Source: Mustelus asterias (lineage: Eukaryota). From it: a stretch of DNA of 64,000 nt. The translations under genes and the position numbers were made by a program. Positions 1 to 64,000 of the stretch are shown one piece after another. The stretch's first letter is position 1, and each line of letters opens with the position of its first letter. The stretch is from the NCBI RefSeq assembly GCF_964213995.1, contig NC_135808.1, positions 27,962,001 through 28,026,000 on the forward strand, written 5' to 3'. The notes beneath the pieces were generated by a model. It was not told the DNA's origin. It ran no database searches and saw only the letters and a list, made by a program, of their open reading frames with translations.

Positions 1-570
1 GTATCAGCCTTTAATCCCATTTTTGTATTCAATGCCTTCCCCTTAGTGATGGTTATTACACCAAGTTCCTCTGCATTAACGACAGGTTTTTTGGAAAATT
101 TTCATTGTACGCTACCATGAAGACAGAGGCAAAATATTGGTTTAGTGCCTCCGCCATCTATGTTCTCCATTAATATCTCACCAGTATTCTGCTCTAAAGG
201 GCTAATATTTCCTTTAGCTATTCTCTTCCTCTTTATATACCTTTGAAAGCTTTTGGTATCTGTGTTTTCTGCTGGTTTCCGTTATAGTTCACCTAAGCTC
301 TTTTGAATCTATTTTTAATAGCCTTTTTTCTGTAACTTAAAATTCTCCCAATCCTCTCGCTTACCACTAGATTTGCAGTTTGGTATGCCCTTCTTTTTGC
401 TTTTATGTCCTCTGACCTCTTTGTCTGGTCATGGAATGTTTTTCTTCCTTTTAAAATTCGCCTTCCTCTCAAGAACATACTTTCATTGAGAGTTATTCAC
501 TATCGCCCTGAACATCACCATTGTTCCTCAACTGTCCTGCCCTCAACTATTTGTGCCCCGTGTATTTGGG
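1..570 (-). mobile_element. Degenerate CR1 LINE ORF2 fragment
   Basis: Reverse complement resembles the CR1 ORF2 linker region (KKAIK..., MAEALNQYFASVF-like sequence near 120-160). Confidence 0.6.
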
Positions 571-984
571 CCAACTCCTCTCTCAGGCCCGTGGTTCATT
601 CAGTTATCCGAAGTGACATTTGGGAGGGAAAAAGAGTAATATAAATGGAGGATGAGGTGGGTGTAGAACTCCAGTCAACCTGCTCAGAGATCATCTCTGT
701 GATTATGTTTCCAGCTCAATGAGGACAGAGGCACTGCTGAATCTGGTTCGTCTTTAATTATTTGTTTGTGGGTTGAGATTGCCCATTTAACTATTAATTT
801 GAGAAGGAGGCTTTGACCCGCCTTTAAAGCTGGTGAACAATGTGGAACAGGAAGCTCCACTAACAACTCTGTTCCCAATGGAGGAGAAGCCAGCATGTTT
901 GTGAAAAAGACAAGACACATGCATCTGAAACCGTCTTCAGATATAAGTGCCAAGAGGGTGACGCATCTCAAGTTTCTCCTGTGG

Positions 985-1310
985 TTGTAGCTACATTATT
1001 TTTATGGCTATTCTCGTTAAATTTCTGGTCAATGGTCGCCCCACAGGATGTTGATGATTTGGGATTTCAGCTATGGTAATCCCACTGAACGTCATGGGGA
1101 GATGGTTAGATTCTATCTCATTGGAGATTTTTACTGCCTGGCACTTGTCTGACTTGTCATTTACAAGTCCATGTCTGATTGTTGTCCAGATCTTGTTGCA
1201 TGTGGACACAGACTGCTTCAGCAACTGAGAAATCATGCTGAACACAGAATATTGTTCAATCGTTGGTAAAAGTCCGCATTTCTTATGGTGGAGGAAAGGC
1301 GATGGACAGA
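985..1310 (-). repeat. Left arm of a ~325-bp inverted repeat (inverted copy of 1926-2250)
   Basis: ORFs 991..1245(-) and 1991..2206(+) share an identical 62-aa stretch. By eye, nucleotide complementarity extends over 985-1310 versus 1926-2250 with few mismatches. Confidence 0.92.
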
Positions 1311-1329
1311 AACCAGTCTTCAGCCAATT

Positions 1330-3035
1330 CGATTAACTCACACAACATCAAGAATTGACAAAGGGCATTGTCAACAGAAGAACTTTAGGACTGAAGACTT
1401 GTGCGCTAGAGCCAACTGTCCCCGAGGCACACTGACCCAATACAGCTAATACAATGGGATCTAATTGCCCAGTTAGGCCAAACATTGCAGGACAATCCCA
1501 ATTGCTCCACCGGTCTACTCTTGAGCATCCAAAAAATGATGGAATGGATCATTGACAATGCTGTCAAGTAGCACTTAGACAGCAATAATCTGCTCACTAA
1601 TGCTCAGTTTTGGGTCCATCAGGAAGGCGGCTCTAGACCTCATTACAGCCATGGTCCAAACATAGGCAGAAGAATTGAAATCCAGAGGGAAGGTGACAGT
1701 GACTATCATGGACATTGAAGCCACAATTGGACGGCATCAAGGAATCATCGTAAAATCAAAGTAACATGATTTTGTGGGTGGAGGGAGCTCGTTGAAAGGA
1801 ACACACAACTTATTGGAGTTACATTCAGCACAAAAGGAAGATGGTTGTGTTTGCTGGAGGTGAATCATCTTCGCCCCAATATATTACTGTAAGGTAGTGA
1901 CCTAGCCTCAAATGTCTTCAGCTGCTCTGTCCATCACCTTTCCTCCACCATAAGAAATGCAGACTTTCACCAACGATTGCACAATATTCTGTGTTCAGCA
2001 TGATTTCTCAGTTGCTGAAGCAGTCTGTGTCCACATGCAACAAGATCTGGACAACAATCAGACATGGACTTGTAAATGACAAGTCAGACAAGTGCCAGGC
2101 AGTAAAAATCTCCAATGAGATAGAATCTAACCATCTCCCCATGACATTCAGTGGGATTACCATAGCTGAAATCCCAATCATCAACATCCTGTGGGGCTAC
2201 CATTGACCAGAAATTTAACGAGAATAACCATAAAAATAATGTAGCTACAAGGACAGGTCAGAGGCTAATAATTCTGTTGTAATTCACTGCCCAACTTCCT
2301 CGAATACGTGGACCATTTAGAAAGCATACGTCATGAGTGTTAAATTCTTCAGTACAGAGGAGTATCTGCAAAAACTCACTGCACAGGCATCAGGGAACAC
2401 AGATCTGTATTGCAATCTTACTCGCTTCACACGCCAAATGACAAGTGCCCTCTCAGGGTGGACCACAGGCAGATCACCCCACACCCCAGGTCGCCTGATT
2501 ATTTCCCTTAAAGTGGCTACACCCCAATATAGATTTCAGGGAAAATGATGAAATATTCTCCCTTTAGATGGGCACAGCTCCAACAACACTGAAGAAGCTC
2601 AACAGCATCAAGGACAAAGCAGCTTGTGATTGGCATCCCATCCATCACCTTTAACTTCCACACTCTTCATTACCGACACACAGTGGCAATAATGTGTACC
2701 ACCTACAAGATTTATTTAATTAATTCACCAGGTCTCCTTCAAAAGCAGCTTCCAAATCCATGAGCACTACCACCTTGAAGAAGAAGCACAGCAGATATTT
2801 TGGAGCACAACTTCCTGCAAGTTACCTTCCAATTGACACAGCATTCTGACATTGAAAGAGCAGTGATGTATATTCAATGACGCTGTGTTAAAAACTTTGG
2901 AATACATCTCCAACAGTACTGTGGGCAGACCTGCTGTGGTTCAAGAAGGTGGCTTACTACTGGCCTGTCAAGGGATTGACAGATGAGTAACAGATGCTGA
3001 CGATGCCAGCGATGCTCATATCTCAAGAAAGAATA
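1330..3035 (+). mobile_element. Old non-LTR retrotransposon (L2/CR1-group) RT and 3' region, heavily decayed
   Basis: Similar to 16210-17080 (which retains FADDCT) and to the reverse complement of 60190-60560. Shared 3' end ...agccagcgatgcccacatccca...aataaa. Confidence 0.6.
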
Positions 3036-3039
3036 AATT

Positions 3040-3770
3040 AAAGTGGGACATCTTTTCGTGGGGGTACATTTTGGGGAACAATGACTACATTAATATCAGC
3101 TCCCAAGGGAAGAGGATAAGGAAAATGAAATATGAAAATGCTCATTTGGAGGACTGAGCAAGGGGAGAGACTGTGAGCAGGCTTGATGTATTCCAACAAG
3201 GGGAAAAAAAGATAATCTACAGCAAGAGCTCTGCCAATGGTTGAAGATATCAAGGGTGAATGCAAGGAATGGGAAATACGTTTGTATTGAAATGATAGCC
3301 TGTTATATACTGGGTCAGTTTTTTTATTTTCTTTTAACTTGACAAATGTTACCAAGATGTTTAATTTCAAACAAACTAACATAACAGTGAGCTTTTATTG
3401 TATGAATTTCAGTTGCAAGAAGAAGGAGTTTTGACAGGGTGGATGGAGAGAGGACGTTTACTTTTGTTGGAGAATCTAGAATTAGGCGGTCAATGTTTTA
3501 AAATAATGGATCGGCCATTTAAAACAGAGATGAGGAGAATATTTTTGGTTCAGAGGGTCATGGGTCTCTGAAACTCTCTACATCTAAAGGCTATGAAAGC
3601 AGAATCTTTGAATATTTTTAAAGCTGAGCCCGACAGATTCTTGATTAGTAAGGGGGTATGAGGTGATCAGTCAGGTGGAATGTAGGGATGAGATTACAAT
3701 CAAATCAGTCATGATCTTATTGAATGGTGGAGCATGGTTCATGGGGCTGAGTGGCTGACTCATTTGAATG
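3040..3770 (+). mobile_element. Decayed CR1 fragments including the 3' end
   Basis: Contains CR1 ORF2 C-terminal motifs (gagatgaggagaat...cagagggtc) and the 3' UTR (atgatcttattgaatggtggagca). Confidence 0.55.
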
Positions 3771-5235
3771 CAAAAATCACTCAGCTGCTCACAAACGATA
3801 AGTCTGTTTCAGTTGAGTTTCACCCACATGGAAATTAAAATAAAAAAGAGAAAGAGAACACATGAGAAACTAAAATTCACAACACAGTGACAGATAGTGA
3901 AGATCGGAGCTCTGAGAAATGAAATATGGAACAAGGAGGAAGTATGAACAGGAACCCACAAACAATTGCCTAAATATACAAATAGTAAAAGGACAGTCAA
4001 AAGAAGAGTGGAGAATGTTTGAGACAAGGAGAATGGAGCTCTTTGATTTTTTTTTTTAGCTATTCAATTAGACCATGGATGTTCTATATTCCAACACCAT
4101 GTCGCTTAACATCTTTAGCAGGGAAAAATATAAAAATCACTCTGGTTAAAAGTGAATTGATATATCATCTATTGCTTTGCTTGGCAGTGTTCCATACCTA
4201 CCATTGTTTGTGTGAAGTGCTTCCTCACTCTCTTCGGATAATTGAATATATTAAGAGTGAGTTTAGTCTATGTAAGAACTGGTAAATTTAAAGGTTATGT
4301 CCCTGATCCCAGAGTTTCTCCAATAGAGCAAAATGTTTCTCTTCTTCGGTGCATCAATCCTTTCAAAATCCAAAAGACCCTAATCAATCACCCCTTACCA
4401 TCTAAATTCCATGTAACACGAGCCTTGTTTTTTCAATCTGTCCTCATAATCTAAACATTGGAGCAGTGGTAACATTCTGGTAATTCTGTGCTGCACTACT
4501 TCCAAGGCCAATTTATCTTTTCTAAAGGTATGGCGCTCAGAATTGTACACAGAGCGCTGGATGTGGCTGAGTACAGGCTATTCACAACATACAAAATATT
4601 CTGATCTACCAAGCTCCAAACTGGCTAGTTTCTCATATTCCTACACTAAATTCCACCAGCCATACTCACTTTCTCTCAATGTCTTATATTAATTTCATGC
4701 TCCCGTCCACGCCACTTACGATGTCACCAATGTTTGTGTGCTATGGATACGTAAGCTCTCTATTTCTCTAATGGGCAGCATAGTGGCAAATTTCACAGCA
4801 TCTTTTTCCTGTCTACTAATTTCTCAAATGAGTACACCAGATACAAACTCTGCTTTGCAAATCCACGCTGTGATTCTCCAATCAACTCAAATTTAACTAA
4901 CAGGACTATATTTTCCTGATTTCTTTCTTTTTAAATAATGGAGTTACATAAGTAATTTTCCAAAGTATTGAGACAATTCCAGAAAACTTGGGAAATAATG
5001 GCTAAAACACCTGCAATTTGCTCACCTACTTCCTTTAAAATCCAAGGGATGTGTTAGCTTTTACTGTCGTTACTTTCTCGAACACTCTTTTCTTGTTTAC
5101 ATTAATTTAGTAATTCCAGTCCAGAGAATTTATTGGGGATCAAGGACTGTGAGAGAAATTACCCTCTTCCTTGAATGTGAAAATTGACAAAGGCCGAATG
5201 TGCCATTCAGCAGAATGTACCATTCTTTAATACAT

Positions 5236-5480
5236 GGGGCGGAAGGTGGCTCGCACTGCTGCCTCACAGTGCCAGGGACCGGGGATCGATTCCCGGCTTG
5301 GGTCACTGCCTGTGTGGACTTTACATGTTCTTCCCATGTCTGCATAGATTTCCTCCGTGTGCTCCGGTTTCCTCTCTCAGTCTGAAAGACATGCTGGTTA
5401 GGTGCAATGACCAAAAGAGGCGCGACTAGGGGAATTTCACAGTAGCTTCATTGCAATGTTAATATAAGCCTTACTTGTGA
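5236..5480 (+). mobile_element. tRNA-derived shark SINE (HE1/V-SINE-like head, different tail)
   Basis: gcactgctgcctcacagtgccagggaccggggatcgattcccggcttgggtcactg, with a B-box-like motif and the V-SINE central domain. Confidence 0.7.
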
Positions 5481-6334
5481 TTAATGCATCAACTTGAATT
5501 TACTTCTCCTCACGTTTTATAAAAGAAACCACATTAACTATTTATTTTACAACATTTTTGTTAAAACTGTGTAAACCTCGATGCAAGTTTCATTTTGAAG
5601 TTCATGCAGTAGCTTTTAATGTATTTTTTGGTCCCTTAACTGCTTTCTACTCGACCCCCCCTAGTCCTTTGGGTCTACACTTTGCTTTTGTCTTGAGTTT
5701 TATGTTATCCTTCACTTCCTTTGCTGGTCATACCTGTTCTTTTCCCTGAACAGGATTCCCTGCCAATCCTGCATTAGAATCACAGTCATTGATGGCACAG
5801 AATGCTGCTATCATCTGCATACCAGCTCCCCATGAAGCAATCCAGTCAGTCCCACTCCCCATCCATCACTCTGCAGTTTTATTTATTTCCAGCGCCTATC
5901 CAATTTTGTCTTGAAATATTGGACTCTTCCTGCTTCCACCACACTCATGGGCAGTGAGTTCCAGGTCATTACTTCACGCATGAAAGAAATCTTCCTCACA
6001 TCCCCCTGTATCTCTTGCTCAAAATCTTCAATCTGTGTCCTCTAGTCCGTGCACTATTAGCGAAAGGAAATAAATTTTCCTTGGATGACCTCATCTAAAC
6101 CTGGAATAACCTTTTACAGCTCTCTCAAAATTCCCCTTCATCTCCTTTGCCCCAAAGAGATCAATGCCAGGCTTTCCAATGAATGCTGTAATGAAAACCC
6201 ACAGAAACATTCTGGTGAACCTCCTCTGAAAACCTTCAAGAATCTTCACAACTTTCCGAAAGTGTAATGGCCACAGTTGTAAATAATCCCATGAATAATT
6301 GGCTGAACAGAAGGCTGCTGAGTAAGCTAAGAGC

Positions 6335-8550
6335 CGATCGTGTTCGAGGCAAGTGACTGGCATGGATAGAAAATTGGCTGACTAGCAGAAGGCAGAGAGT
6401 GGGGATAAAAATGGGTCCTTTCCAGGGAGGCAGCCGCTGACGAGTGGAGCTCTGCAGGGGTCAGTATTGGAACCACAAGTTTTCACTTTATACAATCATG
6501 GTCTAGATGAAGGAACTAAGGGTGTTGTGGCTAAGTTTGTAGATCATACAAAAGATAGATGCAGGGACAGGTAATACTGAGGATGGGGGAGGCTACAGAA
6601 GCATTTGAACAGGTGGGAGAGTGGACAAAGAAGTGGTAGATGCAATAAAATGTGCGAAAGTGTAAGGTTATGCACTTTGGTAGGAAGAATAGAGGCACAG
6701 ACTATTTCCTAAATGGGGAGTGATTTCTAAAATTGGAAGCGCAAAAGGACTTGGGAGTCCGAGATCAGGATTCTCTCAAAGTTAACTTGCAGGTTGGGTT
6801 GGTAGTTAGGATGCCAAATGCAATGTTAGCATTCATTTCGAGAGGACTAGAATACAAAAGCAGGGATGTACTGCTGAGGCTTTATAAGGCTCTGGAGCAT
6901 TATGAGCAATTTTGGGCCCCCTATTTAGGGAAGGACGTGCTGTCCTTGATGACGGTCTAGAGGATGTTCACAAGAATGATCCCAGGAATTAAAAACTTGA
7001 CATATAAGGAGTGTTTGAGGACTCTGGGTCTATACTCAATGGAGTTTAGAGGGATGTGGGGTATCTCATCGAAACTTAGAGAATACTGAAAGGCCTGCGT
7101 AAAGTGGATGCGGGAAAGATGTTTCCATTAGTCCATTGGGGGTAGGGTGTTAGTGTGGATTGGGGATTGGCTATCCAACAGGAAGCAGAAAGTCGGAATA
7201 AATGGGTGCTTTTCTAGTTGGCAGATGGTAACAAGTGTTGTGCCGTAGGGATCGGTACTGGGGCCTCAACTATTTACCATTTATGTAGACGATCTGGAGG
7301 AGGGGGCTGAGTGTAGGGTAACAAAGTTTGCAGACGACACAAAGAAGTGGAAAAGTGAATCGTGTGGAGGGCGTAGAAGGTCTGCAGAGAGATTTGGACA
7401 GGCTGAGTGAGTGGGCGAGGATCTGGCAGATGGAGTATAACGTTGACAAATCCGAGGTTATTCACTTTGGAGGAAATAATAGCAAATTGGATTCTTATCT
7501 AAATGGAAAAAAATTACAACATGCTACTGTGCAAAGGGACCTGGGGGTCCTTGTGCATGAGACGCAAAAACCCAGTCTGCAGGTGCAACAGGTGATCAAG
7601 GCGGCAAGTGGGATGTTAGCCTATATCGCAAGGGGGAGACAATATAAAAGCAGAGATGTCTTGCTGCATCTGTATAGGGCATTGGTGAGGCCGCAGCTGG
7701 AATACTGTGTGCAGTATTGGCCCCCTTATTTGCGGAAGGATATATTGGACTTGGAGGGAGTGCAGAGAAGGTTCACCAGGTTGATACCAGAGATGGGGGC
7801 TGTTGATTATGAGGAGAGACTGAGCAGATTGGGTTTGTACTCGTTGGAATTTAGAAGGTTGAGGGGGGATCTTATAGAGACCTATAAGATAATGAAGGGG
7901 CTGGATAGGGTAGAGGTGGAGAGATTCTTTCCACTGAGAAAGGAAGCTAGAACTAGAGGGCACGGCCTCAAAATAAAGGGGGGTCAGTTTAGGACAGAAT
8001 TGAGGAGGAACTTCTTCTCTCAGAGGGTGGTGAATCTCTCGAATTCTCTGCCTACTGAAGTGGTAGAGGCTACCTCGTTGAGTGTGTTTAAATCACGGAT
8101 AGATGGATTCTTGATCGGTAAGGGAATTAGGGGTTATAGGGATCAGGCGGGTAAGTGGAACTGATCCACTTCAGATCAGCCATGATTTTATTGAATGGCG
8201 GGGCAGTTTCGAGGGGTTAGATGGCCTACTCCTATTTCTTATATTATTCAGAAAAGCTAGGTTCCATGGGCACAGTCTCAGATTAAAGGGGACACCCTTT
8301 AGAACCGCAATAAGGAGGAATTTCTTCAGCCAGAGGGTGGTGAATCTGTACACTTCATTGCCACAGAAGGCTGTGGAAGCTCGGTCATTGAGTATATTTA
8401 GGCAGAGATAGATGTGTTCTTGATTGGTAAATCGGATCAAAGGTTGTGGGGGAAAGGCGGGCGAAAGCAGTTGAGAAACGTGCCAGTCACGATTGAATGG
8501 CGGAGCAAACCTGATGGGCTGAATGACTAAACTCTGTTCCTTTATCTTGG
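6335..8550 (+). mobile_element. Older CR1 3' half (6335-7135 and 8250-8550) interrupted by a younger CR1 (about 7137-8248)
   Basis: ORF 6733..6960 and ORF 7328..8164 both encode the CR1 RT C-terminus (LAFISRGLEYKS, LEYCVQYW, RRLRGDLIETYKI). The older copy resumes after the younger copy's 3' tail. Confidence 0.85.
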
Positions 8551-9599
8551 GGTACGAAGGTTCAGCATACCTTGCCAGCTCATGTAATTGTGCTTCTCTT
8601 TATCAAACCCAAAGTCTGTACGAAGTGAAATTATTCTTTCAACTTCTCCCAAAGTTTGTCCCAATGTTTAACAGACAATACTTTTGACTAGTTTGCTGTA
8701 GTCAGTCTCTGTCTCATCTCATTAATAACTAGTCTTACCAAAATGCAAAATCTCAGTAACTGGCATTTTTTTTTCTTTTCGAAAACAACATTGAATGTGA
8801 TCTACCATGATCACTGCTCAATCAATGTTCCTTTTTTGTGAAGTGAATTACATCTGGTTCATTGCTCAATCCTAAATCAAGAACACCTTGCCTTCGTCTT
8901 GGTTCTGGAACATTATGGCAAAAAGCTGTGTTGAATTAAGATACTAAATATTTTTCCTGACATCAATTACTATGGTTCTCTTAATTTACGTGAAGTTTAA
9001 AGTCTCCCATTAAAAAGAAACCTCTTTGTTTGCTATAAGCCTTTCTAATCTCTTCATTAATATGTTCTGTCACTTTGTACAGACAGCCTGTGGACAAATC
9101 CCCTTGTATTCATATGTCATTTTATCTTTCACAATCCAAACAGAAATACAATCCTCAACTTTTCCTAACCTAACTCCTCTCTTTTTAAACGTTAGAATAT
9201 TCCAAGGCAAAATTGTCAGCTTATCCATTAGATACTAGCCTTTCCTCCTGGAAACGTATTCCCCACGTCCATTCTATCCAGGCCTTTCATTATTCTGTAA
9301 GTTTCAATGAGATTTTACTTCCCCCCCCTCCGAAACTCCATCGACTACAGACCTAAAGACCTCAGCTGCTCCTTATACATCAAGCTTTTCATTCCTGGGA
9401 TCAATCATTCTCGTGAACCTCCTCTGGACCCTCTCCACGGCCAGAACATCCTTCCTCAGAAAGGGGGCCCAAAATTGCTCACAATATTATTAAATGTGGT
9501 CTGACCAGAGCCTTACAAAGCCTCAGCAGTATATTCCTGCTTTTGTATTCTCGTCCTCTTGAAATAATTGCAAACATTGCATTTGCTTTCCTAACTACC

Positions 9600-10940
9600 A
9601 AGTTAAAAGGCAGATTAAGGAAAGATGATGTGTTCGACCGGAGCAAAGAAGAGAGGAGCGATTTGTGAGTTCAGCTAAAGGGGGTAAGAAATTGATTATT
9701 TTTACTTACTTTTTCGCAGGGTTTGTTGTTACAGTCGTTTAAATTTGAGAAGCGGAAGTAGGCCGCCCGTGGGGCGACCTGGGAAGGCATTTAGATTTTT
9801 TTTAAGCGCGCGGGAGGTTTAAAAAGCAGGCCGCAGTATCCAGCGGGCAGCGTTGAGAGCGGGCAGTGGAGTTAGAAAGGAGCAGAGTGAGAGCTGAAGG
9901 GTTTGGCACTAAGGGCTTAGGCAGAAAGGGCGAGGCAGGGTAAGTTTAATTCTTAATTACTTTTCTCTGTGTTCCTTGAAATAAAAAGGGAAATTATGAG
10001 TGTGAGGCCAGTCTGTTGTTCCCAATGTACGATGTGGGAGGTCCTGGAGGCTCCTGGCCTCCCAGACGTCCATATCTGTGATGGGTGTGTCGAGCTGCGG
10101 TTCCTAAGGGACCGTGTTAGAGAACTGGAATTGCAGCTCGAGGATCTTCATCTGGTTAGGGAAAATGAGGAGGTGATAGACAGGAGCTATCAGCAGGTGG
10201 TCACACCAGGGCCACGGCAGGCAGACAAGTGGGTAACGTCCAGGAAGGGGAAAGCTCGGGTGATAGAGAGCACCCCGGTGGATGTGCCCCTTCACAATAA
10301 GTACTCCTGTCCGAGTACTGCTGCGGGGGAGGGGGGTAAGCAGCAGTGGCCGTGTCTCTGGAGCAGAGTCCGGCCCTGTAACTCAGATTAAATCGGGCAA
10401 TTCAACAGTAAGGGGGTCGGACAGATGTTTATGCGGAGGCAGACGCGAGTCTCGGATGGTGGTCTGCCTCCCTGGTGCCGGGATGTCTCTGATCGCGTCC
10501 CAGATATCCTGAGGTGGGAGGGAGAGGAGCTAGAGGTTGTGGTAGATATTGGTACTGGTGACATAGGTAGAAAGAGGGAAGGGGTCATGAAAAGTGAATA
10601 TAGGGAGTTAGGTAGACAGTTGGGAAGGAGGAACGCAAAGGTAGTAATCTCGGGATTGCTGCCGGTGCCACGGGAAAGTGAAAGCAGGAATGGAGTGAGG
10701 TGGAGAATGAATGCGTGGCTGAGTGACTGGAGCAGGGGGCAGGGATTCAGGTTCCTGGATCATTGGGACCTCTTTCGGGGCAGCTGTGACCTGTATGAAA
10801 AAGATGGGTGGCACTTGAATCCCAGGGGGACCAAAATCCTGGCGGGAAGGTTGGCAAAGGCTACTGGGGAGACATTAAACCTGAAAGGTTGTGGGGAGGG
10901 AATCGAGATGAGGTGACTGAGAGTGAGGAGGTTAGCCCGC
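9600..10940 (+). mobile_element. CR1 5' portion: 5' UTR and frameshifted ORF1 (zinc finger, coiled coil, SGNH esterase)
   Basis: ORFs 9969..10391 (CSQC...CDGC...RVRELELQL) and 10425..10916 (DIGTGD, WDLF, DGWHLN). 5' UTR is homologous to 42670-42860. Confidence 0.85.
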
Positions 10941-11014
10941 AAATAACCTGCGGTTATCCTGACATACCCTTTTTGAACAAGGGTGTAACATTTCAATGGT
11001 TCAATTCTGTCCTT

Positions 11015-11450
11015 GTGTGACTATCTGTGTGGATATTGTACATTTTCTCCCTGCCCTTGTGGGTTTCCTCCGGCTGCTCTGGTTTCCTCCCATAGTCCAA
11101 GGCAATGCAGGTTAGATGGATTGGCCACGGTCAATGCATGGACACAGTCCAAAGACGGGTTAGGTTGATTGGCCAGGTTAAAAATTGCCCCTTAGAGTCC
11201 TGGGATGTGTAGGTTAGAGGGATTAGCGGGTAAATATGTGGGGGTAGGGCCTGGGTGGGATTGTGGTCGGTGCTGACTCGATGGGCCGAATGGCCTCCTT
11301 CTGCACTGTAGGGTTTCTATGATTTCTATGATGGAGTTACAGGGATAGCTTGGGGGAGTGGGCCTCAGTAAAATTCTCGTTTGGAATGTCGGTGCAAATT
11401 CAATGGGCCGAATGGCTTCCTTCTGCATTGTAGGAATTCTATAGGTTTGC
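11015..11450 (+). mobile_element. Nested HE1-type SINE fragments
   Basis: gggtttcctccggctgctctggtttcctccc, ggccgaatggcctccttctgcactgtagggtttctatgatttctatga tails. Confidence 0.8.
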
Positions 11451-11681
11451 AATTCTCCAGACCTCTGGCAGCTCCCCGACTCTAGAGAAGACAGGAAGAT
11501 TACAACCGGCACCACTGCAATTGTCATTCTCACTTCCTTCAATATCTTTGGATGCATCTCAGGGAATGGTACAGATCCCCTTAAAATGGGGATTGGAAAA
11601 TAGACTTCCAGTCCCCTCTGAATTGCAGAATTTCAGAACACTCCTGCTAACCGACTGTTCATCTCCTTTTTCCTCACTCAC

Positions 11682-11954
11682 AGGGTCTCAGTTCCTGTTC
11701 TCCGTCCTTCAGGTATTTCTTCAGTGACTCAATGCACTCCTGCTCCAAGTAACGCTTCACATGCTTGTTGAAGCCAGGGGCCTGGTCCCACTTGTTCTTG
11801 CTCACCTCTCCCCAGTTCACACGAGTTACCCAGACCATGTGATCCTTGTCAAAGTTGACATAATCTTTCCCATCCCAGCCAAACTGCTCAAATCCACCGG
11901 TGCTCCCATCATCCCTCATCTCACAACCGTACATTAGCTGATAGGTGTGGGTTC
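11682..11954 (-). CDS. MHC class I heavy chain, exon 3 (alpha2 domain)
   Basis: ttcacag| acceptor and |GTGAGT donor; 273 bp. Translates (G)[90 protein letters not shown], with the C101/C164 disulfide pair, K146, W147, Y159 and Y171. Confidence 0.97.
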
Positions 11955-12019
11955 CTGTGAATCAAACACACACAGTCAGAGCCTGCTTCACAGGGACAAA
12001 TGTTATCCTCCATCGAGGA

Positions 12020-12210
12020 CAGAGAGAGACACACACACACAGAGCGACAGAGAGAGCCACACAGAGAGAGACACACAGAGAGAGCCACACAGAGAGAGCC
12101 AGACAGAGAGAGACACACAGAGAGAGACACACAGAGAGAGACACACAGAGAGAGACACACAGAGAGAGACACACAGAGAGAGACACACACAGAGACCGGG
12201 GGGGGGGGGG
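12020..12210. repeat. Compound (AGAGAGAGACACAC)n minisatellite plus poly-G in MHC intron 2
   Basis: A 14-bp unit repeated about 12 times, followed by a G run. It accounts for the low-complexity ORFs at 11921-12471. Confidence 0.95.
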
Positions 12211-12440
12211 TGAACAGAGAGAGACACAGAAAGGGAATAGAGATACTCTGTGGGAATAGGGAGTCATGGAGCAATAGAGAGAAAGAGGTCGAACAGAGAA
12301 ATATAGTGGGAGGAAAAAGAGATTGATATGAGGAATGAGTACAAAGACATGGGCGGATCGAGAGACACGGAAAAACATGGTGAAATTAAGAGGCACAGAG
12401 TGAATTGAGAGACAAGCGGGTGAATGCAGACACATAGCAT

Positions 12441-12735
12441 CTACAGTGCAGGAGGAGGGCATTTCGCCCATCGAGCCTGCACCGTCAACAAACCTTCCCA
12501 GGTCCTATCCCCGTAACCCCATATATTTACCCTCCTAATTCCCCTGACACTAAGGGACAACTTAGCATGGCCAATCAATCCAACCCGCACATCTTTGGAC
12601 TGTGGGAGGAAACCAGACACGCAGAGGAAGCCCACAGGGAAAATGTGCAAACGCCAGACAGACAGTCACCCGAGGCAGGAATTGAACCCACATCCCTGGC
12701 TCTATGAGGCTGCAGTACTAATGACTGTGGGGCAC
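12441..12735 (-). mobile_element. HE1-type SINE in MHC intron 2
   Basis: Reverse complement of the SINE consensus seen elsewhere in the window (ctacagtgcaggaggaggc...tttggactgtgggaggaaacc). Confidence 0.85.
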
Positions 12736-13262
12736 CCCTCATGGGGTGACAGAAAGATAAGGGGAAAAGCAACATGGGAGGGAATAGAGTGATAGTGGCT
12801 TGAGGCAAGGGGGGATGGGGGGGGGGGGTTGTGGCGGGGAGGCAGAAAGTAATGGAGACATATGGGAAAGGGCTCGAATCCCAAGACTTTTCATGCAGCC
12901 AACATGTGAGTAAGGTAGAAACAGTCAATGATTGGCCGCCCACCATTGGTATGTCTCTGGAAGGTGGTTCACCCTGGAATCTGATAATCCCCATTCCCAG
13001 TACGAGGGAGATTTCCCACGCTCCCCAGAAGATGGACCCCCTGCAACACTGTCAGCCCCTACCACCTACCCCCACTCTGTTCACCACCCTGGGACACAAG
13101 CAACTCTGTCCCCATCTCCCGTCCTTCAGTTCATTCCTAGCACCGATCCACCACATTAGATATACATGTAAACAACTCCCCGGTTCCCCAGTCTCGGGGT
13201 GTCACCCCTTCCCAGACCAGCCTATTGGATTAACTGTGCACAGTGAGACGGCAAGGACTCAC

Positions 13263-13523
13263 CGTCTGTCTGGTTGGTCCGCCTCATGATGTTCTGAATA
13301 CTGATTGTCAGAGCCTGTTCCCATTCCCGTGCAGTCTGTGTTTGCTGCTTCCAATACTCAGGACCCTCACTTTCCGCCATCCAGCACTGTCGAGGTATCA
13401 TCTCCTTCCGATTGCTGTCATACAGCACAAACTCCGCATCATCCACATAGCCAACAATCACAAACTGTGGCAGACCGGGAATTGGGGTCATTGACGTAAA
13501 GAAATACCGGAGAGAGTGAGAGC
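13263..13523 (-). CDS. MHC class I heavy chain, exon 2 (alpha1 domain), shark UAA-lineage-like
   Basis: tgtttcag| acceptor and |GTGAGT donor; 261 bp. Translates (G)SHSLRYFFTSMTPIPGLPQFVIVGYVDDAEFVLYDSNRKEMIPRQCWMAESEGPEYWKQQTQTAREWEQALTISIQNIMRRTNQTD, with class I hallmarks Y7, GYVDD, Y59/W60, R84 and the N86 glycosylation site (NQT). Confidence 0.97.
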
Positions 13524-13740
13524 CTGAAACACAGAGACATCAGGGGATGAACCCCAAAACACCAGCCCCACACAGACAGGAGTATTGAGGTAACAACCCC
13601 CCCCCAAAAAACAAGCTACACAGAGAGTAACAGAACATCCAGCATGAACCCCAAAACCAAAAGACCAACCCCACAATGAGAAGCTTCATGGGAGGAAGCT
13701 CTGTAAATAATGCCCAGTCACATTGGACACCATCTGTTAG

Positions 13741-15821
13741 GAAAGTGGAGGATTTTCAAGGAATGTTTGTCTGGAGCTCTGCATGACAACGTTCCGATGA
13801 GACAGGGGGGTGTTGGTAGGGTACGGGAACCGTGGTGCACGAAGGTTGTGATGAACCTGGTGAATAAGAAAAGAGAGGCGTACAGAAGGTTCAGAGAGCT
13901 AGGAGGTGTTAAGGATTTAGAGGAGTATACGGGATGTAGGAAGGAGCTTAAGGAGGAAATTAGGAGAGCGAGAAGGGGTCATGAGAAGACCTTGGCGGGT
14001 AAGATTAAGGAGAATCCCAAGGCTTTCTACAAATATGTCAAGAGTAAAAGGATGAGATGTGAAGGCATAGGACCCTTAAAAGGTGAAGGGGGAAAAGTTT
14101 GTGCGGAACCGTTAGAAATGGCGGAGGTGCTTAATGAATACTTTACCTCGGTATTCACGGTGGAAAGGGATCTGGGTGGTTGTACTGCTGGTTTGCGGTG
14201 GACAGAAAGGATCGAGCATGTGGACATAAAGAAAGAGGATGTGTTGGAACTATTGAATGGCATCAAGGTTGGTAAGTCGCCGGGACCAGATGGGATGTAC
14301 CCCAGGTTACTGTGGGAGGCGAGGGAGGAGATTGCGGAGCCTTTGGCGATGATCTTTGCATCGTCGATGGAGACGGGAGAGGTTCCGGAGGATTGGAGGA
14401 TTGCAGATGTGGTCCCTATATTCAAGAAAGGGAACAGGGACAGCCCGGGAAATTACCGACCGGTGAGTCTAACCTCAGTGGTTGGTAAGTTGATGGAGAG
14501 GATCCTGAGAGACAGGATTTATGATCATCTAGAGAAGTTTAGTATGATCAAAAGTAGTCAGCACGGCTTTGTCAAGGGCAGGTCGTGCCTTACGAGCCTG
14601 GTTGAGTTCTTTGAAAATGTGACCAAACACATTGACGAAGGAAGAGCGGTGGATGTGGTCTATATGGACTTCAGCAAGGCGTTCGATAAGGTCCCCCATG
14701 CAAGACTTCTTGAGAAAGTGAGAGGGCATGGGATCCAAGGGGCTGTTGCCTTGTGGATCCAGAACTGGCTTGCCTGCAGAAGGCAGAGAGTGGCTGTGGA
14801 GGGGTCTTTCTCTGCATGGAGGTCAGTGACCAGTGGAGTGCCCCAGGGATCTGTTCTGGGACCCTTGCTGTTTGTCATTTTCATAAATGACCTGGATGAG
14901 GAAGTGGAGGGATGGGTTGGTAAGTTTGCTGACGACACCAAGGTAGGTGGTGTTGTGGATAGTTTGGAGGGATGTCAGAAGTTGCAGCGAGACATAGATA
15001 GAATGCAAGACTGGGCGGAGAAGTGGCAGATGGACTTCAACCCGGATAAGTGTGTAGTGATCCATTTTGGCAGATCCAATGGGATGAAGCAGCAGTATAA
15101 TATGAAGGGTACCATTCTTAGCAGTGTAGAGGATCAGAAGGACCTTGGGGTCCGGGTCCATAGGACTCTTAAATCGGCCTCGCAGGTGGAGGATGCGGTC
15201 AAGAAGGCGTACGGCGTACTAGCCTTCATTAATCGAGGGATTGAGTTTAGGAGTCGGGAGATAATGCTGCAGCTTTATAGGACCCTGGTTAGACCCCACT
15301 TGGAGTACTGCGCGCAGTTCTGGTCACCTCATTACAGGAAAGATGTTGAAGCCATTGAAAGGGTGCAGAGGAGATTTACAAGGATGTTGCCTGGATTGGG
15401 GGGCATGCCTTATGAGGATAGGTTGAGGGAGCTTGGTCTCTTCTCCCTGGAGAGACGAAGGATGAGAGGTGACCTGATAGAGGTTTACAAGATGTTGAGA
15501 GGTCTGGATAGGGTAGACTCTCAGAGGCTATTTCCAAGGGCTGAAATGGTTGCTACGAGAGGACACAGGTTTAAGGTGCTGGGGGGTAGGTACAGAGGAG
15601 ATGTCAGGGGTAAGTTTTTCACTCAGAGGGTGGTGGGTGAGTGGAATCGGCTGACGTCAGTGGTGGTGGAGGCAAACTCGTTGGGGTCTTTTAAGAGACT
15701 TCTGGATGAGTACATGGGATTTAATGGGATTGAGGGCTATAGATAGGCCTAGAGGTAGGGATATGATCAGCGCAACTTGTGGGCCGAAGGGCCTGTTTGT
15801 GCTGTGGCTTTCTATGTTCTA
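13741..15821 (+). mobile_element. Young 5'-truncated CR1 LINE with an uninterrupted RT ORF, in MHC intron 1
   Basis: 678-aa ORF 13710..15746 contains KSPGPDG, NYRPVSLTS, MDFSKAFD, GVPQGSVLGP and FADD. It has a (TTCTATG)n tail and a probable TSD TGTTAG (13735-13740 / 15822-15827). Confidence 0.95.
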
Positions 15822-16209
15822 TGTTAGTTATAGGCCAAACTATGGGCCCAGTGGCACTGATCATTGTCTGATATAGGTGGGGTCTGTGACCCACTCCTCT
15901 CCCTCCCATTCAGATTAGCTGTCTCCAAAATGACCAGAGAGAATAATCATTGCCTGAGTGGCTAAATCCAGCACGTCATTGGTCAGATACTTGATAGAAC
16001 CTACTCTGAGAAAAACATCAACATTGCTGACAGACTGAGGAAGGTGGTCCTGGGGGTTACTTAGACTAAGAGAGCATGGCCTGGAACAATCCACCCATTG
16101 ACAGACTTAACCAGAGGGTTCCGGGCTGGTCCACCTACTGATATGCTAAGGGAGGAGCTCTAGTTTACTCCTGAACCAAAGAGACTGCTGTCCCAGATGC
16201 AACCAACCT

Positions 16210-17085
16210 CAGTTGTTTTATCAATGACCTTTCTTCCCACACGAGATCTGAAATGGGGATGTTCGCTGATGACTGCACAATGTTCAGCACCATTCATATC
16301 TCCTCAGGAATAGAAGCAGTCCATGCCCAAATGCAGGAATACCTGGACAATATCCAGGTTTGAACTGAGAGTTAGCAAGAAATATTCGTGCACGAGTGCC
16401 AGGAAGAGACCATTTATCACAAGATCGCCCCTTGACATTACCATCTCTGAATCCCCCACTAGTAACATACTACCGATTACCACTGACCAGAAACTGAAGT
16501 GGACAAGCCATATAAATACTGTGACTACCAAAGCAGGTCAGAGTTGCAGCAAATAACTCACCTCCTGACTTACAAAAGCCTGTCCAACAGCTAAAAGTAA
16601 TAGAAAACTTTGCACTTGCCTGGCTGAGTCCAGCTCCACTAACACTCAAGAAGCTCAACACCATGTGGGGCAAAGCAGCCTGCTTAATTGGCACTATGTC
16701 TGCAAACATGCGTGTCCTCCATCACCTACAAAGTTTTGTACAAGATGCACTGCAGGAACTCACCATGGTTCCTTAGGCAGCACATTGCAAACCCACAGCC
16801 ACTACCACCAGCTATGAGGACAAAGGCTGCAGATACCTGAGAACACCACTAGCTGGAAGGTCCCCTCCAAGCTGACTCACTATTCTGATTTGGAAACAAA
16901 TCACCGTTCCATCACTGTCACTTTTGAATCTTTGAAGTCCCTCTCTAATAGCACTGTGGGTGTACCCCCACCATAGGAACTGCAGTTGTTCAAGAAGGTG
17001 GCTCACTGTCACCTTGTAAAGGGCACATGGGAATGGACAATAAATGCTGGGCTAGCCAATGATGCCCACATCCCATAAATGAACA
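16210..17085 (+). mobile_element. Old non-LTR retrotransposon RT/3' fragment (same family as 1330-3035)
   Basis: ttcgctgatgactgc (FADDC) at ~16262; DQKLKWTSHINTV motif. Confidence 0.65.
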
Positions 17086-18899
17086 AAGATTTCAGGTTCA
17101 GAAACTGCAGGATCTGGGAATCTAATGGAGACAGGGAAGGGGGAACTGCAAAGTTTGGTTCTGACCAACAACTATGCTATTTTTGCTACCTGTGGGGCTA
17201 AGGGAAAAGATTGTGGGATAGACATCATGGAACAGCAGGAGTAGAACAGAAAGATTGGCGTTATAGGTAATCAATAACTTATAATGAATTCCATTCTTTT
17301 TGTGCAAGTTGTTGTTCTTGTTTTATCAAGTTTTGGTATTCTGTTTATTATCTGATGATTTTGGGTAAGTTATTACAATCTTTTAGGAATGAGAGATCGT
17401 TTTAAGTAATTTGTACTTGTATTTGTGGATGTTAGGAATAAACTACAACTTTAAATTTAATTGATATATTTTTATGTATTTAAAAGGTGAAACCTGGGTA
17501 TTGGTTTCACTTTAAAGTAGAACCAGAAATTCTGAGGCTCAGTTTGTACACCAACATTTTTTAATGAGGTGTTACGACTCCTGACATGAAGAGCTGCATT
17601 ACTAAGGGGGTCAGTAGCTTATAAAAGTACAAAGGAGAGAAAAATATGCTGTTGCCTGGAAACAGGAGACCTACAGAGACAGCGAAAACAAAGAGAAAAA
17701 GTTTTATTTACAGGTCAGACCATTCCACAGAAACTGCCAGAGCAGGCAGGATGGAAATTGCAGAGATGCAATTTCCCAATAGAAAATAAAAAGATTTCAT
17801 AAGCCAGGGTGTGGAACAGAAAGAAAGGAGGTCCCATGAAGATCTTTTAGTCAAAATAAGAGGACAAGAATCCAGAACAGATCCTGTTCAGTGAAGTTGA
17901 AATAAGCAGAGGAAAATGCTTTGAAATATAGAAAGCTGCAGGCAGCTGAACCACGGGCCAATGTGAGCTTTCAAGAAGCCACAAGATCTGAGGAGACAGC
18001 CAACGTGGACGACACCATACTATAGGCCGGTGAAAAAAAGATATTCTGATGGACCAGTCTGGAAGTTGCCAGCAGCATTGGGAGCTGCCCAACGATGGCC
18101 ATTCACTCACTGTTTTGAACTGGGGTATGAACATTGGTGAACCAGAGTGGAGTATTCTTGTAGAATACGTCTGTTATGATATGGTGCTTGCTGGCCACTT
18201 TCTTAATTTTTGAGACAGTAAAGCTGCCCTGCCCACAGCAGAATACCCAGGTCAGAAGAACATGGATTGTTTTTGTTTCCTCCTGACCGGTTGAATGGTG
18301 CATGGGACCACCATTAAAACTGTTGCCTGTAAGAGCTGAGGTGCAGTATTGCACACTCCTGCAGAAATAGCAGGCCGGCTTTGGTATTGGCAAGGAAATC
18401 TAAGGTTGCAAACCATTGCATAGCACTGCACATGTTAACAAAGACAAAGACAATCCTTATCCCCATTTTATAGTGTTTTTGTGCTAAGCAACTCGATTGT
18501 CTTTCACAGTTTCAGTCCTTTGGTTGGCTCGTGTGCAGCCACAGGCCAAAATTCTCTGGTCTTACATACCCTGTTACCACTGCCAGCACGAACACAGAAT
18601 TTGGCACTCAGCTAAGTCTTCCTTCACAAATCGAGGGAAAGGAGAATCCCAGCTGTAGGCGAGGTCAGAGTATACTGGCCATAGTGTTTGCATGAAACCA
18701 TCCTGGCTTATTATATTATAAATGTCCCAGCCAGCTGTGTATACATGAGCATGTGAGCACAAAAAGTGAATTTTGGATTGTTCTTTGTTGTAGAAGTCTT
18801 TCTCCCTCGGGAGTGTTGCTATTCCCAGTTTCATGCAGTTGGGATGCAACAAGCACTTCACAGCTTCTGAGCTAGCTTTTTCATTATCTCCAATATTTT

Positions 18900-19990
18900 A
18901 GAGCTCAGGTATCTCATCCTCCAGCTCCCAAGAGCTTTGCCACTCCTTCTAGTGCTACTCTTGTCCTTCTTCATCTTCGGAACATTAGACCCTGTCATCC
19001 ATGTCAAATGTGAGTCACCCCTTGCTGCTCATCCAGGTCGTGGCTTGGTCCCTTCTCGGCCTCTTCTCTATTTGGTCTTCCTGATCAGTTCCCAATACGT
19101 CAGTTGATCTTCTGCTCATTCCTCCTCCATTGATTCGGTCTGCTGAGAAGTGGAAAGCTTAGGGGTGGGGGGGGGGGGTAGTGCTGATATCTGGTGGCTT
19201 GTTGCCTCACTTCATTCCATCCTCTAGACCCTTTTTCTGTCCTCCTTTCTCCAAGTCTGCTCACTGGCAGGTGAAGATTTACAAGTCTGCTAGACGGTAA
19301 TCAGACTCAGTTCTGTTCGCTTGCCCCGCAATTGGTTTTTGCCACCTGTGCATAACTGAGGTAGCATTTGTGCCAAGTCTTGTAGAGATGGCCTGCCCTG
19401 CCACACAGGTTACTGCCTGTAGTCTTGTTTGTCTGATGCCCTCTGTGCTTGCAGTTCTTGGAGGTGGTGGCACTGCAGTTGGCCTCCACATGCCCAGATT
19501 TGCTGCTGGACTGACAAACTTTGGGTTTTCCAAGGTACATAAGACAGCTTGGCTTTCCCTGGATAGAGAAGGTGAGGGAGGGTAGAGGATTGCTATCAAA
19601 ACATCCATCTTGAATGAATCCTTGAGCTGCTATTTGCTGGTCCAAATCCCAAAGGTATGCTATCATCAATTGCAGTTTGCAACCTCATTGGCTTACCTCA
19701 CGAGTAAAGTGAGCACATCAGTGATAGGAACAGAGGGGTGTAGAGGTGCACAACATCACATGGTTCTGTTGTGACATGGGAGTGAACAGGGGCTCAGGCA
19801 TGAAGATTCTCAGGTCTCTCTTCTACTTGTACACTGACAGAAACTTCCTGCACACAGCAACATTCTTGAAAGTGACGCCAAAGGATCCAGTGTTGGTGAG
19901 GGCTTGCAGACAGTGGATGCCCACAGCTTCAAATCCACAGGATTCCAAATGAAATGATGAAGGCATGGCCTTTGCCAGTTTTCACTGCCA
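18900..19990 (-). mobile_element. Decayed Tx1/L1-type ORF1 (ZCCHC3-like, triple zinc knuckle)
   Basis: ORF 19307..19669(-) ends ...YLGKPKVCQSSSKSGHVEANC...KNCKHRGHQ...NLCGRAGHLYKT...SYAQVA, i.e. three degenerate CX2CX4HX4C knuckles after a YxGxP motif. Confidence 0.65.
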
Positions 19991-20289
19991 CCCCAATGTG
20001 TCACATACCCCTAGTTTGGGGCTTGTCCCATTGCAGCCATTAAGTTCCCAATGTTAAGCACTGAAGCCCCTTCCACGTGAACAAACAGCCACACAGATGA
20101 ACTTCCGCATCCACAAAAGGCCAAATACTTTGCTGAAACCCCCCAATAAAAGAAATGAAACCAACAAAACAACACTAAATGCATGTAGGGACAAACCATG
20201 AACAGGGTCTCTCCTCCGTCCAATTGCTCACTGAGGATGAATGCCCCAGTATCCAGCCAGTGAGACCTCCTCTGGCCGTATTACCCACA

Positions 20290-20550
20290 GTGAGAAGTCT
20301 CACAATACCAGGTTAAAGTCCAACAGGTTTATTTGGTAGCACAAGCCACTAGCTTTCCGAGCGCTGTCCCTTCATCAGGTAAGTGGGAGTTCTGTTCACA
20401 AACAGGGCATATGACGACACAAACTCAATTTACAAAATAATGGTTGGAATGCGAATCTTTACAGGTAATCAAGTCTTAAAGGTACAGACAATGTGAGTGG
20501 AAAGAGGGTTAAGCACAGGTTAAAGAGATGTGTTTTGTCTCCAGCCAGGA
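20290..20550 (-). mobile_element. Penelope-like element terminal fragment with a degenerate minimal hammerhead core
   Basis: Minus strand reads cacttacCTGATGAagggacagcgctcgGAAAgctagtgg...aaataaacctgttggactttaacctgg. Family assignment comes from recalled shark/amphibian PLE termini. Confidence 0.6.
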
Positions 20551-20562
20551 CGTATTTCCCAC

Positions 20563-20611
20563 CTGCATAGGCCCCTCCACACAGAAGGACCAGCACTGTC
20601 AGTCCAAACAT
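20563..20611 (-). CDS. MHC class I heavy chain, exon 1 (signal peptide MFGLTVLVLLCGGAYA-G)
   Basis: Minus strand reads acaacaATGTTTGGACTGACAGTGCTGGTCCTTCTGTGTGGAGGGGCCTATGCAG|GTGGGA. This gives a 16-aa hydrophobic leader ending A-Y-A and a phase-1 donor that joins in frame to the alpha1 exon (G|GC TCT CAC = GSH). It is too short for the ORF track. Confidence 0.88.
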
Positions 20612-20699
20612 TGTTGTTTCCGTCGACAGGCTGGGATGAACAATTCGTCAGAAATTCCTTTCCGAACAAACCGTTGGTCGGAGATTCTGAGCTGTGTGC

Positions 20700-21000
20700 C
20701 CCCAGTGCTGCCTGTATTAAACAAGGAAATGTTCCTGGTTTCCTCAAGCACCCCTGCATTGATTGGTTAGACGGTGTATTTGCATCCAATCGGAATAACG
20801 ATCTCGCTGTGAATAATCAGTATCCGGGCGGAAGAGACTCAACCGTTTCTGAATCGGAATAACGACCCAAATACCACGTGACCAAATGTCCAATTGAAGA
20901 AATCCTATTATCATCATTTGCCGGGGATAGTAACAGAAAAAAAAGTTTGTTGATCAATCTGGCACGAGAAAATTGATTTGAGTTTCAATAGAAACTAAAG
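20700..21000 (-). promoter_or_regulatory. Proximal promoter of the MHC class I gene
   Basis: On the gene's sense strand: inverted CCAAT/Y-box (ATTGG, 20786-20790), octamer ATGCAAAT (20778-20785), CCAAT box (20762-20766), AT-rich TTTAATA (~20715-20721), E-box CACGTG (20875-20880) and an ISRE-like AGTTTC..GAAACT palindrome (20981-20996). CpG-rich and just upstream of the leader ATG. Confidence 0.6.
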
Positions 21001-21004
21001 TGAA

Positions 21005-21335
21005 TAGCATGGTGGCACAGTGTTTAGCACCGCTGCCTCACAGCTCCAGGAACCTGGGTTCAAATCCTGGCGTGTGTTACTGTCTGTGTGGACGTTGCGC
21101 ATTCTCCGCGTGTCTGCGTGGTTTATCTCCAAGTGCTCCTGCTTCCTCCCACAGCCGAAAGATGTGCAGGTTGAGTGGCCATGGTAAATTGTGCCTTAGT
21201 GTCCTGGGATGTGTAAATTAGACGGATTATTGGGGCAAATATGTGGTGTTATGGGGATAGTATCTGGATTCTTGTCAGTGCAGGCTCAATGGGCCGATTG
21301 GCCTCCTTCTGCACTGTGGAGATTCCATGATTCTG
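21005..21335 (+). mobile_element. HE1-type SINE
   Basis: ggtggcacagtgtttagcaccgctgcctcacagctccagg...ggcctccttctgcactgt tail. Confidence 0.88.
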
Positions 21336-22859
21336 TGAAGAAGCTGAGACCACAGTAGCCACATTAAAAGCGGCACAGTATTGCTGTCAGAAATGCTAAG
21401 ATGAGCAGTGTACATTCACATGAACTCACAATTTTGATTTGAAATTACCAATAAAGACTGGAGGATTCCAGAAAGTGGACTAATGTGTGTATACACGGGT
21501 CACAATGGATAGAAAAGGAAACCCATCTAACAGTAAGAATAGAGCGACAACAACTTTGCTGAACACCTTCGGACTGTCTGCAAGCAGGATCCAGACCATC
21601 CTGTTGCTTGCCACTTCAACACACCAACCTGCTCTCCTGTCCACATGCCACCCTTGGCCTTTTACAATTTTCCCATGAGCCCCAGCGCAAACTGAAGGGA
21701 GCACGTAAAGTTGGCTCTAATCTCTCCCCATAGATGCTGTCAGACCTGCTGAGATTTTCCAGCATTTTTTGTCTTTGAATCAGCAACATTTCAGGAGGTA
21801 CACAAAATACATAGGTTGCAGGCACCAAATGTTAAAGAGGCATATTTGATTAAAAATGATGAATCAAAGAAGCAAAAGTGTTTGGATGTCCAGGGGCAGA
21901 AAATACATGTGCACAGATTTGACATATTTTGCTTGTCATGTCCGAGATTGCACATTTTCCTACCATTAAATACGACAAGTATCTCCAATTTGCTGCTACA
22001 ATTGGGTCTCACTACTCACCTTTCTGTGTCATTGCATACATCCAGCACCCTCTGTGTTAAGCATGTTGTTTATTTTCCACCCAAGGTTGGTGAGATCACC
22101 AGACTCTGATGGTGGTCTGAACATTTTTATGGCAGTTTGTACATTTCTATTTTTATTGCACATTTGTTGTATTCAACGTTTTCTGCCCTTTTCTGCACAT
22201 TTCTGTTCACCCTGTTCTGTCCCGCTTCTAGCTACTACTACTGATGGGAGTCTGCTGTCTTGGTTTGTCAAGTCTGCAACTCCTCTGTGAAGTCTGTCAC
22301 CCAACTACACTGAGGTGATCCTCCTTTTCTGCTGTCTCCCAATATGCCCTCTCAGAGATAGTTGTAGCATTTCAGTTCAGAGGAAATGGCTGAAATGCTG
22401 ATGTTTTCTTTTCTGGGTTTCACTTCTTAAAATTATTTTGCCCTTGCTATTTCAAGCACCTCCTCATTTGCTGAGAAGTACAGAATTGTGAGCAACCTGG
22501 ATAGAGTGGATTGGAAGAGCCAATTTACCTTAGCCGTGAGGTCAGTAATTAGGGGCATAGATTTCAAATCGTTGGTCCAAAAGAGTTTAGAGGGGAGATT
22601 AGGACTTTTTTTTTTACCCAGAGGGAAGTAAGGGGCTGGGACTGATTACCTGAATGTGTTGAAGAGGCAAAAAAAAACCTCAATTCATTTAAAAGGCACC
22701 TCAATACCGTAATCCATAAGGCTACGAACCAAATGCTGGGAAAGTGGTGTCAGGCTGGGTGGCTCATTTCTCAGCTGGCGCAGACATGATGGGCCAAGTG
22801 GCCTCTTTCTGTGCTGTAAACATTCTATGATTTCATGATTCATTGCTTTTTTTGGTCTG

Positions 22860-24650
22860 TATGTGGAATTCTAAGCAAACATCTTAGCATCCAAATTTAA
22901 AGACCCCGATTTTCTTCCTAAGACCTTTATTTACTGTCCAGGATTTTGATGCGTGCAGGAAAGTGGCTAGAATATAGCATCTATTGAACTTCTTTTCCTT
23001 GTGTTTTGTTGCTGTTAATGCATCGTCTATCTTCACAAAATTGTTTCTGGCTATGTCTATCCTTGTTCTGACTTTGACCTCACACCTACCACCTTTTCAT
23101 CACCTGTTCTAAGTAGACAAACCTACCCACCTGTTCCAGTTTGATGCCATCCACTTAAGTATGATGTATTCCTTATAACTACTGCTGCTTTTGTAATTTT
23201 GGTGTTCATACATAATCCAGATTTTAAACGCCTACGTTTTATTTGCTCAATTATATTTTGTAAGTTGTCTTCTGATTCAGCAACTAGTGCCGTGTTGTTA
23301 GTTTACCCGCAGGTTGATTGTGACCCTGCTTCCAATCTTTAGCCCTGGAAGTACATCTAACTCTTCTGTGTACAGATTGAACAATTTTGGCAACAGTACA
23401 TAGTCTGGTTATAATCCTTTCTTCAGTTGAAACATATCCGATTGTCTACCTTCTATGCTGCTGCTCGCTATTTGGTCCTCATATGGCCTCAGGATAAAGC
23501 TCACTCACTACAAATTTCAACAGCACGTCTCATAGCTTATGGTAATAAACATGTCAAATTATTTCACTATATGAACTAGACATAAATACTATTCTGTGAT
23601 AAACCCCAGGATTTACATGGGAACCCATGATTGGCCTCCCAGCTGGACTTATTTAATATGTGTTCCTGGGTGATTGATAATTACCTTATCAGGTGGAACT
23701 TGTATCCCGAGCCCTTTACAAAGCAGGCCCCTGAGTCGGTCCATTGTTGCAATGTCCCAGCTCGGTCCTGTATGTGTTCACCACAGGCCTGTTGTTTTAC
23801 TTTACTTTTACTTTGTACAATAAAACACTGTTCCTTTACAACTGACTCCTGAGTTATTATATATCTACTTTCAGATATTTATTGAATATTGTTCTTGGGA
23901 TAAATATTTCCTCTTTTGATCCTACCCTGCTTTTCTCCTGTTGTGATCTTCAAGGTGAATGTAACAGATAACTCATTAAGCTAATTGTTCTAAAATGATT
24001 GCACTCCATTTCTTTAGCTGTCTTTGGCAACAAATAACGCACGTTTCATGTCTCTTGGAATATAGTGATCAAATTTCTGTTATTGCTTCTATTTTGGTTT
24101 CTCAAAGTGCTTTTAGATTTTCTGTTATTGCGTCATCTATGCTTGTGTTTTTCCTGTGCTCATCAATTTAAAAAGCATTCTTTTCTCTGATATCTTAACA
24201 TTTGGCTCATCATTTGCCTCTATATCTTGAGGAATACCATGATTTGGATCATCATATCCTGTCCGTCTTCTTGCTACTGCATCCACATCAAACAATATTT
24301 TCCAATCTTTGCCTTTTATGGACGCACTATATGTTGTCATCTCTTTATTTCTGCCTGTCAAAGATTTATCCTGCATAAAATCTTTCGCTTCTTTCTGGCC
24401 CCAATACTTCAGGATACATCTTATTATGCTATTTCTTTTTAGCCTCTCTAAATGGAGTACTTTGCACCAGACACCCGTGCGTTTCTTTTCTTTCTCCTTT
24501 CCAGCATCACTGCGAGTACCTGATCTGTCATTGATATTTTACCATTTTGGGAATATAGTACACTATTTCCTTTGCAGTGTTACTCTCGTCCATGTTTTTG
24601 ATTTTGTAATTGTCAAATGTATTGTGAAACAGTGAAAAGTCTTATTTCTT
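22860..24650 (-). mobile_element. Decayed RTE-clade LINE
   Basis: Minus strand near 23240-23300 reads ..TALVAESEDNLQNIIEQIK, similar to the RTE/BovB sequence just after YADD. Otherwise full of stops. Confidence 0.5.
23595..23861 (+). mobile_element. Possible solo LTR
   Basis: Starts TGTGATAA and ends TTATTATA (imperfect inverted ends), with AATAAA near the 3' end. No convincing TSD. Confidence 0.4.
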
Positions 24651-25071
24651 GCAGGCTGTAAGTTTTTAAGTTTATTTATTTATTAGTCACAAGTAAGGCC
24701 TATATTAACACTGCAATGGAGTTACTGTGAAATTCCCCCAGTCGTCACAGTCCTGCGCTTGTTCGGGTCAATACACCTAATCAGCACGTCTATCAGACTG
24801 GGAGGAAACCGTGCTGCCCATACAAAACATACTGTTTTTGGTTGTACAGACAAAACATACTGTTTTTGGTTGTACAGACAAAACATACTGTTCATCGAGT
24901 ACAGAGAGGAGAAGGAAAGGAGAGGGTCAGAATATAGTATTACAGTCATTGCTAGGGTGTAAAGAAAGATCAGCTTAATGGTGGTAGGTCCATTCAAATG
25001 TCTGATGGCAGCTGAGAAAAAGCTGTTCTTGAGTCTGTTGGTATGTGATTTTGGAGGTTTGTACCTATTTC

Positions 25072-25925
25072 GTAGAAGGTCTGCAGAGAGATTTGGACAG
25101 GCTGAGTGAGTGGGCGAGGATCTGGCAGATGGAGTATAACGTGAACAAATGCGAGGTTATTCACTTTGGAAGAAATAATAGCAAATTGGCTTATTATCTA
25201 AATGGAAAGAAATTACAACATGCTGCTGTGCAGAGGGACCTGGGGGTCCTTGTGCATGAGACGCAAAAACCCAGTCTGCAGGTGCAGCAGGTGATCAAGA
25301 AGGCAAATGGGATGTTGGCCTATATCGCAAGGGAGATAGAATATAAAAGCAGAGATCTCTTGCTGCATCTGTACAGGGCATTGGTGAGGCCGCAGTTGGA
25401 ATACTGTGTGCAGTATTGGTCCCCTTATTTGCGGAAGGATATATTGGCCTTGGAGGGAGTGCAGAGAAGGTTCACCAGGTTGATACCAGAGATGATTGGT
25501 TTGAATTCGTTGGAATTTAGAAGGCTGAGGGGGGATCTTATAGAGACCTATAAGATAATGAAAGGGCTGGATAGGGTAGAGATGGACAGATTCTTTCCAC
25601 TTCGAAAGGAAACTAGAACTAGAGGGCACAGCCTCAAAATAAAGGGGGCTCAGTTTAGGACAGAGTTGAGGAGGAACCTCTTCTCTCAGAGGGTGGTGAA
25701 TTTCTGGAATTCTCTGCCCACTGAAGTGGTGGAGGCTACCTCGTTGAATATGTTTAAATCACGGATAGATGGATTCCTGATCGGTAAGGGAATTAGGGGT
25801 TATAGGGATCAGGAGGGTAAGTGGAACTGATCCAATTCATATCGGCCATGGTCTTATTGAATGGCGGGGCAGGCTCCAGGGGCTAGATGGCCTACTCCTG
25901 CTCCTATTTCCTTTGATCCTATTTC
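25072..25925 (+). mobile_element. 5'-truncated CR1 (same subfamily as 7137-8248)
   Basis: ORF 25045..25830 is nearly identical in translation to ORF 7328..8164, apart from an 11-codon in-frame deletion. Confidence 0.9.
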
Positions 25926-26389
25926 CCGATGGGAGAAGGTGAAGAGCGTATGTCCGGGTGCATGGGGTCCTTGATTATGCTGGCTGCTTTTCTGAGGCAG
26001 CGGGAATTGTAGACGGAGTCAATGGATGGGAGGCTGGTTTGCATGATGGACTGGGCTACCTTCATAATCCTTTACAGTTCCTTTTGGTCTTGGTCAGGAG
26101 CCATATCGAGCTGTGACACAACCGGAAAGGATACTTTCCATGGTACATCTGTAAAAATCGGTGAGAGTCACATCAGACATGCCAAATTTCCTTAGCCACC
26201 TGACAAAGTAGAGGCATTGGAGGCTTTCTTAACTATAGCGTCAGAGTGGAGGGACCAGGACAGGTTGTTGCTGACATGGACACCTAGAAACTTGAAGCTC
26301 TGGACCATTTCCACTTCATCACCGTTGGTGTAGACAGGGGCATGCCCTCCACTACGCTTCCAGAAGTTAATGATTACCTCCTTTGTTTT

Positions 26390-26695
26390 AGAGTCATACT
26401 GTGCAGAAGGAGACCACTTGGCCCATTTGAACAAACCACAATCCCACCCAGGCCCGATCCCCATAACCCCATGCATTTACTCTAGCCAGACCCCCTCACA
26501 TTAAGGGGCAATTTAGCATGGCCAATTCACCCAACGTGCGCATTTTTGGAGTGTGGGAGGAAATCAGAGCACCTGGAGGAAACCCACGCAGACAAGGGGA
26601 GAATGTGCAAATTCCACACAGACAGTGACTGAAGCCGGGAATTGAACCTGGGTCCCTGGCGCTGTGAGACAGCAGTGCTAAACACTGTGCCACCG
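26390..26695 (-). mobile_element. HE1-type SINE
   Basis: Reverse complement of the SINE consensus; splits the Rex1-like element. Confidence 0.88.
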
Positions 26696-27799
26696 GATGG
26701 TAGTCATGATGTGGAGATGCCAGCGTTGGACTAACCGGATGGACATTGATGGAGAGATTATTGTCGTCACACCATTTCACCAGATTCTCTCTTTCCTGTA
26801 CTCTGTCTCGTCATTGTTTGAGATCCGACTCACTGTAGTGGTGTCATCAGCAATCTTGAAAATGCACGGAATTTTGCCACACATTTATATGTGTATAAGG
26901 AGTATATATAGTAAGGGGCTGTGGATGCAGTCTTGCAGGGCACCAGTGTTAAGGATAGTTGTGGAGGAGGTGCCATTGCCTATCCTTATTGATTGCGGTC
27001 TGTGGTAGTTGCAGAGGGGGGAGCTGAGCCCTAGGTCACGGAGTTTGGAGATGAGTTTGGTTGGAATAATAGCATTGGTGCTGATGATTCTACATGCCTT
27101 CTTCGTGTAGACCTTGCCATAATCGATGAGTGCTCGTGTGGCTAGCCTGGGAATCTAGCTCGGTCTGGTATTGTCTCTGTGCATCTTTGATGGTTGTCCG
27201 TACATTTTCTGTATAGGTTATGGTCACCTGACTTCAACACCTCAGACCTGGACTTCAGCAAACAGTGGGTATCCCTGTTCATCCATGGTTTCTGGTTGGG
27301 AAACATACGGATTTGCTTCTTTGGCACACAGTCTTCTACACACTTACTAAAGAAGTCAGTTACTGTAATGGCATACTCGTTTAGAGTGGTCACTGAGTTA
27401 TTAAATATTGACCATCTACTGACTGAAAGCAGTTCTGAAGGAGATCATCCAATTACTCAGACCAAAATTGCATGACTTAATTTATCAAATTCTCCCACTT
27501 CAGTTTTTGCTTGTAACACGGGAACAGGAGCCTAGCCTTGTGGTCTAATTTGCCAAATTTGGTGTGCAAGAGCAATAGAGCGGTAGGCATGTTTGATATT
27601 TGTGTAGCAGTTGTCCTGGATAGTTGCTCTTCAAGTGGCACAATTGCTTTCTATTTTGCTCCGAGTCCATTTACAAAACAATCTTTTCCTTTATGGTCAT
27701 TCTTGTTTCTATTGCAGCACGGTCCAAATTTTGCATCGAAAGGAAATCCAGGTTGTCAGTCGTTGTGTTTTTTTGATTGACAGCTCTGACTGTCCAGAA

Positions 27800-28070
27800 C
27801 AGCTGCCGCTTGTTACGTCTTGCGTCATAATTGAACGTCATGACGCTTGCACTTCTCCGTCCCGGACTGCCCACGCATGCGCTTTTCCACACTGTGGGGA
27901 GTTGCATCAGCAACAGAGTGCGCCCCAGTCTCAGAGGAGAAATGAAGGCCATTTAGGTTGGGCAGGCCCGGCGATGCTGATGTGGGAGAGGTCGACAGAA
28001 GCAGTGCTGGCTGGCTTCTTGGTATCCGTCAGTTGTCTGGTCAGCGGCTCTTGGGATTGCCGCTACCATG
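27800..28070 (+). promoter_or_regulatory. CpG-rich promoter-like region
   Basis: Clustered CRE/ATF-like sites (TTACGTC, TGCGTCA, ACGTCATGACG) and an NRF1-like ACGCATGCGC (~27873). CpGs are retained in a CpG-depleted neighbourhood, and a near-optimal Kozak GCCGCTACCATG sits at 28059-28070. Confidence 0.45.
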
Positions 28071-28260
28071 CCATCCGGACGGTCGCTCCTCCGACTGCAG
28101 GTTCCTCTGGCGGCGGTGCTGACCCCTGACCTCGTGAGGTCACAGTGGCTGAGTGCGGTGACCTCTATCTTTGTGAGCTCACAGTGGCCTTGACAGTGGC
28201 ACTGTGACCCCTGTCTTTGTGAAGTCATAGTGCCTGCAGGTGTGACGTGGGCTGTCCAGA
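28068..28260 (+). pseudogene. Possible frameshifted first exon of a membrane protein gene (TAP1/TAP2 N-terminal-like?)
   Basis: MPSGRSLLRLQVPLAAVLTPDLVRSQWLSAVTSIFVSSQWP*, with a hydrophobic continuation only across frameshifts; cut off by a CR1 tail. The TAP resemblance is by eye only. Confidence 0.25.
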
Positions 28261-30249
28261 GGAACAGGAGGAGGACGTTCAACCCCTCAAGCATTCCAGC
28301 ATTTCAATTATATCATGGCTGATCTTTGATCCAACTGATTTCACCTTACTCCCTCTCCTGTCATGCATTTGGATGGTAAACATCTCCATATCTCGGAGTC
28401 AGGGAGAGAGGAGGAGAATGGAATGGTGACTTACTGGGGGACTGTGTGAATTTTTACCCATGCAGTGCCCAATGTGTCAGCCAGGCTTAATTCTTGACTG
28501 TTGGCCACCTCGCAGTCAAACACGCCATGAGGTTGCAGCACAAAATAATAGAATGATACAGCACAGAAGGAGGCCATCCAGCCAGTTTTGCCTGTGCCAG
28601 CTCTGTGAAAGAACAATTCAATTAGCCCCTACTCCCATCACCATTTCCCCTTCAGTTGTTTGATTCCCTTATGAAAGATAAATGTTCATTGTCCTTCCAT
28701 CTTCAGTCAGTGGAAACCAAGTCATCAGAACTCACTATGTAAACAAAAAAAAATCATCTGCCCCCCTGGTTCAAGTAATTGTCAGATTCTCTTTTCGTTT
28801 GCAAATTGATTTTGGATTGTCCAGAAATCAGCATTTGTAGATTAATACAAGGAACCTTGTGTGATTGCCCATGCTCTGTGGTAAGAGCACTCTCTCTCCT
28901 GTTTTCCAGGTTTTCCCATTTGAATCTGTGAACTGATAGGAGGACTCCGCAAAATCAGCTGCTGCTGTCACCCTGATAGCTTCTCCACATCAATGTTTTA
29001 TCTTCCAGTATGTCAGGCACCAAAGAGTAAGTATCTGTCAGTGTGATATACTTCTTAATTCCAAGTCTGGGAAAGTCTTGTTATTTGGCATTTTCCACTT
29101 CATGTTCAAATTCCTTTACGGGCTCTCTCCTTCCTGGCAATTCATGCAGCTTTATAAATCTTTCCTGCATTTTTAAATTTCTTCATGACCTTATGTGTCC
29201 TTATCTTTTTCATCTCCGCCTGCCTCACAACTCTCATCTCCTCATTGCTCTCACTTATTTTGTTTCATCTCCCAGATTTTCTTCCTTCCACCACTCGCTG
29301 CTGTATTTTACATTTTCCAAGTCCCTGGTCTCTTTAATTTCTTCCCTATACCTCTCCACCTTTAAAAACATCCTTAAAATCTACCTCAGATCTCGTAATA
29401 TCTCCCAAAAGTATGTGGTGTCAAATTCTCCTTTCAGTGCTTTTGTGAATTGCCTTGAGATGTTTGACAATGTATTTAAAAGTGTGATATAATTTGCTGG
29501 TGTCCCAGAAGTGTAGTAAATGGAATTTATCCCTTCCGACAAATGGTAAATGAATACTCTCTTTCCCCATGTGATTGTTTCATTGAGTTCCCTGCTTAAG
29601 TGGACAACCTGAATCCTTTCCCACAATCCTCACATTTCCTCGGTTTCTCTGTGGTGCGGGTGCACTTGTGTCAAATCAGTTGAAGCTTTGTCCACACAGA
29701 AAACACACTAACAATTTCTGCCCACTGTGATAGTGCAGTGTTATTTCAGACCATGAGACTTATTTAAAACTCATCCTAGTCAGTGCACTGGAACACTCAC
29801 TCTAATTTGTCTGGCACAGCATCTTTGCAGTCACATCGCTGCATCAAATCTTTTTTTCCACGCGCAAAATAGACCAAATTTCTCCTTCCAAATTCAACAG
29901 CTGGGTTTACTCAGGTCCTGATGAATTGAGCGGATCTGGCAAATGTTGGCATCATGTTTTGAAGTTCCCCTAAACCTCCTGCTTCTCACCTTGAACTTGT
30001 GCTTCCTCATGTTTTGAGCTTTTCCATCAGCTGTTTGTCCCTTCTTTAAAATGAGTTTGCAAATACCATTGCTACAAGTGCAGAAGAGAAATTTAGAATG
30101 GACAATTCTAATTTCTCCTCAAACTCTTTCCCTTCTTGTCCCCCGAAAAGGTAAATCCGTGTTACACATACTCTCTCCTTTCAAATTATTTTTGACGATG
30201 AGCAAAATAGACCAAATTTCCCTCCTTGTGCTGAAATCGAAACTCATAT

Positions 30250-31380
30250 AATCATAGAATACAGTCCAGAAGTGGCCCTTCAGCCCATCGAGTCTGTACT
30301 GACATTCAGGAAAAAACTGACCTCCCACCGAACCCCATTTTCCAGCATTTGGCCTATCAGCTTGAATGTTATGATGTGCCAAGTGCTCATCCAGGTACTT
30401 TTTAAAGGTTGTGAGGCATCTTGCCTCTACCACCCTCCCTGGTAGCACATTCCAGACTGTTCCCACCCTCTGGGTGAAAAAAAAATCACATTCCAGACCG
30501 TCCCCACCCTCTGGGTAAAAATAGTTTCTCTGCATAGCCCCCCTAAACCTCCTGCTTCTCACCTTGAACTTGTGCTTCCTCGTGATTGACCCTTCAACTA
30601 AGGGGATCAGCTGTTCCCTATCATCTCTGTCCATGCCCTTCATAATCTTGTACCCTTCAATCTGGTTGCCCCTCAATCTTCTCTGCTCCAAGAAAAGCTC
30701 CAAACCAATCGAACCTCTCTTCATAATTTAAAAGTTCCATCCCAAGCAGCTTCCTGGTGAATCTCCTCTGCACCCTCTCCAGTGCAATCACATCCTTCCT
30801 ATGAAGTGCCGACCAGGACTGCACACAGTACTCGAGCTTTGGCCTCACCGAAGTTCTATACAACTCCAACGTGAGTTCCCTGCTTTTGTAATCTGCCTCG
30901 ATTGATAAAGGCAAGTGTCCAATATGCCTTTTTCACCACCCTTCTGATATACTCCTCCGTCTTCAAAGATCTATGGACAAACACACAAAGGTTCCTTAGT
31001 TCCACATAACTTCCGAGTGTCATGCCATTCACTGAATATTACCTTTTCAAATTACTCCTTCCAAAGTGTATCACCTCACACTTTAAGGGGTTAAATTCCA
31101 TCTGCCCATTTGACCATCCCGTCTATAATATTCCTGTAGCCCAAGACACTCAGCCTCACTGTGAACCACTCAGCTGATCTTTGTGTCATCCGCAAATTTA
31201 CTAATCTTATCTCCTCACATAGTCATCTATGATGTTTATATAAATGACAACTAATAGGAGACCCAACACAGATCCTTGTGGTCCGCCACTGGACCACAAG
31301 GCATCCAGTCACTAAAACAGCCCTTTGTCTCCGACAAATGAGCCAATTTTGAATCCACTTTATTAATTTACCCTGTATTA
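30250..31380 (-). mobile_element. CR1 LINE 3' part, decayed
   Basis: ORFs 30119..30724 and 30657..30914 (LEYCVQSW, RRLRG, FFTQRV). Confidence 0.85.
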
Positions 31381-31823
31381 CCCAACTCATTGTATCATCT
31401 TTCTTATGTTTCCTTTCAATTGATTTTTCTCCCTCTCCTGGTGGAGTTCAGTTCTTCCCTTCCTACTTTCTATCGAATATGTGGGGCATTTTGCCCCTAG
31501 AGCCTGCCCACCATTTAATAAGATCATAGTTGGTCTGATTGTGGCTAGAATTCCACTATTTCTTGTTCCCTGTTTGCGGGGTCCTCAGGAAACGAAGTAT
31601 CGCCAAAATTTAAACCATTACAAAGACTCTCAAAAGCCAGTGTCCCAGTTTGAAGATGTATCTTTTATAGAAGAGGGCGGAAGTGCAGGTTAATGAAGCT
31701 GCGAACTCAGGACAGGTTAGTTAAGTTTCAAGACCACGCAATGGAACAGGGAGTATAGAACGTGGCAGGAATCGAACCTCAGGCAGAGCAAAAAAGGTGA
31801 CGAGCACAAGAAGGGAGGTGGTC

Positions 31824-32734
31824 TGTCAGAGGAATTTAGTGATGGTGTTCCCCTGGGGTGCTCTGTACTTAGTGAACCTCACACAACCAATATACAGACT
31901 ATGAAAGACAGTATATGGTTGAAGAACGAAAAGGAATTTATTTCCAATGCATGCATCAGGAGAGAGACAATGTCAATGAGGATTGACTGACCCCTCTGAC
32001 CTAATATTGCCCAGTAAAATTATTATCTAATTCTGAACATTTCAATATCCCGTCGAGTCTCGTCAATCAGACTGGAGGGTCCAAACACAATATTCAACAT
32101 TATTACCTTAGCCAATAACGTTCCACCTGTCAACAGGAACAGGAGATTATTAGTTCATTGCCCATGTAGGTTCTTCCCCTTCACCTCGGAAACCTAACCC
32201 ACACCATTAGCAGTATCCAAGGCCGTTATTAACATCTGTGATTTTTGATTGGTGGAAGGAGTCACTCTTTCGCTGGAACCTGGGCCACTTCCTTTATCAG
32301 CTTGAGATACTGCTCCAGTCTCGCTACCCATGAATGAATTTATTCCCTTAAATAGCAGGCAATAACTTGCCTTTTGTATATCCAAAAGCAGATAACAGAA
32401 GCTACCTTTATGTGCTCCATTGTATAGAAAGAATTTGGCCTGTCTACCATTGTGTTTCCCATCATGCTGCATTCAGAACAAAGTTGGCCAAGATCCACAA
32501 TTCATATATATTGAAAATACAATTTAAGCTTATAATACTTGGTTAATTTGTGGTTATACAATTTATAATGCCCTTGCAGTTTATAATAATACCTTTGCAT
32601 ATTTTGTTCCTGGCACATTGTGAATTCTCACTATATATAATATATATATATAATAGTTTATAATTACCTTAACCTTATTATCGTGAAACTAAAATGAAGG
32701 GCCTGATACTAGAATTCTATACTGCCCCCCATCA
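31824..32734 (-). repeat. ERV 3' LTR (~911 bp)
   Basis: On the minus strand it starts TGATGGG right after the PPT and ends ...GACA. Homologous to 41958-42179 plus 49021-49904. Confidence 0.9.
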
Positions 32735-32776
32735 CTCCCTGCTTTTGACCCTTGGCTATAGCCCAAGATAAGGCCA

Positions 32777-34280
32777 CTAAATAGAAGTGTCCCAATACTT
32801 GTTCTTGTGTCCTGAAGGATGACTGTTCCCTTTGTATCCATGCTTGCTCAACTTCACTGCCATCGCTGGTACCATCCCTTCTGTGGACTTGGACAACCTT
32901 GCATAGGCACACCTAACTCCATTGACAAGCACCATCAATGCCAAGATCACCATGAAGAACATTGCAATCCCTTGTAGGATTGATGTTCCCAAGTAGTCCA
33001 GCCTGCCTGAGAGCCAACCACCTAAGGTAAATGGTTCAAGGTCTTTGAGTTTCTCCACCTCTTTCCTGATATGATTAACCAGATTTGTTAAGTTTTCTGA
33101 ACTGTCTAGTATCAGCAACTGTCTAGGATCAGCAACACTGATCCAGTCACTGCACATGTCCCACCCCTTGCCACAAGATATAATCCAATGCCAATCTGTG
33201 TTGAAGTTCCACAGTGCGCATGGCTACCATTTCATCATTAACCTTAGCAAGAGCAGTTGCTGTATCATTGGCGACTAGTTCCAAAATGGAGCGGAGAACC
33301 AGAATTTCACACATCGCTTTAGCTACTCCATACTGGGGAAATAATATGCCAAATAACTTCTGTTTCTGAAATAGCTCGTCGATGTCTTGGCAGAGGAGGG
33401 AACTTAGGAGTGTAATATATGTATGGGATTACATATCCAAGGTAACACGACCCTTTCCCATCCGACAGGGAGCCAAGGATGTGCCCTATCCCCAATATGT
33501 TCCATTGAGAGTTGAATAAGTGTTGCCTCCTCTAAAGCAATAAGAAATATTGCAAGATTGGTCATTTCTGGGTGGACTCAGGCATCGCCAGGTAGTTCGA
33601 TCTGCCATGTGTTCACATTCACTCATGCCTAAGTTTTCCCCTTGGCCTTTCATGTTTCTAGCACAATATATCCCTTTTGGTTTTGGTGTTGACTGTTTTA
33701 AAACTAAAACTAGGAGCTGGTTTTCCTAAGTTATAGATAGGTGTATAGGTGTTTATTCGACCTAACTTGCCTGCACAAGACTCACCAATGAAATTCTTTC
33801 CTTGCCTCTCTACTGATTCCCCCTCCTGCATGTATGGGGATGTGCGAATATACCCAACACTTTGCCAGGCTGGTCAATCTCGCATATGTGTGTACCATAT
33901 ATATGTAAGAATTAACACGTACCTCCCGAGGGGAACGCTGAAGGACCTCAGTTGCTGGTCCCACCTGAGTCAAAATCTGTACATTCAATACTAAAAAGAT
34001 ATAATCACAGGCATTCGTTATAGCAGTCTGTACAACTTCTGTCTTACAATCAAACACAATTGTTGGTCAATGTCCGGTAATAATACAGCTTGTTTACAAA
34101 ACTTGCACAATCACCATGCCACACTTTGCACGTGTTCGTGACTTGACTTGCTTCTATGTTGGGGGATGTCTGGTCAATGTTGATTGGAGCTGTGCCTTGA
34201 TTGTAGCTGTGACAGGTCAGAGATCTTCTGAGCACATAATCTGTAATAGAATCCAGATGGCCTTGCGACCTTAAATTTTA
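32777..34280 (-). pseudogene. env: ERV env pseudogene
   Basis: Furin site RHRR (33376-33387), fusion peptide KLFGILFPQYGVAK, heptad region, ISD-like LQHRLALDYIL, frameshifted CX6CC remnant, and a TM segment (ILQGIAMFFMVILALMVLV) in ORF 32777..33157. Confidence 0.85.
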
Positions 34281-34853
34281 GTAATCAGAGTAAATTCGAT
34301 CTAATCGGATTTTCTCCATTTCTACTATTATAAGGTCATTCAGCCGCTAGGTCAGGTTCATTATCTTGGGGCTTACCACTAGGGCACGGCCTTAACTGAG
34401 TCCAGTGTCTCCAGTGCGGGCCGCACTTCTCATCAATTCGGGCATATGTCTGCCCTGTAACCATCACATTAAAAGGCCCTTCCAAGTGAGTACCTAGCCC
34501 CTTTTTTGTCTGTCATGAGTTTCACCATTACCTTACCTCCCGGTGAAGGCAGCTTCGGAGTACTTTCTCCCGCCAATTTCATCCAATCTCGGTGCTGCTA
34601 TTGTGTGATCACCTTTTGAGAAAATGGAGATGGTCTATTAGATCCCTCCAGACTCAATTCATCTTCTCCACCATTCCTCAACTCTGAGGGTGATATGGTA
34701 TGTGAAACCTCTGCTTTATTACCAACATACGACACACCTCTTCCAAAACTCTCTCTGTGAAATGAGAGTTTCCCTGATGAGAATCCAGCTGAAGAGGTAT
34801 TCCCCACCTCGGAATTTATCTCATTTGGCAATATCACAGCTACTATTGGAGCT

Positions 34854-37800
34854 AAGAACCTAAGAAATAGGAGCAGGAGTAGGCCATCCAGCCCCTCGAG
34901 CCTGCCCCGCCATTCAATAAGATCATGGCTGATCTGATAGTGGTTTAGTTCCACTTACCCGCCCGCTCCCCATAACCCTTAATTCCCTTATTGATCAGAA
35001 ATCTATCAACCTGTGACTTAAACATATTTAACGAGGTAACCTCCACTGCTTCAATGGGCAGAGAATTCCAGAGATTCACTACCCTCTGAGAGAAGAAGTT
35101 CCACCTCAACTCTGTTCTAAACTGACTCCCCCTTATTTTGAGGCTGTGTCCTCGAGTTCTTGTTTCCTTTCTAAGTGGAAAGAATCTCTCTGCCTCTACC
35201 CTGTCTAGCCCCTTCATTATCTCATATGTCGCTAGAAGATCTCCCCTCAGCCTTCTTAACTCCAACGAGTACAGGCCCAATCTACTCAATCTTCCTCATA
35301 AGCAAACCCCTCATCTCCGGTATCAACCTGGTGAACCTTCTCTGTACTCCCACAAAGGCCAATATATCCTTCCGCAAATAAGGGGACCAAAATTGCACAC
35401 AGTACTCTAGTTGCGGCCTCACCAGTACCTTGTACAATTGCAGCAAGACCTCCTTGCGTTTATACTCCATCCCCTTTGCGATAAAGGCCAACATTCCATT
35501 TGCCTTCTTGATCACCTGCTGCACCTGCAAACTGAGTTTTTGCGATTCATGCACAAGGATCCCCAGGTCCCTCTGCCCAGTAGCATGTTGTAATTTTTCA
35601 CCATTTAAATAATCGTCCATTTTACTATTATTCCTTCCAAAGTGGATAACCTCACCCTTGTCAACGTTATACTCCATCTGCCAGATCCTCGCCCACTCAC
35701 TTAGTCTATCCAAATCTCTCTGCAGACTTTCTGCATCCTCCACGCAATTCGCTTTCCCACTCATCTTTGTGTCATCCGCAAACTTTGTTACCCTACACTC
35801 TGTCCCCTCCTCCAGATCGTCTATGTATATGGTAAACAGTTGAGGCCCCAGCACCGATCCCTGCGGCACGTCACTAGTCACCAACTGCCAACCAGAAAAG
35901 CACCCATTTATTCCAACTCTCTACTTCCTGTTAGATAGCCAATCCTCAATCCACGCTGACACTTTACCCCCAACTCCGTGTACCTTAATCTTTTGCAGCA
36001 ACCTTTTGTGAGGCACCTTATCGAACGCCTTCTGGAAATCTAAAAACACCACATCCACCGGTTCCCCTCTGTCAACTGCACTTGTTACATCTTCATAAAA
36101 ATCCAGTAAATTCGTCAAACATGACTTTCCCTTCATGAATTCATGCTGCGTCTGCTTGATTGAACCATTTTTTTCCAGGTGCCCTGCTATTTCTTCTTTA
36201 ATGATAGATTCCAGCAATTTCCCAACTACGGATGTGAAGCTAACCGGCCTGTAGTTACCCGCCTTTTGTCTACCTCCTTTTTTAAACAGTGGCGTCACAT
36301 TAGCTGTTTTCCAATCAGCCGGCAATTCCCCAGAGTCCAGTGAGTTTTGATAAATTACAACCAATGCATCTGATGTTACTTCTGCCATTTCTTTCAGTAC
36401 CCTGGGATGCATTCCATCCAGCCCCGGGGACTTGTCTACCTTTAGTCCCATTAGCCTACCAAGCACTACCTCTTCAGTAATAGTAATCGTTTTAAGGACC
36501 TCACCCCCTGCAGTCCCACGACCATCAATTTTCGGTAAGGTATTTGTGTCCTCTGCCGTGAAAACCAACACAAAAAACTTGTTTAAGGCCTCGGCCATTT
36601 CCTCATTTCCCATTATTAAATCCCCCTTCTCGTCTTCTAAGGGTCCAACATTTACTTTAGCTACTCTTTTCCTTTTTATATATTTGTAAAAACTTTTACT
36701 ATCAGTTTTTATATTTTGTGCTAGTTTCGTTTCATAATCTATCTTTCCTTTCTTTATCGCTTTCTTAGTAGTTCTTTGTTTTTTAAAGCTTTCCCAATCT
36801 TCTAATTCCCCACTAGTTTTGGCCACTCTGTACGCATCGGTTTCTAATTTAATACTCTCCTTTATTTCCTCAGTTATCCATGTCTGGTTATCCCTTTTCT
36901 TACATTCCTTCTTTATCGCAGGAATATATTTTTGCTGAGTACTGAGAAAGATCTCCTCAAAAATCCGCCACTGTTGCTCAGCTGTCCTACCAACTAGTCT
37001 GCGCTCCCAGTCTACATTAGCCAATTCTGCCCTCATCCTATTGTACTCCCCTGTGTTCAAGCAGAGGACACTGGTTTTGGACCCTACTTTCTCACCCTCC
37101 ATTTGTATTAGAAATTCAACCATATTGTGATCACTCATTCCAAGAGGATCCCTCACAAGAAGATCGTTAATTTTACCTGTCTCATTACACAGGACCAGAT
37201 CCAAGATAACTCGCTCCCTCGTAGGTTCTGTAACATGCTGTTCGAGGAAACTATCCCGACAGCATTCTAAGAACTCTTCCTCAAGTCCACCGCGTCCGAC
37301 TTGAGTCAACCAATCAATTTGCAGGTTAAAATCCCCCATGATTATTGCTATTCCGTTTTTGCACGCATCCATTATTTGCTTGTTTATAGCCCGACCCACC
37401 TCAAAGTTATTATTTGGGGGCCTATAGACCACGCCCACCAGGGGACTTTCTCCCCTTACTATTCCTTATCTCCACCCACAACGATTCCACATTTTGCTCC
37501 TTAGAGCCTATATCGTCTCTCACTACCGCCCTGATGTTATCTTTAATTAACAGAGCTACCCCACCTCCTTTTCCTCCCTGACTATCCTTCCGAAATGTCT
37601 GATACCCCTGGATATTCAGTTCCCAGTCCTGGTCACCCTGAAACCACGTTTCTGTAATGGCCACTGGATCATACCCATTTGTACTGATTTGTGCCATCAA
37701 CTCATTCACTTTGTTTCGAATGCTACATGCATTCAGGTAAAGTGTCTTTATGTTAGTCTTTATATGGACCCGATTTGTTAGTGCATTATTTTGATTGCAC

Positions 37801-38895
37801 GCTCTGTCCCTACCTGTCGCAAACTGGTTATCCTTCCCCAGACCATCTCCTTGCACTGCGTTGACCACCTCCCTTCTTGTGTTTGTCATCTTTTTTACTC
37901 TGCCTGAGCCCTTGACTCCTTTAACTCGATGAATGTCCTCATCATTAACCTGCACTCGTACCCTCTCCTTTACCTTTGATTTTGTAATTCTCCTGAACCC
38001 TCCCCCCACTATTTAGTTTACAGCCCTGGTTATCCGATTCACCAGGACTCTGGTCCCAGCACGATTCAGACGAAGAGTACCCCATCTGAACAGGTCCCAT
38101 CTTCCCCAGTACTGGTGCCAATGTCCCATGAATTCAAACCCATTCCTCCCACACTAATCTTTGAGCCACGCATTTACCTCCTTAATCTTATTGACCCTGC
38201 GCCAATTCGCTTGTGGCTCAGGTAGTAATCCAGAGATTACCATCTTGTTGGTTCTGCTTTTTAATTTGGCTTCTAGCTTTTCATACTCCCTCTGCAGAAC
38301 CTTTGTTCCTGTTCTGCCTATGTCGTTGGCACCTACGTGGACCACTACAACTGGATTCTTACCCTCTCACTCCAAGTTCCTCTGCAGCCCAGGTGAGATA
38401 TCCTGGACCCGAGCACCAGGCAGGCAACACAACCTTCCGGATTCTCGAACCTGGTCACAAAGAACAGTGTCAATGCCTCTAACTACACTATCCCCAATTA
38501 CCACAACATTTCTTTTTTCTTCCTCCACCTGAACGGCTCCCTGTACCACGGAGCCGTGGGCAGTTTGCTCGTCCTCCTTGCAGTCCCCGTTCCCGTCCAC
38601 ACTGGGAGCAAGAATCTCAAACCTGTTGTACAGATTCAGGGACTGAGGCTCTTGCAACTCTACCTTCTGGATCACACTTCCTGCCTCACTCACAGCCACA
38701 CCCTCTTGTCCCTGACCCCCGGCTGAATTAGTTAGTCTAACGGGTGTGACTGCCTCCTGAAACACAGTGTCCAGGTAACTCTTCCCCCTCCCTGATATGT
38801 CGCAGTGTCTGAAGCTCAGACTCCAGCTCATCAACCCTGAGCCGGAGTTCCTCAAGCAACCAACACTTACTGCAGACATGCTCACTGGGAACCAC
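34854..38895 (-). mobile_element. Near full-length CR1 (ORF1 esterase plus ORF2 APE-RT, several frameshifts) inserted in the ERV integrase
   Basis: ORFs 38367..38927 (GDSVVRG), 38154..38345, 37422..38009 (YLNACSIRNK, ITETW), 35921..37438 (SDH, NYRPVS), 35282..35884 (PQGSVLGP, FADD) and 34945..35289. TSD AGCT. Confidence 0.93.
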
Positions 38896-39342
38896 AGCTG
38901 TGGCATCTTTACATGGGAATGCTCCAACTCATCGAGTAAACTGGTCTACGATTACTCCACAGTATGCTTTCCCTGTATCTGTGGTAATGGTCCTGTAACA
39001 TCCATTTGTAAATTCACCCTGGGTCCTTTGGGTCTGGGTTGACTTCCCATTTTAATCTTGCAGGAACGTCCTGGCACCACTCGGGTGCACATACTAAAAT
39101 TTCTTCATTAAATCAAGCATTCTGTTCCTGCTCGAGTGTGCTATTCCGTGATAAATCTTCAGCAGCGAATGCTGTATTACTTTAGGAACTATTATTTTCC
39201 CTTCTCTCCTCCATATTCCATCATGACCTTACTATCCTCCATCTTTTTTTCATTGCTCCATTTCCTCTTCATTTGCTTGTTCCTGCACTTGTTTTACATC
39301 AATATCTGGACTGTTCTCAACTGCTGTAGCTGCTAACCCTAT

Positions 39343-39476
39343 AGGCTGTGTCCACTCCCAATCCTGTTGATTATGCTCGAGTGGTAAATCCCTTGCAGGC
39401 TGTGTCCACTCCCAATCCTGTTGATTATGCTCGAGTGGTAAATCCCTTGCAGGCTGTGTCCACTCCCAATCCTGTT
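39343..39476. repeat. 54-bp tandem repeat (about 2.5 copies) in ERV pol
   Basis: Perfect repeats of aggctgtgtccactcccaatcctgttgattatgctcgagtggtaaatcccttgc, encoding QDWEWTQPARDLPLEHNQ on the minus strand. Confidence 0.92.
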
Positions 39477-42179
39477 TTACTAAAGCCTTTGCTGCCTGGT
39501 TGGTAAAATGATTTCCTTGCTGCACTTTATTCTCAATTTTCCTGAGAGCTTGAACTTTATTACTGCTGCTTCTAAAGGAGCAGCGGCTGCCTTGAGTAAA
39601 TTCCTGAGTATGCGGGCTGTGGTGGATCATTTTTTTCCCATCAAGGTGAGGGGCTCCGAAACATTGACTGCCCACGAGGCACAAGCTAATGCCCTCACAC
39701 ACTGGTGCATCCCTCTGGCAACTGATTAACTGAGCGGAGTAACACCCCATCAGTCTCAATCTGTCCCCATGCTGCTGAGCAACTGCAGCTGCCTGTAATG
39801 CATTACTTTCCTCACAGAAAATGTGTAATGGTTTGGTGACCAAAGCTGAGGCTGTCACCAAAGCCTGCTTCAAATCTGAAAAAGCCTGTACTTCTGCATC
39901 TCCCCACTCTATCTTTTCCTGACGAGCCCTTCCTCCCTTTATCAAGTCCTGTAAGGGCTACTTGAGCATAATCTTCCACGAAATTCCTATAATATTTTAA
40001 AAAGTCTTCAATATTTATCTTACCCTTTTTCCGGTGAAAATTGTTTGTACACAAATATCCTTCCCCTGGTCCTCTGGAAACTATCTCTTTTTCCTGAATA
40101 CTATAACCTAATAACATCTTTGAAACAGAAATCAAACCTTTCATTTGATCCCAGGCCATGACTTATTTTAATTGTTTGTTCTTACCTTAAATAACTGCAT
40201 TTTCTTAAGAAATTGTGCTGTAAGCAAATTACCTTATGTTAGAATTATCCCAAATTCAGACAACAGTGTTTTGGGCTTTCAACTGCCCATTAATGTCTAT
40301 CTTATCTCTTCTTTCCTTGAAGAAAACTTTGTTCCTTCATCTATAGCTATCATCTAAACTGCATTCTACTTCCTAGAATTGCTTCAAATGTCTCTTTAAT
40401 ATCCAATGAATCCTACTTTTGATTCTGTCCTCCTCTGTTTACTATCAATTCCTCTATAATGTATCTTTTATTACCCTGTTCATTTTCCTTTCTCATTTAT
40501 TGCACTGAATTATTTCCCTCATCTCTAATTATATTAATCTATCAATTTAGTGCTCTAGACGGGCTTTCTCTTTTAGCTCATCTGGCATCTAATACAGCTT
40601 TCAACCTCCCCATGTTCAAAATTTTCAGCAGGGTGTGCTTTGTGTTCAAAACGACTCCTCCAGTTTTGTGGTTGATTCACTACTTTGCGTGTCCATGTCA
40701 CACATTTTAACTCAAAAGCATTATGGCAGTATAAGAATTCCCATCATTAAACACGCACTCCCATTCTCCCATTCTACTCCCAATTCTACTCCCCTTTCTG
40801 TTAGAGTTTTGATTTTATGTGTTAAAATTACTGCAAGTCTTATAACACAAAGATCCACCCTGGGTTAATTTTCTGCTTGTTTCAGCAGGGGCGGGGCGGA
40901 GTAAATTCGCTCAAATTGACATCATCACTTCAAACACTCCAGAATAATTCTTTCCATTTATCTTTTCAAAGTCAGTCTATCAAGAATACATTTTCGAAAA
41001 TAACAACAAGCTTGATCCGGATTAATCCAAAATTAAATTTATTTTTATCTATTTTAAATATCCCAAGAAATTAAAACATTTACACTGACAATCTCCCGAA
41101 CTTTGCTCAAAATTTGCATGATTAATTATTTCTACAACTTTGCCTCCGTAACCAACACAGGCAAATACAAAATCAAATCAACTGTGTGCCTAAATGGTTA
41201 ACTCTTCTTACAACTTTTTAGACGTAATGTAACACCATCTTGAAATTGATTTTCCTTTCCCAACATGGCAGAGCTCAAATCTCTGTCAGGTTCTTATTCT
41301 TGGAAGTGACCATGAATCGCACAATTACATTCTCTCTCTCTCTCTCTCTGTGCCACACACAGAGAGTCCGTGCCTGCTTTTAACCCTTTACTCCCCTCTT
41401 CGGTCTATGACGCTTTAGGCCAACCAATTTAACCTGTCTCTCGCTCTCACAAGTTGCTCACAGGAGACCTGTACTCCTGGGATCACTCCCTGCCGGTTCT
41501 CTCAGACGGCCTTGTCCCTTCTCTATCTGTGGAACCCCTCCCTGTGGGTTCCTTGTGCCCGAGCCAGCTGCCGTCTGTACACACGGTCTAGCCACTTGAC
41601 GCTTCGCTAGCTATGTGGCTCTTGCGGCTCCGTTGCATAGGAGTGTCCGAGAGTCTACCCCCAGCCCCTATGTTTAAGAGTAGCTTCTCTGCAAGCTCCC
41701 TTTCTACCCATGCGGCTTTTCGCTCCGCTCCGTAGGAGATCCGCGTGTCCGTCCCCGGCCCCTCTATGTTAAGCGTGGGCTCTTTACATATACACCACTT
41801 TCGCACCTCTTTTCCAGTCCAAGATACTCAAGTTACGGCTTCCGGCTGCCGGACGCTGAGTCCCCTCGCTCCTGGGTGGTATTTAAAGCAAGTACTCACC
41901 CACCTTTTGGGAACACGTCTCGTCACCGGGGAGTACCGTGCTGTCGCAGTGCCAAATTGTAAGGAATTTTCTAATGGTGTTCCCCTGGGGTGCTCTGTAC
42001 TTGTTGAACCTCAGACAACTAATGCATAGACTGCGAAAGATAGTATATAGTTAAAGAAGTAAAAGGAATTTATTTGCTCATGCATGCATCAGGAGAGAGA
42101 CACAGTCAATGAGGGTTGACTGTCCTCTCTGACCTAATATTGCCTGATAAAATGATTGTGTTATTTTGAACATTTCAAT

Positions 42180-42497
42180 CTTAGAATCTTAGAAACCCTA
42201 CAACACAGAAAGAGGCTATTCAGCCCATCGAGTCTGCGCCGACCACAATCCCACCAGGCCCTACCCACTAATCCTCTAACCTATTCATCCCAGGACCCTG
42301 GGGAAATTTTAGCATGGCCAATCAACCTAACCCGCACATCTTTGGACTGCGAGGAAACCGGAGCACCCGGAGGAAACCCACGCAGACACAAGGAGAATGT
42401 GCAAACTCCACACAGACAGTGAATCAAGCCGGGAATCGAACCCAGGTCCCTGGAGCTGTGAAGCAGCAGTGCTAACCACTGTGCTACCGTGCCGCCC
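42180..42497 (-). mobile_element. HE1-type SINE inside the ERV 5' LTR
   Basis: Full SINE consensus, ending ...gtgctaccgtgccgccc on the plus strand. Confidence 0.9.
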
Positions 42498-42907
42498 TAT
42501 ATCCCACCTAAACCCTCCAATGTTTCACTGGAGCAAGCAGAGAGGGAGTGATTGGAGGCAGGAGTGCTGGTGAGAGATTGACTGAATGATTTATTTATTT
42601 AATTAGTCAGTTCGTGTGTGTTTTTTTTTGGCCTTTACTTTTGTCGTGGTATTTTTCTTAAGTTTAAAGTGAAAACCGGAAGTGGGCTGCTAAGGAGTCT
42701 GGGAAGGGTTTTTTAAGCACGCGAAGTATAAAAGGTAGGTTGCAGTATACAGCGGGCAGAGTCGGGAGCGGGCAGCGGAGTGTGTGGGAAGCAGAGTGTG
42801 AGCTATAAGGGCTTTGGCTCACAGGGCTTGGGGGGACAGGGCGAGCAGGGGTGAGTTTAATTCATTTTTGCTGTTTCTCCCTGGTACTGGCAAGGTATCT
42901 AGAGGGG

Positions 42908-43834
42908 ATGGGTGTGCAGGCAGTGCTATGTTCCTCTTGCACTATGTTTGAGGTGAGGGACTCCGTCAGTGTCCCTGCTGATTACATCTGTGGGAAGTGC
43001 ACCCATCTGCAGCTCCTCCAAAACCGTGTTAGGGAACTGGAGCTGGAGTTAGATGAACTTAGGATCATTAGGGACGCAGAGGTGGCCATAGACAGAAGCT
43101 TTAGGGATACAGTTACTCCGAGGAATGAAAACAGATGGGTGACGGTGAGAGGGGCTGGGAGGAAGCAGTCAGTGCAGGGATCCCCTGTGGTCGTTCTCCT
43201 TAGCAACAAGTATTCCGCTTTGGATACGGTTGAGGGGGACGACGTACCAGTGGTGAGCCGCAGTGAGAGGATCTCCAGCACTGTGTCCGTCTCTGTGGCT
43301 CGGGAGGGTAAGGGGCAGAGCGGGAGGGCAATAGTTATTGGGGACTCGTTAGTTAGAGGGATAGATAGAAAGTTCTGTGGCAGCAAAAGAGACTCACGGA
43401 TGGTATGTTGCCTACTGTGTGCCAGGGTCCGTGATGTCTCGGACCGTGTCTTCCGGATTCTTAAGCGGGAGGAGAAACAGTCACAAGTCGTGGCACACAT
43501 TGGTACCAACGACATGGGTAAGAGAAGGGACGGGGATTTAAAACAGGAATTTCGGGAGCTGGGCTGGAAGCTGAGAGCCAAGACAAAACATGTGGTCATC
43601 TCTGGTACGTTGCCGGTGCCACGTGAGAGCGAGTTGAGGAACAGGGAGAGAGTGCAGTTAAACATGTGGTTGCAGGGATGGTGTAGGAGGGAGGGTTTCA
43701 GATACATGGATAATTGGAACACATTCTGGGGAAGGTGGGACCTGTACAAACAGGACGGGGTGCACCTGAACCAGAGGGGCACCAATATCCTGGGAGGGAA
43801 ATTTGATACAGCTCTTCAGGGGGGTTTAAACTAA
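42908..43834 (+). CDS. CR1 ORF1p (Cys zinc finger, coiled coil, SGNH esterase domain), open
   Basis: CSSC..CGKC, RVRELELELDELR, GDSLVRG, HIGTND and DGVHLN motifs; first ATG at 42908. Confidence 0.85.
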   Translation: MGVQAVLCSSCTMFEVRDSVSVPADYICGKCTHLQLLQNRVRELELELDELRIIRDAEVAIDRSFRDTVTPRNENRWVTVRGAGRKQSVQGSPVVVLLSNKYSALDTVEGDDVPVVSRSERISSTVSVSVAREGKGQSGRAIVIGDSLVRGIDRKFCGSKRDSRMVCCLLCARVRDVSDRVFRILKREEKQSQVVAHIGTNDMGKRRDGDLKQEFRELGWKLRAKTKHVVISGTLPVPRESELRNRERVQLNMWLQGWCRREGFRYMDNWNTFWGRWDLYKQDGVHLNQRGTNILGGKFDTALQGGLN

Positions 43835-43893
43835 TTTGTCTGGGGAGTGGGAAAAGGAGTTGTAGTCCAGAAGTCAGTGAGGGTGGTGAGGTA

Positions 43894-46647
43894 TTGGGGA
43901 AGGTATCAGGGGCAAGGGTGGGTACCGGTAGACAGGAAGGTGGGTTGAAGTGTGTCTACTTCAATGCAAGGAGCATCCGGAACAAGGTAGATGAACTTGG
44001 GGCGTGGATTGGTACTTGGGACTACGATGTTGTGGCCGTTACGGAGACGTGGGTAGAACAAGGACAGGAATGGTTGTTGGACATTCCGGGGTATAGATGT
44101 TTCAGTAAGTGTCGGGAAGCTGGTAAAAGAGGTGGAGGAGTAGCATTGTTAATCAAGGATAGTTTAACGGCTGCGGAAAGGCACTTCGAGGGGGATCTGC
44201 ACACTGAGGTAATATGGGCTGAGGTTAGGAATAGGAAAGGAGCGGTCACGTTGTTAGGAGTTTACTCTAGGCCCCCAAATAGTAATAGAGATGTGGCGGA
44301 AGAAATTGCTAAGCAGATTATGGATATGTGTGGGTGTCACAGGGTAGTTGTTATGGGGGACTTTAACTTTCCAAATATTGATTGGAACCTTTGTAGGTCA
44401 AATAGTTCGGCTGGGGCAGTTTTTGTGCAGTGTGTGCAGGAGGGTTTCCTGACACAATATATGGATAGGCCGACAAGAGGTGAGGCCACATTGGATTTGG
44501 TACAGGGAAATGAACCGGGCCAAGTGATGGAAAGGGATAGGCATGAACCTCGGGCCAGTGGTTTTAGCTGGGGGAAGGGTAATTATGAGGCTATTAGGAG
44601 AGAATTAGGAAACATAGGTTGGACTAGGAGATTACAGGGACTGGGAACGTCCGACATGTGGAGTTTTTTCAAGGAGCAGCTACTGCGAGTCTGTGATAGG
44701 TATGTCCCTGTCAGGCAAGGAGGAATTGGTAGGGCTAGGGAACCGTGGTGCACCAAAAAAGTTTCTTTGTTGGTTAAAAAGAAAAAGGAGGCTTATGTTC
44801 GGATGAGACGTGAGCACTCGGGTAGTGCACTAGAAAGCTTTAGATTGGCTAAGAGGGAGTTGAAGAGCGAGCTTAGAAGGGCTAAAAGGGGACATGAGAA
44901 GACTTTGGCGGATAGGGTTAAAGAGAATCCTAAGGCGTTCTATAGGTATGTCAAGAACAGAAGGTTGGTTAGGGCAAGTTTAGGGCCAGTTATAGATGGC
45001 AGAGGGAAGTTATGTGTGGAACCGGAGGAGATTGGTGAAGCATTGAACCAATATTTCTCTTCGGTGTTCACGCAAGGGGACATGAATATAGCGGAGGAGG
45101 ACACTGGGTTGCAAGGGAGTAGAATAGACAGTATTACAGTTGATAAGGAGGATGTGCAGGATATTCTGGAGGGTCTGAAAATAGATAAATCCCCTGGTCC
45201 GGATGGGATTTATCCAAGGATTCTCTGGGAGGCAAGAGAAGTGATTGCAGAGCCTCTGGCTCTGATCTTCAGGTCGTCGTTGGCCTCTGGTATAGTACCA
45301 GAAGATTGGAGGTTAGCGAATGTTGTCCCATTGTTTAAGAAGGGGAACAGAGACTTCCCCGGGAATTATAGACCGGTGAGTCTCACTTCTGTTGTCGGCA
45401 AGATGTTGGAAAAAATTATAAGGGATAGGATTTATAGTTATTTGGAGAGTAATGAATTGATAGGTGATAGTCAGCATGGTTTTGTGGCAGGTAGGTCGTG
45501 CCTTACTAACCTTATTGAGTTTTTTGAGAAAGTGACCAAGGAGGTGGATGGGGGCAAGGCAGTGGACGTGGTATATATGGATTTTAGTAAGGCGTTTGAT
45601 AAGGTTCACCATGGTAGGCTTCTGCAGAAAATGCAGATGTATGGGATTGGGGGTGATCTAGGAAATTGGATCAGGAATTGGCTAGCGGATAGGAAACAGA
45701 GGGTGGTGGTTGATAGTAAATATTCATCATGGAGTGCGGTTACAAGTGGTGTACCTCAGGGATCTGTTTTGGGGCCACTGCTGTTTGTAATATTTATTAA
45801 TGATCTGGATGAGGGTATAGTTGGGTGGATTAGCAAATTTGCTGATGACACCAAAGTCGGTGGTGTGGTAGACAGTGAGGAAGGGTGTCGTAGTTTGCAG
45901 GAAGACTTAGACAGGTTGCAAAGTTGGGCCGAGAGGTGGCGGATGGAGTTTAATGCGGAGAAGTGTGAGGTAATTCACTTTGGTAGGAATAACAGATGTG
46001 TTGAGTATAGGGCTAACGGGAGGACTTTGAATAGTGTGGAGGAGCAGAGGGATCTAGGTGTATGTGTGCATAGATCCCTGAAAGTTGGGAATCAAGTAGA
46101 TAAGGTTGTTAAGAAGGCATATGGTGTCTTGGCGTTTATTGGTAGGGGGATTGAATTTAGGAGTCGTAGCGTTATGTTGCAACTGTACACAACTCTGGTG
46201 CGGCCGCACTTGGAGTATTGTGTGCAGTTCTGGTCCCCACATTACAGGAAGGATGTGGAGGCTTTGGAGAGGGTGCAGAGGAGGTTTACCAGGATGTTGC
46301 CTGGTATGGAGGGGAGATCCTATGAGGAGAGGCTGAGGGATTTGGGATTGTTTTCGCTGGAAAGGCGGCGGCTAAGAGGGGATCTTATTGAAACATATAA
46401 GATGATTAGAGGTTTAGATAGGGTGGATAGTGATAGCCTTTTTCCTCTGATGGAGAAATCCAGCACGAGGGGGCATGGCTTTAAATTGAGGGGGGGTAGT
46501 TATAGAACCGATGTCAGGGGTAGGTTCTTTACCCAGAGGGTGGTGAGGGATTGGAATGCCCTGCCAGCATCAGTAGTAAATGCGCCTAGTTTGGGGGCGT
46601 TTAAGAGATCCGTAGATAGGTTCATGGACGAAAAGAAATTGGTTTAG
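43894..46647 (+). CDS. CR1 ORF2p-like APE endonuclease plus reverse transcriptase (chimeric, missing the SDH motif)
   Basis: 917-codon open frame with YFNARSIRNK, VTETW, MGDFNF, then the RT motifs NYRPVSLTS, MDFSKAFD, PQGSVLGP and FADD. Confidence 0.85.
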   Translation: MGKVSGARVGTGRQEGGLKCVYFNARSIRNKVDELGAWIGTWDYDVVAVTETWVEQGQEWLLDIPGYRCFSKCREAGKRGGGVALLIKDSLTAAERHFEGDLHTEVIWAEVRNRKGAVTLLGVYSRPPNSNRDVAEEIAKQIMDMCGCHRVVVMGDFNFPNIDWNLCRSNSSAGAVFVQCVQEGFLTQYMDRPTRGEATLDLVQGNEPGQVMERDRHEPRASGFSWGKGNYEAIRRELGNIGWTRRLQGLGTSDMWSFFKEQLLRVCDRYVPVRQGGIGRAREPWCTKKVSLLVKKKKEAYVRMRREHSGSALESFRLAKRELKSELRRAKRGHEKTLADRVKENPKAFYRYVKNRRLVRASLGPVIDGRGKLCVEPEEIGEALNQYFSSVFTQGDMNIAEEDTGLQGSRIDSITVDKEDVQDILEGLKIDKSPGPDGIYPRILWEAREVIAEPLALIFRSSLASGIVPEDWRLANVVPLFKKGNRDFPGNYRPVSLTSVVGKMLEKIIRDRIYSYLESNELIGDSQHGFVAGRSCLTNLIEFFEKVTKEVDGGKAVDVVYMDFSKAFDKVHHGRLLQKMQMYGIGGDLGNWIRNWLADRKQRVVVDSKYSSWSAVTSGVPQGSVLGPLLFVIFINDLDEGIVGWISKFADDTKVGGVVDSEEGCRSLQEDLDRLQSWAERWRMEFNAEKCEVIHFGRNNRCVEYRANGRTLNSVEEQRDLGVCVHRSLKVGNQVDKVVKKAYGVLAFIGRGIEFRSRSVMLQLYTTLVRPHLEYCVQFWSPHYRKDVEALERVQRRFTRMLPGMEGRSYEERLRDLGLFSLERRRLRGDLIETYKMIRGLDRVDSDSLFPLMEKSSTRGHGFKLRGGSYRTDVRGRFFTQRVVRDWNALPASVVNAPSLGAFKRSVDRFMDEKKLV

Positions 46648-49330
46648 GTTGGAGGGTCACAGTTTTTTTTTTTAACTGGTCGGTGCAACATCGTGGGCCG
46701 AAGGGCCTGTTCTGCGCTGTAATGTTCTATGTTCTATGTTCTAAGTGTTCGATTTGGTTGTGGGAGAGCACTTTGGAGATAGTGACCACAATTCGGTGTC
46801 TTTTGTTATTGCAATGGAGAGGGATAGGGCCGTACGGCAGGGCAAGGTTTACAATTGGGGGAGAGGTAATTATGATGCGATTAGGCAAGCATTAGGGGGC
46901 ATAAGTTGGGAACAGAAACTGTCAGGGAAAGGCACTAATGAAAAGTGGAACTTTTTCAAGGAATAAATACTGGGTGTCCTTGATAGGTATGTCCCTGTCA
47001 GGCAGGGAGGAAATGGCCGAGTGAGGGAACCATGGTTCACGAAAGAGATGGAATGTCTTGTGAAAAGGAAGAGGGAAGCTTATGTAGGGATGAGGAAACA
47101 AGGTTCAGATGGCTCGATTTGAGGGTTACAAGTTAGCAAGGAACGAGCTGAAAAAGGGGCTTAGGAGAGCGAGGAGGAGACATGAGAAGTCCTTGGCGGG
47201 TCGGATCAAGGAAAACCCCAAGGCTTTTTACTCTTATGTGAGGAATAAAAGAATGACAAGGGTGAGGTTAGGGCCGGTCAAGGACAGTAGTGGGAACTTG
47301 TGTATGGAGTCAGTAGAGATGGGCGAGGTGATGAATGAATACTTTTCTTCAGTGTTCACCAAGGAGAGGGGCCATGTTTTTGAGGAAGAGAAGGTGTTAC
47401 AGGCTAATAGGCTGGAGGGAATAGATGTTCGGAGGGAGGATGTCCTGGCAGTTTTGAATAAACTGAAGGTCGATAAGTCCCGTGGGCCTGATGAAATATA
47501 TCCTAGCATTCTTTGTGAGGCAAGGGATGAGATTGCATAGCCTTTGGCTTTGATCTTTGGGTCCTCACTGTCCACGGGGAAGGTGCCAGAGGACTGGAGA
47601 ATGGCGAATGTTGTTCCTCTGTTTAAGAAAGGGAATAGAAAGGATCCTGGTAATTATAGACCGGTTAGTCTTACTTCGGTGGTTGGTAAATTGATGGAAA
47701 AGGTCCTTCGGGATGGGATTTACGACCATTTAGAAAGATGCGGATTAATCCGGGATAGTCAGCACGGATTCATGAAGGGCAAGTCGTGCCTCACAAATTT
47801 GATAGAATTTTTTGAGGAGGTAACTAAGTGTGTTGATGAAGGTAGGGCAGTTGATGTCATATACATGGATTTTAGTAAGGCGTTTGATAAGGTTACGGCT
47901 TGTGGTCGGCTTATGATGAAAGTGAGGAGGTGTGGGATAGAGGGAAAGTTGGCCGATTGGATAGGTAACTGGCTGTCTGATCGAAGACAGAGGGTGGTGG
48001 TGGATGGAAAATTTTCGGATTGGAGGCAGGTTGCTCGCGGAGTGCCACAGGGATCAGTGCTTGATCCTCTGCTCTTTGTGATTTTTATTAATGACTTTGA
48101 GGAGGGGGCTGAAGAGTGGATCAGTAAATTTGCTGATGACACCAAGATTGGTGGAGTAGTGGATGAGGTGGAGGGCTGTCGTAAGCTGCAAAGAGACATC
48201 GATAGGATGCAGAGCTGGGCTGAAAGATGGCAAATGGAGCTTAACCCTGATAAATGTGAGGTGATTCATTTTGGTAGGACTAATTTAAATGTGGATTACA
48301 GGGTCAAAGGTAGGGTTCTGAAGACTGTGGAGGAACAGTGAGATCTTGGGGTCCATATCCACAGATCTCTAAGTGGATAGAGCTGTGAAGAAGGCCTATA
48401 GTGTGTTAGCTTTTATTAACGGGGTTGGAGTTTAAGAGCCGTGGGGTTATGCTGCAACAGTACAGGACCTTGGTGAGACCACATTTGGAATATTGTGTGC
48501 AGTTCTGGTCACCTCACTATAAGAAGGATGTGGGAGTGCTGGAAAGAGTGCAGAGGAGATCTACCAGGATGCTGCCTAGTTTGGAGGGTTGGTCTTATGA
48601 GGAAAGGTTGAGGGAGCTAGGGCTGTTCTTTCTGGAGCGGAGGAGGCTGAGGGGAGACTTAATCAAGGTTTATAAAATGATGAAGGGGATAGATAGAGTG
48701 AACGTTCAAAGACTATTTCCTTGGGTGGATGGAGCTATTACAAGGGGGCATAACTATAGGGTTCGTGGTGGGAGATATAGGAAGGATATCAGAGGTAGGT
48801 TCTTTACGCAGAGAGTGGTTGGGGGTGTGGAATGGACTGCCTGCAGTGATAGTGGAGTCAGACACTTTAGGAACATTTAAGCGGTTATTGGATAGGCACA
48901 TGGAGCACACCAGGATGATAGGGAGTAGGATAGCTTGATCTTGGTTTCAGATAAAGCTCGGCACACCATCGTGGGCCGAAGGGCCTGTTCTGTGCTGTAC
49001 TGTTGTCTGTTCTATGTTCTAATATCCCACCTAATCTCGTCAATCAGCCTGGAGGGCTCAATCACAATATTCAACATTGTTACCTGAGCCAATAACGTTC
49101 CACCTGTCAACAGGAATTATTACTTGTTGTTGATGCAGGTTCCTTCCCCTTTACTTAGGAAACCTAACCCACGTCCTTAGCAATATCCAAGGCCATTATT
49201 TACATCTGTGATTTTTAATTGGTGAAAGGAGTCACTCTTTCGCTGGAACCTGGGCCTCCTTTCTCAGCTTGAGAGACTGCTCCAGCGTCGCTACCCATGA
49301 ACGAATTTACTCCCTTAATACTCCGTAAAT

Positions 49331-49525
49331 CAGTCCAAAGATGTGCGGGTTAGGTTGATTGGCCAGGTTAAAAAAAATTGCCCCTTAGAGTCCTGGGATG
49401 TGTAGGTTAGAGGGATTAGCGGGTAAAATATGTGGGGGTAGGGCCTGGGTGGGATTGTGGTCGGTGCAGACTCGATGGGCCGAATGGCCTCCTTCTGCAC
49501 TGTAGGGTTTCTATGATTTCTATGA
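49331..49525 (+). mobile_element. 5'-truncated HE1-type SINE inside the ERV 5' LTR
   Basis: cagtccaaagatgtgcgggttagg...gggtttctatgatttctatg; absent from the 3' LTR. Confidence 0.88.
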
Positions 49526-49909
49526 ATAGCAGGCATATTAAACTCGCCATTTGTATATCCAAAAACAGATCACAAAAGCTGCCTTTCCGTGCTCCATTGT
49601 ATTAAAAAAATTCAGCCTGTCTACCACTGTGTTTCCCATTATGCTGCATTCAGAACGACGTTGGCCAAGGTGCCCAATATATATATATTGAAAATACAAT
49701 TGAAGTTTATAATACTTGGTTTATTTGTGGTTATACAATTTATAATACCCTTGCAGTTTATAATGCCTTTGCATATTTTGTTCCAGGCACATTGTGAATT
49801 TATATATATATAAGACACTTTATAATTACCTTAACCTAGTCTACTTATTAGAGTGAAACTAAAACGAAGGGCCTGATACTAGAATTCTATACTACCTCCC
49901 ATCATGGTC

Positions 49910-51305
49910 AGTGCAGGACTTAGGTGTTGTACCTAAATGCACGCAGGATACGGAACAAGGTAAATGAGCTTGTTGCGCACAATAAAATTGGCCGGTACGA
50001 TGTTGTGGGCATCACAGGGACGTGGCTGCAAGGGAATCAGGGCTGGGATCTAAATATCCAAGGATATCTGTCCTATTGGAAGGACAGGCAGATGGACAAA
50101 GGGGGCGGGGTTGCATTGTTAGTAAAGAATGAAATTAAATCGATAGCCAGGAGCGATATAGGATCGGAAGGCATAGAATCTCTGTGGGTAGAGTTGAGGA
50201 ATCGCAAAGATAAAAAAGACCCTGATGGGAGTTATGTACAGGCTCCCGAGCATTAGTCAGGATGTGGGGCAGAAAATAAATCAGAGGTAAAAAAGGCAAT
50301 ATTACAATAATTATGGGGGACTTCAATATGCAGGTGGACTGGGAAAATCAGGTAGGTGGTGGATCCCAAGAAAAGGAATTTGTGGAATGTCGAAGAGATG
50401 GGTTTTTGGAGCAGGTTGTGACAGAGCCGACTAGGGAACAGGCAATTCTGGATTTGGTGATGTGTAATGAGGCAGGCTTGATTCGGGAACTTAAGGTGAA
50501 GAAGGAACCATTTGGGAGCAGTGACCACAATATGATAGAATTTACCCTGCAGTTTGAGAGGGGGAAGCTGGAATCAGATGTAACAATATTACAATTCAAT
50601 AAAGGTAACTACAAAGACATGAGAAAGGAGCTGGCCAGAGTTGATTGGAAAGGAAGCCGAGCAGGGAAGACAGTGGAACAGCAATGGCAGGTGTTTTGGA
50701 GGGTTATTTGGGAGGCACAACAGAAATTCATCCCAAGGAGGAGGAAACATGCTAAGGGGCGGACGAAGCATTCGTGGCTGATGAGGGAAGTCAAGGCATC
50801 ACAAAAGCAAAAGAAAAAGCATACACAGTGGTGAGGATTAGTGGGAAGCCAGAGGTTTGGGAAGCCTTTAAAAGTGAGCAAAGGCCGACTTAAAAAGCAA
50901 TAAGGGGGGAGAAGATGAAATATGATTGTAAGCTTGCTAATAATATAGAGGAAGATAGGAAGAGTTTTTTCAAAGGTAAGAGAGAGGCAAAAATAGATTT
51001 TGGACCACTGCAAAGTGAGGCTGGAGAAATAATATTAGGAAACAAAGAAATGGCAGAGGAACTGAATAGTTACTTTGCATCAATCTTCACGGTGGAAGAC
51101 AGCAGTGGGATGCCAGAGCTCCAGGAGAGTCAGGGGGCACAGGTGAGTGTAATGGCCATTACTAAGGAGAAGGCTATGGGGAAACTGACAAGTCTGAAGG
51201 TGAATCAATCACCTGGACTGGATGGACTACACCCCAGCGTTCTAAAAGAGATCACCTGAGGAAATTATGGAGGCATTGGTGGTGATCTTTCAGGAATCAT
51301 TGTTT
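49910..51305 (+). mobile_element. CR1 ORF2 (endonuclease to start of RT), right half of the element the ERV inserted into (left half about 31600-31818)
   Basis: ORFs 49924..50256 (LYLNARRIRNK), 50313..50834 (MGDFN, SDHN) and 50915..51259 (SPGLDG). Confidence 0.85.
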
Positions 51306-51589
51306 CCTAAGAATGTGATTTTGTCTGCATGTCACCGTACCAGCAATCTGCTCTTGGCTAAAATGCACAATTACTTTATAAAATGCAGTTGATGCATTTA
51401 AAATATCAAAATACGCTTTTAAATCACAATCACTTGTTTAAATCTTTTACTGCATTCACATGTGTAAACTGTTCCCTTGTGAGCTCCTACGTCTGATTTC
51501 GAGTCACTTAACTCAGTGCTGGTAGTTCTATTAGTGTCTTAAATGCCGAATGGTTTAAACATTTCTCTAACCTCCGAAAATTTTCTCCC

Positions 51590-52830
51590 CAACGTTCCCT
51601 GTTTCCTTTGACTCTCTTGTCAGTCAAGAATCTATCTAACTCAGCCTTAAAAGGTATTCAATGATCCTGCCTTCACTGGCGAAGGGAATTCCATAACATC
51701 AACACTCTCAACAAAAGGAAATTCTCTTCATCTGCTTCAATGGGTGAGCCCCTCATTTTTAAATTGTGTCCCTTAGTTCTAGTTTCTCCCAGAAGTTGAA
51801 ACATTCTTTCAGCATCCCCCTTGCAATATCCCTCAGGATCTTATATGTTTCAATAGGATCACTTCTCATTCTTCTAAACGCCAGTGGAAATGATTCAACC
51901 TGTCCAGCCTCTCTTTATCAGACAACCTCTTCATACCAGCAATCAGCTGGGTGAACCTTCTGCGCACTGCTTCTGATGCAGTTATATTATTTCTTAAATT
52001 CAATGAACAAAACTGTAAATGCTTCTCCAGATGTGACCGATGCCATGTGTAACTTTAACAAAACTTCCTTGAATTCCATTTCTCTCGCAATAAACAGCAG
52101 CATTCCATTTGCCGTTAATCGCTTGCTGTATCTGCATGCTCACTTTTTGTGATTCATGTTCCAGGACATATAAATCCCTCTGTACCTCAGAATTCTGCAA
52201 TTTCTCTCCATTGAAATTACATACTGTTTTTCTATTCTTCCTGTCAAATTGGACAAGTTCACATTTTTCTACATTCTATTCCATCTGCCAAATGTTTGCC
52301 CACTCATTTAACTTATTTATACCCCTTGGTAGACTTCTCATGCTCTTCACAACTAACTCTTCTGCCTCTCTTTGTGTCACCAGCAAATTTTGCAACTGTG
52401 CATTCGGTCCCCTAATTAAGCTCATTGATCTCGATTATAAATAGTTAAGGGTCCAGTGTTGATTCCTGTGCCACCCCTGGTCTCATCAAATCATCCCAAA
52501 AATGACCTATTTATCCTTACTGTCTGTTTCTTGTGAGCTAACAAAACTTCTATTGATGCTAATATGTTACCCCTATCCCATGATTTTGTGAACTTACCTT
52601 TTTTTGTGGCACAAAAACAGAAGATGCTGGAAAATCTCAGCATGTCTGACAGCATGTATGGCGACAGAATAATGCCGACATTTTGAATCAGGATGACCCT
52701 TTTGAAAATCCAGCTCCTGAATTTCCTCTGGCTTCTCTCTCTGTTCAATCTTCAAACAATTCAATGAAATTGGTCAAGTAAGATTTACCCTGTTGAAACT
52801 CATGTTGACTATGCATTACTCTTGACCGAA
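51590..52830 (-). mobile_element. Decayed CR1 RT/3' region
   Basis: ORF fragments 52000..52200 and 52745..52963 (HEFQQGKSYLTNFIELFE). Confidence 0.7.
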
Positions 52831-52989
52831 TTCCCCAACCTTGCCCCCATCTGGGATTATCTGGTCCTGCTGATGTGAATGGAAATTTGGCTGAGTACCA
52901 AATTCTGTCTTCTTGCTGCCAGCTGTAGGGGAGTGTGCGAAACCAGAGAATTCCGGCCATCATTTTTGGTTCCAGATTTTTTTCTACTT

Positions 52990-53330
52990 AGAAACCATAG
53001 AAACCCTACAGTGCAGAAGGAGGCCATTCGGCCTATCGAGTCTGCACCGACCACAATCCCACCCAGGCCCTACCCCCATATCCCTACATATTTACCCGCT
53101 AATCTCTCTAACCTATCTCAGGACACTAAGGGGCAATTTTAGCATGGCCAATCCACCTAACCCACACATCTTTGGACTGTGGGAGGAAACCGGAGCACCC
53201 AGAGGAAACCCATGCAGACACGAGGAGAATGTGCAAACTCCACACAGACAGTGACCCAAGCCGGGAATCGGACCCAGGTCCCTGGAACTGTGAAGCAGCA
53301 GTGCTAACCGCTGTGCTACCGTGCCGCCCT
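52990..53330 (-). mobile_element. HE1-type SINE
   Basis: Full-length reverse-complement SINE consensus. Confidence 0.9.
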
Positions 53331-55559
53331 TAGTACGTTTTTCATTATTTTTCCTTGCAGTAATTTGACTTTCCTACAGTTTCCTGGAGAGGTTTTATCT
53401 CCCATCCTAAAAATAGGCATAATTTTAGCTGTACGCCAGTCTCCTGACACTACACTTTTCTCAGATGAATTGCTGAATGTATATATTTCTCTTTTCCAGT
53501 GTTTTAAAACATGTGAATGCAAGTTATACAGACTAGGGGTGGCACCATTAACCTGATGATGCAGTGGTCATCCTACCCACTACTTCCTGGTTTCTTTTCT
53601 AGTTTCCACCGACCTGAGTCTCAACAAAGGTACCTCCAAGAATGCTCTGCAACTGACCCTGGGAGCATGCTCCCTTCACAGCCTGGGAATGAATTCATTG
53701 GAAAGCGTGGTTTCTGTATGAAAGGAATTGTGGATACTACATCTCAATTCATTAGTGGCCATTGGTGAGTGTTCTGTATTGGTTGTTGGAAGATTAACAA
53801 CTGAAATGTTAACTACGTTTCTCTCTCCACTGCCTGACTTGTTGAGTATTTCCAGTGGCAACAAATACATTGCAAGGTTATTTGCTACTGCTTTTGAGGA
53901 GGGTTTACACAAACTGGCAAAGGTGTGGGAGCTGGCAGGCAACGCGAGAGAGCTATACCGAAGTGCACAGAATACTCGGAGAGATGGTGCCAAGTGTGGT
54001 AAATAAGATTGTTGAGTTGCAGGCACATAGCTACATAATCTTGTAGTGATAATGGAAACCTGGCTCAAACAAGGATTGGAGTGGGTATTAAATATTCCTG
54101 GATGCAATGTGTTCAGGAAAGTGGGAAGGGAAGCAATGTTGACTCATAAGAACATTGCAGTGCTGGAGAAAGATTATGTCCCAGAGGTGTCAGGACAGTA
54201 TCTATTTGACCAGAGGAACGGAATAAAAACAGTGCAGTGATATTGCTTGATGTAGTCTATAGGCCACCACCTCGTGGAAAAGATTTAGAGGAACACATGT
54301 TTGAGGAAATTACAAAAGTGCAAGGACTATAGATTAGTTGTAATGTGGGATTTTAATGTTCTGAATATAGTGTAAGGATTTGGACTCTTTGCAAAACCTA
54401 AGATTAAGAAAATTATTGGCGAGGAATAGCCAATTTAGCAAAACGTCTGATTTTAATTGCAAACTAATGAGGTTTCATTGGACCATAAAGATTAATTATT
54501 GGCATTTCATTAGTTGAAGCGTGGCACGTACGAAGTTCATCATGTGTCGATCTGTCTTTTCTGTGAATCCTACAACTGCTGGGATCTTCTCTTGGTGCTT
54601 TGACCGTTGTCTCTTGACTCACGACATCCATTTAGATTTTAGCTCAGTCAACTTGAATCAAACAAACATAAATCACTTTGTTGCTTTAAAACTTCAACTC
54701 TCGTGGATCATTTTGAAATCCACAGCTTCCTGTCCACCTTAACTGCTGAATCTACAGATTTCACTCTGTTCTCCATCGCTCTCATGTAAACCGCTTTCTA
54801 ACAAAGTGGATTTCTCAAAATGTTTAATACTACTTTACTATTAATTTTTACAAGCTAGAATTTAATTGGCTGAACTATTCCTCTTAGCTAAGTGAAAACA
54901 CGTTTTCCAATCATTCACTTAAGGCAATGACCTTGGCCTGGCAATCTTGTCCATGCTCGGTCCAATATTAGACTGTTATGCAAAGCCTCAGCCCGGTGAA
55001 AGCTACTTCACTCACTGTCTTACTTTAAGCTTAATGGTGGGTTCTCATTGGTAAGCCAGCTTGTGACAAATGGCTGTCAACTAGCCATGTCCGATGCAAA
55101 TGTAAGCTTCCGAGCAAGGGCTCTACTGCTGACAGATGCTGTCATTGACAGTGCTCTATTCCTCAGTCTTCTGAAAAATGCTTCCCCAGCAAATGACCTG
55201 TGACAAATTCGAACACCCTTGGCAAGTGCAAAGAGCTCAGTGTAGCGCCCGTAATTTTGTACCTTTTGTAGGTAACTGCAACATTTAACCCAAGTTTGTA
55301 CATCTGGGCCAATACAACTAATGAATTGTAACCAGATATTTCCAGCTCTTGAACAAAGGGAAGTGTGACTCTACCATTCTCACAACAATCTAACTTAATT
55401 CGTATACCTGTTTGGAGGTTCTCAGAAATTTCTAGCCCCAACAATTAGCTCTGTAGCTTTGGTATCCCTTCTACCAGCTGAACTATGACTTGCAGAAGAA
55501 TACCAAGAATTTTCTACAGCAGTAGGTTTCCAATCGAACAAAAACAGATGTATTCACAG

Positions 55560-58500
55560 ATCTAGTTCCTGGGAATGAGATGCGGCAAGTGGATCAGGGA
55601 CTGTTTAAGGGACAGTAATCATGGTGTCATCAGGTTTAAGTTAGACATAGAACCATCCAAATAAGAATAATCAACTGGGAGAAAGCCAACTTCAATTGAG
55701 AATCGATCTGGCTCGGATAAATTGGAATCAAAGGTTGGCAGTGAAGATTAACGAACAATGGCCTTCCTTTAAAGAAAAAGTAGTTCAGGTGCAGTCAATT
55801 AATATTCAGACAAGGGGTCAGGTAAGGCAACCTAATCCAGAGCTCCCTGAATGAAAAAAATGAAGAAGAAAAGTTCTGCTTATGAGAAATGTTGTGCCTT
55901 TGTTTAATAAGGGCTGCAGGGAAAAGCCTGGGAACTACAGGCCAGTGAGCCTCACATCTGTGATGGGTAAATTGTTGGAAGGTATTTTGAGAGACAGGAT
56001 CTATAGGCATTTAGAGACGCAAGTACTGATTAGGGAAAGTCAGCATGGCTTTGTGAGTGGAAAATCATGTCTCTCAAATTTGATTGAGTTTTTTGAAGGG
56101 GTAACCAAGAAGGTCGATGAGGGCAGTGCAGTTGATGTCTACATGGACTTTAGCAAGGCCTTTGACAAGGTACCGCATGGTAGGTTGTTGCATAAGGTTA
56201 AATCTCACGGGATCCAGGATGAGGTATCTAAATGGATACAAAATTGTAGAGGGTGGTTGAAGAGGGTTGTTTTTCAAACTGGAGGCCTGTGACCAGCAGT
56301 GTGCCTCAGGGATCAGTGCTTGGTCCAATGTTATTTGTCATTTATATTAATGATTTGGATGGGAATATAGGAGGCATGGTTAGTAAGTTTGCAGATGACA
56401 CTAAGATTGGTCGCATAGTGGACAGTGAAGAAAGTTATCTCCAATTGCTACGGGATCTTGATCAATTGAGCCAGTGGGCTGACAAATGGCAGATGGAGTT
56501 TAATTTATACAAATGTGAGGTGGTGCATTTTGGTAGATTGAACCAGGGCAGGACTTATTCAGTTAATGGTAGGGCGTTGGGGAGAGTTACAGAACAAAGA
56601 GATCTCGGGGTACATGTTCATAACTCCTTGAAAGTGGAGTCATAGGTGGACAGAGTGGTGAAGAAGGCATTCGGCATGCTTGGTTTCATCGGTCAGAGCA
56701 TTGAATACAGGAGTTGGAATGTCCTGTTGAAGTTGTGCAAGACATTGGTAAGGCCACACTTGGAACACCGTGTGCAATTCTGGTCACCCTATTATAGAAA
56801 GGATATTATTAAACTAGAAAGAGTGCAGAAAAGATTTACTAGGATGCTACCGGCACTTGATGGATTGAGTTATAAGGAGAGGCTGGATAGACTGGGACTT
56901 TTTTCTCTGGAGTGTAGGAGGATGAGGGGTAATCTGATAGAGGTGTACAAAATAATGAGGGGCACAGATCAGCTGGATAGTCAATATCTTTTTCCAAAGG
57001 TAGGGGAGTCGAAAACTAGAGGGCATAGGTTAAAGGGGAGAGATACAAAAGTGTCCAGAGGGGAAATTTTTTCCTGTGTCACACAGAGGGTGGTAAGTGT
57101 CTGGAACAAGCTGCCAGAGGTCGTCGTAGAGGCGGGTACAATTTTGTCTTTTAAAAGGCATTTAGATAGTTACCTGGGTACGATGGGTATAGAGGAATAT
57201 GGGCCAAAGGCGGGCAATTAGGATTAGCTTAGGCATTTAAAAAAAAGGGCGGCATGGACAAGTTGGGCCGAAGGGCCTGTTTCCATGCTGTAAATCTCTA
57301 TGATTCTATGACTCTATGAGAGACATAGCCATAGAACAGTACAGCACAGTACAGGCCCTTCAGCCCACGATGTTGTGCCGAACCTTTTCCGAAACCAAGA
57401 TCAAGCTATCCCACTCTATCATTCTAGTGTGCTCCCTGTGCCTATCCAATAACCGCTTGAAAGTTCCTAAGGTGTCTGACTCCACTATCACAGCAGGCAG
57501 TCCATTCCACACCCCAACCACTCTCTGAGGAAAGAACCTACCTCGTACATCCCTCCTATATCTTCCACCACAAACCTTATAGTTATGCTCCCTAGTAACA
57601 GCTACATCCACCCGAGGAAATAGTCTCTGAACGTCCACTCTATCTATCCCCCTCATCATCTTATAAACGTCTATTAAGTCGCCTCTCAACCTCCTCCGCT
57701 CTAAAGAGAAAATCCTTCGCTCCCTCAACCTTTCCTCATAAGACCTACCCTCCAAACCAGGCAGCATCCTGGTAAATCTCCTCTGCACTCTTTCCAGCGC
57801 TTCCACATCCTTCTTATAGTGAGGTGACCAGAACTGCACACAATATTCCAAATGTGGTCTCACCAAGGTCCTGTACAGTTGCAGCATAATGTCAGTTGGA
57901 TAATACTACTGAGAACCAGAACATAGAAGGTTCAGAGGGGAATTGAAAAAGCACGAGTGAGGTGAAGAAACTATGAAGATAAACTGGCAGCTCACATAAA
58001 ACTGAAAAATAGAACTGCGAGTCTACCGTAGGCATATAAATTGTAAGAGGGTGGTAAAAGGAGGTGATGGGCCAAATAGAGAATGAAAAGGGAACTTGAA
58101 CATGCAGGTATTAAATGAATACTAAGCATCTGTCTTTACCAAGGGACAAGATGCTGCATAGGTCATTGTGGAGGAAGACTTGATTCAGATGGTTGAAATT
58201 GATATGAAGTATTAGAGATGTTGTCTCCACTTAAAACTTGGTAGGGCACCAGGATGGGATGATATGCATCCAAGGAAATAGGGAAGTGAAACTGGAAATT
58301 ACGGAGGCACTAGTTGTAATTTTCCAGTCTTTTGTAGTTTCAGGTTGGTGGCACAGGAGTGGAGGATTGCAAATGTGACATCTTTGCTGAAAAAAAGAAG
58401 TAAAGATTAGCCAGCAGCCACATGGGCCAGTCAGCTGAACCTCAGTGATGTGGACGCTTTGAAAAACAATAATGTGGGACAAAATTATTAGGCACTTGCG

Positions 58501-59780
58501 AAAATGCAGGTTAATTAAGGCAAGCCAGCACAGATTTTTTCGGGACAAATCATGTTTAACTGAATAAGACTCATTCAGACTTGAAATGTTAGCTTGGTTC
58601 ACTCAGCACAGATGGTGTTAGACCTGCTGAGCTTTTCCAGCATTTTCTGTTTTTGTTTCATGTTTAACGAACTTGCTTGAGTTTTTTGATGAGGTAACAG
58701 AGGGAGTCGACAAGGGTAATCCTGTTGATGTGGCGTACATGGATTTCCAAAAGTGCTGCAAAGCAGACTTTTGAAGAAAGTTAGAAGTCATGGAATAAAA
58801 GGGTCTCTATCAACATGAATACAAAGATTAATGAATGACAGGGAAGTGGAGTGTTATGGTGAACAGTTGTTTTTGGACTGGAGGGAGATTTATGTAAGAG
58901 TTCCCGGGGTTGAAATTAGAGCACTGGCTCTTCTTATAAATTACTGTTCTGTGCTTTGGTGAATAGGGCACAATTTCAAAATGTGCAGATGATACTCGAG
59001 TTGGAAGCGCTTAGGAGAATAGTGTAGACTTGGAGGAGTGGGTGGACAAATGACAGATGAAGTTCAATGCAGATAAATTTGAAGTGATTCACTTTGGTTG
59101 AAGGAATACCAAAAGACAATAAAAATACAGGGTACAGCATTAAAGGGTGTGCATTTGCACGGGATCTGGGCGCATATGTACACAAATCGTTGCAGGTGGG
59201 AGGACATGTCGAGAGCGTGGTTAATGAAGCATACAACATATTGGCCTTCATCGAAGTGGCATAGAGTTACAAAATCAAGGAAGCTGTAGTCAACTTGTTT
59301 AAAACACTAGTTTGGCCTCAACTGGAGTTTTGTCTCCACTTCTGAGCACCCCATTTTAGGAGGACTGTGCTGTCATTGAAGACACTGTAGAAAAGTTTCA
59401 TGAGAATGGTTGCACAGATTAGGATAATCAATTACATAAATAGATTAGAGAAGCTGGGACTGTCCTTGGAGAAGAGGAGGTTGAATGGAGGTTTGGGAGA
59501 AGTTTTCAAAATTATTCGGGAGTGGACAGACAGGGAGAATTTGTTTATATTGAAAGATGGATTGAGAATCAGGCACAGAGCTTTAAGGCAAATGAAACCG
59601 TGGCATTACTGGAAAAAGCTTTTCATGCAGCGAGTGGCAAGGATCTGGAATGTTGTGCCTGAGTTTGGTGGAGGCAGGTTCAGTCAAGGCACTTGAGGAA
59701 TTGGATTATTACCTGAAAAGGAAGATTGTACGGAGCTACAGGGAGAAATCAGGGGAGTGGCACTCCTTTGAAGAGTCAAC
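55560..59780 (+). mobile_element. Old CR1 ORF2 containing nested CR1s (55888-57314, plus strand, TSD TATGAGA; about 57325-57890, minus strand) and a PLE-like fragment
   Basis: ORFs 55882..57221 (RT motifs), 57360..57887(-) and 59400..59696. TSD at 55881-55887 / 57315-57321. Confidence 0.8.
58561..58657 (+). mobile_element. Short Penelope-like terminal fragment with an 11-bp TSD
   Basis: TCATGTTTAAC at 58550-58560 and 58658-58668. The body ...agacctgctgagcttttccagcattttctgtttttg is shared with 21690-21790, 52608-52705, 60617-60705 and 61560-61693. Confidence 0.6.
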
Positions 59781-61835
59781 ATGGCGAAATAGAGATAATG
59801 TTTCAGGGTGTGTGGAGTTAATGCTGGGGAATAAACAGTGTGCAGAAAATCCATAGCCAATATAAGCTCAGAAGGAGGAATAACAATGGCACATAATGTC
59901 GAAAAAAACAGGCCTTGACTATGAAAGATACTGTTGAAGATCAAGCTGGTAAGACAGCAGCATGTGATCAGGCGATGGCAGAAGTGGAAACCTCATTTCG
60001 TCATGATTTGCAGAAGTAACAGTAAGATTCGAAATATGGCGAAAATACACCAATTGTTAGATGTAAAGGAGCATAGAAAAGGGCAGAGTCACAATCGAAA
60101 GCACAGAGATGAAACATGTATTCATAACAACAGAAAAAGGGCACCGGTCTGAGTGGATCAAGAAGCGTCACTGAGGATTTTATTTTAAATTTATTCGTTC
60201 ATGGAATGCAGGCTTCACTTGCTAGGCCAGCATTTATTGCCCCTTCCCTAATTGGCCTTGAGAAGGTGGTGATGATCTGTCTTCTCAAACTGCTGCAGTC
60301 CATGTGATGTCAGTACACCCACAATGCTACTAGGAGGGAGTTCCTGGATTTTAACCGAGAAACAATGAAGGAATGCAATACAGTTCCAAGTCAGGCTGCT
60401 ATGTGGTTTGGAGAGGAACTTGCAGGTGGTGGTATTCCCGGGTATCTGCTGTCCTTGTCCCTTTACGTGGTTGAGGTCACGGGTTTGGAAGGTGCTTTTG
60501 ATGGAGCTTTGCTGAGCTGCTGTAATACATCTTGTAGATCGTACATACTGCTGCCCTGCATCTCTGAGCAATGCCTGCAATGAAACTAAAGCAAAACATT
60601 CTACGTGCAGCACCTGAAATAAAAGCAAATGCTGGAAATACTCAGCTGGCCCAACAGCATCTGTCCAGCGAGGAACAGAGCTAACGTTATAGGGTGACAT
60701 TTCAGGTGGCAATAAAACACTGCTGACTGCAGCTGAATAATAGCAGCCACAGTTCCCACAATTCTCTGCACACCAAAAACCACAGTATGCGAAGCACTCA
60801 ATTCCCCTTTCGCCCAGTGTGCACATACTTTCCAGGCCAGCTGCCATTCTGGGTGGCATATCGCTGCAATTCAGAATTGGCAGAAATGGAAGGAGAAACC
60901 AGGAAACTAAAGCATGGATAGTGGAGACACTGCATATTGGTTCAATGATGCCTCCCAAGGACATCACCATATTTGAAGTCAGACTAGGCAGCTCTAATTC
61001 AGGGCATGAGACATGTGCTTGATGTTGCTGAGACTGCAGTCCTGGAGCCGCACTGCAAATGCTGTGTGCAGACACCTTGTCTCTGCAGTAAGGTCCTTAT
61101 GCTGCCTCAATGTTAGGGTCATAGCTGCTGTGCATAGCATTCCAGCCCACCATTCTTTTGCTCGGCTATACAATTAGTCTGTGCTCACTGCTCACTGTAT
61201 TTTCTTAATGATCTTTCAAGTATGAATAAGATTCCATTTTGACTGTTGAAAGACGATTCAATGTCAGTTTTTAATGATTTACACTCTTGTGTATGCCTCA
61301 GCTATTTATCTATATTCATGTGCCTGTATGATTGCATTGATCGCGACCAAGGAGCTAAGATTTAAATCTGCCATGATCTAATTGAATGGCTGAACAGCCC
61401 AGAGGAAATGAACGGCCTTATTCTGTTCCTATGTTGCTACTTAAAATGCTGTTTCTTGTCATCAGCTACAGGGTATTAGAAGAGCAGGGCATATAGACAG
61501 GAATAATTCTGGGCTCCTTCTGTTCCTCCACCTCAGCCACACTAAACAGTGACTGTACCCATTTAGACGAAGGGTCATCCAGACGCGAAATGTTGGCTTT
61601 ATTCTCTCTCCACAGTTGCTGCCAGACCTGCTGAGATTTTCCATAATTTTCTGTTTTTGTTTCAGATTCCAGTATTTGCAGTATTTTGCTTTTACGCATT
61701 TAGACATTGGGAGGAGGTCCAGTGACCCTGCTAGAAAATGCACGTGTGAGGTATCAGATGATAGCAGCAGAATAGCCTTTCTGCACTCAATGCACAGGGT
61801 GGCACACGTGGATTGAGCACATCAGAGCCCCGTAT

Positions 61836-62485
61836 TGAATCATAGAATCCCTGCAGTGCAGAAGGAGGCCATTCGGCCCTTCGAGTCTGCACAAACGTTC
61901 TGACAGAGCATCTTACCTAGGCCCCATCCCCGTAACCCCACATATTTATCCCTCTAATCCCCTATCCGACACGTTGTGGGACACTAAGTGTTTCTTCAGA
62001 AGGAACTCTTCAAAATGCAGCAAATGAAACAACAGCAAAACTTACTCCAACTTATCAATCAAAGAAAGGGTTTAATAAAGAAACATCATTACTCCAAACT
62101 TGGGGCCTCGCCCTGGGCCACTCCAGGCTTCCAACAAATCTACATAGTTCCTTATTTATAGTGGATCAGTTGGTCAGCTGACTTTTACATCACTCTGTGA
62201 TTGGTTCCATGTTTTACTGGGTCAGTTGACCCATTGTTCTCATTGGTCACATTACATCCAACATAAATTTGTCACTGGTTACATTCTAACACTAAGGGGC
62301 AATTTAGCATGGCCTATCTACCTAACCTGCACATCTTTGGACTGTGGGAGGAAACCGGAGCACCCGGAGGTAACCCACACAGATACAGAGAGAACATGCA
62401 AACTCCATACAGTCACCCGAGGCTGGAATTGAACCCGGGTCCTTGGCGCTATGAGGCAGCAGTGCTAACCACTGTGCTGCCCAGG
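61836..62485 (-). mobile_element. HE1-type SINE split by a solo LTR
   Basis: The SINE halves 61836-61988 and 62292-62485 join at ...acactaag|gggcaattt. Confidence 0.88.
61989..62291 (-). mobile_element. Solo LTR (303 bp)
   Basis: TGTT...AACA termini; 5-bp TSD CTAAG (61984-61988 / 62292-62296). The minus strand has TATAAATAAGG and a downstream ATTAAA. Confidence 0.82.
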
Positions 62486-62544
62486 GAAGAGAAACTATTG
62501 AGGGTAGGACTGATCTTGGCCACAGTGAGCCCATTGAGGGAGGA

Positions 62545-63690
62545 ACTAAGAACAAAGAAAATTACAGCACAGGAACAGGCCCTTCGGCCCTCCAAGCCTG
62601 CAGTGACCATGTTGCCCGACTTAACTAAAACCCCCTACCCTTCCGGGGACCATTTCCCTCTATTCCCATCCTATTCATGTATTTGTCAAGATCCGCCTTG
62701 AAAATCACTACCGTATCCGCTTCCATTACCTCCCCCGGCAACGAGTTCCAGGCACCCACCACCGTCTGTGTAAAAAACAAAAATCTGCCTCGTACATCTT
62801 TAAACCTTGCCCCTCGCACCTTAAACATGTGCCCCCTAGTAATGGACTCTTCCACCCTGGGAAAAAGCTTCTGACTATCCACTCTGTCCATGCCTCTCAT
62901 AATCTTGTAGACTTCTATCAGGTCCCCCCTCAACCTCCGTCGTTCCAGTGAGAACAAACCAAGTTTCTCCAACCTCTCCTCATAGCTAATGCCCTCCATA
63001 TCAGGCAACATCCTTGTAAATCTTTTCTGTACCCTTTCCAAAGCCTTCGCATCCTTCTGGTATTGTGGCAACAAGAATTGAACACTATATTCTAAGTGCG
63101 GCCTAACTAAGGTTCTATAAAGCTGCAACATGACTTGCCAATTTTTAAACTCAATGCCCCGGCCGATGAAGGCAAGCATGCCTTATGCCTTCTTGACTAT
63201 CTTCTCCACCTGCATTGCCACTTTCAGTGACCTGTGTACATGAACACCCAGATCCCTCTGCCTATCAATACTCTTAAGGGTTCTGCCATTCATTGTTTAT
63301 TTGCTATCTGTATGAGACCTTCCAAAATGCATTACCTCACATTGTCTGGATTAAACTCCATCTGCCATCTCTCTGCCCAAGTCTCCAACCGATTCATATC
63401 CTGCTGTATCCTCTGATGGTCCTCATCGCTATCCGCAAATCCTCCAACCTTTGTCATCTGCAAACTTGCCAATCAAACCAGTTACATTTTCCTCCAAATC
63501 TCCTATGTGTATATATATATATATAATATAATATATATATATTACAAATAGCAAGGGCCCCAGCACTGATCCCTGAGGAACGCCACTTGTCACAGGCCTC
63601 CATTCAGAAACGCACCCTTCCACTGCTACCCTCTGTTTTCTTTGACCAAGCCAGTTTTGTATCCACCTTGCCAGCTCACCTCTGATCCCA
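62545..63690 (-). mobile_element. 5'-truncated CR1 with an internal (TA)n expansion at about 63509-63541
   Basis: ORFs 62625..63179 and 63429..63623 (GVPQGSVLGP, FADD). Confidence 0.9.
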
Positions 63691-63876
63691 TGCGAGGAGA
63701 GCAGGAAGAACCAATGAAAGTGGAACTGAATCCAGTCACGTTCAGCACCTTTTACTCAGGTGAGGGAGAAATATCCACCAGAAGTAAAAATATTCGAGAT
63801 ACTATGCTGGGTTTGGATTTCAGCAGAGTGTGCAGGATGAGGATGATTGAAAAAGTTAGAAAAGTTGTCACAGACA

Positions 63877-64000
63877 GGGCGGCACGGTAGCACAGTGGTT
63901 AGCACTGCTGCTTCACAGCTCCAGGGGCCTGGGTTCGATTCCTGGCTTGGGTCACTGACTGTGTGGAGTTTGCACATTCTCCTTGAGTCTTGCGTGGGTT
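63877..64000 (+). mobile_element. HE1-type SINE 5' end (runs off the window)
   Basis: gggcggcacggtagcacagtggttagcactgctgc... with A and B boxes (gggttcgattcc). Confidence 0.9.

What the first reader, a model, noticed from the sequence alone, without database searches (positions are those of the whole stretch)
42512..49034. CR1 inserted into another CR1 at almost the homologous codon, creating an in-frame chimeric ORF2 without the endonuclease SDH motif
Seen: the 917-codon ORF reads ...GNEPGQV|MERDR..., skipping 22 residues. Those residues (FDLVVGEHFGDSDHNSVSFVIA, then MERDR) start right after the first poly(TTCTATG) tail at 46748. AAGTG is duplicated at both junctions (44522-44526 and 46743-46747), and the whole composite is bounded by one outer TSD. 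Inference: a younger CR1 of another subfamily inserted into the host CR1, and its 5' truncation point lies only 66 nt from the homologous position, in frame. That coincidence suggests homology-guided 5' joining or template switching. The product is a unit with the host 5' UTR, an open ORF1 and a continuous EN-RT frame, while the host's own 3' half carries several stops. Established: the SDH histidine is catalytic in APE endonucleases, so the fusion should be endonuclease-dead but possibly RT-competent. This is a possible route for LINE subfamily recombination.
Basis: partly seen in the sequence, partly recalled or inferred. Interest (0 to 1): 0.7.

Follow-up and report, generated by a model that had tools for sequence, protein, structure and literature searches.

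The report
Young LINE nested in older relative
A very young jumping gene sits inside an older relative, joined through a four-letter match into a one-off fused reading frame that lacks part of the DNA-cutting enzyme; the near-perfect line-up of the two is likely chance, so this is likely an ordinary dead-end insertion.

Summary
The structure is real. A 2.2-kb 5'-truncated copy of a very young CR1-type family (Y, 0.09% from its majority) sits in a full-length older copy (H, 2.5-3.1%; about 70% like Y). 59 of 59 other H loci run 44526 straight into 46748, so the simple-deletion reading fails. The frame is continuous and lacks the SDH end of the endonuclease. The 5' join is a 4-nt AGTG microhomology 66 nt off register; the in-register site, with far more homology (23/30 vs 7/30), was not used. 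Among 372 other Y insertions, same-strand CR1 targets had 5' ends within 70 nt of register in 2 of 37 (1.6 expected; antisense 2 of 39). Only a 250-nt window hints at excess (10 vs 5.6). About 20 such in-frame joins are expected genome-wide by chance. The junction is single-copy, and 20 of 22 long Y copies have an open ORF2, so a nuclease-dead RT adds little. One exact-register Y-in-H join (L095) shows the recombination intermediate can form; young-3'/old-5' LINE recombination is already proposed for L1. The scan earlier noted a similar nested hybrid in another genome, and the ORF1/ORF2 slippery site seen here many times.

The parts
42499..42511 (+). Outer target-site duplication, left copy (13 bp)
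   Evidence: same 13 letters at 49022-49034
42512..42907 (+). Host (family H) 5' UTR; about 6 extra letters, then the start seen in full-length H copies at about 42518
   Evidence: L069, L073, L078 start with the same motif
42908..43834 (+). Host ORF1, 308 aa, open; zinc-finger-like N-terminus (motif recalled) and GDSL/SGNH esterase domain; 17 residues differ from the H majority
   Evidence: (PF13472 E 6e-11)
43825..43834 (+). T TTA AAC heptamer in ORF1 phase followed by the ORF1 stop; ORF2 lies in the -1 frame; candidate -1 frameshift site
43807..44526 (+). Host part of the ORF2 frame: leader and APE-type endonuclease up to GNEPGQV; the conserved Tyr of YRPP reads Ser here
   Evidence: Tyr in 72 of 77 distinct aligned sequences
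44522..44526 (+). Inner TSD left copy AAGTG; AGTG (44523-44526) is also family Y's own sequence, i.e. a 4-nt 5' microhomology
44527..46743 (+). 5'-truncated insertion of the very young family Y: linker, RT, C-terminus (stop 46645-46647), 3' UTR and (TTCTATG)n tail; 2 mismatches in 2220 nt from the Y majority
   Evidence: (RVT_1 E 4e-36)
46743..46747 (+). Inner TSD right copy AAGTG (first A shared with the tail)
46748..49022 (+). Host 3' half: the 22 skipped codons with the SDH motif, a broken RT (3 stops, 4 frameshifts), 3' UTR and tail; 2.5% from the H majority
49022..49034 (+). Outer target-site duplication, right copy

Best explanation
A recent, 5'-truncated copy of the young CR1-type family Y sits inside an older full-length CR1-type copy (H), likely inserted by ordinary target-primed reverse transcription and likely joined at its 5' end by annealing of a 4-nt AGTG overhang, with the 66-nt in-frame near-register position likely a chance outcome. 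Shown: the nesting, the family assignment, the relative ages, the 5-bp TSD, the 4-nt microhomology, the single copy. Inferred: Y's endonuclease nicked at CC|AAGTG, the tail primed there, the second strand was cut about 5 nt away, and the freed AGTG end caught the cDNA at one of 23 AGTG sites in Y. The product would encode, if transcribed and frameshifted, an ORF1-ORF2 fusion with a dead endonuclease and a normal Y reverse transcriptase. It is predicted to be a non-autonomous dead end.
For: H continuity: 29 of 29 best-scoring other loci and 30 of 30 unselected loci of 6,010 run from 44526-type into 46748-type sequence. Ages: host 5' part 3.1%, host 3' part 2.5% from the H majority; insert 0.09% from the Y majority. 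AGTG precedes ATGGAAAGG in 30 of 30 Y loci. Homology at the register used is 7/30 (exact run 4); at the true register 23/30 (exact run 3), and that site was not used. A 5-nt TSD is the modal one for Y (46 of 262 against 14 in a shuffled control), and 22 of 113 TSD-bearing insertions have 4 or more nt of 5' microhomology. L250 has the same AAGTG TSD and AGTG microhomology at offset -229. Base rate within 70 nt: sense 2 of 37 observed, 1.59 expected; antisense 2 of 39, 1.76 expected; overall rank test sense vs antisense P 0.41. About 20 in-frame near-register joins are expected genome-wide, and about 0.5 within ORF2 of H copies. Short TSDs with annealing-type 5' joins are described for zebrafish ZfL2-1 (PMC4245944, abstract and section 10).
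Against: Within 250 nt, sense targets show 10 of 37 against 5.6 expected (P 0.045; permutation among 29 resolved cases P 0.011), antisense 5 of 39 (Fisher P 0.10); the excess is gone at 400 nt and five window sizes were tried. One exact-register Y-in-H join was found (L095/L362, offset 0), and L450 reads by eye as about -15. All 7 disabling lesions of the host lie 3' of the insert (binomial P 0.026), although the locus was picked for its open frames. The sample is small and would miss a modest bias.
Confidence: 0.8

Rival explanations
1. Homology-biased truncation: as the Y cDNA nears the position homologous to the cut, it pairs with the roughly 70%-identical host strand, which stalls synthesis or holds the ends close, so that a microhomology near the register is used. 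The first reader's idea in a weaker, statistical form.
For: 10 of 37 sense cases within 250 nt against 5.6 expected; correlation of 5' end with target position 0.36 (P 0.055) in sense against -0.01 in antisense; exact-register L095 in an H host. A heteroduplex at the insertion site is one of three models for mosaic L1 families (PMC3600994, passages).
Against: No excess at 20, 70, 100 or 400 nt; overall quantile test flat (mean 0.47 vs 0.49). At this locus the better in-register site was skipped. An exact-register join is also favoured by plain microhomology, because matches are likelier at homologous positions (inference).
Confidence: 0.13
2. The fused frame is kept by selection, or serves as an RT donor or founder of a recombinant family.
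For: ORF1 and the endonuclease part are open while all 7 lesions fall in the 3' half (P 0.026); the 5' UTR is complete.
Against: One copy of the junction. The insert is far younger than the host's decay, so open 5' frames predate the fusion. Synonymous/non-synonymous ratio does not differ between host halves (15/28 vs 15/38, P 0.51). The conserved YRPP Tyr is also lost. 20 of 22 long Y copies have an open ORF2.
Confidence: 0.03
3. Assembly artefact: reads of two CR1 families were stitched together.
For: No contig of four public runs bridges the 5' junction could be shown either way; no long reads were available here.
Against: A TSD with microhomology, an intact tail and one outer TSD are what a true insertion leaves, and match the habits of other Y insertions. 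The families are only about 70% alike, too different to be confused by an assembler (inference).
Confidence: 0.03
4. A single element with a 66-bp deletion followed by an unrelated truncated CR1, or a chimera made by template switching between two RNAs.
For: The frame is continuous across the junction.
Against: The 5' part belongs with 46748-49022 (59 of 59 loci) and is only about 70% like the corresponding Y sequence. An RNA-level chimera would have one tail and no host 3' half behind an inner TSD.
Confidence: 0.01

Closest known systems
5'-truncated LINE insertions with short TSD and annealing-type (microhomology) 5' junction, e.g. zebrafish ZfL2-1 (PMC4245944: abstract and section 10 read; PMC4760211: passages)
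   Same: About 5-bp TSD, 5' truncation, microhomology between target overhang and cDNA.
   Different: Here the target is itself a related LINE on the same strand, so the join happens to produce a continuous coding frame.
Mosaic L1 families of mouse and rat, where a young 3' end recruits an older 5' end (PMC3600994, passages)
   Same: Same polarity: young 3' part fused to an older 5' part with its promoter and ORF1, breakpoint near the 5' end of ORF2.
   Different: Those are amplified, functional families with in-register breakpoints; this is one copy, 66 nt off register, with the endonuclease motif lost and the host 3' half still behind it.
Chimeric L1s formed by recombination of L1 cDNA with a resident L1 (Gilbert et al. 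2005; recalled, only its reference entry was seen in PMC4679865)
   Same: New element lands in a resident homologue and yields a new/old hybrid.
   Different: As recalled, those joins are in register over extended homology and often delete or duplicate target DNA; here the match is 4 nt, off register, with a normal TSD.
Vertebrate CR1 LINEs with esterase ORF1; shark HER-type LINE and HE1-type SINE (names recalled, no library test)
   Same: ORF1 with GDSL/SGNH esterase, APE endonuclease plus RT, 3' microsatellite tail, 3' end shared with a tRNA-like SINE.
   Different: Family names H, Y and Z are mine; no named consensus was available for comparison.

Membership tests
CR1-type LINE (host H and insert Y) | ORF2 with APE-type endonuclease followed by RT | tested here: met
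   PF03372 and PF00078; L1 endonuclease and ExoIII are the top solved relatives of the intact H domain
CR1-type LINE (host H and insert Y) | ORF1 with esterase domain | tested here: met
   PF13472 on the host ORF1; Y ORF1 not scanned
CR1-type LINE (host H and insert Y) | 3' short tandem-repeat tail instead of poly(A) | tested here: met
   (TTCTATG)n on both elements
CR1-type LINE (host H and insert Y) | RT tree placement inside the CR1 clade | not tested
   No named reference LINEs were fetched; the label CR1 rests on architecture and recall
Ordinary TPRT insertion with annealing-type 5' join | Intact 3' tail, 5' truncation and short TSD | tested here: met
   5-nt TSD is modal for Y
Ordinary TPRT insertion with annealing-type 5' join | Microhomology between target end and element at the 5' junction | tested here: met
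   AGTG in 30 of 30 Y loci
Homology-guided cDNA/resident-element chimera | Junction in register, over extended homology | tested here: not met
   66 nt off register; 7/30 at the register used, 23/30 at the unused true register
Homology-guided cDNA/resident-element chimera | Near-register joins enriched over chance among same-strand nested insertions | tested here: inconclusive
   No excess within 100 nt, weak excess within 250 nt, n = 37
RNA template-switch chimera | One insertion: single tail, single TSD, no host remainder | tested here: not met
   Two tails, two TSD pairs, host 3' half retained
Recombinant LINE subfamily | Several dispersed copies sharing the breakpoint | tested here: not met
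   1 exact match of the junction 24-mer in 3.68 Gb; mismatched search not run
Recombinant LINE subfamily | Complete ORF2 catalytic set | tested here: not met
   SDH segment missing; H230A abolishes L1 retrotransposition and destabilises the domain (PMC1950540, passages)

The most novel reading that the evidence does not exclude
When a young CR1 lands in a resident CR1 on the same strand, 65-75% homology with the host pulls the point of 5' truncation towards the homologous position (within a few hundred bases, sometimes exactly). Nested insertion would then be a steady source of old-5'/young-3' hybrids, and this locus, L095 and L450 are frozen intermediates of LINE subfamily recombination; the 80-90% similar 5' UTR start shared by H and Y would be the trace of one such event that succeeded.
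Probability: 0.15. Interest if true: 0.55.

Novelty: new member of a known kind. Interest (0 to 1): 0.2.

Why it matters
As it stands it is a clean but ordinary nested insertion: a good teaching case of microhomology joining, with no sign of function or spread. It would matter if the weak 250-nt excess held up. How mosaic LINE families arise (at the insertion site or by RNA strand switching) is an open question in the L1 literature, and this genome, with about 14,000 near-identical young insertions and an estimated 1,400-2,000 of them in same-strand relatives, makes that question directly countable with an antisense control built in.

Tried and rejected
DNA search with the insert's 5' end found nothing because its words are too common; replaced by an exact pattern. 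A gapped tail-plus-RT-motif pattern to enrich nested insertions could not be run, so the base rate rests on sampling. Two tail patterns also caught a third family (Z); these were removed by a Y-specific anchor from then on. Laying contigs of public runs: no contig bridged the 5' junction and 44505-44519 had no cover in four runs; these runs hold at most 0.67 of the stretch's words, may be other individuals or species, and contigs drop records, so this shows nothing either way. A joint 44525-46751 in one run is most simply another H copy. No confirmed RNA run of this organism was available, so expression is untested. phmmer against solved structures did not align as far as SDH; Pfam coverage was used instead. 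Dropped from the strict offset set: cases with only one CR1-like flank when both were readable, the tandem array L439, the self-duplication L441 and the ambiguous L425 second element; the loose rule (54 sense, 60 antisense) gave the same pattern (3 vs 2.3 expected within 70 nt; 15 vs 7.9 within 250 nt). No stable, shared hairpin was seen 3' of the slippery site in single-sequence folds. Gilbert et al. 2005 was not held. PMC11702581, PMC6466679, PMC4679865, PMC5009743 and PMC11835228 (passages) gave nothing on in-register nested LINEs or CR1 frameshifting. No supplements were read; those of PMC4245944 may hold junction tables that bear on the microhomology comparison.

Full report
1. Observation. 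One stop-to-stop frame runs 43807-46647 and reads GNEPGQV|MERDR; the 22 skipped residues, with SDH, begin at 46748. AAGTG stands at 44522-44526 and 46743-46747, and a 13-bp duplication bounds the whole (42499-42511, 49022-49034). Pfam finds an esterase ORF1, an APE-type endonuclease and an RT. The 917 codons start at a TTG; the frame has no ATG before the middle of the endonuclease.

2. Which piece belongs to which. The window is G000:C8:27962001-28026000 of a 3.68-Gb genome; a shark is my guess from the repeat types (recalled). A search with 44250-44526 gave 30 loci of 40 scored matches. In 29 of 29 loci other than the window, the sequence runs on into 46748-type sequence at about 96%. The same held for 30 of 30 loci taken in order from 6,010 exact matches to the host side of the junction. 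So 42512-44526 plus 46748-49022 is one element of an older family, H. The middle piece belongs to a very young family, Y: 4,308 exact matches at its 5' end, 14,182 at its 3' end. The insert differs from the Y majority at 2 of 2,220 bases; the host halves differ from the H majority by 3.1% and 2.5%.

3. The 5' junction. In 30 of 30 Y loci the letters before ATGGAAAGG are AGTG. Four of the five TSD letters are thus also Y sequence: a 4-nt microhomology. AGTG occurs 23 times in Y, three of them within 100 nt of the homologous position. At the register used, Y and the target end agree at 7 of 30 letters; at the true register, 66 nt further 5', they agree at 23 of 30 and that site was not used. Among 262 resolved, truncated Y insertions, 113 have a TSD of 4 or more (55 in a shuffled control), the excess centring on 5 nt, and 22 of the 113 have 4 or more nt of 5' microhomology. 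L250 has the same AAGTG TSD and AGTG match at offset -229. Short TSDs with annealing-type joins are described for ZfL2-1 (PMC4245944, abstract and section 10; PMC4760211, passages). This junction is typical of its family.

4. Is 66 nt more than chance? I collected 373 distinct Y 3' ends (372 without the window), mapped the target position on Y coordinates when the flanks were CR1, and compared it with the 5' end. The sample is not random: it is the first-listed places on contigs C1 and C2, mostly from tails followed by A or G. The null came from 176 fully fetched insertions. Strict set: 37 same-strand and 39 opposite-strand targets. Observed against expected, same strand: within 20 nt 1 vs 0.46; 70 nt 2 vs 1.59; 100 nt 3 vs 2.27; 250 nt 10 vs 5.64 (P 0.045; permutation among 29 resolved cases P 0.011); 400 nt 11 vs 8.82. 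Opposite strand: 1, 2, 2, 5 and 12 against 0.51, 1.76, 2.51, 6.11 and 9.12. Sense vs antisense: Fisher P 0.47 at 100 nt and 0.10 at 250 nt; rank test P 0.41. Read by eye, L450 lies at about -15 rather than the script's -42, which would make 2 vs 0.46 within 20 nt (P about 0.08, my arithmetic). For this target the chance of landing within 66 nt is about 2.8%, and 0.9% in frame. Scaled up, about 20 in-frame near-register joins are expected in the genome and about 0.5 inside ORF2 of H copies. A scan that reads many windows will meet one. The honest reading: no bias at the scale of this finding, a weak and window-dependent hint at 250 nt.

5. L095 (G000:C1:1483705, minus strand; same as L362) is a 170-nt Y fragment in an H copy joined exactly in register through TAGT, in frame, with a 5-nt TSD. 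It shows that old-5'/young-3' in-register hybrids do form. Plain microhomology also favours such joins, since short matches are likelier at homologous positions (inference). H and Y also share the first 200 nt of their 5' UTR at 80-90% while ORF1 is about 63% and ORF2 about 70% alike, which may record an older 5' exchange; no outgroup test was done.

6. The fused protein. Intact H and Y endonucleases match the Pfam profile to position 225 of 225, the chimera only to 199. In L1, H230A gives no retrotransposition and an unstable domain (PMC1950540, passages); equating the CR1 SDH histidine with H230 is recalled. The host part also has Ser for the Tyr of YRPP, kept in 72 of 77 distinct aligned sequences. 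The Y part is identical to an intact copy over 706 residues. So nuclease-dead and RT-intact is a sound prediction, untested. It has little weight: 20 of 22 long Y copies have an ORF2 of 940 or more codons. The junction 24-mer occurs once; given Y's youth, daughters should match exactly. Host halves show the same synonymous/non-synonymous mix (15/28 vs 15/38, P 0.51). All 7 disabling lesions are 3' of the insert (P 0.026), but the host decayed mostly before the insertion and the locus was chosen for open frames.

7. Comparison with what is known. It works like an ordinary TPRT insertion and meets those tests. It has the polarity of mosaic rodent L1 families, where a young 3' end recruits an older 5' end and a heteroduplex at the insertion site is one proposed cause (PMC3600994, passages), but it fails membership: one copy, off register, catalytic motif lost. 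Chimeras of L1 cDNA with resident L1s in cultured cells are recalled (Gilbert et al. 2005; text not held). Searches listed no paper on near-register CR1-in-CR1 insertions; most subscription papers are outside that library. An earlier scan note (e1-9865307, another genome) reports a similar nested hybrid; I did not see its data.

8. Side result. ORF1 ends in T TTA AAC plus stop (43825-43834) with ORF2 in the -1 frame. Of 12 family-level junction types among my loci, 8 show TTTAAAC or TTTAAAT in place, one has TTTAAAC shifted by a base, one a TTTAAAA run, and two single old copies differ. This points to -1 frameshifting as the way ORF2, and so the chimera, would be made. The scan has noted it at least 38 times; searches did not list a paper on it for CR1.

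9. Verdict. Observation confirmed, interpretation partly supported, new member of a known kind, interest 0.2. The countable question it raises (does homology to the target bias truncation) stays open at about 15%.

Noticed in passing
window 43825-43834: T TTA AAC slippery heptamer in phase before the ORF1 stop, ORF2 in the -1 frame, G-rich run about 10 nt on; kept across most CR1-type families among the fetched loci. Already noted many times by the scan.
   Followed up: partly
L095 / L362 = G000:C1:1483705 (-): 170-nt Y fragment inserted in an H copy exactly in register and in frame, TAGT microhomology, 5-nt TSD: a true in-register old/young hybrid.
   Followed up: yes
L450 = G000:C2:59206500-59211400: Y insertion in an old CR1 about 15 nt from register, with about 25 nt of SINE-like 3' sequence between target and insert, suggesting a template jump at the 5' end.
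   Followed up: partly
L439 = G000:C1:44398500-44408400: Head-to-tail array of at least three near-full-length Y copies, period 3,989 nt, each tail joined to position 59-62 of the next; the first copy has a 321-nt repeated 5' UTR unit.
   Followed up: partly
window 42514-42713 vs L066, L068, L283, L439: The first 200 nt of the H 5' UTR are 80-90% like the Y 5' UTR, well above ORF1 (about 63%) and ORF2 (about 70%): conserved promoter or past 5' exchange between families.
   Followed up: partly
window 46748-46753: The host resumes TTCGAT where 58 of 59 other H loci read TTAGAT; the private change makes TGTTC, which matches the Y tail and may have helped priming or been copied from it.
   Followed up: no
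L106, L153, L061, L441: Short duplications of Y's own sequence just upstream of the 5' junction, typical of re-annealing during 5' joining.
   Followed up: no
L117, L119, L121, L126, L132, L149, L150, L164, L168: A third CR1-type family (Z, copies 91-98% alike) shares the last 55 nt and tail with Y.
   Followed up: no
window 42185-42498 (-) and 49331-49518 (+): tRNA-like SINE copies (HE1-type by recall) flank the composite in opposite orientation and share the 3' motif of the LINEs; the host inserted right at the head of the left one.
   Followed up: no
L071, L072, L074-L077: Several H loci share flanks beyond the element at 98-99.98%, so they lie in larger duplicated segments rather than being independent insertions; this lowers the number of independent loci somewhat.
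   Followed up: no
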